From NCBI GenBank assembly GCA_038496445.1, contig JALMLS010000143.1, positions 124,001 to 188,000 on the forward strand: a stretch of 64,000 bases of DNA, given 5' to 3'. The stretch is from Trichosphaerium sp. ATCC 40318. Taxonomy: Eukaryota > Protista > Tubulinea. This document shows, one piece after another, positions 1 to 64,000 of this stretch (its first letter is position 1; every line of letters starts with the position of its first letter). A program made the position numbers and the translations under genes. The notes under the pieces were generated by a model. That model had not been told where the DNA came from. It did not search any database and saw only the letters and a program-made list of their open reading frames with translations.

Positions 1-1047
1 TGCAAAGAAAAGTAGAACGACGATACAAATTTGTGAAACGAACTGGTTATTTCTTCCATTTTTAGGTTAGCAGATGCTGTTGAAATTGCTGCGAATACTT
101 TTGTCAAGGTATCATGGTAGACGATAATTTGTAACCGTTAGGTGCATCCATTGGTGGCATGGTAAGTTTCAATACTCGGTTACAGTTACATTACTAACCT
201 CTTAATATTAGGTAAGTACAAGTTGTAGTGGCCCTAATGCTGTACGTTATGGAACAATGAAAGAAAATGTTTTAAGTTTGAAAGGTGAGCAAGTCTTCAG
301 ACTTGGGTATTCTAAGCAGTGTTAGTCGTTACTCCTGAAGGACAAACTATATCTACAGGGAAACGTAGTAGGAAAAAGAGCGCAGGGTATAACTTACCAA
401 CGTTGTATATTGGCGCCGAAGGCACTTTCGGCGTAGTAACAGGCATGTCAACTTATGAACTCTAAAATCGTTTCTTAACACAGTCTCATTGTTCAACTGA
501 CCTCTTTAAGAATTAACTCTGAGATTACATCCTATTCCTAAATCAAGGTCACTAGTTGTATCTACATATGATACAGTAGGTATGCAATCCCTTGCTTGTT
601 ACTACAAACCATCCAGTTCTCCTTAAAAGTTGTTTACTTGAGTTTAGATCAGATAGCAAAGGTAGTTTCTACTTGCTTAAAATCTGGTATAAGTGTTGGC
701 CGTGCTGAGATTATAGACGCTGTACAAGTAAAGGCAATCAATATACACAATGGCTCAGATATGCCAGAAAAAAACACGTTATTTGTTGAATTATCAGGAG
801 CAACAGGTTCGTTTGCCTGTAGTCTTACTAAACCGGATTCTCATGTAATATAATCTATAGACCAAGTATTATCAGACGCCAAGGCAGTTAAGGCCATTGC
901 ATCTAATATTAAGGCAACAACAATCAAGCAAGTTGATGAGGTTGCTGAATTTTAAACAAACACATTTCAACTAACGTCTTCCAACTGATAGACAATGCAA
1001 GAGTTGTGGACACTTAGAAAAAGCGCTTATTGGTCATCTCCAAAAAA
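1..1047 (+). CDS. FAD-linked oxidase, D-lactate dehydrogenase (cytochrome)-like; 5' part outside the window, 3' part not found
   Basis: Spliced exons give GASIGGM-VSTSCSGPNAVRYGTMKENVLSLK-VVTPEGQTISTGKRSRKKSAGYNLPTLYIGAEGTFGVVT-ELTLRLHP...ELWTLRKSAYW, the FAD_binding_4/D-LDH signature. Intron at 443 is GC-AG. Confidence 0.85.
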
Positions 1048-1882
1048 GTACATCACCATAGAATACTCATTGCAGCTGAAATCAATGTGACATTTCCAAG
1101 TGATAATTTCTTGAATCCTGTGTACAAGTACCCTCACTATAAACTCAGCCTTAGACTTTCATGCCTTTGCCATAAAACCATGTGCAAAACGCTTTAACTG
1201 ACCACTAGATGGTCGTGTTCCGGCCTAGCTTAGCCGGCTACCAAAATCTGTAGCCTGTTAACCTACAGCTAAGAAACTCAGCAACCAAATTTGTAACCAG
1301 CAAACCGTTTGCAAATGTGAGATTTGGTGTTGTACCGTGGCACCACCATGCTTTTGTTAAGTTTTACATGCTCTTTGATACAGTATTAAGAAAATGCAAA
1401 AAAGGTTTGAGTCTCCCTTATTTTTCTTAGCCGATAGCCGTTCCATTTGGGCCAAAAACTCAAATGGCAAACCGGCGATTACTTTTTATCTTGCAAGCAG
1501 AAACTGACATAAATAAATATCCACACATATGGGTAAAGCGTTCGAGGGAGTATAATCAAAATTTAAAGGGTAAATTTTCAGTTACTCGTACAGCTAGCGC
1601 TAGACGAAAACTGTGGGTTATGTAATCCACTGAGTTGCGTGTGCTCAGGAGGTTGAAATGGTTATTCGAGGGCGAAGAAAAAGCAAAAAAGTCACGTGCG
1701 ATTCCAAATTATTATCACGCTATCTCAATGACCAATAGAATGCGAGCGAGAGTGAAATATGTAACACATCTCCACGGAGTGTGATTCCTTGTAAACGGAG
1801 ATCACTATCTCACGTGAATAAATAAGATAACTGCTCCTCTTCCCGTACTCCTTGGATATAAACCATCACAAGACACAATATT

Positions 1883-3392
1883 ATGCGTTCCGCTTCAAAG
1901 GGTTGTAAAATCGACAATAATACTTGCGAGAGTTTGCTTCAGCTTCCTACAGAGATATTAGCACATATCTTGTGTCAAACAACCAAATCACGATTTGCAG
2001 CTTGTCAAACCTGTCGTTTTATTGCTTCTATCATTCATGATATTATTGGATACCACGCTATTAGACTTACAACGTTAACTCAATCAAAATCAGCTGTAAA
2101 ACATCCTGGTATTGTGAAATGCACAAAAGTTGCCCTTAGCGGAGATGTTTTTGATGACAATGTTATCAAACAATTTGCTGGTGTTCATACTATTTATCTT
2201 AATGATGACACTTCAGTAACTGATGAAGGAGTTAAAGCACTTGCTGGTGTCCATACTATTAATCTTGATGGCACTTCAGTAACTGATGAAGGAGTTAAAG
2301 CACTTGCTGGCGTCCATACTATTAATCTTGATGGCACTTTAGTAACTGATGAAGGCGTCAAAGCACTTGCTGGTGTCCATACTATTAATCTTGATGACAC
2401 TTCAGTAACTGATGAAGGCGTTAAAGCACTTGCTGGTGTCCATACTATTAATCTTGATGACACTTCAGTAACTGATGAAGGCGTTAAAGCACTTGCTGGT
2501 GTCCATACTATTAATCTTGATGGCACTTCAGTAACTGATGAAGGAGTTAAAGCACTTGCTGGCGTCCATACTATTAACCTTAGTTATACTTCAGTAACTG
2601 ATGAAGGCGTCAAAGCACTTGTTGGAGTACATAGTATTTACCTTAGTGACACTTCAGTAACTGATGTAGTAGTTAAAGCACTCACTGGTGTCCATACTAT
2701 TGACCTTAGTAGCACTTCAGTAACTGATGAAGGCGTTAAAGCACTTGCTAGTGTACATACTATTAACCTTAGTTACACTTCAGTAACTGATGTAGTAGTT
2801 AAAGCACTTACTGGTGTCCATACTATTGACCTTTGTCACACTTCAGTAACTGATGAAGGAGTCAAAGCACTTGCTGACGCCCATACTATTAACCTTAGTT
2901 ACACTTCAGTAACTGATGAAGGAGTTAAAGCACTTGTTGGAGTACATAGTATTTACCTTAGTCACACTTCAGTAACTGATGAAGGAGTTAAAGCACTTGC
3001 TGGTGTACATACTATTAACCTTCGTTGCACTTCAGTAACTGATGAAGGCGTTAAAGCACTTGCTGGTGTACATACTATTGACCTTAGTCACACTTCAGTA
3101 ACTGATGAAGGAGTTAAAGCACTTGCTGGTGTTCATACTATTAATCTTGATCGTACTTCAGTAACAGATGAAGGAGTCAAAGCACTTGCTGGTGTACATA
3201 CTATTAACCTTTGTTGCACTTCAGTAACTGATGAAGGCGTTAAAGCACTTGTTGGAGTATATACTATTACCCTTAGTCACTTCAGTAACTGACGAAGGTA
3301 TTAAAGCACTAAAAGGCGTCGATCATATTGAATTGCATGGATGCAAAAATCTGAAGGCATACAAGCTCTTTGTACTACCAAGAAACAAGTAA
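1883..3392 (+). CDS. Intronless F-box + leucine-rich-repeat protein; 2-bp deletion near 3278 frameshifts the last repeat
   Basis: F-box LLQLPTEILAHIL...CRFIASII, then tandem GVHTINLxxTSVTDEGVKALA repeats. ORF stops at 3292; the restored frame continues TSVTDEGIKALKGVDHIELHGCKNL...RNK* to TAA 3390-3392. Confidence 0.9.
2177..3311 (+). repeat. Coding tandem repeat, ~18 x 63 bp (21-aa LRR; first unit 66 bp)
   Basis: Unit gctggtgtccatactattaatcttNNNNNNacttcagtaactgatgaaggNgttaaagcactt seen directly. Confidence 0.97.
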
Positions 3393-4346
3393 TAAACCAT
3401 TACTGAATTACTCATAAAAAGTGTAACTGCAATTAAATACCTATCTCTAGCAATAGAATTCAAAACTCGGAAGGTTATTTATCAATACAGAGTAGACATG
3501 ATTCAATCTAAAATAGATCTGTAGTGATTTTCATTGAGAGATAGGATAAAATAATATCTTGACACAACATACTTGCAGTTGTATTATCAAGACGACTAGA
3601 CAGAAATTCATGGTACTGGATTCAAAATGTCGAATTCCGGCAAAGAATAATTATAAAAGCCGATAAAAGGTCGGTTCAGAGTCTTCGCGCGTAGTGGTAT
3701 GCTTTGGACGTGTTTTTATGGTGCTATGAGACAGTTTCTTATGCTCTGTCTAAAAGCGTCTTAACTATCATGCAATGCATTTAATTTATGTTTATACGCG
3801 GTGGTGATGAATTTAAAGGCGCTACGAAGGTGTTACTTTTTTACGCAACAAAGCGGCATTTACGCCAATTGCCTTCTACAGTGTCTAGTACCCTATGAAA
3901 AAAAAGCGAATAACCTACAATTAGATCTATTGCTATCAATCTATCTCGGATTGAATCGTTCTATTTATGACAAGCTATGATTTCAAGGCAAGTTCAGCCA
4001 TTTCATCACGTGCATTGCAATAAAAAAACATAGTAGTTGAAACATTTTCCTTACTACAATAGTTGACATTGCGTGAATTTGTACAAAACGACTCAAGCCG
4101 CAAAAAACTGACGTCATTTTCGACTTTTCCATACAAACGGAAGACCGAAAATTAGGCCTCTCTTTCCCACCACTAGACAAACGCAATTTGTTATGCGTTC
4201 CTCTAAAATCCCAAACTACCACGGCTACAATACTGACGTTACAGACAAGCCGCCTAAAAAAAAAACTCTGCATGTAGTTTTACTAACTTCGTGCAACTTT
4301 ACAAATCACTATTCTACGTCTAATACAACCAACGTACCACCTTATA

Positions 4347-4637
4347 ATGGCAGCACCCCCAAAGAAGAGAATCTCTCTGCGAAAGATATCACATAGAATG
4401 CCTCATTACGAAGTCTTACGCGAAAGTACTCCAGGGGTTTCATTCAAAGACAGAGTAGAAAAGATTCCAACGTACGACGAAAAACAAAAACAAGCTGAAA
4501 TGGACGAAGAGTTCAGGAAAGACTTTTTGAGAGGTCGAAGACCAGTTGAGCAAATAATCGAACCTGGATGGTGGTGTCCTCTACAACCTGCTCATTCTGG
4601 CGCTTCCCCGATCAAAACCAATTTTAAAAATAGTTAA
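4347..4637 (+). CDS. Small hypothetical protein with an RVxF-like (PP1-docking-like) segment
   Basis: 96-aa ATG ORF, basic N-terminus, GVSFKDRVEKIPTY. Confidence 0.5.
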   Translation: MAAPPKKRISLRKISHRMPHYEVLRESTPGVSFKDRVEKIPTYDEKQKQAEMDEEFRKDFLRGRRPVEQIIEPGWWCPLQPAHSGASPIKTNFKNS

Positions 4638-5596
4638 CAAAATGTAACAAAGTAAAAATATGCCCTTCCCATGCGTTCATGGTTTATCTGACTGTCACTT
4701 AGATCATCACGCACGAGTAGTTGAAAAAAAGCGCCAAGTTTGAAAAAACGAACTAACTACTTGAGTCTTTGCAGGCGGTATCTTTTCGTAGTGCCAGACA
4801 TATCAAGCAAGTTTGTAAATCGGTAGGTGCTGAAAAAAACAGACAAACCAACTACTTCTACTGGCAGCACCACTTACGCGATGCGAGCTTATGTTAGTTT
4901 TCTTGATGGTTTTTGAGAAGACTAAAGCGACAATTTGCTCTTATTTACAGGTAGAATACAGGCAGCATGTACAACGCAATGCGTGTTGTATTTGGCTACT
5001 GAAAGAATCGGGAAGAACGTAATCAAAAAAAATCAGTAGGCAAAACCGACAACGCACCTATGACAACTTTAGACGCTCACCACCACTAAAAGTATTACAG
5101 ATTTCATATTAGAGCACTATCACCTTGAAAATTGTTTAAAGTAAACAAGCACTTCAAAAACAAAACCAAATGGGCAGAAAGAACTAATTAACGATGGCAC
5201 GTGACACTTGATATTTGATTACAAACCGTTTTCATACTTTATAAAAATTCGAGTCGTCTACCCATGCGCCGCTACGCACTTCTAAATTGTTCGGTTAGTG
5301 CGATTTCAAGCTACGCAACGGTAATTATCTTTGTTTAGTATGTAGACGCGCCATTTAAACGAAGGTGATGTCTATAAAATGAAAAAGTAGTCGTTGCGCT
5401 TTACGTAAATTTATCGCGAAACGAAACAATTTCTCCGTTATCTTTGATCACTTGTGATTGGTACTACCATCTCTGTATAGCTTCTCAAGTTTTTTCAATG
5501 GCGAAAAACGCTAAACAGATTTTGATCTTTTAAAAATTCTTTAATAAACAGAAATTTCCGAAAAAATGCGATTTCTACATGTCAAAGTTTTAAAAA

Positions 5597-6275
5597 TGAC
5601 ATCAAGACAACAACGCAGAATGAAATCAAGCAGCAAGGCCCAGAACGTACTATGTGATTACAACAAGTGCGTTAAAGCAGAAGGGGTTAAAAGAAAGCCA
5701 TTCAAACGGTTACAAAGACACCTGTCGTTCTCACCTTCAGAAGTTGAAGCAGCTAAAGGTATTTGCAACCTAAACACAAAGTGCATACCAATCTGCGCAG
5801 TAAAATCGTTTCCACCCCAACTAACGTACGCACGAATACCTCTTGATACCACGTAAGACTAACACAAAGCCACAGCGATGAAAATACGCCACCAACAACC
5901 AGAAATAGAAAATCAAAAGTTGTAAAAACTGGCGGCAAAATCAAAAGAGTTTCAAAGCGTTCAGGCTCTTCAGCGATGAAGCTCGTCGCTGCACAAGGAT
6001 CAAAACCTTGCCCTAACTGCCACGTGCAAAAGGCTACGCTGTGGAGGTTATGTGTATACCACGGGACTATTCAACACTTGTGTAACGCTTGTGGGCTTAG
6101 AAAACAAAAAGGAAAATTTTGCCAGGGTTGCGATTATGTCTATCATTTCAATGAAACGAGAAATTCTGCCGTGTGGACAAAGTGTGGTCATTGCGGAAGG
6201 ATGTCTCATACTGATTGCATAGATAAAAAGGATATCGGGGACGCGTGGGTATGCAATTCTTGCTTACTACGGTGA
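5597..6275 (+). CDS. GATA-type zinc finger + PHD-like finger protein, 2 exons
   Basis: Intron 5826-5875 (GTACGC...CACAG) joins the two ORFs in frame. CPNC..WR..LCNACGL (GATA) is followed by CQGC...WTKCGHCGRMSHTDC...WVCNSC (C4HC3). Confidence 0.8.
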
Positions 6276-6768
6276 CCTAAAATTGCTGAACAACTTTATA
6301 AAATGTGTCTGTCTACTTGTAAATATAATTCTTTGTGTATAACATCATGGCGTGTATGATTAATTTGGCTTCGTTCTTGGGCATTGTTTTCTTTTATTCA
6401 GTCGGCTTAAAATAGGCAACAGTAAACGAAGCTGCAAGCAAGCGTACACTCTTTACAACACCATAAAAAACGTTGTTTTGTTTCAAATAAATTGAAATGA
6501 TCACTTTCATGAGCGCAAACGACATTTGTTTAACTGTTACACTTAAAGAAACACAATAAAACGCAGTACCATAGGATAGGTGGCTTTCCGTTAATGACGT
6601 GTAGCTGTAACTACCTTTTTTAACCTACCTTCTAAAAAACATATGAACACCAAGTTGCGCGTGTCTATGCTATACAACACTATTTCCAAACCTACCATTA
6701 AGTCCCCAAATGTATACTCCAAAACTACGCGCTTTTATACTTTTTTTAGTACTTCACAAGCAAGCAAT

Positions 6769-7413
6769 ATGGTACGTATCAAAAAGCATGTAAATACAAA
6801 CAAGTACACTATTGAAAACCCTTTGTACTCTGGTTTTATACGAAGCTTTTAATCGCGCTAGCTCGTAAAAGAGCACTCCATTAGCACATCAATAGCGTTC
6901 ATCTATCAAACGTAGTGTAACTTGTGGTAGGAGAGAAATTACAAGACAAGATTGGGTTTACTCGTGAGCGACAGCAATTGTTTTGTTCTAGAGGTAGCCA
7001 ATATCGCTTCTACCACGAAACGACGCCATCACAATCAAAGAAGTACATCTACAAAAAGGAAACGCTCTTCGTCAAAAGCAAAACGTCAGAAGTACAAAAA
7101 ATCACGTGCATACAACAGTAAAAGCGCTCGTGATGTCGCTCAAGAGTTTCTCCTTCGTAGCCAAAATAATGAGAAAGGCAATGAAACGAGGAGAAAGCGC
7201 GAAATGTACAAAAGAACAAGAGAGTCGCACAGTTTAACTAACTTGAGAACAAAATTAAACAAAGACACTCTTGGTATCTCAGAGAACAAGAAAGGAGCAT
7301 ACAAGTATCTACAAGAAAAACCAAGGTGGGGAAAAGAAACAATGTTTTTAAAACGAGCCAGAAAAAGCGGCTTAGAGTCAAAATCAACTCAAAACAACGT
7401 CAGGGAGCGTTAA
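6769..7413 (+). CDS. Lys/Arg-rich hypothetical protein; first exon uncertain
   Basis: Long basic open frame ~6930-7413 preceded by an AG acceptor; candidate ATG|GTACGT micro-exon at 6769. Confidence 0.4.
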
Positions 7414-7709
7414 GAAAACATAAAAGAAAAGAAAAAAAAAGAAATGTAAATGTGTAAATAATCGTTCAACTACGTGAAAAATAGCTTCTATTGATTTGTT
7501 TCAGGAGATGTTGCGACAACACTAATCGTCAAAAAGATACTCTTTTTTATTCTACAGCGTGCTGAGTAACTTTTCCAGATTTCTTATTTTGGAAGTCAGT
7601 TACGTTTAAATAAGGCGTATGTACAGTAGCACAGCGGTAGGAGTTATACACTCGGTTTGTGGGGCAATCTACAACTTTTTAAAAATCCAAACCGAAATGT
7701 AAACCAGCG

Positions 7710-8189
7710 CTACGCGTAGTGCCCCATTGTTGATAACCGCCGATGTCGGTCTTCACTAAAGCTTTCTCTGCCATCAGCGCGCGGAATCCTCAATTTATCA
7801 AGGAATGGCATTCTATCAGGCGGTTCATAGCTATCCGCGGCTCGTTTCGATAGCGAAGCTCCGTAGTTGAGAAGCGTTGCGCTGCCATTTGAGCCTGCAG
7901 CAACGAACCTTCCTTGTTTTGGGCTTGTGCGTTCTATATACACTGGTTGCGACGCGTTCATACAGTTTTCGTTGTCTTTATCTTCAAAATGTGGTTTAGG
8001 AGTAGTACCGCCATCTTTTTCTTTATCTTCCTTAAAAATCTTCTTTACGGAACCCCATATACCTAGATAGTATAAACGTTACGTCTGAGGCGAAACCAAA
8101 CAGTCACATAGTTCAAGGGAAAAATCCATGTTGCACAATGACGCAATTGCATAAAGCGTATATAGACTACTAGATTACGTACCTTTCAT
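7710..8189 (-). CDS. Small hypothetical protein, 2 exons
   Basis: ATG AAA G|GTACGT...CTAG|GT ATA TGG gives MKGIWGSVKKIFKEDKEK...GHYA* in frame with ORF 7710-7961. Confidence 0.55.
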
Positions 8190-8715
8190 TTGTTTTTATG
8201 TAAAACGGAGCGTACTTGAACAAACAAGCGTTTGTTGATCTTTGTGTGAATTAAAGTGATCTAGATGATGTAATTCACAACGGGAGGTTGAATATTCTGG
8301 AAATAAAGAATTAAGGCACAAAAAGGAAAGACCACTTTCTTTCCTAAATAGAGCATCTTTACCACGCCTAACAAACGATTTAATAGTACAACGATTGTTT
8401 TCTATGCAATTTCTCCCAATACTCCGTTTCTGGATAACAGAATTGGTATAAATGACGTGGAAACACTAGTAGTATGCAACAAAATGAGACTTTATAGGAT
8501 GGTTGAACTCAAAACCCGAAAACTTTTCTGCAACACAGTTTTCGTGGAAGAAAGAAAAAAACCGTTAAACTCACAACAAGAGGCGCTATAATTTTTTGAC
8601 TTTGGAAGTTTTAGTAGTAAGAGAGTATTGGGTTGTTAATTGAGAAGTATTTAGGCGAACACGATCGTGTAACTCTACGAAAATTGTTAAGAAGAATATC
8701 GTATTTATTTCGATT

Positions 8716-9557
8716 TTAGAAAGCATGAACAGGTCTCTTTGCAAGCCATTCTTTAAGTATTCCTTGCTCAATAGTGCTTCGTAGTTCTTTAAGTTTAGGT
8801 GCTGATTTATCTAAAGCGGCAATGATCTTATCTTGAGCTGTAAAGTAACCACAGAAGGTCACCCAAGCGGCATCAGCGATGCTAGGTTTCTGACGAAAAA
8901 AGTCAATACAAGTTTACTAGCAAGACGTTTAGCGTACATCTCCAATGAAGAATCCTTTGCCATTGGCTTTGTGTATAGCTTCCAAGAAACCGACATGTTT
9001 TGGTAGTGTTTCATCATAGAAAGTTGCTAATGCCTTTGCCTTCTCGTCTTCTCCGACAGTTCTTTTTGCTCCTTGATAAGAAGTCAAAATATCAAGAATA
9101 CCTTCTCCGACAGAGTCAATCAAAGCTCCTTCAATGTCATTTGATCCAAATAGACCAAATCTCTTAGCAAGAAATCTCTCAATCGCATGAGATTGAGCAA
9201 TGACAGTTGCTAAAAGAAAATAATAAGAAAAGAGTACGGCGTAAAGGAAAAAAAAAGTCAAACATACTCTTTCCATTCTCTGTAACGTGAAGAAGTGGTA
9301 CTTGCCCAAACGGTAATGTAGGTTGTATTTTTTCATAACCCTCAGGACCTTCTATTTTAAATCTAACATAAAACTCATAAGAAACCACGTGGTGAAACAT
9401 GTAAAAGCAAGCAAAAAAAAAAACAGAAAAAAAAAATCACTTACTTTTTAAAACCGAATCTCTCATCTGTGTAGGCGACTTTTGCTAGAGCGAAAAGATG
9501 TCTAGAAATCTCTGCACGTCCTCTGATATTAAAGTATTGAAGCTTGTATGTTGTCAT
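8716..9557 (-). CDS. Glutathione S-transferase (sigma-like)
   Basis: MTTYKLQYFNIRGRAEISRHLF...YTDERF; QPTLPFGQVPLL; IAQSHAIERFLAKRFGLFG; SIADAAW; EWLAKRP. Confidence 0.93.
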
Positions 9558-10100
9558 GCTTGTGTGTGTTGAAAATGAATGATAATTTGACACCCAAAAA
9601 AAACATTCCGCTCTTTCTTCCGCATTCTAGAATGGAGAAACAGGCGGACAGTTTTTCAAGAACGACTCAACACAGAGGTTGGCGCGAGCATCCTTAATAC
9701 CACGTCATTGGACGTAACCAATAATATCAAGACTCAGTAATCCCGCGGAATATTGCGTATGCTCTCAGAATTGCCGAGTCATAGTACAGGTGATATTTCA
9801 ACTCACATGGCCATGAATTCATAGTATAGCAGCGCTGAAAAGCGGGTAATAAAACCTCCAAAACGGACAAATTTAGACCCTACAACTAAGAAAAGGAATA
9901 CGCAAAGTACACTTACAAATTGTACGTTGCGGACACTATGGTGCGACTGCTGAAGGGTTAAGGCACTGGCTATTCACATACTCTCTTAAAAGTGGCAACA
10001 CTAGCATTGTTGTAAAGGCTTGGTAGGTGTTCATACAATGTAACACAAACAGAGGCTATTTTGTAAATTCTTTTAATATTGTTTTCTTTTCTTTTTTAAT

Positions 10101-13100
10101 TTAATATACACCAAAGACGCGATCACTGGTGGCTTCGAAATCCACTGTATACCCGATAGCTTGGCGGCAGAGCAAGTTCAAATAGTCTATAAGTACACGT
10201 GCCCACTTGAAGGTCGAAATTGTCCAAAACGCCATCAAACAGAGCTCAAATAGTTCCCTTTGCGTTTCAATAAATTGAAGATTTGTCCAAGCAGCAAAGT
10301 AAATCGGAATAAGAGCGATAAAGTTCGGTTGCTTGCAAAGGCTTGCTTGGATAGCTGCCTTTTGAGCCCTTTCAGCAGCCATTTGGTCATCCCCAGTTAA
10401 CCAGGCTTCCATAGCAGCCAATCCTAGAGAAAAAGATGAGTTTCGAATTTTTTTTATTTTGATCAATTTGTGCGCGTTTAAACATACCTTGGTCTATTAG
10501 ACGACCATAGCTTCTTCCATCTTGCTCAGCGTTACGGTACGCAGGTGATTGCAGAATTGTTTTCAATTCTCTAAAGACAGGTAATGCTTGTTCTTTTCCC
10601 ATTTTTGACGGCTTTAGGGTAGGTGGATGCTCAGGGTCAAGTTCTAAAACAGAATGAATTCAAGAGAGCTCCAAAAATCGAAGATTTTGAATTTTGACAA
10701 AAAAAATTCGTACCTTCTTGAATAGATGGACAGACGTATATCATTGTCATAAGAAACAAAGAATACGCTTGAATATCATTACGCTGCCTGTATTTGGCAA
10801 ATTTATACCCATTCTGTAAAGTATCCAAGTCACGATGAAATGTTAACCTCCCCCAAATAAACGAACTGTACACCGCAGTATTTAATACATCAGCGGCGCC
10901 ATCAGCAGCAAATTGTTCAAGTATTTGTCCAGCCTTTAAAGAAACACAATAAGCAAACAAAATGATAAAAACATACGATGATAAACGATGGTAGAAGTAG
11001 AAGAAAAACAAAATGAAAAAGACAAAAAAAAAAAAGTTGTCAAATACGCACTGTGGAGTTATAGTGATTTGCGCGTTCAGAATGCGCTTTGGTACCAAAA
11101 TACATTGCAACCTTATTTACACCATCAGCGAGAAGTAGTACTTCGCGCTTTGTTGTCCAATCAACTTCAATCAAAGCATCCGCCAGATTCTTGGCACAAG
11201 CCCAAAAACTATTACAAATATCGATACATCCACTGATACTAGCACCAATCGCAAGAGAGGTATAGATCTAAAAAAAATTTGAATACAAGATCGAATAGAA
11301 TCGAAAAGAAAAATAAACACACAAAAAAAAAGAGGAAGAATATTCGCTTTGTCAAAAAAAAAAAATACCTGTAGGCTCTGTGGTGATTGTTGTGTGTATG
11401 AATCGAACAATGAAGAATCATGGCTGAAGAAATCTTTATCAAATATTTGTTTAAACGGTGACGGGAACATTGGGTCAAAAACCTTTGAGAGAAACTTGTC
11501 AGCCGAAGAAAGTAAAAAAAATGTAAAGAAAAAATACTCACCATGCGATACTTGTGGACCATGTTGTGTAGAATCATTGATAAGTAATTAGCATGTCTTC
11601 TCGGTGGGTTATTATTATTAGTTGCTACTTGAGTATCCGGTATCGAAGCACCTGGGGCAGCATTCGCCCGAGCATTATTATTCAATTTTCGCTTTTTCCT
11701 TTTTTTTTGGAATTTTTGTCTATCAGTTTCTGTTACTTTACCAAGAACACGAATAGCATCTCGTGGACTACATTCATATGTCTTTTCCCCTCTCTTAATG
11801 AGTATTTTAAGGACAATACCTAAAGAAAAAAAAAACAAATGAGAAACGACGTAGACAACAATCAATACAATTCACAACAAAAAAAAAATCACAAGAAGTC
11901 GTAACTTCTTTTTTGTCACTTTGTGTTCTCTTTTAGTTTTCTCTCTAGGCTTATTATTCAGTACCTTCACAATTCTTATGTATATGGCAAGCATCCTGGT
12001 CATCATTATCATCGTCTACATGATTCAAATGGTGTTGCTTATTTACACCAACACAACATCCAATACGGATACGGAACTTAATTTCGCCATGTTCATCCAC
12101 AATTCTACATAATTCATCAATAACATTCTCATGAAATAACAAAAAAAAACAACCGAAAAACAACCAAAAAACCCAAAAAAAAAAGTGAAAAAAAAAATGT
12201 AAAAATAGAGCTCAATAATTTAATAAACGACATTTTTAGTACTCCCACACCAAGAATTTAACCAAACAAACATCAAAAAGGGACCAAAAAAAAAAACAAA
12301 ACAAAAAGTTAGGTAAACAACGAACTAAAATAAGAAGTTTTTGTAGAGATAGTTAAAGTAGTGTAAAATAATTACCCTTCGCCTGTAGATAGCACTTGTA
12401 TGAGTTTTGAATTGTTTCTATCATCAAGGTCTGACCATATTGTTTTTTCGTCTCTTTTACGCTTCCTTTTGGTGAGGATTTTGTCTTTTTCCCTACAGCG
12501 TGCGCATTTACGTAGTAGTTTGGCGCTCGCACCACAAGTGCCCATTATATTTATCATTAACGCGTTTTGCTTGTTTTGATTTAGTTGGTTCGTCGGATTA
12601 CGCCTGCGACCATCGATAAAGGTGATGGCGTCGTTAAACCGAATGTACTCACCAACGTACGTTGGTTTACTCTAAAGCGAAACGTTAATGCTTGTAACGC
12701 GATTAATTGGCAATCAAAAGCGCATTGGGCGGCAAAGATTAAAAAAGTCCAAAAACGCACGTTACTGTCGGTGAATCGCAAAGTGACATGGTACCACTGT
12801 AGCCTGTTGAACAGAAAGTCTTGCATGAGACATTCAACTTTTGGAACGTCTGCCTCGAACCGTGCTGGAGGTTTTTGTGGCTGTCTTTTATGGTACGGTA
12901 CGCCTTGGCCGTGATGCGCTTCCATCAGTTGCATATCGTACGCGTTTGGGTTACTCATCTGTTCGTAAGCGGGTTTTACATCATAACCGTAGTCTGCGTT
13001 ATACGGGGGTTGTTGTTGATACCCTGGGTAATTCATAGTATAACTTGGTTGCATTGGAAGGCTGTTTGTACGAGGAGAGTAGATATCGGCAGGTTGAGGG

Positions 13101-13259
13101 TACGCGGCCGCATTTTCGTGGTTATATACCCCAGGTTTCATTCTGGCAGATCACATTAATATAATATTCTGGAAGCACCGACAGAGGAGGTAATGGTGCA
13201 AAAATAACTAGCTATGTTTACCTATCACTATGAGGAGCTTGACGGGACATCCTATCCAT
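10101..13259 (-). CDS. Multi-exon putative transcription factor: P/Q/Y-rich N-terminus, Cys/His-containing domain resembling Spt23/Mga2-type DNA-binding domains, NLS, helical C-terminus
   Basis: Exons encode CARCREKDKILTKRKRKR, GEIKFRIRIGCCVGVNKQHH, IRVLGK and KKRKKRK. Start and some exon joins are uncertain. Confidence 0.5.
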
Positions 13260-14197
13260 CAGTTGGCATTTAATTATTCAACAAGTGTATTTTAAAGTAT
13301 TCGGGAGACAAGTTGCGCGGTCGGCTTGGCTTCTGGGAATCAGACTTAATCTGAAAAACTGCGTAATACTTTGCTGCTTACAGTCATCCCGGAGGGGAAG
13401 TGTGGTAGTTTTAGGAATGGAACGCTCATTTTTCTTTTGTTTTGGATATTTCTTTTGGGCTGCGACGAAACGGCGCAATAAACTACCCAATAACAGACGC
13501 TATTATGTCGAAGCTTTATAAATAACTAATTTTTCTACTCCGCACTTTTGGACGGAGTTACAAGTTTTGTGGTTTGTGGCTACGCAACATGAACCGTCAA
13601 TACCTAATAAAACATTTTTCGGCATCTGTGAGCAGGGAGAAACCAATGACTGCACACAAAAGAACTCTAGGAATAGCAACAGAATTCTGACGCTTTTCTA
13701 TACTAGTTTGAACGTTGTTTAGAGGAGTGTGCACGTTCAACATACACAAAAGCCCGTTGCGGTGATCTTAACAAAATTTTTTGGTAGTACTACGTCATAG
13801 TTCAACCCACGCGAGGAGAAGTGCCAAGGGTTGTGCTGGAGGCACTCTTCTTATCTCAACGGTCGGTAAGTAGACGACCATTTCAACGTTTGCTTCTAAT
13901 TTCTACGCGTGTACTGCAAAGTTCCCACACGTTCACTACACTGCCGTTTTACCGTACTTTTTTTTTTGTTTGGGAGGAGTTGTAGTAAGCGTGCAGCTTC
14001 ATGGTTGCACGTGATGCTTTTTGTCCTTTTACAGTGAAGAGTCAGAAACCAAATGAGTTACAAAGTGTACTGCAAGCTAAGCAACAGGCGTATCACGTCA
14101 GCAATGACCAGTGAAAGTCTTTCTGTTTGCTATTTATTGCGTAAATTTCAACAAACACTTTGCCTGGCTGTTTTGTCATTGAGAACGATCAAAAGCT

Positions 14198-16205
14198 ATG
14201 GAAGAAACTGCTCTTAGTTACTACTTGAAAGGTGATGCTATTACGTTGCGTAGTTAATTGACAATGTTTAGCACTTAAAGCTGAGCAATCTAATAAACCG
14301 CACGAAGCTGTAAAGCTGTACAGGTTGGCTTTAACTGATTACGGTTTTTTTTTCTTATTTTTATGCTAGACGAGCCTTTAAACTTGACCCAGAGCTAGAA
14401 TCACGCGTAAGGATAACATAAATGACAATAACAGTCAAAGTCATTTAACGAAAATCTCTAGATTCCCTTGGACTACTTTGAAGTCGATAATGTATTCTAC
14501 GATGGGCTGGTAAGGCGTTCACGGCTTTGTTTTGACTGATACAGAAAAAAATAAAGGGAGAAATCTTGCCATACAATAAAAACGATGAGGAAGCCCAGAC
14601 TGCTGACAAGGCCATCGGAACAATCACCTACGATGTACGTCCAAACAATCTTAGTATCTTTTAACTCTTAGAAGCTCCCTAAAGTGCCAAGAGACAAGAA
14701 TGGATTCGTTCAAAGTTTTACTGTTGATCAACAAGAAGAATACTTGGCGTTTTTCGAAAAATTTGGATTTGTTGTCGTTGACAACGTCCTAACACAAGAT
14801 GAAGTTGATGATACAGTAGATGAAGTATGGCAATACCTTGAAGGTGATAAATGGGGCTTTAAAAACGCTCAGATGGTACTTAATGGAGGAAAAGAAAACA
14901 TGTTTTGTAACAAACGTTTTAAGGTTGATAGAAATAATCCTTTGACGTGGGATGACGATTCATGGCCTCGTTCAATCCGTGAGCTAGGTATTCTAGGATC
15001 TTCTGAAGCCAAAGGTACTGTAAAATGATGGGTACAATCTTATAATTGTATTAGGGAAGATGGCGTGGAAGAACAGAGAGAATCCAAAATTATATTCCGT
15101 CTACAAAACGCTCATGGGCCGTGATGATTTATGGGTTGCTGTAGACCGATATGGAATAATGAGACCTACAAAAGAGGTTCCTGAAGAAAAATTGGAGAAT
15201 GTTAGAGCACGTGTTAATACAGTAGTACGTAGTAATGAAACAACAGTTCAAAAAAAAGTAACCAAAATTAGGGAGAAAATTTGAAACGAAAAGATCACCC
15301 AGAATGGCGTACAGACGCATCATGGATGCATTGGGATCTTAACGTATGCTTAACTTAATAAATGGAGCATAGTAGATTTTAATTGAATATGTATTAGCCG
15401 TGGAAATGGACAAGTTCTCGACAAGGAAAAAAGTACAAGTTTTCCAATTTCATATCAGAAAATAACGGAAGTGGAAATGATGGTATTAGATACTCCTCGG
15501 TGTACACCTTCTTACCTCTTTATTTAGGAAATAAGAAACTACAAGGATTAGTTACATTGACTGAATCAGGTGAATTCGATGGTGGGTTCATCACAGTACC
15601 AGGTATCGACCATTGCTTTATTTTTTATGTTCACATGATTTTTTGTTTACCTTCTGTAATAGGATTCTGTAATGTTTTAGCGGACTGGTGTAAAAAAACA
15701 TCTGGTTCACTTTATCATCAACGTCATACATCTACAGATGATTTTGTATATTGTCCTTCACGTACTACTATTATTTACTTCATAAGCTCAGAGTTAACGT
15801 ATGTTTAGATGATAAATTATGTGGTCAAGGAGAAAAAATTACAGCAAGGTATTTTTGTTGTTGTTATTGTGATTTCTTACGAGCTATAGACCGGGGTCAC
15901 TCATTGTCTGGAGTAGCGAACAACCTCATTGTAATTTCCCCAATTACAGTTCTCGTTTTAGAATAAACCAGTACATCAAAATGTTCCCGCAACATGTACT
16001 AGTTTATTATTATTTGTTTTTTTATTAATAAGCTCAATCTAGGAGGGTGATGATGGAACAGAGGTACGTCTTAAAAAGATAAAGGAAATGTTACCAGATG
16101 ACTATAAGCCTTCTGAAATAGGTACGTTGACATCAAATGGGCACATGTATAATAAGTTTAGGCGCAAAGCTCTTTTCTCTTGACTCCTGGCAAAGTTCTA
16201 AATAA
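14198..16205 (+). CDS. Phytanoyl-CoA dioxygenase-like Fe(II)/2OG oxygenase with N-terminal Hrt3/FBXO9-like helical motif
   Basis: Spliced MEETALSYYLKALKAEQSNKPHEAVKLYRRAFKLDPELE; FFEKFGFVVVDNVL; WMHWDLNPW (HxD); LQGLVTL..DGGF..VPG; GSLIVWSSEQPHCN. Confidence 0.85.
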
Positions 16206-16277
16206 GAATAACAATCAATAAAAAGTTTTAATAAATTCGGGTATCTGAGCCACCATTTTACCATCAACCCACGTGCG

Positions 16278-16769
16278 CTAGTACTTTAATTGTCCGTTAT
16301 AGTACCAAGATTTACTTTCGCCATGTTTTTTACCATCAACCCACGTGCACTGGAATTTTAGTTGTCCGTTATCGTACCAAGACTTACTTTCATTCGTTTT
16401 ACCTTCTATATTTATGTACTGAAATTTTAATTGTCCGTTTTTGTACCAAGATTTACTTTCAATCCACGTGTGATGGTACTTTAGTTGTCCATTCTCATAC
16501 CATCCTTTACTTTCGCCATGTCTTTTACCATCAACCCACATGCACTGGCGCTTACACTGTCCACTTTTATACCAATACATCCATATTCCTTTTCGCTGCA
16601 ATGTTTCATCAAAATGTGTATTAATTGCAGCTCTCTTTGATAGAGTGTGGTATTTTGTGAATACTTCCACATTGAAAGTACAAATGTAAGTTTGAAGTTC
16701 ACAAGGAATATCCAGTAAACTCAGAGAAGAACCTAGGTTACTACATCTTTTTTTTATGCTCAGGTCCAT
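16278..16769 (-). CDS. Intronless F-box-like + MORN-variant repeat protein; premature TAG in last repeat
   Basis: SLLDIPCELQTYI, then repeats HGESKGWYENGQLKY / CTWVDGKK. The TAG at 16278-16280 sits where the previous repeat has CAG and is followed by RTWVDGK. Confidence 0.8.
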   Translation of the reverse strand: MDLSIKKRCSNLGSSLSLLDIPCELQTYICTFNVEVFTKYHTLSKRAAINTHFDETLQRKGIWMYWYKSGQCKRQCMWVDGKRHGESKGWYENGQLKYHHTWIESKSWYKNGQLKFQYINIEGKTNESKSWYDNGQLKFQCTWVDGKKHGESKSWYYNGQLKY

Positions 16770-17421
16770 CAGGCTAAAAAAGATATTAGGAGTATACTGA
16801 GAACATGACGTGAAATAAACCGTTTTTTTCAACAATGTTTGCGCTACTTTTCGCGAGATTGATTACCCACGTTGGCAATGAAGGTAACGGTTCGAACGAA
16901 ACACGTGATTTCTTAGAGAAGTCAATGTCTCCGATTTGCAAAAAATAGTGCAAACCTGGTTTCTTTTTGAGGAATGTCAGTTTAGATGGAATGAAGTCTT
17001 GTTCATAACATTGTTCGTTACAACTGAGGTATTTATGTGGTTTTACGTACCAATCACTAATTAATTAATGTAGATTAAACGTTTATAATACAAGGTATGT
17101 GAGCCGTGGGTGACTTTTTCACCGGTTGTTGACAAAGTCTGACTTATTTTTCAAAAGGAATATTTGTTTCTAACCATTTTTATTTCAATAAACACTACTG
17201 GTGCTAAGGTAGGTTATGAAACATTTGCTAGCTAATTCTGGTGATAATGGTAAATTGTTTCTGAGAGTGATATCTGTTCTTTGGTGGTTGTACATGAAGC
17301 ACAGTACCATAACATGTATAGTTGCATTTTTATGAACTTTTTTTTTATTTTAGCAACACGGTCTAGCTGTACATTCTAGATTAAACCTAAGAATCCCTCT
17401 AAGATATTGATGTCCATCTAT

Positions 17422-20372
17422 TCATGTCGCATGTTGTGCGAGTTTTGTTATTTCGTTTATAAGAATATCAGAAACATCGCCCTAGAGGTAACAATCAAGT
17501 TTAGTATTACTTGACTTTTTACAAGGAGTCAAATAATGTACCTTGGGTTGTTTTCGTAATTCATCTATATTATTCCAAAGTGAAGATTGTACGTGAGCTA
17601 TAGCTTCATTTTCATGAACATCGTGACCACGGAACTAAAAGTATGAGTAAGTTGTTCCTCAACAGTTACTTTTTTTTAGTTTTTGGGACTTTACCTTTGG
17701 TGAGCCTTTTGGTCCACCTCTTGACGGATCCTAAACACGAGGGATTAAAGGGTATTCACGAATTCAAGCAATCTACGTACCACTGCTTTGTCAATAAACC
17801 CTTGAAGTTTGTCCATGTTCTGATCAATGAAAGGATTCGCAAAAGTCATGTATGGTTCCTTTCCACCAAACGTTGTGGAATTTGCCATTGTCATCAATAT
17901 CTTCGATATCAGCTTTAAAGCACGACCACTATTGGGTTTTGGCAAGTCTGCATGGGTATTAATGCGCATATTAGAGGTTTTTAAGAGTATCTGTACCTTG
18001 TGCCAAGCCATACAAACTTGGGCTTAGAATAGCAGGACAAAAGTAACGAAGGAAAATAAATCCGGATGGTGCACTATTGCGATGTTTTTAATGAATAGAA
18101 AAGATATACCAGTCCATGTAATTACCTATACGCAGCACGTGTATCATCTCCCCATTTTTTTTGTACACCTTCTCTCATAGTTTTAAAGATTTCTCGAAGA
18201 GGCCTAAAACCTGTCAGTACATTTAAGAAAAAAATAGGATTGTTACGCTGGCAAGTTTCTTTCTGAGCTTAGTATACTTTGCCAAATAGCATCTATCGTA
18301 TAGTATTAACAACAAAGAATGAAAATTGCTTTGAAAACAATTAGTCACGTGCCTGTTTTTTGCATCAATCTTTTGCTGTTCCTTATGAGCTTCGATTTGT
18401 CTTTACATTTTGTTGGATCCACCTGTTTTGGAGGTAAATAAAATGGATGTGGAAGTCCTTGTATTACCTCATGTGAAGATTTGTAGTCTTTGTATATACT
18501 TGCTACATGCATACCAAGCGTTGATTGCAATAAATCAAATCCAAGAAGGTTAACATAAGCATCAACAACAATAGAAGCTGCTGTGTTTTTTCTGAAAATA
18601 ATACTTTCACTGCCTAACAGTCTCGATTAAATATCGTCACATCTACCACTGAGAATCAACGTACTTGTTTCTTCTATTTCCTTAAGGACTAGATTGTTTA
18701 TATATTGTACTGCTGTTCCTTCGTGGTGCAATGCAGCAATGATAGAACGGAAGATTGGCTTTTTAGCACCAGGTCCTTTTGAGGTCAAGGCGGTATCTAC
18801 CAAATCAGCGATAGCTGGTTCAGATATCAATGCAGCCAAGTCTTGGGTATAAGGTTTTGGCAACAAGAACGCAGTCTAGGTCATGGTAAGCTCGTTGTGT
18901 AAATAAAAATAGACCCAAGAATCGTACAAGGCATTCCATGCGTATTCTAATGGATCCTCTATTCTTTTTTTGTTCTGCTCTTTCAAGCCTTTCAAGATTC
19001 ATTAGAAACTTAATCTTGATATAAAATCTTACCCAGCGCCTTTACTACGAAGTTTGAACCAACCGTCGACTTTGTGCTTACGCTTTAAATCTCTCAGTGT
19101 TATCGCAAACTCTCCTAAAAAAACACTTGAATAAAACAAAAAGCGGTCACTTCATAAGTATACCAATGTAATCGTCGCCACTTAGTAAATCTTCATCGTA
19201 CACTAAGTACTTAATGACTTTCGAACCATCAGGTACAATACTAGTATTATCAGTAAAGCTGTGAATGGTAGGGAAACAAAAGAGTGGCGTACAAATGATA
19301 TTCTTGCATCCAAGAAGGATCTAACGATTTTTGGATTGTCTTCGTTCTAAACAACCTTTGGTCATCAGCTAGTATCCTTACATAAGGGTCGCTATATCCG
19401 TTTACATCCATTGCAGGAAGTTCTTTAGCTTCAGCAACTAGAAAAAAAGTTAAAACCAACACACGTGTCTACTCTTGGCTATTTCAGAAAATTCACAAGC
19501 AAAGTCTGAAAAAAATACACGTCACCTTTTACAGTTACCCAACACTTCTCTATTGGGTCAAAATTCTTTGGTAATTTATCTGTCCATTCATTTCTTTTGT
19601 TTCCTGTTCTTGCTGGTCTCTCACTTTGAGAACGCTTAAATCCGAATGGTTTTTTTGCTTTTGATTTTGGTGGAGGGTCTGAACTTTTGGACTTTGTTGA
19701 GAGCATTGGTGCAGGCGAACTATCGCTTTTTATTACCCCATTACGTACTAAGACGCCATCATTTGTAGAACTAAAGAAGGTCGCACAAAGCTAATAAAAT
19801 GGGTAAATAAATAGTAAAGAAGTAAATGTTTTTGAAAATCATACTTTAAGAAAAGTTTGAAGACCTCTTGCGAAGCCAAGTAGAACTTCTCTATTCGCTG
19901 AACTACAACTCTGTTCCATATAGTCTAAAATACCCGTCGTTGTTGCTGTTATCTTAAGCAAAGCTATACAATGTATAAATAAGAAACCACGTGACAGGTT
20001 TTAAAGGCGAACGCGCTCTTTTTATTTTTTTATCTTACCTCTTTTAACTGTTGATCCTGTCGATGACTTTACAGCTGTTCTCATTGATTTTTTAGCTGAA
20101 CCGCATTCGTGACCTTCTGTATCTGCTATGGCTAATATCACGTGATTAACATGTGAGTAAACGTGTTTTACGGCAAATTAAAAAAAAAAACCGTCAAAGT
20201 TGGCCTTACATTGATACATTTTAAGAGCTGATACAGAGAGCAGTTTGAGAGCGGGTGAGACGGTCTTCGCATCTGGCTCTTCGTTAATTTTTATTTCTAG
20301 TTTAACGTGGTATGCTTTTGCTGTAGCAAGAAGCGCAAGCATTTGTTCTCTCAATTGAGCGAGCTGATCCAT
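17422..20372 (-). CDS. C2-domain Ras GTPase-activating protein
   Basis: C2: EAKELPAMDVNGYSDPYV..RTKTIQKSLDPSW. RasGAP: IFRKNTAAS, FSLRYFCPAILSP, RALKLISKILMTMAN..FGGKEPYM..ANPFI. Start uncertain. Confidence 0.9.
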
Positions 20373-20618
20373 TACTGTCCCCAAAAACGCCGTTTTGTTG
20401 ATTACAAATTTTTCGGGTGAAGTTAAGTAGCCTTACCCTTAAACCCGATTAAAAAAACCATACCACCGCTTTCATCCATTTAGAGATAATTGACCCATGT
20501 CGTTGGAGGGCCTGACTTAAACCCAAGCCAATAAAGTTCAACATTAATTAAAAAGTTCACAGTTTGCCTTTTGTTTCGTATCAATTAAAAAATGGCTTAC
20601 ACTTTAACTACGTTTTAA

Positions 20619-21996
20619 TTATAACCAACAACAAAATCCCAAAGAGCCGAGAAGTACTAAGCTTTCCATAGCATATAGTGGTATCCAAGCGTGCCATAGT
20701 TTCATGGTAGTACCATCAAAGGGTTGTGCGAGCACCATGTACATTAGACCGAGAGATACACATATTGGTACTGCGACTATAGCAAAAATTATATTGTAAC
20801 AGCACTCACCTCTATACGTCTAAACTGGGTTAGCCTTTTGATACTATGCATCTAAATAATGATGATAACCTAAAACATACCGAAATTTGAGTCAACAAAA
20901 TCATTATTGTAATGAAAGCAAGGTAGAAAATTGGTGAACAGATGATTGCCCTAAAGAAATTATTTTTAGACTTTTTGAACATTATGACAGTTACACAGTA
21001 CCAATCTATGTCGTATACGCCTTCCACTTGTAGTGATACTAAAATAGACACCACAATCAGTGCAACGATAGTATTTGTAGGCAATACTTCGTATAATCGT
21101 CTACAAAACTGTAAGGAAAAAACCAGAACTTACAAAAAAAAAGAAGATTTGTCTGTTTCTTATTATTCGTAGTACTTGAAAACTGCTGTCTTCCTGTTCG
21201 TATCTTTGTAATTAAAATCGTGCTCATAATCAGGCCTAAAATGGAAAAAAGAATAAACACAGAAATCACGTGTGCACAACGTGATAAAAAATGTAAAGAA
21301 GACGATCAAAAATCATCAAAAAAAAACCCTAAAACTTACCATTTGGAAGAAGATACAATGAGAAATAATGAAAGAACAAGCCATAGAGGCGCACAAACAA
21401 TGTACGTTGATATATTGTTATATTGCAATTTTATTGGCACCAATACTCTAAAAATAAACAATAAGTGTTATGGTGTCTTCTATTAGTGCGTACTCAAATG
21501 CGCAGAGCGCAGCAACACCAACCCATAAGTATACAAGTCCACCAAGCTCTCTTCTATCCCAATGGCTTGAAGTCTTTTCTACAAAGTACCAAGCCTACCC
21601 GTTGCGTAAGTAACGCGAATAGTATTGTTTGTAGCGTACAAATACAAAAAGTGATAACGTTGAAGCCCATAATGGCGAAAACACCTAAATTACGTTTAAT
21701 CTGTAGTCCAGTATTGCTATTAAACGCGTACGCCTAACCAATTCCAATTTATTACACCATCGACTCTGAGAACGAATAATATGGTCCTGAAGGTAGATCA
21801 GTACGCTGATAATGCGGTTTTTAATAGTACCAGAAGCAAAATACCCAATAAAGGAGCATTAGCATGAAACCTTTGCAACAGTGACCCATTCTTGCTATTT
21901 AAATCGTAAACGACCTCTAACGTACAAATCAACTAAAAAAAATTTTCATCAGTTCACTGATCGTTTTTCAACGTCAGTCTTCACTGATTTCCGCAT
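20619..21996 (-). CDS. TMEM185/TMEM60-family multi-pass membrane protein
   Basis: Repeated LRVDGVINWNWLGVFSPLW, IKLQY..IVCAPLWL, LQVEGVYDIDW, WHAWIPLY motifs. 5' end unresolved. Confidence 0.75.
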
Positions 21997-22261
21997 TTAA
22001 CCTAAAACACAATCAAGGACGAACCCATTGTTGGGTTGACCATTGTTAATTGGAGCTGTGTTTTGATTAATCCGTTTACATTAAAATCCGTCTTTTAGAG
22101 TCGTTTTCGATCACGTGATTTTTGTTGTATCTGCTTCTTGTGCAACTTTCAAAGCATACAATACACGTCTTCACATCAGTGAGTGAAAACACATTTGGCA
22201 GTAGGTACCGACGTCGTCTTTTCTTTGAAAGTCTAGTGGTATTTTTGAACAAGTTCTATCA

Positions 22262-23214
22262 ATGGGGAGCGCGTTAGGAAAACTGTTTGGGGGCGTCCAA
22301 ACTAGGTCCAGAATACTTTTGTTGGGTTTAGACGCTGCTGGTAAGGTAAAGTACTAGAGCCACGTTATTAGGTTAGCTAAATAGCCTTTTTTGTAGACAA
22401 CGATCTTGTACAAGCTTAAAGTGCGGGTTTTGGTTTTTGGATATATTTTTTTCACAAAACTTTAGCTAGGCGAGATTCTGACAACGATACCGACCATAGG
22501 ATTTAACGTTGAGTCCGTTAGATACAAAAACATTGACTTTATTGCTTGGGATACTAGTACGTGGTGAACTAATTTATTTCCGTTACTGACAAACAGTTAG
22601 GTAGCAGATCCAGTGCACGTGATTTTTTTTTTAGTGTATTGTCTAACTCAGGTTTAGCTTCGACCTTTGTGGAGGCACTGCTATGTACAACATGGTAAAA
22701 GTAGCGATGTTTAACTATCATACTTACTGGTATCAGGTGTGTCTGCAATAATTTACGTATGTGACTGCAATGATAAAGAGCGGTTGCCTGACCTAAAGGT
22801 ACAAATCGAAAAAAACACGGAATACTTCAAAGAAGAATTTAAAGATGTTCCAGTACTTGTATTTGCAAACAAGCAAGGTATGCAATTTTTTTACTACAAT
22901 AAAAAGAACTTATGGAGCCGCAAACAACAGATTTACCATTGGCAATGAGTGGTGACGAGGTATTTGTTTTACAAAAGCACTATGCTTTCAACCCTAATAG
23001 CATATTAGATTGGTAAAGTCTTAGACCTTGACCAAACAGTGTCTGGTGATTGGTTCATACAAGAATGCTCTGCTTTTAAAGGTGAAGGCCTATACGAAGT
23101 ATGTAGAGTGGAAAAAACACAATTAGTGAAAATGTTAACAAAATACAGGGTTTGGATTGGGTAAGCAATCAATTAAACAAATCACAGCAACAACTGAAGT
23201 CACAACACGCCTAA
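22262..23214 (+). CDS. Arf-family small GTPase with degenerate G3 box
   Basis: MG myristoylation start, [54 protein letters not shown]. Confidence 0.92.
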
Positions 23215-23503
23215 TCACAGTGACAGTCAAATAGACCGAGTTGCTCCATTAAAGAGAAAAGTGTTAATGAGATTCGAATGTCGTTAATAAAGAATCAGAG
23301 AATAAGACAACATTGCTTTATATTGCTTTATAGTCAGCAAAACGAATATACAACGCACCGAAAGATCTAACAACCCTATAATAGGCTAATTTCAAGGTGT
23401 GCAGCACAATTCGTTTCGGGTTTTTCACATGTTTTATTTTTAATTCTCATGAATTGTACTTTCCAGAATAGAGCGAATACAACAAAGACAATAACAACCA
23501 ACA

Positions 23504-24118
23504 ATGAGTAAACCATCTGACGCTAAGCCTACTTTTGAAAAGACAGTTCAAGCTGCAAGGAAACATTATTTAAAAAGATTTGGCTTGAGCGCTTTACCAA
23601 AGGATTTAGACTTTATGATGTACCCTAAAACGCTGTTGTGTGCGGCAAATGGCGATGGTGAACTGGCACCAGCTGAACGTAACCACGTAATCGGTGTAGC
23701 AGCGTCTTTCATGGTTCCTGGTGCGTAAATGAAGATTAACATGCGTACTAGCTTTTTGTTCTTATGAAATTGTATAGACGCTGTGATAGACTTTCTGGAG
23801 ACCTATGAGGCGAATGACGATGTAGAAGAATTAATTAAAGACGTTGCGTCGGTTGAGGGCATGAGTCCTATTGGACCACTAATTTACCATGCGATACAAG
23901 CGTCCTATGCTGATGGCACTTTCCATGATGGTAATTGCAAATAGTGCTATGTTTTTCGATTTGACACAATTGTAGATGAGCGTGCTGTTGTTTATAAGAT
24001 TGGAGCGAAGCTTGGGCTTAAGAAGCAAGCAGTAGATGATATTATTAAGCTTGTAGAGGATGAGGAAGCCATCAGACAAAGGCGCATTAAACTCTTTTCA
24101 GCATGCTCTAAGAAATAA
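23504..24118 (+). CDS. TerB-like duplicated helical-domain protein, 3 exons
   Basis: LLCAANGDGELAPAERNHVIG and LIYHAIQASYADGTFHDDERAVVYKIGAKLG, two TerB-type ADG..E motifs. Confidence 0.7.
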
Positions 24119-24379
24119 GCTGCGCGGCGTAAATTGTAGAATAAAACAAACGTTGACTTTTATTAAACTAAAGTTTATGTAAATACTGTCAATAGCACCA
24201 CTATGTCAGGTAAACCTCCATTGACGCGATCACAAAGTGTCGTAAACCGACCTGTAAGTAAAAATGGTTAACTTTTTCCAATCAACGCCCTCATGTCAAT
24301 ATTCGAGTTTTTTGCGCTTATTTACGCAATAACAACTTGTTAAATCATTAAATCGCTGAAACGAGCTTAGAAACCCAAA

Positions 24380-26508
24380 ATGGAGAAACAAGAGGAGTCT
24401 CTGTCGCTAAAAGGTAAGAAATACGTGTCTAACTAAATATTAACGAGAGATAGTAATGCGGCTGTCCAAACCCAAGTTCAGGCTACGATTTCCTATCTCT
24501 GTTGAGCCACGTGAGTTGGCTGGGGAGTTGATGAACCAAAATGACGCAAAAAGCGCAAAAACCGTGGTAGGCGATGACGTCACGGCGTCATTTGGGTTGT
24601 CACAATATTTGGTGCTGCCAGAAACGTTCGGCGACATTTACCTTGGAGAGACATTTAGATGCTTCATTTCATTACACAACGACTCTTCAAGAGTTGTAAA
24701 GGACGTTTGCATCAAGGTATGGTCATTTAAACCTCTACTGGAACTACCACATCCACATTCAAAAACCGTTACAGTATTTGTAATGGTCAAAAATACTCAT
24801 TTGATTTGTTCAGGGCGAGTTACAGACAGCTTCAAAGCGATTTCCTCTGTTTGACAACTGGAAGGAGCCAGTTGAGCAATTTGCTGCTGGTGCTTCGTCA
24901 TCTTACACTATCGAACATAAAGTAGCTGAACGTGGCATACACATGTACGTACTTCATCTGCAATTATAAGTCTGAATGAAACTTTTTTTTGACTAAGTAA
25001 TTAAATAGATTAGTTTGTACAACACAATACACGCTACTACATGATGACGGGCGTCAAGAGAAAAGAACCTTTCAGAAATATTATAAATTCCAAGTCACAA
25101 CGCATTTTGCTCTAGAGACTAACGTCCACGCATTATCGGTATGTTACATGAACCACATACATGTATTATTATTGACAAATAATTCTTCTGACTTTTTTTT
25201 TTAGAATGGCTTTGTTGTAGCTGTTCATTTGTATAATACTGCCCAAGTACCACTATTAATATCATCAATTGAGCTCGATCCTGTAAAATATTATGATGTC
25301 ATTGATTTGAATCCTAAACACAAGGATATAATAGAGGAGGATAAAGTGTGGTACGAACATCTTTATTTTTTGCTCTTTTTTCAAGAAAAAGCAAAAGCAC
25401 TTTCGAAATCTAGAACGAAAAATATCTTCTGAACTTTGGCCTTTTTTTTTATCATTTCCTTACCGGAAAGTATCTTTTCGAGTTTTGTTAAATCGACCAA
25501 ACCAGTTTAAAAATTCTTTCTATAACTAATGGATACGGCCATACAACCATGAAAACTCCGTGTCTCTTTCCGAACCGCGAAGATAAGCATGGTATGGCCC
25601 TGCCAGTACTTGGGTCCGTGAGGACCAGGGAACGTAGGGTGCTGTATTCATTTTGCTTTTTTTTGTTCTCTATTGTTGTAGACTCATTATTTGTTAGTAT
25701 TGACTGGCAGAATATGATGTATATTAATGCTAGAGCTTACAGACAATTTCTTTTCAAGCTTACATTCAAAGATGCAACAGATCCTCAAGTCAAAGTGAGC
25801 TTTTGTCTTTAAATGTTTTTCACAATTGACATCTTTTTAAGAAAGCTGCTGTACTAGGTAAGTTAAGGATAGGCTGGAGTTCAGCAATGGGTGAGAATGG
25901 TATGCAAGAAGAGACGCTTCATCAAGTTGTACGCCTTGTATTTGTTGTTTTCGACCAAGTTTGGATTGTTTTCAATTTTGAGCATTTTTTTTGGTTTGTT
26001 TGTTGCTTATTGCCTTGTATTTTATAGCTTCCATATCATCGTATGGTGTCATTGCTTGTTAGTGATATTACAGGGGATGTTAAAGTAGATGTTCCATTTT
26101 CTGCAAAATTTTCAATTGTCAACAAAACAAAGTCGAAAATACGGCCCTTGATTGAATTTTCAGCACGTCTATCACAAATAAAAATTATAGGACTGTCTGG
26201 AAAGGTACACGAAGCATAAAATTTGTTCACGTGGAAGCAAGAATAGTTCGACAAAAACAGTTGCTTTTCAGTTGTTTTTTTCGAAGCATTTTTGTTGATA
26301 TTTTCTCCTCATCGATGTGCTCCTTCTGACCTTGTTTTTCCCTTTGTAGGTTCTTTCAGAGATTTCGCCTGGTAAATCTGGTAGCATTACACTAAAAATG
26401 ATTGCATTGAAGACAGGGATACAAACATTATCTGGCATCAGTATAAAAGATAAAAACTCAACAAATGTTCACAAGTTTACAAACATTTTGCAAATACTAG
26501 TTGCCTAG
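24380..26508 (+). CDS. TRAPPC13: Trafficking protein particle complex subunit 13
   Basis: LSLKVMRLSKP, LVLPETFGDIYLGETFRCFISLHN, GIHILVC, FQKYYKFQV, LGKLRIGWSSAMGENG, GIQTLSGISIKD. Confidence 0.92.
25531..25649 (+). rRNA. 5S rRNA gene inside a TRAPPC13 intron
   Basis: 119 nt GGATACGGCCATAC...CCGAAC..CGAAGATAAGC...AGTACTTGG...GGGAA...GCTGTATTC. Helices pair: GGATACGGC/GCTGTATTC, ACCATG/CATGGT, GGTCC-GTGA-GGACC, CCCTGC/GTAGGG. Confidence 0.95.
25651..25663 (+). terminator. Pol III oligo-T terminator of the 5S gene
   Basis: TTTT-GC-TTTTTTT immediately after the 5S 3' end. Confidence 0.75.
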
Positions 26509-27059
26509 CTAGTATAATGACGTTCACTTTTGGAAATACCAAGCAACGTTACTTCACAGACTGTAACCAAACCAAAAAACATTGTAAGACTAAAAAAAAC
26601 CTTTACTTTTCAGTACAACTCTGGCTTTTTTTTCAGTCACTACATGCTTTTTGTTATCCAAACTGCTCTCATATATTTTAAAATGCATATTTCTATACAT
26701 AGAGTGGTTGGAAGCAATATATTGAGTTAAGATATCTACATTTTAGCGGATCCAGGTCGTATTAGCTTGTGCCAGTGGTGACGTTTTTTTTTGACAATTT
26801 GAGCCAATCTTTTTAGGCCGTGTCACGTGATCTTTTTTTTTTCTGTCTCAAACCACTTTTTATTACTTTCCACGCGTAGAAATAGTCAGAACTTGAGGTA
26901 CAACATATTTTTCCTTAATTTTGTGTATCCTTTTGGAACATCTAAGTATGAGTTTCTTGGTATTCCTTTAAACACCAGGTTGCGTTAGTCAAAAAAGAGT
27001 CAAAAGTCTCTGAGATACTTTCTTTTTGAAGAAAATTTTATATTTTTAAAATACTCACA

Positions 27060-28510
27060 ATGGCGGAAGCTACTACTACCAATGAAAGCCCGTCTGATAT
27101 AGAATGCTTCGTGTGTCCTATATTAATGACGGTAATGGAGTCACCAGTGATAACACCATCAGGAAAGTCATATGAGCGTCGGGGGATAGAAGACTGGCTA
27201 AAAGACCACAATACGGATCCTCTAACTCGTCAACCGCTTAAAAAGGATGATTTGATCCCAAACCTTAATCTACGAGATGCAATAGCCACGTGGAAGTTAT
27301 TAGACATGGAATGGAAGCAAAAATCAATCAAGCTCGGAGAGATGTTAAAAAAACGACAGAAGGAAGTTACCAGCAAAAAGAAGCTACAGCCAACAGACAA
27401 TTACCTGCAGTTCAGAACGCTCGTTAATCTGGCAAAGGAGGGTCGTCGTACTGAGCATAAATTCGAACGTTTGAAGGAGCAAATTCCAACCCGAATCACA
27501 GGGTCGCTGAGGTCAAGTATCGAAGCTGCTTTGTTAGCAATAACTCGAAATGACGGAGAACTTGCCACATCCATTTTGGAGCCACTTGTGAAGGATGTAC
27601 GGAGGTTTTAGTTTTTACCACCTTTTCGTAATAACCTATGTATAGATGCCAGATGATGATTGGCTCAGAGTAAAGCTAGGACTTGGTTACCAAAAGATTG
27701 GAAGCAGAACTTTTGATACAACATTCTTAGAAAAAGCTATCGAGGAATTCACTAAAGCTGTCGAGACCAACAAGTCCAACGCTGAGGCACATGATAGATG
27801 GGGTTGGACTCTTAGTAGATTTGTACGAATACGTGGGGCAGACAATAGCGGAAGTATGTCAAAGGAAGCTATTGAACACTACAAAGCGGCATTGAGAATT
27901 GATCCGGAACATGAAGAAGCACTGTTTCATTATGGCGTCGGTTTGAGGGATATCAAAAAAACACGTGAAGCAGTAGCTATATTCAAGCGAGTCACAAAGA
28001 AACAAATGTTTAGAGCTGATGCTTATAAACATCTTGGGCAGATGGCAAAGCATGATAAGGACTATGAACAGGCAATATCATACTTCGATGAGGCTATTAA
28101 CGCTGAACCTGAGTGTGAGATATACCATTTTATGAAAGGAAAGTGTTACTTGGATTGGACACGTGTTATGGATAAAAACTCTAAGAAGCAATACCTATTT
28201 CGAAATGCAAAAGATTGCTTTGAGAAGAGTATGAAACTTAATAGCAGGTAAAGTGTCAACAGTTTTCAAATACTCACAAGTTGTGAAAATCGTTATTTTT
28301 CTTGTTTTTTTCCTTCACTGACAGTTTTGCAATAGTTACCATGAACCTTATGTCGACTATGGGTTTTGTCTCACCAAAATTGGTCCACAGAACTATGACA
28401 AAGCGAGAGAATACTACGAAAGAGCTTTAAAAATTGATCCCATGAACAAACGTGCTCTACGCTCCCTCAAATGGTTAGATAATCGACGCCCAAGGAGCTG
28501 CCGATACTAA
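27060..28510 (+). CDS. U-box + TPR protein (putative E3 ligase), 3 exons
   Basis: FVCPILMTVMESPVITPSGKSYERRGIEDWL..TDPLTRQPL..LIPNLNLRDAI, followed by several TPRs (AIEHYKAALRIDP, AISYFDEAINAEP, YYERALKIDP). Confidence 0.92.
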
Positions 28511-29166
28511 TAAACAAGGAACTCCTTACACTTCAAGTATAAACTGCCGTTATAACAGCATGGCTGTTTAGAGACCTTGTTACCTAGAATAAAAGCTAAT
28601 CGTCATTTTTCTTCAGCGTATTTGCCAAAAAAGCAGTAATTCTCAGTGAACCTTTTCGTCAAGTTTTCACGTGGGTAAATTAAACAAAGGGACAATGGGC
28701 TGGATGAGAAACGCGTTTTAGACAGTTTACGAATAAATGCGTTCTAACTTAGAGATTCCTCTATTTCCTGTTTACTACCACGTGATCTATTACAACTACC
28801 AAAATTTACTAGGGTACCGTCACCTGTCGTACAATTTGTAGTTTCATGAACTACGAAAATTGTACATGACGCCATTTGTAGAATCAGTTAAAAGGGTATA
28901 GGTAGCGAAGGCGTCTCCAAAGCAACCATACGAACAGGGAGTTGTGGTAGCCCGGCTAAATATTATACCTAGTGCACGACCAATTTGTGCTGTTCATTGA
29001 AAGGATTTTTGTCAATTACTGTTACACCAACGTGAGCTGAGCTACATCACTTGATTATGTAACTCAGTGTTTATAATTTTCGTTCGTATATACGTGTAAT
29101 GGCGCAATATAGTAGTTCACAATTCATTGCTTGATGTGATATCAAACAAAAAAATATTAAACAAGG

Positions 29167-29541
29167 ATGGCAACGAAAACAAGGAACGCAAATCCAATGA
29201 GAAAACACGTCTGCAGATGGCGATGCAAGAAGTTTATTGCCTCAAGAAACACGGCCAATTTTTCCCTTCACTCAACTTTCCATATTGCCGCAACGTGGTC
29301 GCACAACAATGTAGAAGATTTCGAAGTGAAAAAGAATAAGAAAACTTCAAAAACTGCAGAATCAAACCCGTCTTTATTGTCAAGTGGCATTAAGAAGCGA
29401 AGGACGCAAGGGCAACGTAAAGCACAACCGACTACAGCACATCTTTATTTCTCCTTTCCGAAGGGAAATATTATTCAAAGCCTACAGCCCAAAACACGGA
29501 GAACATTGTCAAAGATGGACATGTTGTTCCTAATGAACTAG
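29167..29541 (+). CDS. Small basic protein ending in KMDMLFLMN
   Basis: 124-aa intronless ATG ORF followed by AATAAA. Confidence 0.55.
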   Translation: MATKTRNANPMRKHVCRWRCKKFIASRNTANFSLHSTFHIAATWSHNNVEDFEVKKNKKTSKTAESNPSLLSSGIKKRRTQGQRKAQPTTAHLYFSFPKGNIIQSLQPKTRRTLSKMDMLFLMN

Positions 29542-30151
29542 AAAAGAAAGAAACAAAGAAATATCTTGTACAATAATAAAAGTTATTTATACACGTGTGG
29601 GCCTCTCTATCTTGCAACATTCTTTACCCATGCGTTGGTTGTTAACATAACGATCATCTTAATAATTTTGGGTACTCTAAACTTCAATCACTGCTAACAC
29701 GATATTAATACTAGGGTAAAGCTAGAACGTGTTTCGGACTATAACCTTATTTATTGATTACTAGCCTCCTACTGAGCGCCATGGATGTATTCTCAATATG
29801 TTCAGCACTAGGGCTACCATGTTTGAAGCTACAGTGATGCAAGTGCCGGCACATGCTTTATTCCTTTTGGCACCAAAAGCAAAATTAAGTCGAAACTGCT
29901 TGCTTTGTTATGCGCCAGATGTGGCACTCTCGGCAGATACCAAGAGTTAAACGAACTATGTATCTCAGAAAGTGCATATTTTTTTGTAAACAAAATCTTG
30001 AAAGAACTACCAGAAGTTGAAGATCTGACAAATAAACACAAAAACAGCAAAAAGTTGTACAAACTTGAATGATAAGTACAATAGAAGTCACGTGTGGGAG
30101 GTTTTTTGGTCAAAAACAGTCACCGAAAAGTCTGTAGAAAACTACACAGAA

Positions 30152-31108
30152 ATGGCATCGAAGCGTACTCCTCCTTCTCCGGAATGTACTTACAGCGCAA
30201 AGTTATTTTCACTGCCTCTCGAGATACTCTCAAATATTATTGTGAGTAACAACCTCTCGTGGCAAGATTTAGCTTCACTACAACAATCAAACCACTTTCT
30301 AAACGAAATGATTCGAACCGACGAAGAATACATCTACAAACGGTTGTACCATCAGAAATGGGGTACCGACGCCGAAAAAATAGAGACTCTAGTCCACGAC
30401 ATAATAGAGGAGAAGCTTAAGAAAAATTTATACGATGGATACTCGCCACTGACAACGACTTTCAAAATGCCACCGACTTCGTATAATGTTGATGCTAGCA
30501 CGTGGAAAGAGAAGTATAAAAATAGACTTGTTCCTAATATTGTATCAGAGCTGACTAGCGATAAGACAAATATTCATAAAGGAGAGACAGTAACATTCAA
30601 GCTCGTACTTGAGAATATTGGTAAAAATGAAGAAACTATTTTTCTTGGTCACGGTGTTAGTATTGATGAATGTTCTGTTATTGAAGGCGGAAGTGCTTTA
30701 TATATATGGAAACCTACTGTCAGTGATCCACGTAGTTATCTCAATAACAAAAAGGATTTTTTTGGAACAAGTTACTGTTTGCCTAATACAAGAATGCAAG
30801 ATTTTTCAGCCATTTTGAAGCCAGGAGAAAAAAAAAAGTTTGAAATACCTTTCTTGTTTAATATTGCCAAAGCACCCATACAACTGGCTTGTATGCCTTT
30901 AAATAGGAATACGGGTATCTTTTCTCTTCAAGGAAAAGATTATCACACTCATGTTGCAGATGCTAACACACCTGATGTGTTTCCACTTCAAGTATTTTTT
31001 CAGGTAAAAACCTATAAAGCAAGGTACATTATGGCCTATGAAGAAGTTTATGGACACTCTGCGTTGATACATAGCAACATTGTAAATCTTAAAATGTACA
31101 AGTCATAA
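30152..31108 (+). CDS. Intronless F-box protein with beta-sandwich-like C-terminus
   Basis: LFSLPLEILSNII..LSWQDLASLQQSNHFLN..YIYKRLY; WKEKYK; LTSDKTNIHKGETVTFKLVLENIG...LKPGEKKKF. The likely ATG is the MASKR start. Confidence 0.8.
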   Translation: MASKRTPPSPECTYSAKLFSLPLEILSNIIVSNNLSWQDLASLQQSNHFLNEMIRTDEEYIYKRLYHQKWGTDAEKIETLVHDIIEEKLKKNLYDGYSPLTTTFKMPPTSYNVDASTWKEKYKNRLVPNIVSELTSDKTNIHKGETVTFKLVLENIGKNEETIFLGHGVSIDECSVIEGGSALYIWKPTVSDPRSYLNNKKDFFGTSYCLPNTRMQDFSAILKPGEKKKFEIPFLFNIAKAPIQLACMPLNRNTGIFSLQGKDYHTHVADANTPDVFPLQVFFQVKTYKARYIMAYEEVYGHSALIHSNIVNLKMYKS

Positions 31109-31488
31109 ATAGATTACATTTTTAAGGGGCGTTATTTTGTATACGTGTACCTTAACAACATATTGTGATGTAAAACTTAATAAAGAATTTTCTTGTGATA
31201 CTTTGCTAGCCATTGTCACTGTTTTTTAGCTGTTTTTTACCGGCGCACGCAATTATCGAACAGGTCTGATGGTATAGAATCGGGGTAAGGCGTGAAGAAT
31301 AAGACACGTATATTTTCAATGTAGTCAATGATTGGTTTCTGAATACAATTGGGTCTTCGGCTTAGCACAGCAATTCAGCGGGTTGTTTTGCACTTGAAAC
31401 AGTTTTATCCATACTGGATATCTAATGAAACAGCTGATGTTAAGTAGTAATGTCCGTACTGCAGTGATAAAGGTCTTTATTATTGTTA

Positions 31489-34400
31489 TTACAAGTTGGA
31501 GTTAGAAGCATCTGTGAAGCTTGAACTAACACCTGTATTCTTAGAAAAGAATGATTTAGCATTAAGAATAGCTCCAAAAGTTGTTTTATGTAAGAATAAA
31601 ACATTTATTGTGATGACTAGCAAAGCACATTAGCCTGGGTTCAACAAATAAAGAATGAACAAATGACGTACATGCACCAAGGTTAATGAGTGAAGCTATG
31701 ATTGCAAACATTGCAAATCTTTCTATGCTTGCAACTGCAACAGCGAAACATAGGCATGCAAAGAAAGTGACGTTGTATACAACAAAGAAAATAACACGTG
31801 ATTCATTAAAAACCTTAATTGGTATCTTTCTTATTCTAAAAGCCAAAATACTGCAAGTCAAAAGCAACAATCCCTTAGTACACGAGTTAGATTTAATCCA
31901 AGTGTCGTCTTTTAAACTAACTGACGTACGTTTGCAGCAGCAATGATATTTCTGATAATCAAAAATCCCGTAGTTGTAGAGCACTTGTAATAGTTATTGC
32001 TAATTCTTATTGAGTCAATAACAACGAGAGTTTGTTTTGATTGGTGAACAATTGTCTATGAACTAACATCAGAGAGAACGCACATACGATAATACTAAGC
32101 TACGTACAAGAACAGAAAGACATATAATATGACAACCGACAATGATAGCGACCCACATGAAAACAACAGTACCAGATATTTTAAAGACATCTGTTGACTT
32201 GTTCGAAAACAATCTTTCCAACCGAAGTGTCTTTGCAAAAATAGGTCTGTGGAGAACCAGTAAGTACTCAATTAACAACTAGTTTTAAAGTTATACACAT
32301 ACGCAAACAGAAGTAGAAACCCGATGTCAAGAATCCAAGGTTGAATGACACATGATGCATCAGTAAAAACATTTGGCATTAAGGTGAAGACACTTCCAGC
32401 AAGGATACAAGCGCCCAACAAACTAATTCCCATGAACACAGGGGAAGATGCCTATCCAGTAGTTATGCATGAGTGGCGGGGTATGTTATTCTAGTACCTT
32501 TACGGCCCGTTGCTTGATGTTGAGAACCAAGAATATAGCCCAACCGATGTACACCACAATAAAGAGGCAAGACATTACAGTAACGGCAAGTTCTGTCCAA
32601 TGACCTTGAGATACATTCAATATTTGGCTTATTCAATCCGTATCAAGTCCGTACCATATTGAGGATCAAAGATACGTTCTTTCCATGTAGGCATTGGATA
32701 GATTAAGTCCTTGTTTTGAGTGTCACTTGGTCCTAATTACAACTAACTGAGCAAGAACGGTGCTACTAAAAGTCTTACCAACAATTTCGAGAGCACCACG
32801 TGTTTGGATTTGTACATGCAACCAGTCTTTCTGTTGTTCTCTTGTAGAACTCCAAGAGTACAATCCGTTAAGTGTATCAAGCTTTGTTCTTAGTATGATA
32901 TCATAGAGAATGTCATCAACCTTTGGAAAAAAGTAAGAAAAAAGTTACATTTGCAAACCACTTACACTTTGGACATCACATCCAGTGCTATTAGAAGTTG
33001 TAACCAGTTTATTGTCAGAATTCATCTATAGCAATGCGTTAAGTAGAATGGGTGAAAAATCGTGTTCACTGTACCATGAGGTTCGTTGGATTGTTGGCAA
33101 TAGCAGTTTTTACTGCGTTGTAGATTACAGAGTATAGACCAGCGAAACTTGCTGTGAAAAGTGAAAAGTCTACCTCACCTGCATCTCTGAGACGTTCCCT
33201 GAAGTTACTCCAGTTACCAAAGGTGCCAGGAGGGTAAGTAATATCATCATTGTGCTGTAAACAAAAGGTAAGAAAAGGCGAAGGAAGTGGAGAAACAAAA
33301 ACTTACTTGTGCGACAGAGCTCGTGTAATGGTACAAACTTTGATCAAAGACATCCGTGAACAATGATATAGCCTCACCAATGGCAAGATATCTAGGCGTA
33401 TAATCGTCTTCTTTGAGAGTTTCAAGAACTTGACCAGCACTGTCAAGCAACAAATGACAAAAGAACCTAAAACTCAAAGTAAGAATGAAGATAATGTATC
33501 CTTTGGAAAACTCACCATGCGTCAGGATCTAGAGCAGCTGCTGCACGTGCATTAGCTGAATGATTTCTTTTAACTTCTTCAGGGAAATCACGGTGATCTT
33601 GAGCAGAACCAGCTGGTGAAGCCTGAGCTGGACCTAGAGTAGACACATTAGTACAATATATCAAATCAGGAAAACTGATCAATTTTGCGTTCATGCGACG
33701 TACTGTCCATCATAATATACTCTCCTACAACTTCCATACCAGCTAAACGTAATGCCAATCTAAACTCGGCGTTCTTACATCTACAGAAGGATTTTTCGTT
33801 AGATTACTTTGTGAGAAACAAAAAAGGCTGTCCAATCCATACCTTGGACTGAGAAAATCACGAGGACTTCCGCTATAAAATAAAGCAACAGTTTTCGCTC
33901 CAGCAACACGTAAACTTTGTATAGCAGTTTTATGAGAGTTATCAGTACTAGGACCTGCGCTAAGAGCGTAACTAGAGCTCTTTGCAAATACATTAAAAAG
34001 ATTACCAATCGACACTGTAAAAAACAGAATTAGACAACAGCACAAACGACATAGTGATCTATGAGCGACCTTACAAATTCGGAAAAAAAGATAAAAAAGA
34101 AATCAATAAAAAACTCGGTCTCACTCTCAAACGACTCGGAAACGTACGCAATAGCCTCTTGCGGCTATCAGCTGAAGCAATAGTCTGAAAGGTAGCTACA
34201 AAACTGCTCGGGTTGACCACAATTGTTGTTTTTGGGTCATCGAATAGCTCTTCGTAAATGCCTGCAACAATAGTGCTGTTTTCTGTCAAATCCTGGCGTG
34301 CATCGAAATGAAATCCTATTTTTTCTCCATTGAGGTCAAGATATAGGTCTTCCTCTTCAATTATCTGTTCTATTAGGTCTATTGTACGTCTACACTGGTT

Positions 34401-34675
34401 TAGAATACAAACAAGCCAAAAAAAGACGTCAAAACTTCGCGCAAAGTACCGAAGTTCCTCGGTACGTACAATATCGGTAGAGTGTTTATTTCAAACAGAG
34501 TAGCACTTAGCACAGTGCCTATAAACATTTAACGTTAGAATACGCGTTTTTGAACGAGATTCGACGACAAAAAAGGTGCAAGCGTACCTATTGTTATATT
34601 ACGTTGTGCATTAATAGATACTACTGAAACAGAAACAAAAAGTAACACCAACACGAGGTGATGTGACAATGACAT
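31489..34675 (-). CDS. Family C (GABA-B-like) GPCR with periplasmic-binding-type ectodomain
   Basis: Signal peptide MSLSHHLVLVLLFVSVSVVS; 7TM_3 motifs ASSPVFM, PWILDIGFLLLFA, IFAKTLRL, LAFRIRKIPIKVFNESR. Exact 3' end uncertain. Confidence 0.88.
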
Positions 34676-35489
34676 TTTTTTGAAAGAATGGGATCCAAAA
34701 AAAGAAGGTGAAGCCTGTTTAGGTTTTCGGCGTTGTAGACTCTGTGTTTGCTATTAATATCAAGGTGAAGAGCTTGTGTTGACCTGTTGCAATAAGTACA
34801 ACAATGTATGTAAAGGCCCGAAAAGCCCAACTAGTACAGAACATCTTTTTTAAGGAGCTTACAAAGGCGTGGTAAACTACTGAAGATCAATAGTTCGTTT
34901 TGTGAGAAAAACTATGAAATGAGTTTTAAAAGAGCGATATACGCGTTTAATAGGCGCAATTTAGGCTCTGTACAGCGTTGTAGCCGAAGAAGGTTTTTTA
35001 CACGTATTTTTGTATGGTTTCGATCAAAGCCTATCTAGAAACTGTCTATGATTCTTTATACTGCGGTTGGAGCTATTATTCGTTGTTTCTTTTTTTTATT
35101 TTTTTAGGCTTGGTACCAAAGACTTGTCCAAAGCTGCGTGTAAGTAAACACTGCTACCAATGAACATATCTGGTCGACAAAAACAGAAATCCAACAAAGC
35201 TATTTTGGAATGTCTAAAATAGGACCCAACATGTAACTACTTAATGCGGCAGACTCTCAACAACAAGAAAACATAGCTCCTCTAGTAATCAAAGTTTCTA
35301 GAGTGTGACTAGTAGTCAGAATAGAACACGTGTATTCGCATGTTTTACTTTGCGGACAAAGGCAGTTTGAAGTCTGCCATAAAATAATTCACTTCTTTAA
35401 ACACTTTTTTATTACCAACTTTTGTTTTTGTTTTTTAGGCTAAGTGGCATGAACAAAACAAGCCAAAAAGTATACATACCTTGTTCAGA

Positions 35490-37364
35490 TTACAAGTACA
35501 ATACAGACCAAGTTAAAGCAATCAAGAAAAGAAAGCTTGTAGCACACAAACTAACCTCATTGCTCGTATTACTGCCGCTAGTAGGCGCCATCGTTGTTGG
35601 TGTGCTCACTGGAAATATTGGTGCTAAGGAAGATGGATTGTTTTGTGGCTCTGAAACAGGTGCCGTAGTTGATGGTGCTTCTGTACGAGGCGGTGGACAA
35701 GTGAATATGTTCAGAGATTCATTAGCAGCAATGAAGGATGTTGTTGTATTGCACCCGGCAGGTAAACTTCTTTCAGTTTGACTGACAACCTAAACGAATA
35801 ATTTAATTGCTATAACCATACTACATCCTGTGACTTACAAATGCAAAGCCACAGAACTGGTCTTGAAGCCAAGCTACTGTAGTTTGTTTAGGATCTTCGA
35901 AAGGATTGATTGGTAATGCACTGTCAACACGTGATGTAGTAGATGATAGTGCTGTTGTATAAGTTGTGTTGGTTCCGTTTGTGTAGGTTACAATGAATGC
36001 GCGTTCTGCTGACAGCGATGCAGTGATTGAAAACTGGCTTTGTGTGTCAGGTATTATCGTAGTTGTACCAATCTCTGTTACTGTTGAGTTTTCTTCACAT
36101 TTGACTTGGAATTGTATTACTTTTATATCACTACTAGCAGATGGCAGTTGTTCGTCATAAATTAACGCAAATTGTTTGGATATCGGATCATAAGCCAGGC
36201 TCATTGCATTTCCTGCTGTTCTACTTGCATTTACGAGAACATGTTTAAAAACAAACTATGAAGAAATGTCAGAATATGCAGGTTTTTTTTCTTTTTCTTG
36301 CGGTTGACATACTGTCTTGTTTCCTTTTAATGCTGATATTTCAATATTAGTTTCATCAGAGCCTTGATAAGCGGATACGATACACCCATTATCGCTGGCA
36401 GAAAGAGTACCAGAAAAAATTCCAGAATCAGTAACTGAATTCATGCACAACAAAGTTAGCTAAAGAAATGTTGACTTGTTTGATACGTACAGACACTATC
36501 ATCAGTAGTTATGTTCCTTGACACAGCATCCACATATATTGGAGAAGTTTTACTCATACCAAAGTTATTATTGACAACCACATATCTATTTGAAACTATG
36601 TTTCAATCAATTAGCACTATGGAACAACATCGTAATAAAAGCAATCAAAAAAGTATTTACATGAATCATATGTGAATCCATAATCTAAGGGAAAGGTCAC
36701 TTCGTTAGTTAATTCAATCGCATCTGATACCTGGAATGCCTATATACTCCGTTAATAGAGCAAAGAAATAAAGCATCCCGTTACAAAGTCGTAAGCAAGA
36801 GCACATTTCAACAAAAAAAAGCGACTATTTAACTTACCCCTGTTGCATTAGGACTTATGAACCCCATACGGCATTCTAGTGTCATAGATCGGTGGCAAGT
36901 AATATAAGCAAACTCATTGTTTCCATAAACAAGACCGAGAGTAGTAACACCACCAGGGATGCGGAACACATCCGCTGTATTTGAAGCAATGCCTACCAGT
37001 TTGTAAGAAAACCAATAATTAAAACAAGATCACTAAGTCGTACTCTGCTGTGTTCCAACTACCACTACTACACCATCGAATGCTTGAGAGAAAGGGTTTT
37101 TTATAGTGTTGTTTTTAACTCGTGATACGATGCATACTGTAGGACCGTTGCCTGCAATATCACCTGCTGCTACTTCAGGACGGAAAAGGCTTTCATTGTC
37201 TAGAAGCGTTTCAACGTTATCAAGTCCCCTAACATCACCCCATTTATTGGCATTCAACGTTCCATGAGCTATTAACACTTAGAGGGTACTGTTCTCAACA
37301 ATGGCGGGTACGTACTATTGAATACAATTAAAACTAATAAAAGAATACAACTAGAAGTATGCAT
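35490..37364 (-). CDS. Secreted or GPI-anchored beta-rich surface protein with S/T/P-rich stalk
   Basis: Hydrophobic N-terminus MHTSSCILLLVLIVF; C-terminal CPPPRTEAPSTTAP...PTTMAPTSGS then hydrophobic tail SFLFLIALTWSVLYL*. Confidence 0.65.
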
Positions 37365-38515
37365 ACGGTGTACTGACTGTGGTTGTGGAGTATTTTGTGT
37401 TTTAAAAAACAATCAAGTCTTTGTTGGTAATTTTTGTTAAAAAAGTATCACTGAAAATCGACTTTGTATTTGTGTTACCTAGAACAACCCTTGATGTATT
37501 CATTTTATCGTTAATTTGTACTTTAAACAAATATTGTAGATCACGTGGCCGAGGTTTGAAAATTCGAATTTTCTATTCGTCGAAAATGAATTTCTTCAGC
37601 ACAAAAATCAAAAAAAATCAACACAAAAATATTGGCACACTTGCATACTGAGGTGTCCTCATATGTCTTGCTTGACACAACACTGTCGGGAGTAAAGAAT
37701 TAGTATAGTACATAGTTCTATAACAAGAATCTTTACTTAAGTACATCATAATTCTTCGCTTTTTCTAAGGTTTTCTCGTTGTAAAGGCCTACTTTATTTA
37801 CGCAGTTGATGTTCTTGATTCTGGTGCGGCGACGCTTCAGATGACGTCTCAAGCTTGTTCAATTACTTGTTCATTTTGATGACTTAATGAGACCTCCGTG
37901 GACATCCGCTCGTAAAAAGTTTACATCTGGCTCTACTAAACCCGAAAACAAAAAAAAATTAGTTTAACTGTTGCTTACTGGATATATAATAAACTTAAAA
38001 TCAATGTTATAAATTGTGGGCGATCCGCTCAAGTGTAGGTGCACATAGGACGATATTTATCGCATGATTCACAAGATAAGTTATCTTCATGCCCAATATA
38101 ATACAAAAAAAAATAAATTTAATAAAAATATAAAAATGCGGTTCAGCTTTTAACCTTCAGCTAGTATCAGCACAAATTATCTGATCGGCCTTTCTTTGCA
38201 TCATAACCGCATTACTTATAATAAAAAAATTCGAAAAGATATTCATGACAAGGAATAAATGGGTAAAAAAAAGTCAACGTACATTAAGATCAAATCACTA
38301 GCTACGAAAAACATTCTTCACTCTCTTTCTCCTGAGTAACTCCATAGTATACTCGCCACAATTAAAGATGAGCGTACACACTAGCTTACTATATTAGAAG
38401 CTATAACCTACAATACACTTAGCGGAAAGAAACTCAAAACAACCAAACCTTCTACTCTATTTTTTTTGCTGTGTTTCTTGATTTTAGCCTAACACGTGTT
38501 CTGGAGTACCAGGCC

Positions 38516-41466
38516 TCAAGAATTGGGATCCACAGTCATCAACGTAATATTCTTATGAACGACCATGCCCTCAGTTGTGCATATGGCCATTAAATTATCT
38601 TCATGCCACGCAATATCACAAACAACACTTCCCAAACTCATTCGAATTGGTTTCTAAATAAACAAGATTTCAGAATTTGTTTAAAGCAAACGACATACGT
38701 CTGGTGCATCAAGGTGCCAAAATACTACGTCTTTACCATCAGCTACAGCAACATAATCTTCCCGTAAGACAAGACGCTCTATAGGATTAAACACATGAGC
38801 AAAACGCAAACAGAAAATCACAAAATACAAAAAATTAAACAAAAGCTGAGTTGGACGCTTTCTGATTGTACCTATACGATCTATATTCGTAACACCTTTG
38901 TATGTATTCAATACTACTGCATTCTTATCGCCAAACTGGAATATAATCAGAAAGATAAAGTACACAAAGAAGAGCAACAGCTTGAAAGAAAAAAGCGTAC
39001 ATCCACAGCAACAATTCCATCTGGTGTTGGAAACGAGAAATATAGGGTTCCATCTGATACAACAACAGCCCGAGGTCCTCCAGCAGATGTTACTGAATTA
39101 GGGAAAGTAGTACAAACAAAAGCGTCAAGCTCTGTTGTGTTCTAAGCGAGATAAGAAAAGAAATACAAAAGAAGTCTTTAATTCTTACTGCGTATTGTAA
39201 TGGTTGTGCACCATCTAGAGATACCACAAGCTCCTCTAGAATGATACAACATAATTCATCAGAACTAGAAAGAAGAAGCATATCAACACCATGGTCAACC
39301 AGTTCGATAAGTGTAATAGGGATTTCAACCTTAACGAAGATATTTTAGAACTTTTTTTTTGTTCCTTTCAAAATAAAAAAACAAAACTGATCCGTACCTC
39401 ACTCTCACTATCGTTGGTGAACTTGAAATTAAAGAGTTCTTTTCCATGTAGATTAAAAGCTCTCATATAATTCTCATCTGTAACAACAAATACAACAGGA
39501 ACCTTTGTAACATTCTGGAATTCTACACTGAAAAAAATTAATTGACAAAGAAAAAAAAACAAACAAAAACTTCTTCTCCTCGTTTTAGTTTACATAAAAA
39601 AATACTTGGCAAGGCTTCTCAAGAAGGACCAATATGAAGGATCATAAAAAAGTATAAAAAAAAAGAAGTGTTATTCATGTGGGTAATTGCGAAACAAAAA
39701 TTGTTCAGTCATAAAAAAAATTAATCACGTACATGTTAAATGCAAGCAAAACAACACGCTCTTTAATGTTATAACCTGTACCCAATTCTATACATTTGAA
39801 TGTATTCTGAATATACTCTACTTTGACAACCTTATAAACTGGATTACCAGTGAAGGACATGGCTACAAATTAAGTCAAAAAAAAAAGCCCACAAGGCATG
39901 AACTCGAAAAAAAAACTTTCTCTTGCCGTCCATTAAGTCAAACAAGAAATGTGGAATAGCGCTCAAAACTATCTGTACAATGGTTCTAAGAGAATTCGGC
40001 CTGTGATTACGTACCAAAGTAGCTACCATCCGAGCACCATTCAAATTGGTAAATCTGTTTATTATGGTAAACCTCAGAAGTCCACATGGTATTATTGTCA
40101 AGGTCTATTAAAGAAACAGAAGCGTTATTAATAGTGTTCACAATAACAGCGACATGATGTTGATTCCCTGGTCTGAAAGCCTAAAACTCATAAATAAGGA
40201 TAAAGACGCACAAAGTAAAAAAAGCCAAAAGTGTCAAAAAAACGAGCTGAGAACAAAAAGTAGCAATTTTTGGTATACTCGCTTAGATGATTATCAAGAA
40301 AAGCCCCTTTGGTAAAGAACAAAGTAGGTGTTGTAAAAACAACTAATTTAACGTACACAAAGTGCTGGTTTGTCTTCACCAGTATCAAAATGTACAAAAC
40401 ATTGTAAAGGTAAATTACGTTTCTGCTCATTACTAAACGGATCCTCAATCTTTATTCGTTTCGTAACTGTCACTGTTTTATCCCCTTCGTCATCATCACT
40501 ATCTCTCTTACGTTTATTCCCAGACGCTGCGTCACTACGATAATTAATGACAAAGAAACTGTGCCAAAAGTAAAAAAATCGTAGACGAAAATGTCCATGT
40601 TTTTTAGCTGCACTTCAAATGATTTAAATTCTGTTACTCTCATCATGAGAATACGGGTTTTTATAAGTCTTATAGTTTACCATGGAGGTAAAAGAGAGCG
40701 TAAGAGTGCAAGTCACTCGAACAACAGTGCTTGGAGGGAGGTTTTTTGAATGAAATAATAAAAGGGTCTCGTTATGCTAATTACGTACGAAGGTTGCTCA
40801 GCGAATACAGATTCTAGTGTACGGTTTGGTTTTGATAATTTCATGAGTGTTGGGTGCTTTGTTAAATAAGGTTTGATAATTTCGTTGTAAAGTACTTCAC
40901 GGTATTCTCGTGATACAGAGAAGCCAGCAAACTGAGGATGATCTCTATGAAAAACTTTTGAGCTGACTTTGAAGTAATTTAGCTCTAATTACGGTACCCA
41001 ACTGATGGCATAGATGCCGCTTCTAAGTACGTGGCTTCAAAATGCGTTATAGCATCAGAATCGTTTGTTTTTTGTTTTTTTTGAAATTCTTTGGCGCGTT
41101 TTAGTAGCTTCATTGTTGTATTGAATTCTTTGTTATCTATAGCTTCTAATAGCATTTGTTGCCAGAGAAAAAATAAAATATACGTTGAAGAGTCACTGTC
41201 GTCATCAAAACTGGCGCTGTATTAGTATATAATAGCTTTTATGATTTATTGTGCCTCTCCATGTATAGTTGAGCATCATTTAGCTTACCACTAGCGAATA
41301 ACTCGTAAAAATGCCTCTCATCAAAGAATAGATCTCCAGTAGCCTCCTCCAATCTTAAAACTTAGCAAAAAAGGTAATATTCTGTCTAAACATACTTATG
41401 AGCTGCGCCATCGTATCCTGACTTCGCTAGGTACGTGTGTACCGCTTCTAGAGTGGCTTTGCGCAT
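38516..41466 (-). CDS. TOPLESS-like LisH-CTLH-CRA + WD40 corepressor-type protein
   Basis: MRKATLEAVHTYLAKSGYDGAAHKLEEATGDLFFDERHFYELFASGKLNDAQLYM; ILFFLWQQMLLEAID; FEWCSDGSYFG; VLNTYKG; YVAVADGKDVVFWHLD. Segments are collinear with plant TPL as I remember it. Middle exon joins not fully resolved. Confidence 0.7.
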
Positions 41467-41539
41467 GAGTACCGTGAAGATTGAAGTACGCTCGCTTAAT
41501 TGTCACTTTTTTACGTTTAAACACAACAAGCAACATCTA
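41467..41539. promoter_or_regulatory. Very short divergent intergenic region (73 bp ATG to ATG)
   Basis: ATG of the TOPLESS-like gene (-, 41466) and ATG of the BRF2-like gene (+, 41540) face away from each other. Confidence 0.6.
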
Positions 41540-43909
41540 ATGCAGGAAGAAACATGCCCAAAGTGCGGATCTGATGATATTGTTGTAGCTGAAGCTGAGG
41601 GCGTTGTTTGTTGTGGAAACTGTGGGTTGACCTTAGAAAACTCGAGGATTAACGATTCTGTTACATTCGATGGTATTTGTTAACAACCGTTGATAACAAA
41701 ATGGTGCTAAAGTACTCGTTAGGGGGAAGCGAAGTAGTAGGCCAGAATGTATCAAAATATGACGGTACTCTCCAGACGTACCAGTCTTCTACTGGCTATA
41801 AACGTAATCTTCGTCCAAATAGAGAGCAACGAATGGTACTAGAATTACTTTTAGTTTTAGAATTAATACAAAACACTCAAAACCAGAAAATAACGCCTCT
41901 GACGCGTTCCTCATAGGCTATGACGTATCGGAACGTTGATATCTGTCGGCAAAAGCTTGATTTACCCAAATCTTACGCCACACACGTTAAACATATTTTA
42001 ACGAAAGTATTTAAAGACGAAAAAACAGGATGGAGTATTGTACGGCCGTTTGTTGAACTTTACAACAGAATGTAGTTTCCACAAAAATTTGCTTTCTCTG
42101 AGCGAATTAACCGTTCCTAGGGTAAGCTAGGAAATCTACGCATTGGGGCAGCTTACTATGCTACCTGTAGAGTCCACTCAAAGGCTTGTACACTGATATC
42201 TGTAGCTGTATGTTTTGTTTCTTGATTGAACTTTTTTTGTTTATTTTTTTTTTGTTTTCTAGGATAAAATGCAATGTGATATGTTTAAACTAGGCTCTAT
42301 TTACCAACAAATACGCCGAAAAGCTGGTATGGTTATAAAAGAATCAGATCCACTAGACTACCTGGATTTATTGGCGTCACAAATAGATGTTTGTACGTAA
42401 TTATCCTTTTTTTTTTTTCCGTTACTGTTGAGTTCAGCCTTCACCTGCGAGTTAGGTGATGTTTATACTGTAGTATAACTTACTGTTTTTTAGCTTCGTC
42501 AAAGCAAATGGTTATAAGTGGACTTGCAAATCAGCTGGTAATACTTGCTAAACAGGACAGTCTTTGCACAGGTTTGTATTTTTGAACATGCTGTTTCAAT
42601 ATTCGTTTTTTTGCGGTTTGTTGACTTGGTTTTTTAAACCTAGGTCGCCGTCCAATAGTGATTGCTGGTGCTAGTGTTCAAGTAGCTTGTGCAATAAAAA
42701 AAATAAAGCTCACAGACAAAGATAACACTAAAATACTTCGGTACGTTAATATAAACATAATTACAAGAAAAACACTTCGTTGTTTCCATTCTTCAATTAA
42801 AAGCAACCTTCTCATTTGTTAAAACACGGCTTTAACTAATTGTTACAGTGCGCTTAAGTGTGCTAAAGGCACTGTTAAATCGAGGTATAAGGAGATCGTT
42901 GGTTGCCTTCAGAGTAGATACGAAAGCTTAATGAATGAGCCTATTAGTCTTAAAAGCGTAATAAGTGATGGGGAGTGGATCCTAGATATTTTGGGAGCTT
43001 TTAAAATACCTGATAAAGATGGAAACGACAAAGCCCCAAGAAAAAGAAAAAGGCATGTACCCCCAAGAGCTGCTGAATCAATCAAGGAAAACAGTTTTTT
43101 TTTCTTTTTTTTTTTTGACTTTGACAAAAATTACGCTTGTAGCGTCTTGTTGGATTTCGTTTTTAGTGTCTGTTTGTTAATAATAATACTCTCTTTAGGG
43201 GTCAAACCAATTTAGATACAGTAGTCTCCGCCAGAACGAGAAAGTCCAGAAAAACTTCTTCGACTTCAAAAAAGGATAAACCAGAGTCAAATTCTCCTGA
43301 AAACTCGCCTGACAATGGAAATAACTCATCAAATAATATTGAAGATCCAAAAGCGCCCTTGAATGTACTCAAAAATCGACGGCCTCCTAGTATGCGAAAA
43401 TCCGCAGCAAAAATGGCAAAACGGAAAGAAGCGGTTGCCAGGGCGAAAGTAAGGTTAGGCCTTTTACAAAGCTTGAGATCATCGGGTTCTGGACATGTGT
43501 TTGACGATATAAGTAAGAACCCTTACCACAAAGAAGCCTTAGGAGAAGAGGATTTACTCATTGAAAAACTGATACTGAGGGTGAGGAGGGAATTCCTTTT
43601 TTTTTTTTTGTTGCCGAAGAAGTGTTCTTTTTTTTTCGATGGTTGAGAAAATTATTAATCAAGTTTTTAGGGCGTTTCTGAGGATAAGATCATTGCAGGG
43701 AATTGTAAGGTTCCTGAAGAACCTCTTAGGGTTATAGATCTAGATTCTCCAATCATATCTGAGGCTGATATGCCAGACGAAGAGGTTTCTAAGTATTTAC
43801 GAACAGAATCTGTAAGTTGGTTATTTGATTTTTTTTTTTTTTACTAAGTTGTACGACCTTACACCTCCCATAGGAGATTAAATTAATGAATCAAATCCGA
43901 GAAATGTAA
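41540..43909 (+). CDS. TFIIB-related factor, BRF2-like (Pol III TFIIIB subunit)
   Basis: Zinc ribbon CPKCGSDDIV..EGVVCCGNCGLTLE; cyclin folds (GAAYYATCR, GRRPIVIAGA); PPSM pin-like motif; C-terminal DMPDEEVSKYLRTESEIK. Confidence 0.8.
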
Positions 43910-44093
43910 ACTAAAAAGAAAAAAAGCTGGCTTGTAAGTTTGTACAACAAGACCAAAGAGCTTTTTGTAACAAAACTGAAAAAAAATATAAATTGTAACA
44001 TACCATCACATCAGCTCGGTTAAGTCAAGGTCTATTTGTAGATTGAAAATTATTATCCTACAAACTGCTCCACACTGGTACATAAGCAATACA

Positions 44094-44334
44094 ATGAGTG
44101 CCGTTGCACATTACTATAAATGTATCGCATGCAAGGAGCCATTTGGCGTAAACAATACAAATCGGAGTGATGAACCGCAAAGTTACACTGTTAAATGCCC
44201 TATGTGCCAAGCCAACGTAATTATAAGGCTTGTCCCGCAAGCAATCGCCGGTAAGCGTCGTGACGTACTTAGAAAACGCAAACAACTTATCTCCTTGTCC
44301 TTTATCCTTTGTAGAGCGTAAACACAATTGTTAA
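44094..44334 (+). CDS. Small zinc-ribbon protein, 2 exons
   Basis: YKCIACKEPFGV...VKCPMCQANVII; GTAAGC...GTAG intron. Confidence 0.55.
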
Positions 44335-44465
44335 AACGCCCTCAAACGACTAGGCGGGAAATACACTTCATTGAATTTTTTTGAAACCGTTTCAATAGTG
44401 TGACGTTGTATTATTCTTAACAGCTCTCTAATATACTCAATTGTATTCTAGAAACATCATACACT

Positions 44466-44795
44466 ATGCTGCCTACAATAAGAGGTCCTCTTACAAGAGA
44501 AGAACTCACAAAAATGACCGTTAAGCTTCTTCGTCAAATATGCCGAGAAAAATCACTTCTGGTCGGTGGAAGGAAAACCCAACTAGTTGACAGGATTATA
44601 GTCGCTCAGAGTAAAGAAAAAAACAATAACACAACAAACTCGGAGCAACCACGTGACGAAAAGAGTAAAATGAAGAACGGAGATTCAAAACCAAGTCAAT
44701 CATCTACACCGCCACAAAACTGCGGTATCCAAAGCAACAAAGCCAATAGATCTTTCGAAGAACCAAAAGAAAAGATGAACGGCGTACATCTCTAA
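44466..44795 (+). CDS. SAP-domain protein
   Basis: LTKMTVKLLRQICREKSLLVGGRKTQLVDRI. Confidence 0.8.
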   Translation: MLPTIRGPLTREELTKMTVKLLRQICREKSLLVGGRKTQLVDRIIVAQSKEKNNNTTNSEQPRDEKSKMKNGDSKPSQSSTPPQNCGIQSNKANRSFEEPKEKMNGVHL

Positions 44796-45056
44796 AATCT
44801 AGCGCTTTCCTAAGCGTATACGATCACTCTCACAGTTGCCGTTTAAACAAGAGGCAAAATGCGTTGAACTGTGAGGTGAAAATTGTAAAATCTATTAGTA
44901 GGCCTTTTTTCTCAACTTCTACTACACCTACCACCCTGTACAATAAATACAATTATCTCATTTTTATCCCGCCATACAGTGAATAAGTGTATACAATTTT
45001 TCACGAAGATGAAAACTGGTTATTGTTTTAGAACTCATAAATCCACAATCGACTAA

Positions 45057-46342
45057 ATGGCAAAGTGTTCGCTACCACAAGAGCTTCTAGATAACCTAAA
45101 GAGCGTACTAAAGGAAGAATGTACTTTAAAAAGTCAGATAGGAGCCAGTGCGGGGTTACAACACCAAAACTACCTTGTTGAAACTGGCACGTGTTAGGAA
45201 ACGCTGGAAATATGATTAAACCTGACTCTTTTTCAAAGCATCGGGAAAGCAATTTGTGTTGCGTCAAAGTAGCCAAACTAGTCAGTTTGATACTGCTCAA
45301 CGAGAAGTTAATGTATTGACACACCTTAATTCTTCTGAAGTGGCGCCAAAGGTATGCTTCTTGCATAAAAACTAGTCAAACATGGTATTTTAGCTTGTTC
45401 ATCATGATTTCTCTGGAGCTGTGGTACCTCAAAAATGGATGCTGCTAGAGTACATAACGGGTAACCAAAAAAACTATCTCTGTTTTTGTTAATGATGCAT
45501 TACAGGAAGTCCTTTGGATATGGTAGCGATGGCAAAGCCAGAAGTTGTAACTGCAGCTGCAGAAGCTCTGAAAAAGGTACACAGATTTGAATGAAAAGCT
45601 TGCTCAACCACTTAAGATTCATGGTACGAGTCCTGGAGACTTGGAAGAAGTAGATAAGCCTCAAGAGACACTACTGTCATCTGATAACATACAAAAAGCT
45701 TTTCTTGGAGATTGTAGCGGTCACGATCCAGCTGTTCATAAAACACTCAGAGATCTTTATGCAAAATCAAAAGAGGTACTACGAAGACCACAGTTGACAC
45801 TTAAGAAGCTATAGGTATTTGAGCCTCTTGCCAAACAGTTCTGGGCACTCCCAAGAACCTCGTTGATTCATAATGATGCACATGCCGCAAATTTATTGGT
45901 ATCTGGTGATGGTTCAAATACAAATGCTGTGTTTGTTGATTGGGAAGGTACACATGTCTTGAACGAATTGATGTTTCAATGTTATTTTGTACTAATGCAA
46001 CTTAGGCGCTGGTAAAGGCTGTGTTTATGATGACTTGGGTACATTTATTGCAGCCAATCCATTGCTTTCAGCAGATGCTGAAGCATTGTTTTTGAAGGTA
46101 ATTGTTCTTGTTAGTAAAGTTGTTGACTTATTCTATAGACGTATGGCATAGACACTCAAGATGCGTCTATAGTATCAATGATTCGTTGCTTTAAAGTGAG
46201 AAAGTATGCAAAGATGATAGCTTTTTTTGTTATGGCTGTATCATCAATGGGTGATGGTCCAATGAAGGATAAACTAGTTAAAGGCATACCTTTCTTTTGT
46301 ACAAAGATGGGAGCAGAGCTTGATGTACTTTCGGGACAATAA
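45057..46342 (+). CDS. APH/choline-kinase-like phosphotransferase
   Basis: GLQHQNYLVET-ASGKQFVLR, LIHNDAHAANLL (Brenner motif), FVDWEGAGKG..YDDL. First intron is GC-AG. Confidence 0.85.
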
Positions 46343-46742
46343 CATTGTATCAACAAGACAGTGGTTACTATCTCCACTAGTAATAAACTATTGTTCTCGA
46401 GTTACACTAAGTGACAATAGAGATTAATATCGTTGTTTTAGGTTTTCGACAGTCTCTTGAAATAATATTGACAAGCAAGACTGTGCGGCATAATAAAACT
46501 GTACTTCTGAGGTTGGCTTAATATTCTGATTGCGTTATCTTAAGTACAGCTCCCCGAAATCTAGTAAGAGAAGTGGCTGGAGTCTTTTTGTCTGTTGCTG
46601 TAATAACATTACAGTGTCTAGTCACTCAAAGCAACAATACTTAATTTAACCTTTAGAAGTTTCACGTTGTGTGAGCTTTGGCAACTTGAAAAAATAAAAA
46701 CAAAACTTGAACGCCTACTACTTTTTTTTTTTTTGGCTGGTC

Positions 46743-49390
46743 GTTGGGATCAGAGAAACGTCTCTTGTAGGGACGTCTTTTCCCAGTTGGCGCCTGGGAA
46801 TACATTGCGTATTTCCGTTGCTTTTGGCAAGCGGCTATGGCTTTCCGAAGGGTAGCGTCCGCATAGTCTATGATGGGGTTTACATATTAAACTTACTACT
46901 GAACCTCAGTCTTTTCCCGCCGACCTGTCTAGCCTTTCTAGGGTCTATAGGCTGATTGCTGAAAAAAAGTTAAACAGTTAACGGAAATTGTAGTTGAAAT
47001 ACTTACTGATTAATTTTTCTTTTTCTATTTTGTTTTTCTATTGAAAAGTTAATATAACCGCACTATACAAGTATCAACACGAATTGTAGTGGGGGTATCC
47101 TAGGTTTATAGAGTGCTCTCGATTTTCGCGTTGGTAGAGCTAATTTTAAAACGTCAACTACAAGTAGGCAACAACATCCTGGCCACTCTCGTCGTGATGT
47201 TTTTTTGATTCGTTCCGTACTTGTCTGTCTTTTGTGTTCGTTCTTTTTACTACTCTCTATAAACTATCCATGAGTTAAACAAGCTCATTGAGATAAAAAA
47301 ACGTACTTTTTAAATAAAGAGAAGCTTGGAAAGGGTTTGAGGCAGAATTGTTGGCGTAGAATTGCCATCTTTCGCGTTTGAAGATTGCTTTGATGCCATT
47401 GGCGTACGTTGGAGGTTTTGAGTGTATTTAGGTTTTACATTGCAAAAACTACTCATTATCGACCAAAAACTGTTACAATACATTCCTGAGTCCACACAAT
47501 ATGCGTCAAATCCCATTAGATATACTGCAGTAAATTAAATTGTGAATTATTTTCAAGTGTTTATGAGAATTATCAATCAAAAAAGGAAAGTGACCAACTA
47601 TCTTTACCAAAAACGTGTTTTGAAGAAAATAGTGAACTGCTATATTAACCTTCTCAGGCCGTCTCAGACTGTTTGTAACGATGTACGCTTACAGCAAAAC
47701 TCCTGCAGTGTCGCGCAATTAAAGACTGGAAACGGTTTTGAGATAACACGTGACAAGTGTTCGTGGGAAGCTGTACACCAAGTTTTTATTCAATCGGGCA
47801 GTTTTTCACTTTTTCTGTAATCTACTCTATCGCCAGCGATGATACTCCGTACTTACTAGTACCACTGAATACCAGTAAAAAACCAATTCTTCTATAACTT
47901 TAAACCGTGTGATACGGTCGTGCAAACAGTTGAGTATAAACTACCACCAGAAACAACTTTCTACGTATTTTTAAACTTGTTGAGTACAATGACATAACTT
48001 TGTTAGCGATGAACACGAGTTTTGTGTATGTTACCACGCTGAAAAAATTGTTTTATGAAACACGTGATAAAACTATTTTAGTTTTTGTCAAATTACTTTT
48101 TACCTTACCATACATACATTCTATTATCTCTAACCGCCTAAATGATAGCTATAATTCTAGGAGTTAATGTATATGTTTATAGTTATTAGTACGGAGTTGT
48201 TATCGCCAGAGTAGATTACAGAAAAAGTGAAAAACTGCCCGATTGAATAAAAACTTGATGTACAGCTTCCCACGAACACTTGTCACGTGTTATCTCAAAA
48301 CCGTTTCCAGTCTTTATTTGCACGACACTGTAGGACTTTCGGTGTAACCGTATATGTTTACAAACACCCCTGAGACCGCCTGAGAAGGTTAATACAGCAG
48401 TTCACTATTTTCTTCAAAACACGTTTTAGGTAGAGATAGTTGGTCACTTTCCTTTTTTGATTGATAATTTTCATAAACACTCGAATATAATTCACAATTT
48501 AATTTACTCGCAGTATATCTAATGGGATTTGACGCATATTGTGTGGACTCAGGAATGTATTGTAACAGTTTTTGGTCGATAATGAGCAGTTTTTGCAATG
48601 TAAAACCTAAATACACTCAAAAACAATTACAGCATACCCCAATGGCATCTAAACAATCTTCAAACGTGAAAAAGAAATGGCGAAATCACCAAGCAAAAGA
48701 AACACAACAACAATTGGTGAGGGACCCAGAGATGGGAATGGGCCGAAGATCGAGGGACTTTCCGTTGGCTTTGGGTACTACAAACTCTTATTGGATTGTT
48801 ATTAACTTTTACATAGTAGTCCTAGCGAACCGCTTCGACGTGCTCACCAGAAGATGGCTAATCCAAGCAAGTACATGTCCCCTCGCTGTACGTTTAACTT
48901 GTAAACGACAATCACATGTTAACGTTTTATAATAGCTCGAACTACACAAAAATCGAGGGCACTCGATAACCTCAGGATACCGTCAAAACAAAGTATGTCT
49001 TGATACTTGCACATGTGTGGTTATATTAACTTTTCAATAGAAAAACAAAGCCGAAAAAGAAAAATAAATCAGTAAGTATTTCAACTACAATTTTCGGTTA
49101 ACTGTTTGTTAACTTTTTTTCAGCAATCAGCCTATAGACCCTAGAAAGGCTAGACGGGTCGGCGGAGAAAAGACTGTCGTTCAACTTGGTAAGTTTAATA
49201 TGTAAACCCCATCATAGACTAATATCGATCCATAGATCACTATATAAGTAAGACTAAGAAGGACACCGATGCGGACGCTACCCTTCGGAAAGCCATAGCC
49301 GCTTGCCGAAAGCAAAGGAAAGACGCAATGTATTCCCAGGCGCCAACTGGGAAAAGACGTCCCTACAAGAGACGTTTCTCTGATCCCAAC
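46743..49390. repeat. Long imperfect inverted duplication; arms ~46743-47852 and ~48188-49390, spacer ~335 bp
   Basis: Blocks 46743-47130 / 48950-49390 and 47370-47852 / 48188-48675 are reverse complements. The ORF track shows the same peptides on opposite strands (VGIRETSLVGTSFPSW, MGFDAYCVDSGMYC). Confidence 0.95.
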
Positions 49391-49722
49391 GCAATAAAAA
49401 AGTACGTTCCGTATCTTTCCCGGCTTCACATAGAGTGTATCAATACGCTTTTACCGCAGTGGGTTATACTCAAAAGACTTAATTTGTTAACTCTTATTGT
49501 AGATTTAAGCTAAGAGCTAAAAAGAGCCAACATCTTCGGCTTAGTCCAGCCGAAGAACTCGAGCTACGCAAAGCTAGAAGGAACCGTCAGCGCCGCTCTC
49601 ACAAATCTTAGTCCATGGACTTCGATTGGGAATATGCAAACTCCTTGGTTGCTCAAAAATATTTGTTGTAAAGTTAAAAAAAAATTGTGTTTTTATTATT
49701 TCGTTCATAGTTTCCTCAAGTA
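48642..49722 (+). other. Intron-containing gene-like sequence in the right arm (basic protein or pseudogene); decayed copy on the minus strand of the left arm
   Basis: Canonical GT-AG introns join ...KNKAEKENKS-PIDPRKARRVGGEKTVVQL-DHYISKTKKDTDADATLRKAIAACRKQRKD...; I could not build an uninterrupted frame from the ATG. Confidence 0.45.
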
Positions 49723-49909
49723 GAATTTCAACTCACAAAATTCAATTCTTTTTTGAGGGTGTAGTACACCTTTGCTATTATGAGGCGCTTATACTGCTAA
49801 TAAGTGATTACTGTCAGTTTTTAAATTTGATGATTGAAAAGTACTTTTTGAGTATCAAGCAAAACTTCGTGTTGATAATGAAGCCTTTAAAATTGTTTTT
49901 ATTGCTATC

Positions 49910-52900
49910 TCACTCGAAATATACTGTTGCAACATCTATAAGTTTCTTATGGGCACTAGAAGGCACCCTTGATACAACAACAGTATGTTCCTCATTGGAT
50001 AAACCAAAATGTGTATATACAGTTATCTTTACAGTTACACCTTCTGTGAGTATCTGCTTCGAAGGAGAAAACATGCGGATTAACACACGATAAGATCCGT
50101 TCATTGCATCTCTAACCTATAAAACAGTGTTCATACAAAAGGTCTCTTGTAAAACAGCACGTTTTTTTTGTTCCAAAGCAGTTTCTTGTTAACACGTACC
50201 ATGTATTCAACAGGCCCATAACCTTGAGAAAAATCCCTTGACATCAAACCACCGTTTTTAGTTGTATTACAGAACGAATAGCAAGCAGTGTTATCAGGCT
50301 AAACCTCGTTAAAAACTTTCCACGCATTTGTAAAATCCGTACCTCCAAAACATAGAGTTCCATATCTACTGCGTCTGTATCCCAGGCACATACAACGCGC
50401 AGATCAACATGGAGTTGTTTAGACATCAAAGCGCTTATCTTTGGTATCTTATGTATACGTAGAGCGTCTACTCTTTGTACTATACTACATATATCCATAA
50501 TGCAAACCGTCTCAACTTGACTATATGTCAAACCAGTTAGCGTTACAAGATCTCCATTGGTTTTGTTCTTACTTAAATCTCTCATCCCAAGAGCCTTCAA
50601 CGACATCCATTAAATGCTTCAGAGCGTCGACGTTTAATCCTAATGAATGAAAAGCATGTGCTACATCTCTATGCGACTGAGGCTCTTCAGGACGCATCTT
50701 TAGTATTCTCTTATATATTTCCAGTGCTGAACGATACTCCTTTTGTTCTTCAAGAACATACGCCATCATTCTAGAACAGAGAAAACTGTTAGGGTATCTA
50801 CGACTACTCATAAAACCATACCTGAGATACTTTGGTTCATCAATCGATACCTCTGCCATATTGCTTATAATGTGAAGAGCTTCTTAGGTTTTCCACTTGT
50901 AAACAATTTACATGCTGTTTCAAAGTACAACATTGGGTTCACTTGTTTACCATGTGCTTCATTGCAAATTATTTTATATTTTTTCAACACATCAGTTCCG
51001 ACGTTATTCTATTCGTAGATATCAAACAGAGCACTAAATTCGCTTTTTCTTGATTGTACCTTTTTGCTACCAAGAATGAACTGAGAAGAATACCGAGTTT
51101 GTGGCCTCTCGACCCTAACAATACAATGGCGCTTCGCAATATTGATTTTCTCAGCGGATATGTATGCAAACGTCTAAAGCGTAGTTTTAAGAAAATAATA
51201 AGATACTGGTTATTTTCGTACATTTCTCGAAATGCTTGTTTGATCTTCCTCCGAGAAACTTTGTTGAATCTCGCTCGCTTGTTGATCACCGCCTTCACAT
51301 GCTTGCATAATTGTAGTCCAGTATTCTAAGTTTACTGTCAAGAACAGGATAATTGTGTTGTGTACCTTGAGATGTGTTTAAAGGATTTTCCGTAGTTTGT
51401 TCACTAGTGAACTCCTCTGCAAACAACGGCTGAATTTTCTGGCTGTTTTGAGTTGTGACATGTGTCGTTATTCGAGGATTTGTGCTAGGATAGAATACAG
51501 TTTTACGATATTCAATTTTCTTTAACCATGAGTACAATAGTACAATAGGCACGCATAACAGCATACCAAGATATCCATACATAGCAGCTAACATACTGTT
51601 AGTATACCCCCGCAGAACTCGTAACGAACAGTATAAGCGTTCCTTCACCATAATGACACCACCAGTAGTAGCGCTAAACGCGGTACATATAGCGCTCCAT
51701 GCATAGTCGAAAGGTAAGCTAGAACGAACACTTTGGATTACATGTGGTGCGTGGTTCCTTATCATGTTCCTTATCATCAAGCCAATACTTACAATCGCTG
51801 CTAGCATTACAAACCATTTCCAGGCTTGAGTGCATGTTATGCAGTTGCTTTTTGGTTTAAACTTTTGGTGTTGTGGCTGTGGCTTGATTTCTAGCGGATA
51901 GGCAGCTGCTAGTGCTTTCAAGTCAACAGAATATTCTACACCCAAGCGCTTCAATAAACAACTCTTCCACAAAAGTTAGATAGATATTGCAGAGTGTAGC
52001 TTACTTTTCCTACTGCCGAGTCTCCTATGTACGCGACTAATAATCATATTAACCACCTGAACTGGTGATAAAAAAGTTACCTTTGAATATGAAGGACGAT
52101 TTTTTTGTGTTGTATGCCATCATGTAAGTTTCTTTAGAAATTAGCTGATCAAGACTATCGAGTTTTTATTGTTTTTATTTGTACCTTCATACATGGCTAG
52201 TGCTGCTTCATCTAATCCTTGCATTGTTTTAGCGGATGTCCTAAAATGCAGCATATTGTGTGATTCAGCGTATGCTTGAGCTTCTTCTAAAGAGACTACG
52301 ATATTTTTTTTAAATCAACCTAGGAAAAATATTAATTTAATGCTTACCAAGCGAAAAAATACTCTATGTCTATCATGTTGTACCTTGTTTCCCAGCAATA
52401 TTTTTACTGTATCTCCAGTACATTTTGTTTTTATTTCATTCTCCCACATACTGACATTTTTGAACGATTCTCGATTTGTTAAGTCATAAACAATCAAGAA
52501 CTACAAGCGTCAAGTTAGAAATAGAGTTTATCGTTCTAATACACTTACAGTTGTAACGTTGCGATAGTAAGAAGTTGTTATCGTCCTAAATCTTTCTTGT
52601 CCAGCCTTTAGAAGGAAGTTAGCAAACCTCACGTGCGCAGTGGTTAGAACATAATATTCGTACTGTATCCCACATTTGAAACTTTGCTCTGTTACCGTTA
52701 CCCAGATCACAGCTAGATATTTGAAAATCTACTCCAATAGTGGATATAAAACAATCCGTAAAGCTACTACCACCTGTACGCTTAACAGAAGACTTTGGTC
52801 CTTGAATGAATGAGAAAAAGTAAGAACAAAACGAGAAACTTACTAGCTTGCTTTTTTGGACGTTTTTGCTTTTGTTTCAGTCCTCTTTGAGAACCACTCT

Positions 52901-55900
52901 CTTTCTTTCCACTTAGGCCCACACAAGAAAGGAGGTTTGTTGACGCCTTTGCAATATTCCTAATAGCACCAAAACGACGACGAACTGATGACGCCTGTGA
53001 GAGATGTGTACTACCTCGAGATATGTTGCTGTCTACTTGAGATATATTTTTGCTGATATCATTTATCATTTCTCTTTGGTTTTGAAGACTATCAAGCACG
53101 CTACTTCCCAATTCCTCTGTTTCGATTGCAATTCTTTGAGCATCCTGTAGTAACCTTGAGGAATCAGCTGCTTTATCTTGATGAAACAGAAGAGCTTTCC
53201 TTTTTGCAGATTTGCTGTATCTTGATGACTTTGGCTTTGGTTGTTCTTTTGCTTTTGCTGGTTGTTTCATTTTGGCTGGTTTGATTGGTTTGCTCCTTGT
53301 TGGTTTTGGAAGTCTCTTTATATCGTTTTTGAACACGACCAATTCGTCTTCTTTATCTTTGAGTGCTACTGCTTCTCTTTTGCTGTAATTGATGGTATTT
53401 AAATAAAAGTTCTTCGTTGGTTCCATTTTTTCCTGTGTTGTAGTATCGCTTACAGAGAGTTGATGTGGCTTGATCATTTGTGTTTGTTCGTTATATTGAG
53501 TGCTAGAATTAAACGCGTGATTGTAATCAGATAATTCAGGAGAAGATAGGAAGTCGTCATTTACTTTGAAGTGAAGCATGTGGTCATGTTGCGATCCTTG
53601 AAGACCCCACCTAAACAAACTTATGAGAAAATATTGAACTTAGTCTTCAGCGAGTACCACGTCTTTCTTCGCTCCCATAGTGCCATCACTCGATTCATTT
53701 TTTCATGATGCTTGTTTTCCTTTGATTGTGCTCTGATTGCTGATATTTTAAGAAACTCTCTTCGAATATCTTTCAGCGCAAATGGAGGTTCAATGTCATA
53801 TTTCAAAAACTAGTAAGAATTGTAAGCGACCGGACTTAGTGTTTGTCATGTACCTGATCAAGCGTGTCAAGTACCAGCAAAGAAGTTCCTTCTGTCACCA
53901 AGGTGAACTCTTTGCCTATGTCAATAAGTTGTTCTTCAAGCGTAGAATCAGTTTCAGCGTCCAAGGTCAGCACTTCAATTTTGCGCTGGTTCAATATTAG
54001 TGTATTGTATAAAAATAGCACCGTACTTGTGCCCAAAATCTGGCCACCAGCATGTCTGTATGACTTTTTCCTTGGTTCTTTGATGCTTTTAGAGTAATAT
54101 CTATAGATTTAGTGATGGCTCTTGACGCAAAAAAGCCAAAATGAAGCGTTATAGTAATATTTTTTTCTGGTATGTGATGAAGTTTTCCACTGATATTTAA
54201 TACAGAAGTAACTGGGACAGGTGCGCTAGGAAACACCTATTCTTAAAGTGAGAGATTTTTAAATATGTAGAGATCATACTTCGTGTATGTATTCTTCAGG
54301 GTATGTAATGTCGATTAGCCCAAATGTCGGTTGAGTAATTGCTTGAAAAGCGCTTTGAATGTCTAAAAAGTTCTGGCTACAGTTGAAATTTCCTCCTCCA
54401 CTCTTACGTCCCCATAGCCTAACAAAGGTAAGAATCAATCTAATCCTAAGCGCTTACTTTAACTTCATGTGGTTTGCCATGGACGAGCACGTGAAAAAGT
54501 ACACAGGTACTAAAAATACAGTCAATTGCAACAGTAGTAAAAATTGATTTTAACCTTTAAATTCTGGTAGTTCAGGCGATCCAACTGTATCAAAGCCATC
54601 CGTGAATGCTAAAAAATAGCTGTAATCAGTTTGAGAAGAGCACTTAGAAGGTGCTTTTATGTGACTCAGGTCGCTTCCTACATGTATGTGAGGTGTTGTA
54701 AACTCAGTTCATTATGTACCTCCATCATACCATAACGAAGATAAATATGTACATAACTTCTCAACGTCACACAAAGAGAAAGTCTTGGGCTTTTGGCACG
54801 AAAATGAAAAGCAGAACAAATGGATCAACACATCTTTAGTTCCGTACACACGCAATAATTTGGATAGAATTTGTTTTAGACATTTTATGGAACGTGTGCA
54901 ATCTCGGTGGCTGTAAGACCTGAAAGTGTGTTAAAGTTACCTTATATGCTTGGATATTAGTCAATACGTACGTGTCCCAATAAATACCAATCAAGGATGG
55001 TAGTGTTGATGTTGTCACGCTTGGAATTTGAACAGGTTGCTTAATAGCAAAGTAAGAGCCTAAACGCGTTAATATCGGTAGGATGAATGCCTTAAAGAAA
55101 ACGCTTACCTCTTGCACTGGTTTCACTAAGCACGTTTCCTGTAATTGCTGGTATTTCAATATGAACGTTCTCGTTCAACTTTATGTTTCGTTTACTTGAT
55201 TCAAAAATCCACCCATTTGGTTTGCTGTGCGTTCTGGAATCTTTACTGAGTGCGCCCGTACTCTTCAAGATGGGCTTAGTAGCTCCGTCTCCATCTGCAA
55301 CATGAATCTTGGAAACTTATTAAAAAAGAACTACGGAAGTGAATACCTTTAAACTACACTTTTTTATAGTGGACGCTGCAATGTTAAACAAGCTCTTGTA
55401 GGTATAGCATGAACCAGATACTACCAAATCTTTTGTATAGTGCACTCGAACAGTCCTACTACCCTTTGAAGGTATAGGATAAATCCTTGCTTTGAATATA
55501 TTTCCAGCCTGGAAATCACGTGTCAGCCCACGTGTCAAGCGAAAAAAAAGAGAATAAGCGTAGGAGAAGGCGTACAACTTGTTCAACAATTGCTGGTCCT
55601 TTCGACTGCTTCCTGACCTCTCCTTCGAATGCAATCCTGAGTGGACGTTAGTTTGCTTGGTTTTTCGTCAGATTTTATTTGAAAAAAGGTTTGTAGCTTT
55701 AGAAATACGCAACTAGCGCTCTGATGCGTAATTAAGCGTACCTTGCTTTTACTTTAGGGCATACAACGCCTGGTACCATTTTTCCGTTAATGTCGACAGC
55801 ATAACCGCAAATACTTGCGCCTTGGCGTTTATTTAGATTATAAATGCGATTGATCGTATTTTCCGCACCTTCAGGAAGAGGAAACACTAGTTCGCCTTCA

Positions 55901-56085
55901 ACGTCACCGTCTGTACTCTTATTCGCCCAAACCATTGTAAGAATAGTTTCTAGAGGACTATAAGCTCTTTATCAACTTACATCGTACCAACCTGACAAGA
56001 AACCTCGAATGTTAACATCTATGTCTATAAGCTCTGCAAGTAGCTGTTTTTTTGTTGTTTTATTGACCAATTGCACTGATGACAT
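49910..56085 (-). CDS. Multidomain VIT - vWA - SNARE motif - circularly permuted Rab GTPase - hydrophobic segments - TPR - DUF2135 (YfaP-like) protein; two apparent 1-nt deletions
   Basis: VIT: [42 protein letters not shown]. vWA MIDAS: IYWDTSYS, YDGGSD, FTDG. LVTEGTSLLVLDTLDQFLKYDIEPP. TPR: RPEEPQSHRDVA. DUF2135: DLRVVCAWDTDAVDMELYVLEP..GGLMSRDFSQGYGPVEY. Frame breaks at the T8 tract 52304-52311 and near 50884. Confidence 0.9.
51945..52775 (-). other. Circularly permuted Rab1/Rab8-like GTPase domain, order G2-G3-G4-G5-G1
   Basis: Spliced [72 protein letters not shown]. Confidence 0.92.
52990..53165 (-). other. Qb-type SNARE coiled-coil motif (Vti1 / SNAP-25 N-like)
   Basis: DSSRLLQDAQRIAIETEELGSSVLDSLQNQREMINDISKNISQVDSNISRGSTHL with a zero-layer Q. 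Confidence 0.85.
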
Positions 56086-56226
56086 TATGTACAAAAGTGT
56101 ACTCTAGAACAACTTATTTCTTTGAAAACATTGATCACCAAGTTGGTAAAAAAGACTACGACTGAACCGGTTCACAAAGCTATTGACTACTTACGTGAAA
56201 ACAGCAAAAGCTTTAAAGTAGGCAGA

Positions 56227-57614
56227 ATGTCAAAGCTTGCCGACGCTGTTATATGTTCTATTGATACACTGTACATGATATGTGGTGTTTGTGACAGTTT
56301 TAAAACAATACTGAGTTTATCAAGTACAAATACAACTATTTCACTTACAATACGAAACTACAACACATCTATGCTTCTTTTAAAACAAAGATGGCCAATT
56401 CTTCATTGGGGTCCCAAATGTCGTTGGCCAGTTGACGTATTGACCAGCTCTTCGTGGCAAGATGTGTTTTATTTTGCATCATATATTGAGTATCAAGAAC
56501 ACGTGCGCAGCATTTATCTCTGTTTTTGTTTGTTGATGTTTTCACAGGCACCTCTTACAATTAAGTGGCCGTTCTATACATCATTTTTAGATATTAGGAC
56601 GGGCTTAAAATACTCGGGTAAGGTAGAACTTATACCTTTCTACTGGCGGCTTGAAGCTAAGGTTTTAAGCTACACTGTACATATAAGTAGAATGATGCTA
56701 GTATCAGAAGATGGTAGGAATTTGTGGTCGCATTGGGTTAGCTTCTCTAGCTACAGGAGTCACCTGATCACCAAGGATATCGTTGTCGTTGCAACTACCG
56801 AAAAGATAGCAGGGGTTGACACCAGAACAGGAGAGGTAAAATGGGAAGCAAATATTAGCCTTAAGAAACCTCGAATAGCTTGCACAAAGAACCTTGTGTT
56901 TTACATTGATAATGAAGCTTCAGGTTGGTTATTGTCCAGTCGTTCATTATTTTGCTTGAGTTTATATGAAGGTACACAAACTATAAGAAATGAAGTACGA
57001 CTAACATCACTTCAAAAGGAAAAATTTTATGGAAAAAAAATGTGATTTCACGTGTTCCAAAAGATGGAAGATTAGAAATTCGCGCCAGTGAGAATCTTGT
57101 AGCTATTCAAAGAGTGAGTCCGCTTCAATCAAAAGGTGGTGTACTATCCATAACGGAAAACGCTTCAATCTACGACATAAGTTCATTTAAGTTTATTGGA
57201 GAAGTGTCCCATAGTTGTAATGATTTCGAGTGTTGGAATGATAAAGTTATTATCACATCAGATAAAGATCTTTATTGTTACACACTTACAGGAACCGCAT
57301 TGAGTCTAACGTGGAAAGTGCAAGTTTCTACACGGTTTGCAGATAGCCTTCTATTATTTGGAGATGGAACATTACTCACCTACACTTGCTCTAATAATTG
57401 GACTGACGGTGTTGAGTTGTCTTTGGTTGAGAGCGATGGCACTAAGAAATGGTCATATTGTGTTGATACAGATGGTGATATGAACTCTAGGAGTCTTCGC
57501 AAGATAGATATTGATATTCGTTCTTATCATGGTATATCCGTAGTCGCTAGAGACCAGCATTCCACATGTGTAGAGGTGGTGACTTGGAAAGGTAAACAAC
57601 TTTTTAGCAGTTGA
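56227..57614 (+). CDS. F-box-like + PQQ-type beta-propeller protein
   Basis: Divergent F-box-like N-terminus (ILSLSSTNTTI..LLKQRWP..SWQDVF); propeller blades IAGVDTRTGEVKWE, LSLYEGKILWK, DGTKKWS. An intron at ~56972-57018 joins the two ORFs. Confidence 0.65.
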
Positions 57615-58317
57615 AGGTTCTTTAATGTACCATTCATTACAATAAATGCTACAGCTAGTTACAAACATGGCTACATCAAATAAAGGACCACTATCAATTA
57701 AGTGATACGCCCCTGTACGATATTACTTGTATGAGTATGCAATCGGTTTTTGTTGAAACTGCAGTCAACTTTGCCAAGCGCAATGTACACGATAGAACAT
57801 GAGCTTGAACTCAAATCTTCCAGTTCTATAAGGGTACCTCGCTTGAAAAAAGAACCAGGTAGAAAAGGAGGGTAAACAACTAATCTGGACTTTTTGGCAG
57901 ACGTAACTTAACACCAACCCTTGTACTTAAGTCAAGTTGGTACGCGCTCTAACGTTTGCATCTCAGCGTAAATTGTATACCAGCTGACGTCCTTTAGCAA
58001 AGTGTATCAGAGCTACAAGTGTAGCTGAATGCTTCGGCTTAGTCAACCCAAATTAATAAGAATTGGCCCGTATCCACAAACCTCAACGTAATGGTATTGT
58101 AGGTATACCCTACGATCAAGGTACGTGAAACATGTTAAAAAAATTGTCGTTGGACGAGGTACTTTTGTTTACAGCTTATGGTAGCGTACTCACAAGAAGA
58201 ATACTTCAAAATTGACCAAATTAAACTGGAAACTGTAATATGGTCGAATTGCACGTGATTGTGGTCAAAGGCGTTCTGATAGCGGCAAACTAGTTTTATT
58301 AAAGCTCCCTACAAGGC

Positions 58318-60422
58318 ATGGCAAAACTAATATTAGCGCTACTATTGATATTCCTGGTGGCACCTGTCCACACGGGACAAATAAAATACGTCGTATCTTT
58401 GATGCTTGAAAACAGGTCTTTTGATCACTACCTTGGTATGAATCACGTGCTTTTATCCAAAACTTGATATTTTACAATTGTTTAGGACATTTGGCAAAAG
58501 TCAATCCAGAGATTAACGGTCTACATGGTAACGAGACGTACGGTTCATAAAAAAACTTGTTAGAGTCTTCTTTTTGTTTAACAACTTTTTTTATAGTTGT
58601 GTTATTGACCCAGCAGACCCTTCAAAAGGTTCGTACAAAGTATCTTTTGACGCCCCAGATGTATGAAGAGCTTTCTAAACTGTTATTTCCTATTTAACTC
58701 GATATTTTAGGTAATGGCATTTGACCCAAGCCACGGAGTTGGTACGAATATTAGTTTTTCATTTCCTAATTTTCTAAATTGTAACGTTTTGTTGGAGAAC
58801 TTGAGACCTCGCTAACGTTCACACAAAATAGAGCCTGTCACCATTCAAGTTTTCGGATCTATGACACCTGTCTCACCAGCGCCTATGAATGGATTTGTTA
58901 AAGATTCTCCAGGTACTGCACGAGTTTTTGTGGATTTTTTTCTGTCAAAAAATGAAGGTGAGCGCTATTTACTAAAAGTAATCAAGCGCCTAAAAAGGAT
59001 ATCATGCGCTGTCTCAACATGTCCATGACTGCTTCGTTATCAGCAATCGCTACAGAGTTTGCGCTATTCGATCACTGGCACGTGATATTTTCCCACGTAC
59101 ATTAATTCTGTTCTTACATAGTCTCTAGGTATGCTAGCGTTCCAGGACCTACTCAGCCAAACAGAATGTTCTACCAAACTGGCACATCTTACGGTACAGC
59201 CCTTTTTCTTAATATTCGCTTTTCTGATTGTTTTTTCGTACAGGAGCGACGGCTGATCTACCTGTATCTATGATTGAAGGTTACCCACAGCGAACCATCT
59301 TTGATGACATTTACGAATCAGATAAAACGTTCAATATTTATTACGGTGACGTACCAGCAAGTCTAGAACTCTCAAGAGTCAGAGACGTACGATATTTTTC
59401 ATACTCTGTCGAGATTATCTAAGTTGGTTTTTTTTGTAGTATCCTCTCCACATTCTCGAATACGGCGACTTTTTGACAGCAGCAAAAGAAGGAAAACTAC
59501 CAAACTTTTCATACATTGAACCGCGATACTATACTTTCTTTGGTGCTAACGAAAACGATCAACATCCACCAAACTCTATTATTCAAGGTGAATTTCTCAT
59601 CAAGCAAGTATATGAAGCAGTTAGAAACTCTCCACAATGGAATGAGACTCTATTGGTACGCGTACAGTTAGTTTTTTGAAAGTTGTTTTTTGACTTTTCA
59701 TTTTTAGCTTATTACGTACGATGAACATGGTGGTTTGTATGATCACGTGTCAACTCCTCTTAAAGATGTACCAAACCCAGATGGTAAAATAGGTAAAGAT
59801 GGATTCACATTTGAGCGTCTTGGTGTTCGTGTACCAACAGTAGCTGTCAGCCCATTGATTAAAAAGGTAAGACATTTTCTTAAAAGCGAAAGGTTTTGTT
59901 TTAACTCCATGTAGGGCACAATCGTTCATGAGCCTGCTGTAAATCACTATGATCATACATCCATGATCGCCACAGTGAGAAAGATTCTTGACTTGAAACA
60001 ACCAGCCTTGACAAAAAGAGAAGCTTGGGCTGCCACTTTTGAACATTTGTGGGAGGACAATGAGCCTCGTACTGATTGTTTCACTTCTGTTCCTCTCCGT
60101 GAGAATGAAGAAGAGAGCTATGCTAAGTTCGAGGAGACTGAAAGGATGCCTTTTGTCTCATCCTCACTTGAGCAAGTTGCTGAAGGACCAAAAGACTTGA
60201 CCCCTATTAACGGACTTCAAATGGAAATGGCCAAAATAGCTTGGAGTTTAACTGGAGGAGATACCGATTTGACGAAACTCAAGACTGCTCATGATGGCGT
60301 AAGTACTGACAAAGAATCTTAAATCTGTCAACTGAATTACTAACTAACGTATTAAGGCTGTCTACGTTAGAAGCCAGATGAAAAGATGGTTTGATAGCAA
60401 GACTGGTGAAGGCCCTCAATAA
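58318..60422 (+). CDS. Secreted phosphoesterase / non-specific phospholipase C
   Basis: Signal peptide; [71 protein letters not shown]. Confidence 0.95.
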
Positions 60423-60900
60423 ATAAATAAAATCATGACTGATTGAAACCAAAAATTAACGTTCTGTACTTTACTGTTAAGTTTCAAATGTGATTGTCTG
60501 TGATGTACTGTAAAGATTGGTGAGAGTGAAAGAGGTTAGTATAAAGAGAAAACTCAAAGATTAATAGTGAGATACACGAAAGCGACGTTCTTGGCGCTTG
60601 TACATAAAATGACAGTTTGGAATAAGTGCTCAACTCATAATATTGCCACAAGGAGAATAACCGCCAAACGCGTTAGTACAATAAAAGTAAGACAGGTTGC
60701 GGTAAGTTAAAACATCACGTGTTCGGTGATGACCCTATAACGTACAAAATAACTGTTTCTATGCCTTGTTAATTCGTATCAAGCAAGGTGAAGCAAGGCA
60801 AAAATACAAGAGAAATTGCGCAGTTTTTGATTATTTTACAATAAACCACATTTATTGTACATTTGGTTACAGGTTTATCGACAAAGTAATTTTGTTTTCA

Positions 60901-63900
60901 TCAGTCATCTTGACCATTCATAGCGGATTCCTCAGAGCTTCTATTAATATTTGTAGGACGTCTTGGCATACGCGATACATATGAAGATGTCTTTGAGGGA
61001 CTGGCGCTTGAAGCTTCCTCAACAACAACTTTAATGCCAGGATTGACAGTGTCTTGTAGAGATAACTTTCTGCTAGAACCTTCTCTTCTTACTTGTTTCT
61101 TACGCTTGTTTATCTGTTCACGCCTTGCCAAAACTAATCAAAACTTATTAATTTATTTACAAGCACAAAGCAAAATGTCACGTGCCTTTTTTCATTTTAG
61201 TCTCGCCTTGAGAAATACGACGAATAAGGGAATCGTTGTGTGCTATGAAAGATGTTAACTTAAATTAAAAAAAAAAGTTTTTTCTTACCTTGCAGGCTAT
61301 TAACTGTCTCTTTCACAGCTGAAAGTTCCTTTAGTAATTGCGCCTTTTCATCTATTTATAATTAATATCGAGGTATTTAATGTTATTACACAAGTACCTG
61401 TGAGAGCGTCATTGTTTTCTTGAAGTTCAATAAATTGAGCTACAAAAGCCTTTGATTCCCTATCCCTTGAATCTCTGGAGGTCATCTCAGCGTCTTGCTC
61501 TAAAGCATCTTCTTCTATAGGCTTTTGTGCCCAAAGAAACCTACGAGGAGAAACACCATCACTAGGTCTCACAAGTGGCATCGAGCAACTAAGCATTTCT
61601 CGGTCAGTTGGTTCTTCTCCGCTTGATCCATCAATATCATCAATTAAGCCTTTCTTTTCCTTCTTCTTTATACGCAGCACATATGCCGGAATGAATTGTG
61701 CTGCTAAACAATAGTTTAGACATTAAAGGGGTAAACGGTTTTTGGTGTTTTTTTGAAACACGTGATTTTCACGTGCCTGTGCCAACTATTAATTCATCTT
61801 TCCAAAATTTACTTATTGTAGTTGATTTTCTTTGTTTTTTATTTTTTGGTGTTAGTTTACCAGATCCAATATTCTTATTTGACTTTGTGCGTTTAATATT
61901 ATTTTCAGGAATAACTGGAAGGCCATCATTGCCAACAACGGCATAGTGACTTTGATAATTATCCTACAAACACAAAATTAAAAATAAAACCCACACGGAG
62001 ATGACTTGCCTTTAAACTTGTTGTAGCTAGCGAAATACTCGCGTCCTTCGGATTTTCTGTGGCCTACACAATGCATTAAATAGTTATGATTCTATTTAAA
62101 TTGTAGACATACTGGGTATGGTCTACCAGGAGCCACATAACACAGTATAATTGTTTTTTCTGTAGTTTTTGCATATTGTGTTACGTATGAAATATTGCTA
62201 CAATGTGTCAACAACAAAGTTTAGCGTATTGCGTATACGTACGATGAGAAATAGTATCCTTCGCCATACCTAATTATTGTGTGTTACGAAGATCACGTGT
62301 ACAAAAGAAAAATGGTACCATCCAAGTGCTGTTTTCATATTACTTAAATTCTCTTGGAATATCAATTTAAGCGCTTCCTCTTCTATACCATGAGCCATCA
62401 AGTACACAGGCTATATAAAAATTCCATTAGTGTATTAAAAGCTATTTTCATAGTATAACATATGGGCACAACGAAGGATTATTTGTTTCTTTTTTTTTTT
62501 TTTTTTCACGTGCAACTTGTGGTTTTTTCTTGTTCCATTTGTATTGATCTTTTAATGCGTTGAAGCATCGCAAAACTTTTCTCTGTGCGTTGTTATACTT
62601 TTTACCAGACGCATCTTTCCGTGTCGAATTATTGGTACCTAACCTGCAATAACAATATCAGATGACCTCGAAAACTAAAAAACAGCTCAAAATTAAACAA
62701 CTTACTCGTCTTTTTCAAGTTTATACGCCAAGTCAGATGTATATTGCTCAAACTGACTAGTAACCCACGCATTATGAGCCTTAATGAATATTTAATATAG
62801 TGACCAAACGTTAATATAAGAAAGTGTCATGACGTGCCATAATTGCTTCTGTAATTTCAAAACCATCCGACTCTTGTAGTTTAAAAAAGTAATCTTTGAG
62901 CCTCTTCAGTTCTCTTACAGCCACTGGGTCGTTCTTATTCATTAAATTCAGCGTTCTTGTAGCACTCCGTGAGCGCTTAGAAGAATGTCGCGATCCTTGC
63001 CTGAACCCTTGAAGACCATCCATCTCGCGCCAATCAAAATGCCATTGCCATGTCATCGCAAAATCTAATCTAAAGTTCGGTATCCAAGGATGTCGCCCAT
63101 TCTTAACTCCTACGGAAAAGAATTAAGTACGCAGTTTATGATAACATAACGCTAGTATTGAGGTACCTTCCTTGGTGTTCTTGTATTCACTATAGTACTT
63201 GTCAATGTGTGATTTTACTTCATTCGGTTTACTCCATAGTGACGAAGGTACATCACAAACTAAACCAAGCTACATTGTATGACATTCAAAGTACAGGTAC
63301 ATGTACATGTTTCGTACTTGTAAATCAGGAGATATCTTACATGCTGTTCTATCCTTGTAGAAGTCAATACTGAAGTTTGTTTTTGATTTAATCTGTCAAC
63401 CGACGTACGAACTGTTTTCCTGTTATCTTGGTGTAGTAGATCTCCCACATGAACGATAAAATGGATCCTGTCCTCAATGCAGTTTCAGCATAGTCATGAC
63501 CAAACTACAAATGTCACGTGGTATTAATGAATGCTTAGTACCATATTACAAGCCCATCCAGTTAATTGTTTGTAATTATTTGTTGAGCACTTCTTTTGTG
63601 GTAATTCTTTCATCCACTGTTTAGGTGGTTGAGTGGAATGTAATAGTATATTAATAGCGCTTGATTTATTAGGTATATTCATAAGAGCAACCTAGACAGA
63701 AGACAGTTTAGAAACTTGTTATCAAGTTTTTTTTGAATATTTCTCGAGTACCATAAGTGGTGTCAATCCTGCATTATTCGTTTTATTTACATCTATCCCT
63801 TGATTTATCAATATTCTTAGCACGTGGCAATCAGGGTTTTCAAGGCTCACTAAAATAAGATCTTTAAACACAAACACAATTGAATAAAAAATTGTGTTGT

Positions 63901-64000
63901 ACCTGCGTGATGCAGTGGTGTATTTCCTTTCTTATCAGTACTATTAACATCGATGCCACATTGATATAATGAATTTATTGTTCGCTTGATACCTTTACGA
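60901..64000 (-). CDS. Ankyrin-repeat + PARP-like ADP-ribosyltransferase + coiled-coil protein; 5' end outside the window
   Basis: Ankyrin GIDVNSTDKKGNTPLHHA and GIDVNKKTNNAGLTPL. ART motifs YLMAHG, GWYGEGYYFSS..Y, ILCYVAPGRPYP, YQSHYAVV, DELIV..AQFIPAYVL. Confidence 0.8.

Follow-up and report, generated by a model that had tools for sequence, protein, structure and literature searches.

A putative Rab1-like G domain with circularly permuted motif order, lodged in the linker of a bacterial-type scaffold gene of the amoeba Trichosphaerium

The 64-kb stretch of Trichosphaerium sp. ATCC 40318 DNA analysed here (the window) carries on its minus strand a bacterial-type scaffold gene of about 6.2 kb (49913..56085), which comprises a VIT domain, a vWA-like region, a variable linker with an inserted cassette, TPRs and a DUF2135 (YfaP_C) domain. 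All features of this gene given below lie on the minus strand. The VIT exon (55735-55968; Pfam VIT, 2.2e-7) can be aligned to bacterial members of the family, while the TPR exons (50573..50880, interrupted in frame by a 51-nt intron at 50821-50771) match TPR families and are 41% identical to the bacterial ORF L004 and 48% identical to the database relative P0122. They carry an RPEEPQS motif, DUF2135 follows, and identity to bacterial ORFs is 33-41%. The exon 49913..50116 encodes DUF2135/YfaP_C (Pfam, 9.9e-8) and the stop codon. For vWA no Pfam match was obtained on the exon pieces, nor on the full bacterial ORFs L006 and L007; a vWA-like region is suggested by WDT, DGGT and TDG motifs, which align with the bacterial members.

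In tblastn searches L004, L006 and L007 map to both flanks of the cassette, and it is in the linker holding it that the bacterial members differ most. Bacterial VIT/TPR/DUF2135 proteins share with the amoeba gene the VIT domain, the vWA-like motifs, a W-W segment, the TPRs with RPEEPQS and DUF2135, but each is encoded by a single ORF of about 1000-1150 residues, begins with a signal peptide and has a linker that is either short or different. The absence of this bacterial-type signal peptide suggests that the amoeba scaffold protein is probably cytosolic. Upstream of the cassette the junction ...RRKTW/WGLQG of exon E0 corresponds to bacterial ...AWWEHG. Downstream, the frame continues from exon E7 through E8-E12 into the TPRs and DUF2135, apart from one frame break considered below, and the E11-E12 junction (RF-NQ) agrees with P0122.

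E0 (52844..53610) is a single exon that unites the scaffold W-W segment at its start with a basic linker and a Qb-type SNARE motif (53013..53162; Pfam V-SNARE_C, 1.7e-8, score 35 bits, family cut-off 27.1; SNARE PF05739, 6e-4). A predicted in-frame splice leads to E1 (52664..52800), which encodes the end of the helix 1/switch I loop, G2 (RabF1, STIGVDF) and strands 2-3 up to WDT. E2 (52549..52605) supplies AGQE of G3 and RabF3/F4, E3 (52384..52500) strand 4, helix 3, strand 5 and the start of G4 (LLGNK), and E4 (52185..52319), when read with a one-base shift, VD of G4, helix 4, G5 (TSAK) and helix 5. Then come E5 (52081..52131), a linker with a retained ATG-ATG (52118-52123) and the start of strand 1 (SSFIFK), and E6 (52005..52036; 32 nt), which completes strand 1 and adds the P-loop as far as GK (VAYIGDSAVGK). 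E7 (51366..51963; 598 nt) contributes the P-loop serine and helix 1 (SCLLKRL); about 45 further residues separate these from three hydrophobic stretches, after which comes an acidic tail. On translation, switch I to helix 5 are therefore encoded first, and ATG-ATG, strand 1, P-loop and helix 1 last. The exons are joined by seven predicted canonical GT-AG introns, 41-64 nt in length and most of them containing a CTAAC-like branch site, and phase arithmetic places E7 in frame only if both tiny P-loop exons, the 32-nt E6 among them, are included.

A preliminary description of the locus, made from the sequence alone, had read this segment as a circularly permuted Rab GTPase domain with the motif order G2-G3-G4-G5-G1. 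The peptide strings and exon boundaries that it listed are all present in the sequence, and the order is confirmed by the exon translations. A search of solved structures also bears out the Rab ancestry it had proposed, since the top matches are all Rabs (Ypt1, Rab1, Sec4, Rab8). E1 corresponds to Ypt1 residues 27-64, E3 to Ypt1 85-122 with about 50% identity, the part of E4 downstream of its A run to Rab21/Rab5 129-161, and the spliced E5-E7 peptide to Rab1A/Rab1B/Ypt1 6-29. On the Pfam Ras profile (PF00071) the exon pieces match positions 22-55 (E1), 55-75 (E2), 75-120 (E3, 1.1e-9) and 119-156 (E4). With Ypt1 residues 27-64 and 85-122 first and 6-29 last, the cut falls after helix 1 and ahead of switch I, where the preliminary description had put it, and the two halves do sum to one G domain, overlapping by about 3 residues with nothing missing. 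Its statement that no P-loop precedes G2 holds as well: a contiguous Walker A is absent from every frame of the gene, and the 64-kb window contains no second RabF1 motif.

All five nucleotide-binding motifs are intact (GDSAVGKS, the T of STIGVDF, WDTAGQE, GNKVD and TSAK), G4-G5 being readable only across the frame break in E4, and most RabF motifs are present, including IGVDF, YYR and IVYDLT. Canonical Rabs are free proteins of about 200 residues with the order G1-G2-G3-G4-G5; here the motifs run G2-G3-G4-G5-G1 within a multi-domain gene. Rab1/Ypt1 (also Sec4, Rab8 and Rab35) is the best match for strand 1, P-loop, switch I, switch II and strand 4-5; compared with it, the first 29 residues have moved to the end, and the hypervariable tail with its cysteine prenylation motif is gone. 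The domain is divergent, its helix 4/G5 part being slightly closer to Rab21 and Rab5 than to Rab1/Ypt1. The lack of a C-terminal prenylation motif had also been pointed out before and is evident at the join of the two halves, where helix 5 passes into strand 1 (...LDEAALAMYE-ETYMMAYNTKKSS-FIFKVAYIGD) with no CC or CXC tail. The position after helix 1 equivalent to Ras F28, whose aromatic side chain stacks on the guanine base, is occupied by L or T. Because the aromatic residue is replaced, the nucleotide affinity of the permuted domain may be low.

The permuted domain occupies the variable linker of the VIT/vWA-like/TPR/DUF2135 scaffold, between the SNARE motif and the hydrophobic helices. The latter were located by Kyte-Doolittle analysis (19-residue window, values above 1.3-2.1) at 51526..51828, or about 51828-51760, 51708-51643 and 51597-51526. 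E7 matches no Pfam family, and for its region after the P-loop (226 aa) no homologue was found within the range of 124-395 aa, nor any in the Atlas. A Qb SNARE of the Vti1 type is a free tail-anchored protein with the anchor directly after the motif, whereas here the motif lies inside a scaffold gene and about 50 residues plus the entire Rab domain separate it from the first hydrophobic helix. A SNARE motif detached from any membrane anchor, in a linker in which foreign pieces accumulate, would suit a collage of unfolded bait segments (SNARE, Rab 27-170, Rab 6-29, hydrophobic) in which the order of the Rab parts is incidental. We regard this as improbable: the two Rab pieces sum to one domain, the five nucleotide-binding motifs are all kept at an identity to Rab1 of only about 50%, and helix 5 is followed by a short linker, as it is in natural permuted GTPases.

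The literature searched describes no more than two natural circular permutations of the GTPase fold, and the order string G2-G3-G4-G5-G1 was not found there. The earlier proposal that this order is distinct from those of cpRAS, where the cut separates strand 2 from strand 3, and of YlqF/YawG is correct (PMC2430557). cpRAS proteins are of the RAS type with the order G3-G4-G5-G1-G2 and a TIE G2 motif (Elias and Novotny 2008, PMC2430557), and their discovery overturned the claim that only one permutation of GTPases is possible (PMC2430557). They occur in large host proteins, one Dictyostelium protein being of bacterial (COG2373/alpha-2-macroglobulin-like) origin and others containing vWA (PMC2430557). 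Like the domain described here, cpRAS is a eukaryotic permuted Ras-superfamily G domain found in Amoebozoa in large host proteins, without a prenylation tail and with helix 5 leading straight into strand 1. In cpRAS, however, G2 follows G1 and reads TIE, whereas in the permuted Rab G2 and strand 2 come before G3, with a Rab1-type STIGVDF and RabF motifs; and the vWA partner of cpRAS is of the Sec23/24-trunk type and C-terminal, while the permuted Rab lies in the linker of its scaffold. The YlqF/YawG (YRG) proteins are likewise permuted P-loop GTPases that occur in nature and have strand 1 and the P-loop after helix 5; according to papers cited in PMC2430557 they fold normally and hydrolyse GTP. 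They differ in having the order G4-G5-G1-G2-G3, with G2 and G3 last rather than first, and in being ancient universal ribosome-assembly factors that stand outside the Ras superfamily and are not inserted into a scaffold.

Two single-base frame breaks interrupt the gene. The first lies in E4 at 52304..52311, an A8 run (plus-strand T8) that is one base short and is followed two codons on by an in-frame TAG. That a base is missing from this tract had been suspected, and indeed one added A restores the G4-G5 segment, at a length that we take to be that of Rab1. The run also forms the heptamer A_AAA_AAA, and slippage by -1 at this point would yield the same protein. Alternative splicing around the run was considered as a frame repair and rejected, as nearby splice sites fail to restore the frame. 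At the second break (50883..50888), ...SGKPK is continued by ALHIISNMAE in the next frame; the sequence is again one base short, there is no long homopolymer, and in L006 and L007 one codon spans the site (alignment by eye). Outside the gene, an A8 run at 57033-57040 splits a neighbouring frame into 305 and 189 codons and is likewise one base short; this ORF pair has no homologues and only a weak PQQ_2 match. A homopolymer frame-switch screen across the window was, owing to the short exons, too noisy to give an error rate.

The TAG after the A8 run, and the position of the second break outside long homopolymers, are what would be expected of a pseudogene decaying through two single-base deletions, in which case the permuted Rab class itself may still be real. 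We consider such decay unlikely, if still to be reckoned with. The cassette and downstream scaffold exons as read contain no stop beyond the two breaks, the splice sites checked are all canonical and the G motifs are all intact. Moreover, both breaks are exactly one base short, as is that of the neighbour, a pattern that fits residual long-read errors in a family whose paralogous copies make polishing difficult. The published Trichosphaerium assembly was built with Canu from Nanopore and PacBio reads of multiple-displacement-amplified DNA, with Pilon polishing (PMC10521059), and the two breaks are more likely residual errors of long-read assembly than decay.

Amplified DNA and long reads could in principle also have produced a chimera, an ordinary Rab gene with its exons reordered. 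This would need three breakpoints, two of them inside exons, with all junctions in frame and canonical introns on either side, and the flanks are scaffold sequence rather than those of a Rab gene; we therefore give it hardly any credence.

The ATG-ATG immediately ahead of a typical Rab N-terminus, together with a stop that would be reached 15 codons past the E4 donor if the E4-E5 intron were retained, raises the question whether there are two genes here, the upstream one ending just past helix 5 and the second, starting at the ATG-ATG, encoding a P-loop stub with membrane helices. This is very improbable. It would leave the TPRs and DUF2135 to a gene that begins with 27 Rab residues; in the E4-E5 intron the donor, branch site and acceptor are all canonical, and its removal keeps the frame; and bacterial homologues have both flanks in one protein.

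Homologues bearing a permuted Rab were found in none of the metagenomic, database-protein, viral or prokaryotic collections searched. A metagenome scan with a single exon gave no match, while a two-row alignment retrieved 80 loci, nearly all of them bacterial single ORFs, among which none is similar to E0, E7 or Rab; likewise, none of 120 database proteins contains a Rab-like sequence. The database search with the TPR exon returned generic multi-TPR proteins, none of which matches other pieces of the gene; the only usable relatives were P0122 and P0072, both short fragments. With a bacterial ORF and window exons as its seed, a profile search reached Flavobacteriaceae only, whose scaffold members include CarboxypepD_reg and Plug domains. 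No PADLOC model fits the bacterial scaffold. The scaffold profile found nothing in viral contigs, and intron-less degenerate DNA patterns of the type G3..G4..G1 had 0 matches among viral contigs and prokaryotic genomes. One metagenomic eukaryotic locus (L001) carries, between the VIT and TPR parts of the same scaffold, a synaptobrevin complete with membrane anchor.

Taken together, we favour, with a probability of roughly 55%, the interpretation that the locus is a real gene segment encoding a circularly permuted Rab1-like G domain, in frame inside the linker of a scaffold gene of bacterial ancestry in an amoebozoan host. The module could have arisen by tandem duplication or fusion of a Rab gene, the ATG-ATG after helix 5 being the surviving start codons of the former gene. 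Relics of a tandem duplication were sought as degenerate copies of the P-loop ahead of E1 and of switch I behind helix 1, and as a KR.G shared by both ends; none was significant relative to shuffled sequences (p = 0.77, 0.18 and 0.09, respectively). As the linker from helix 5 to strand 1 is short, as in cpRAS and YlqF (PMC2430557), the permuted domain is predicted to adopt the normal G-domain fold and to bind GTP. The hydrophobic helices downstream may substitute for the lost prenyl anchor, and the scaffold would then display the Rab domain and the SNARE motif as a membrane-tethered mimic of Rab1. Judging from its context, such a mimic might be a bait for, or a sensor of, proteins binding or modifying Rab1, instead of a switch acting freely in trafficking; a displayed module agrees with this context as well as a regulatory switch does. 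The new termini beside switch I may, as put forward in the preliminary description, couple nucleotide state to the host protein. A cytoplasmic VIT/vWA protein of Dictyostelium, Vwa1, has been proposed to act as a cytoplasmic binding hub (PMC10539598).

More tentatively, and in our view with odds against it, the domain may represent a third natural class of permuted P-loop GTPases that folds and binds GTP, within a large amoebal family whose bacterial-origin scaffold would display in its linker copies of core host proteins, here a membrane-tethered Rab1 and a SNARE motif, as integrated decoys or baits for effectors of intracellular bacteria or giant viruses. If the permutation is as read, a third cut point right before switch I would mean that the GTPase fold can be rewired to a greater extent than has been assumed. 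Such an arrangement would in addition be a natural template for building a nucleotide switch into another protein, since the new ends are close neighbours and adjoin the part that moves with GTP. Should such linkers display copies of amoeba proteins that pathogens attack, decoy-type sensing would exist outside plants and animals, and Amoebozoa would possess a sensing system resembling innate immunity.

As to base composition, the GC profile of the window ranges from 0.34 to 0.40, and the published Trichosphaerium assembly has a GC content of 37.69% (PMC10521059).

The Rab-like domain is encoded on the minus strand of the AT-rich eukaryotic window (GC 0.34-0.40), and its exons E1-E7 were re-derived from the DNA by splice signals and translation. 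E1 (52800-52664) carries switch I (G2) and strands 2-3 as far as WDT, E2 (52605-52549) G3 with RabF3/F4, E3 (52500-52384) strand 4 through the beginning of G4, and E4 (52319-52185) the remainder of G4, G5 and helix 5. These are followed by E5 (52131-52081), a linker with ATG-ATG and the beginning of strand 1, by E6 (52036-52005) with the remainder of strand 1 and the P-loop as far as GK, and by E7 (51963-51366), which provides the P-loop S, helix 1 and then non-Rab sequence. All introns between these exons are GT...AG and 41-64 nt long, most with a CTAAC-like branch site, and every peptide string quoted in the preliminary description was recovered in the translation.

Against the Pfam Ras profile, the four upstream exon pieces cover positions 22-55, 55-75, 75-120 and 119-156. 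In a search of solved structures E1 matches Ypt1 residues 27-64, E3 matches Ypt1 residues 85-122 (~50% identity), E4 past the A run matches Rab21/Rab5 129-161, and the spliced E5-E7 peptide matches residues 6-29 of Rab1A, Rab1B and Ypt1. These coordinates demonstrate that strand 1, the P-loop and helix 1 are encoded 3' of helix 5; both searches thus agree with the motif order first described, G2-G3-G4-G5-G1. The cut falls, as proposed, between helix 1 and switch I, and the two parts sum to one G domain with an overlap of ~3 residues. The claimed lack of a P-loop 5' of G2 also holds: no contiguous Walker A was found in any frame of the gene, the single open exon E0 upstream has no P-loop, and the E0-E1 intron is just 43 nt long. 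A second RabF1 motif is absent from the window. If retained, the E0-E1 intron (52801-52843, minus strand) would add an F/L-rich stretch with a stop after 19 more codons; superficially this reads like a tail anchor following the SNARE motif of E0, and it is probably just a T-rich intron.

The exon order is further supported by frame arithmetic. With E4 ending in phase 1, and E5 and E6 contributing 51 and 32 nt, the 598-nt E7 is in its open frame only if both tiny P-loop exons are included, while splicing E4 straight to E7 leads to a stop within 13 codons. A mis-assembly could in principle have reordered the exons, but it would require three breakpoints, two of them within exons, all preserving frame and splice signals by chance. 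The earlier observation is thus correct, and in the DNA itself the permuted Rab is very probably genuine.

Two classes of permuted GTPases have been described: cpRAS, a RAS-type domain with the order G3-G4-G5-G1-G2, cut between strands 2 and 3 and found with a Sec23/24-trunk vWA partner or within a COG2373 protein, and YlqF/YawG with the order G4-G5-G1-G2-G3 (PMC2430557). Because order, cut point, GTPase family and host scaffold all differ from both, the permuted Rab belongs to neither, as had been claimed. The string G2-G3-G4-G5-G1 is absent from the literature searched, where only cpRAS and the ribosome-assembly GTPases came up for permuted Rab GTPases. Natural permutation of Ras-superfamily domains is already known; the cut point and the host protein are new here. 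No relative with the domain was found among 150 + 120 database proteins, in 80 metagenomic loci and two further contig loci, or by DNA-pattern searches of viral and prokaryotic collections. An E7 query against the protein collection did not match even itself, so the proteins of this genome are apparently not included there.

This copy of the gene contains two frame breaks. At break 1, GNKVDLKK is followed by an A8 run (52304-52311; T8 on the plus strand) leading into TAG, and one added A yields a continuous G4-G5 stretch, in line with the missing base reported before; its length equals that in Rab1. As a repair, alternative splicing fails, since no splice site restores the frame. Slippage is another reading of break 1: a -1 slip at A_AAA_AAA, a classic -1 slippery heptamer, would yield the identical protein. 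Break 2 (near 50883-50888, minus strand) lies in the scaffold part just 5' of the TPR, where ...KLFTSGKPK is continued in the next frame by ALHIISNMAE; compared with bacterial proteins one codon spans the break, which is hence one base short, and no long homopolymer is present there. In the neighbouring plus-strand gene, whose first ORF has a weak PQQ_2/BamB-like match, an A8 run at 57033-57040 splits ORFs 56122-57045 and 57042-57614 (305 and 189 codons), and one extra A would fuse both; here, as in the Rab exon, a single base is lacking. The repeated pattern points to A runs called too short in the assembly or else to slippage on A8. The published Trichosphaerium assembly (GC 37.69%, mean intron 75 bp) is a Canu assembly of Nanopore and PacBio reads, sequenced from amplified DNA, after three rounds of Pilon polishing (PMC10521059), which makes residual one-base deletions plausible, most of all in multi-copy families. 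Recent decay, with this copy a pseudogene, is a less likely reading of the same breaks; we put the probability that the copy is intact at roughly 55-60%.

The permuted Rab is one part of a much longer gene, a context missing from the preliminary description, which combines bacterial-type scaffold parts with the inserted cassette. A VIT exon (Pfam, 2.2e-7) and vWA-like exons lie 5' of E0 (53610-52844), a single open minus-strand exon that begins ...TW/WGLQG, continues with a basic linker and a Qb-type SNARE motif (Pfam V-SNARE_C, 1.7e-8, over the family cut-off) and joins E1 in frame. E7 leads via canonical introns into E8 (51325-51222), E9 (51173-51060) and E10 (51008-50822), then into the TPR exons and a DUF2135 (YfaP_C) exon ending at 49913 (Pfam, 9.9e-8), all on the minus strand. 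A 51-nt intron inside the TPR exon (50771-50821, minus strand) is GT-AG with a CCCTAAC branch site, in frame and stop-free; in an ORF scan it is therefore translated as 17 additional residues, which the bacterial homologues lack. Splice signals predict ...ERF-NQVETV... at the E11-E12 junction, in agreement with a database relative, P0122 (...ARF-NQIEIV...). Bacterial members of the scaffold family from metagenomes are single ORFs of ~1000-1150 residues with VIT and DUF2135. Three of these (L004, L006 and L007), aligned back to the window, match from VIT through ...ALWERRKTW/W (bacterial ...AWWEHG) and resume at YKIICNE... / ALHIISNMAE up to the stop codon. The SNARE, permuted Rab and hydrophobic-helix cassette of ~2.7 kb thus occupies exactly the short variable stretch of the bacteria. 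No signal peptide is present at the N-terminus of the whole protein, whereas bacterial L004 has one. The protein is therefore probably cytosolic, a location also described for Dictyostelium Vwa1 (PMC10539598).

The ATG-ATG retained in E5 ahead of a typical Rab N-terminus suggests that the permutation arose when the start of a Rab gene was fused behind helix 5 of another copy and the tail, intergenic DNA and outer halves were lost. Searches for relics of these outer halves and for a sequence repeat shared by both ends gave nothing significant. A normal fold is plausible because the permuted Rab shares the join of helix 5 to strand 1 with both cpRAS and YlqF/YawG (PMC2430557). G1-G5 are all intact, though identity to Rab1 is only ~50%, and this intactness speaks for selection on nucleotide binding in the past. 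In place of Ras F28 the permuted Rab has L or T, and binding may be weaker as a result. Having both ends side by side, the permuted domain would be suited to insertion into a linker. The prenylation tail is missing, as noted earlier, and the three hydrophobic helices that come next could serve as its membrane anchor. We hypothesize that it is displayed as a membrane-tethered Rab1-plus-SNARE mimic that might work as bait or sensor.

The same linker accepts inserted domains in bacteria too, since flavobacterial members (P0151-P0270, L004) contain CarboxypepD_reg and a TonB Plug besides VIT and DUF2135, and in L004 these sit between both scaffold halves. A eukaryotic metagenome contig (L001; JGI metagenome 3300000156, NODE_c0747833), intron-rich and partly masked, has the same scaffold, VIT...TPR...DUF2135, at 3600-10750, with a synaptobrevin and membrane anchor (6.8e-19) at 8874-9653, directly 5' of the TPR exon. 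Another SNARE-like heptad stretch, at 8390-8614, has no Pfam confirmation. In one bacterial locus (GCA_003507755.1, DNUT01000294.1) the scaffold is divided among five adjacent called genes, containing in order VIT, no family, TonB_C (weak), TPR and YfaP_C, and is either broken or mis-called.

Follow-up and report, generated by a model that had tools for sequence, protein, structure and literature searches.

The locus considered here, part of a 64,000-nt stretch of Trichosphaerium sp. ATCC 40318 DNA (the window), raises the question of how a SNARE motif, a Rab-like GTPase and a group of hydrophobic helices came to lie between the two halves of a bacterial-type VIT-vWA-TPR-DUF2135 protein, whether all of these parts belong to one gene, and what role the inserted modules may play.

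Gene structure and transcription

The whole gene (49910..56085, minus strand) is described by a hand-curated model of 29 exons and 28 GT-AG introns (38-105 nt), which extends from the start ATG at 56085-56083 to the stop TGA at 49912-49910 and encodes about 1,589 codons. The 4.8 kb coding sequence lacks nonsense codons but contains two frame breaks. A naive longest-ORF model followed the wrong frames and was dropped in favour of this homology-guided model, for which Pfam was searched exon by exon, i.e. with single exon pieces. Splice sites are uniform, with a GTA donor in 25 of the 28 introns and a TAG acceptor in 19, and the modules are separated only by GT-AG introns of 40-48 nt in compatible phases. 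The continuous exon chain proposed in the original prediction, from VIT and vWA through the insert to TPR and DUF2135, is thus matched by the gene model, with exact coordinates. The published Trichosphaerium annotation likewise has DUF2135 genes predicted as single models, of 1,456 and 1,603 aa.

Frame break 1 (52303..52311, minus strand) falls in an A8 run (52311-52304) inside the NKxD motif of the GTPase (G4), where the homologous reading GNKVDLKK-IVVSL requires A9. An alternative that keeps the reading frame open, in which the exon is read through to 52320 and followed by a 33-nt intron, was rejected; it would delete the D of NKxD and the segment that follows. The second break, of 1 nt, lies at about 50885-50883, ahead of the TPR region, and is flanked by a 14-residue match that is colinear across the break in a MAFFT alignment with the bacterial members. 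A 32-nt intron at 50911-50880 was rejected at this site, since the bacterial proteins agree in length and in residues with a read-through that has a 1-nt break. The TPR exon further contains a hidden in-frame intron of 51 nt (50821-50771), identified by MAFFT from a 17-aa surplus relative to the bacterial proteins that is bounded by GT..AG. Both breaks are single-base deletions in an A-rich context of an assembly made with Canu from long reads and polished with Pilon, and are thus typical of residual assembly error; they represent either such errors or a young pseudogene.

RNA contigs from a related strain map to both scaffold blocks (N and C) and to the membrane exon at similar, low depth. 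Four introns are confirmed by spliced contigs, among them the intron at 50342-50299 in the DUF2135 region; contig 51721-51885 is unspliced over the membrane exon. The gene layout is real and transcribed. Neither reads nor contigs among the RNA of the related strain bridge the junction between scaffold and insert, so that the case for a single mRNA comes from the gene structure.

A bacterial-type scaffold with an enlarged linker

The protein starts directly at the VIT domain (55419..56052, minus strand; residues about 12-135), which is recognised by Pfam VIT in one exon piece (E 2.2e-7, 31.4 bits, cutoff 26.5) and aligns with the bacterial VIT domains; a signal peptide is absent, whereas the bacterial members have hydrophobic leaders. 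The vWA-like domain (54358..55003, minus strand; residues about 245-400) carries the MIDAS motifs DTSYS, YDGGS and FTDGF, which align with D.S.S, DG(G/A)T and (S/T)DG in the bacterial members. The intact vWA motifs that had been predicted are therefore visible in the sequence, with no match to the Pfam VWA model on single exons. These motifs, a match of the family profile to ITIH4 (E 3.8e-14) and a Foldseek match of a bacterial homologue's model to ITIH1 (E 1.5e-20) together point to a vWA domain. The rest of the N block (53607..54357, minus strand) includes TSLLVL, YDIEPP and a WW pair that is conserved in the bacterial members. The first W codon of this pair is split TG|G by the intron 53657-53611, and the splice that completes WW joins the SNARE exon. 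The C block starts with a helical/TPR part (50517..51122, minus strand), with a Pfam TPR match and the motifs RPEEPQSHRD and WDERF, and ends with the DUF2135 (YfaP_C) region (49913..50516, minus strand; Pfam E 9.9e-8, 32.4 bits, cutoff 22, in the last exon).

In blastp the N block (residues 12-568, E 6e-48) and the C block (E 4e-40) align colinearly with Aureibacter tunicatorum WP_309942093.1, and a two-block alignment is obtained for 119 of 120 bacterial members. The gap between the blocks is 83-414 aa in the bacteria (median 151 aa) as against about 741 aa in the amoeba, where the linker itself measures about 690 aa. In a confident AF2 model of a bacterial member (pTM 0.78) the linker, residues 631-689, has pLDDT <50, i.e. 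is disordered, and in some bacteria it is occupied by CarboxypepD_reg, SdrD_B or Plug domains. The amoeba insert is located in this same linker, and the suggestion of a bacterial-type scaffold with a variable centre was upheld by the comparison. Colinear VIT, vWA-like, helical, TPR and DUF2135 blocks are common to the bacterial and amoeba proteins, along with the motifs GNxFK..IYPIP, D.S.S, TSL(I/L)VLD, (I/V)PP, WW, RPEEPQS.RD, W..RF and GYGPE. The bacterial members differ in their length of about 950-1,000 aa, their signal peptides and their low-complexity or CarboxypepD_reg/SdrD_B/Plug linkers, and lack introns, SNARE, Rab and membrane helices. To judge from its sequence, the amoeba protein is a cytosolic-type derivative rather than a typical member of the bacterial VIT-vWA-TPR-DUF2135 family. 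Among PADLOC models none fits the bacterial members, and NCBIfam gives none above cutoff. A VIT plus MIDAS-type vWA unit is also found in ITIH1/ITIH4 and PARP4, but the ITIH proteins are secreted, lack the TPR-DUF2135 block, and none has an inserted Rab or SNARE.

Several other candidates for relatives were set aside. Flagellimonas/Allomuricauda proteins found in a contig scan with exon 26 have the TPR module alone in common, behind CarboxypepD_reg and Plug domains, and do not represent the scaffold, while a bacterial MAG copy of the family is broken by frameshifts and unusable as a reference. A protein search with the TPR exon returned generic multi-TPR proteins only, none matching the gene model outside the TPR. 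The viral contigs searched gave one DUF2135-like match and no giant-virus signal.

A Qb-SNARE motif remote from the membrane helices

The insert begins with linker 1 (53163..53606, minus strand; residues 593-740), a low-complexity, Lys/Pro-rich segment without Pfam or PDB matches, sharing an exon with the SNARE motif that follows it. The latter (52995..53162, minus strand; residues 741-796) is a Qb-SNARE motif matched by Pfam V-SNARE_C (E 1.7e-8). Its best PDB matches are Vti1a (2nps_C, E 4.2e-6), aligned without gaps over 56 residues, and also Vti1b (1gl2_C); the ungapped Vti1a alignment places the Gln of LQNQRE at the zero layer, and the SNARE layers are intact. The insert thus shares with Vti1-type Qb SNAREs the 16-layer motif, the zero-layer Gln and the basic RRR after the motif. 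It differs from them in the absence of an Habc domain (no match to Pfam V-SNARE) and of an anchor directly after the motif, where RRR is followed by a weakly hydrophobic stretch. The nearest hydrophobic helix lies about 280 residues further on, behind the Rab domain, and there is no hydropathy peak before residue 1076. A homologue search with the 255-aa SNARE exon gave no match under a length filter that leaves out full-length relatives. At its other end the insert closes with linker 2 (51123..51531, minus strand; residues 1173-1279), which is Gln/Glu/Thr-rich and extends across the introns 51365-51326 and 51221-51174.

A circularly permuted Rab-like GTPase and its membrane helices

Seven exons (51928..52777, minus strand; residues about 855-1040) encode a circularly permuted Rab-like GTPase. 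All five G motifs are present, with GNKVD read across frame break 1, in the order G2-G3-G4-G5-G1 instead of the canonical G1-G2-G3-G4-G5: STIGVDF (G2), WDTAGQE (G3), GNKVD (G4) and TSAK (G5) are followed by a 12-aa connector from helix 5 to strand 1, the P-loop GDSAVGKS (G1) and helix 1. The Pfam Ras profile is accordingly matched, in sequence order, at positions 22-55, 75-120 and 121-152 and then at the P-loop. Ahead of G2, the first Rab exon contains no ATG in frame. When single exons were compared with the PDB, the best matches were Rabs only (Ypt1, Rab1, Sec4, Rab8, Rab35 and Rab18).

The five G motifs, switch II, and the P-loop with helix 1 are shared with Rab1/Ypt1, Rab8/Sec4 and Rab35, from which the insert Rab differs in its permuted order and in lacking a hypervariable C-terminal tail or prenylatable Cys. 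It lacks the C-terminal prenylation motif of canonical Rabs and, lying inside a chain of about 1,589 aa, has hydrophobic helices next to it instead, so that the predicted transmembrane segments that follow helix 1 would attach it to the membrane. Switch II of Rab1 has a Ser and a Tyr that are both retained here in TITTSYYR, as had been noted in the original prediction. This pair is common to many group-I Rabs, and its further reading as a sign of bait therefore does not hold.

A hydropathy scan of the whole protein gave three peaks only, all just after the Rab domain (51532..51822, minus strand): residues 1076-1096 (KD 1.89), 1116-1134 (KD 1.39, weak) and 1150-1172 (KD 2.14). Two or three hydrophobic helices had been predicted, and by hydropathy two are strong and one is weak; both the number of helices (two or three) and their topology are a guess from hydropathy. 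Rab helix 1 and the membrane helices are encoded in one exon, for which no Pfam, PDB or Atlas relative was found, and a metagenome scan was likewise empty.

Comparison with other permuted GTPases

The insert GTPase had been compared with cpRAS, a Ras-family GTPase with a TIE G2 motif that is cut between strands 2 and 3, giving the order G3-G4-G5-G1-G2, and that occurs in cpRAS-ZnF-VWA or A2M-like proteins (Elias and Novotny 2008, PMC2430557). There are clear likenesses. Both are circularly permuted Ras-superfamily GTPases within large proteins, with helix 5 joined to strand 1, and the cpRAS hosts are either vWA proteins or, in DdiCPRas2, a bacterial-type scaffold gained by gene transfer (PMC2430557). 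The parallel nevertheless fails at the level of identity, as motif order, G2 motif and host protein all differ: the order here is G2-G3-G4-G5-G1, G2 is STIGVDF (Rab-type, not TIE), and the domain is Rab-like (TIGVDF and RabF-type motifs) with a cut between helix 1 and switch I. The vWA of the cpRAS proteins is of the Sec23/24-trunk type and accompanied by a zinc finger, and these proteins lack VIT, SNARE, membrane helices and DUF2135 (PMC2430557). The YRG/YlqF proteins are also naturally circularly permuted P-loop GTPases, but they have the order G4-G5-G1-G2-G3 and are ancient ribosome-assembly GTPases that are not Ras-like.

No description of the order G2-G3-G4-G5-G1 was found in the literature. 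The insert GTPase would represent a third natural circular permutation of the P-loop GTPase fold, beside YRG and cpRAS, as well as the first permuted Rab and the first with a cut in the loop between helix 1 and switch I. This cut sets both chain ends beside the nucleotide-sensing switch, and would provide a natural test of the tolerance of the Ras fold to re-wiring and a template for switchable insertions.

Possible origin and role of the inserted cassette

Could the unusual arrangement be an artefact, with VIT-vWA, SNARE/Rab/membrane and TPR-DUF2135 parts that are in truth separate genes or products of a chimeric assembly? The junctions are spanned by no RNA contig, which would be compatible with this, but the insert lies between the two halves of a single bacterial-type protein, which keep their order and share a strand, with only the short phase-compatible introns between the modules. 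The junction to the SNARE exon runs through the conserved WW, the Rab part lacks a separate start codon, and single gene models for DUF2135 proteins exist in the published annotation, which makes an artefact extremely improbable. A product of exon shuffling that is neutral or in decay, transcribed but yielding no full-length protein and with a cassette that has no selected role, would account for two frame breaks in 4.8 kb and for the failure to recover a homologue with the same cassette in the membrane-exon searches (Atlas and metagenome) or the SNARE-exon homologue search. Among nine listed differences from the related strain, four are synonymous and five change a residue, suggesting only weak purifying selection. 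Such decay is nonetheless very unlikely, given about 1,589 codons without a nonsense codon, intact G motifs, SNARE layers and splice sites, correctly spliced RNA, and the resemblance of both breaks to assembly error.

The insert may alternatively serve as an integrated decoy, by analogy with plant NLR-ID receptors, with the Rab1-like domain and the Vti1-like helix imitating proteins that intracellular bacteria and viruses often target; modification, cleavage or binding of this bait by an effector would be sensed or neutralised by the VIT-vWA...DUF2135 body. Bait would be in keeping with the position of the insert, in a loop that is disordered and tolerates insertions within a compact scaffold, with the retained Ser and Tyr of switch II, and with a SNARE helix which appears too distant from its anchor for fusion and would hence be a binder. 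The switch II pair is shared by many Rabs, however, and bait would not need intact catalytic motifs. No signalling or killing domain can be recognised in the scaffold, its bacterial members match no PADLOC model and hold varied domains at the linker site which are not host mimics, and no paper on integrated decoys in amoebae was found. A decoy is on balance unlikely. The wider notion of an amoebal family that displays copies of core host proteins in the scaffold loop (here a Rab1-like switch and a Vti1-like SNARE helix), so as to lure the effectors of intracellular bacteria or giant viruses, is distinctly unlikely; if true, it would give a protist an immune system of integrated decoys whose scaffold has no relation to NLRs. 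Were host modules to vary across such a family, the scaffold may be a general amoebal display platform, touching on both protist immunity and the domestication of bacterial genes.

The explanation preferred here, with a probability somewhat short of even, is one amoebal gene derived from a secreted bacterial VIT-vWA...TPR-DUF2135 protein, in which the linker cassette forms a membrane-anchored binding or addressing module. As the sequence shows, the signal peptide has been lost, and the disordered linker has grown into a cassette of basic linker, Vti1-like Qb-SNARE helix, Rab1/8-like GTPase, membrane helices and acidic linker. The Rab is cut in the loop between helix 1 and switch I and re-joined from helix 5 to strand 1, so that its chain ends lie side by side, suiting a domain inserted in a loop. 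The N block, SNARE helix and Rab would face the cytosol, and the two strong hydrophobic helices may form a hairpin that brings the chain back to the cytosol, where the C block could lie against the N block, an arrangement seen in the bacterial model. With such a hairpin the Rab would be permanently tethered to the membrane, with no prenyl/GDI cycle, while the SNARE helix, about 280 residues from the anchor, could bind partner SNAREs but hardly drive fusion. A binding or addressing cassette is accordingly favoured over a fusion engine on the sequence features. It may bring the vWA/MIDAS scaffold to a compartment of Rab1/8 and Vti1 type or link the scaffold to that machinery, the GTPase acting as a built-in nucleotide switch that adjoins both tethers.

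The anatomy of the protein suits a recruitment of its scaffold to trafficking membranes at least as well as a decoy. Against the preferred explanation, the tethers beside switch I might hinder effector binding. A Rab that is fixed by transmembrane helices, and a SNARE helix that is not coupled to its anchor, would both be unusual uses of the trafficking machinery. In base composition the cassette is like the remainder of the gene, and with seven introns of its own it is not a recent foreign insertion.

The bacterial-type scaffold and its insertion site

The minus-strand gene (56085 to 49910) encodes an N block (VIT-vWA) and a C block (TPR-DUF2135), between which residues 593-1279 form an insert. 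The VIT, TPR and DUF2135 domains were recognised on single exons by Pfam, and a tblastn search against plasmids with the TPR exon matched two annotated VIT domain-containing proteins with Pfam VIT, TPR and DUF2135 domains, to which the model does not align between the N and C blocks. A TPR-exon profile search attracted generic TPR proteins. In two colinear blocks, model residues 12-568 align with residues 32-574 of Aureibacter tunicatorum WP_309942093.1 (E 6e-48) and first-model residues 1336-1595 with its residues 766-1003 (E 4e-40). With the C block of the Aureibacter sequence as query, 2,712 proteins were returned; the best 120 of these are typically 900-1,050 aa long (range 556-1,217) and contain VIT and DUF2135, with all source names shown being prokaryotic (almost all bacterial, one archaeal). 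Both blocks of the amoeba model are aligned by 119 of these 120 members, whose median inter-block gap is 151 aa (range 83-414), as against approximately 741 aa in the amoeba. Members with long gaps carry CarboxypepD_reg, SdrD_B or Plug domains exactly between the blocks. In the AlphaFold model of one bacterial member, P0256 (mean pLDDT 80.4, pTM 0.78), the linker (631-689) falls below pLDDT 50 and is thus predicted to be disordered; the two blocks are modelled confidently as one unit. The inter-block linker is a natural insertion site; the two-block colinearity, the domain-holding gaps and the disordered linker bear out the original prediction of a bacterial-type scaffold with a variable centre.

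A profile built from 36 members hits ITIH4 across VIT and vWA (E 3.8e-14), and ITIH1 is the best structural match of the P0256 model. The latter also matches 9e5c_4s (E 3e-14), an 809-aa chain (4s) of the Trypanosoma brucei 96-nm flagellar doublet repeat, as well as archaeal ArnAB and the Sec23/24 trunk vWA proteins. Bacterial members have hydrophobic N-terminal leaders; the amoeba protein begins at its VIT domain. The bacterial family gave no match to PADLOC models and none above cutoff to NCBIfam models, and a literature search for DUF2135 by name found no paper. A scaffold gene copy in the bacterial MAG contig L001 (1-2917; GCA_003507755.1) is broken by frameshifts and stops into five ORFs, one piece of which shows a weak TonB_C match. 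Flagellimonas/Allomuricauda proteins encoded at L002:4945-6687 and L010:4993-6699 combine CarboxypepD_reg, Plug and a scaffold-like TPR module in the absence of VIT or detectable DUF2135, so the TPR module also travels alone.

A SNARE motif and a permuted Rab domain in the insert

The insert opens with a Lys/Pro-rich stretch for which no relatives were found in Pfam or the PDB. The expected SNARE motif follows (Pfam V-SNARE_C, E 1.7e-8), which matches Vti1a without gaps (E 4.2e-6), has Gln at the zero layer and is succeeded by RRR. Downstream of the motif, a basic and then weakly hydrophobic stretch at 52880-52994 (RRRFGAIRNIAKASTNLLSCVGL) resembles a degraded version of the juxtamembrane segment and anchor found in Vti1-type SNAREs; if so, the SNARE piece was copied along with its tail.

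The GTPase domain extends across seven exons, and its pieces match Pfam Ras profile positions 22-55, 75-120 and 121-152 in that order, with the P-loop downstream: helix 5 leads through a 12-residue connector into strand 1, the P-loop GDSAVGKS and helix 1. The best PDB matches of these exons are Ypt1, Rab1, Sec4, Rab8, Rab35 and Rab18, by which the domain appears Rab1/8-like rather than Rab5-like, and the prediction of a permuted Rab is thus upheld. Its switch II (TITTSYYR) and P-loop appear closest to Rab1. The motifs run G2-G3-G4-G5-G1, and the fold is opened in the loop joining helix 1 to switch I. Short remnants of this loop at the start (SSFTDCF) and end (GVEYSVD) of the domain fit a permutation that may have arisen by duplication and truncation. 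The protein has just three hydrophobic peaks, at residues 1076-1096, 1116-1134 (weak) and 1150-1172, all encoded in one exon with helix 1 and in agreement with the two or three helices originally proposed. No relatives of these segments were found in Pfam, the PDB or Atlas; a Gln/Glu-rich stretch connects them back to the C block.

The closest precedent is cpRAS, a permuted Ras-like domain found beside a vWA domain or within a bacterial-type scaffold (Elias and Novotny 2008, PMC2430557). However, cpRAS belongs to the Ras family (TIE), is cut between strands 2 and 3 (G3-G4-G5-G1-G2) and occurs in a different protein architecture, so kinship with the amoeba domain, which is Rab-like, was not sustained. 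The order of the YRG family, another permuted GTPase family, likewise differs (G4-G5-G1-G2-G3). A literature search found no paper on the order G2-G3-G4-G5-G1 or on any permuted Rab.

Gene structure, transcription and frame breaks

Six-frame reading and junction inspection revealed a eukaryotic gene with many very short introns, in line with those of the published Trichosphaerium genome. Introns of the GT-AG type (28) were fixed through the peptides created by their removal, and the model was then twice corrected from homology. The final model comprises 29 exons from ATG 56085 to TGA 49910 (~1,589 codons), with introns of 38-105 nt, of which 25 have donors starting GTA and 19 have acceptors ending TAG. 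Base composition is even across scaffold and cassette. An in-frame, stop-free intron (50821-50771, minus strand, 51 nt, bounded by GTATGG and TCTAG) is visible solely through comparison with bacterial homologues, against which the TPR exon has a surplus of 17 residues. Other exons here, for example those of 767 and 598 nt, may likewise be lengthened by unseen introns.

The sole public RNA run holding part of the window (X1) derives from a related strain (95-99% identity). Four CT..AC joints (plus strand) in its contigs, at 55950-55991, 55821-55868, 55308-55346 and 50299-50342, coincide exactly with modelled introns, indicating minus-strand transcription and splicing as modelled at both gene ends. 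Unspliced contigs cover 51721-51885 and 50579-50768, and depth is similarly low for all contigs. The predicted continuous exon chain is supported by gene structure, while its scaffold-insert boundary is spanned by none of the X1 contigs. Separate genes for the modules are left little room, since only introns of 40-48 nt with compatible phases separate them, and the cassette has the two halves of a single protein family on either side, in the right order. The 47-nt intron 53657-53611 is backed by the conserved WW that follows the N block: it splits the first Trp codon (TG|G), so that WW is completed only by the exon encoding linker 1 and the SNARE motif. Furthermore, no in-frame ATG precedes G2 in the first Rab exon, and Rab helix 1 shares its exon with the anchors. 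In the published gene table, two single DUF2135 domain-containing protein models, of 1,456 and 1,603 aa, have bacterial best matches; neither could be matched to the window.

Two minus-strand frame breaks occur in the gene. At 52303-52311 (A8 run 52311-52304), GNKVDLKK-IVVSL, which agrees with Rab G4 and the segment after it, needs nine A. At 50880-50886, read-through needs one extra base near 50885-50883. The 32-nt intron of the first model at this site (50911-50880) is probably wrong, as read-through gives 14 residues colinear with bacterial sequences (A, G, K, K, A and L in common). Each break is an apparent loss of one base at an A-rich site; the gene has no nonsense codon elsewhere, and assembly error seems more likely than gene decay. 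The published genome (GC 37.69%) is a Canu assembly of Nanopore and PacBio data that was polished using Pilon; if the breaks are assembly errors, similar false frameshifts may occur in other genes of the long-read assembly. The nine differences listed from the related strain, four synonymous and five mostly conservative replacements, are too few for judging selection.

Possible role of the insert

The protein has no signal peptide, its SNARE and Rab modules, which are of cytosolic type, precede the hydrophobic helices, and the G motifs and SNARE zero layer are intact. The N block, SNARE helix and Rab domain would be cytosolic, and a hairpin of the two strong hydrophobic helices would bring the C block back to the same side. 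The Rab would be permanently tethered, with both tethers beside switch I, and the SNARE helix, some 280 residues from the anchor, could bind partners but hardly transmit force. This topology favours a binding or addressing cassette, which would link the scaffold and its MIDAS to a compartment of Rab1/8 and Vti1 type. That the SNARE/Rab insert instead acts as a decoy for pathogens, as had been proposed, is considered the less probable alternative.

Genomic neighbourhood

A divergent neighbour (56122-57614, plus strand) begins approximately 40 nt from the ATG of the scaffold gene and its two long ORFs weakly match a PQQ_2/BamB-like beta-propeller (E 2.8e-5, below cutoff). F-box-like LPxEIL motifs occur at 1943 and 30212 (both plus strand). 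In the published Trichosphaerium table, F-box genes with giant-virus best matches adjoin a DUF2135 gene on scf.00224, which may be this contig.
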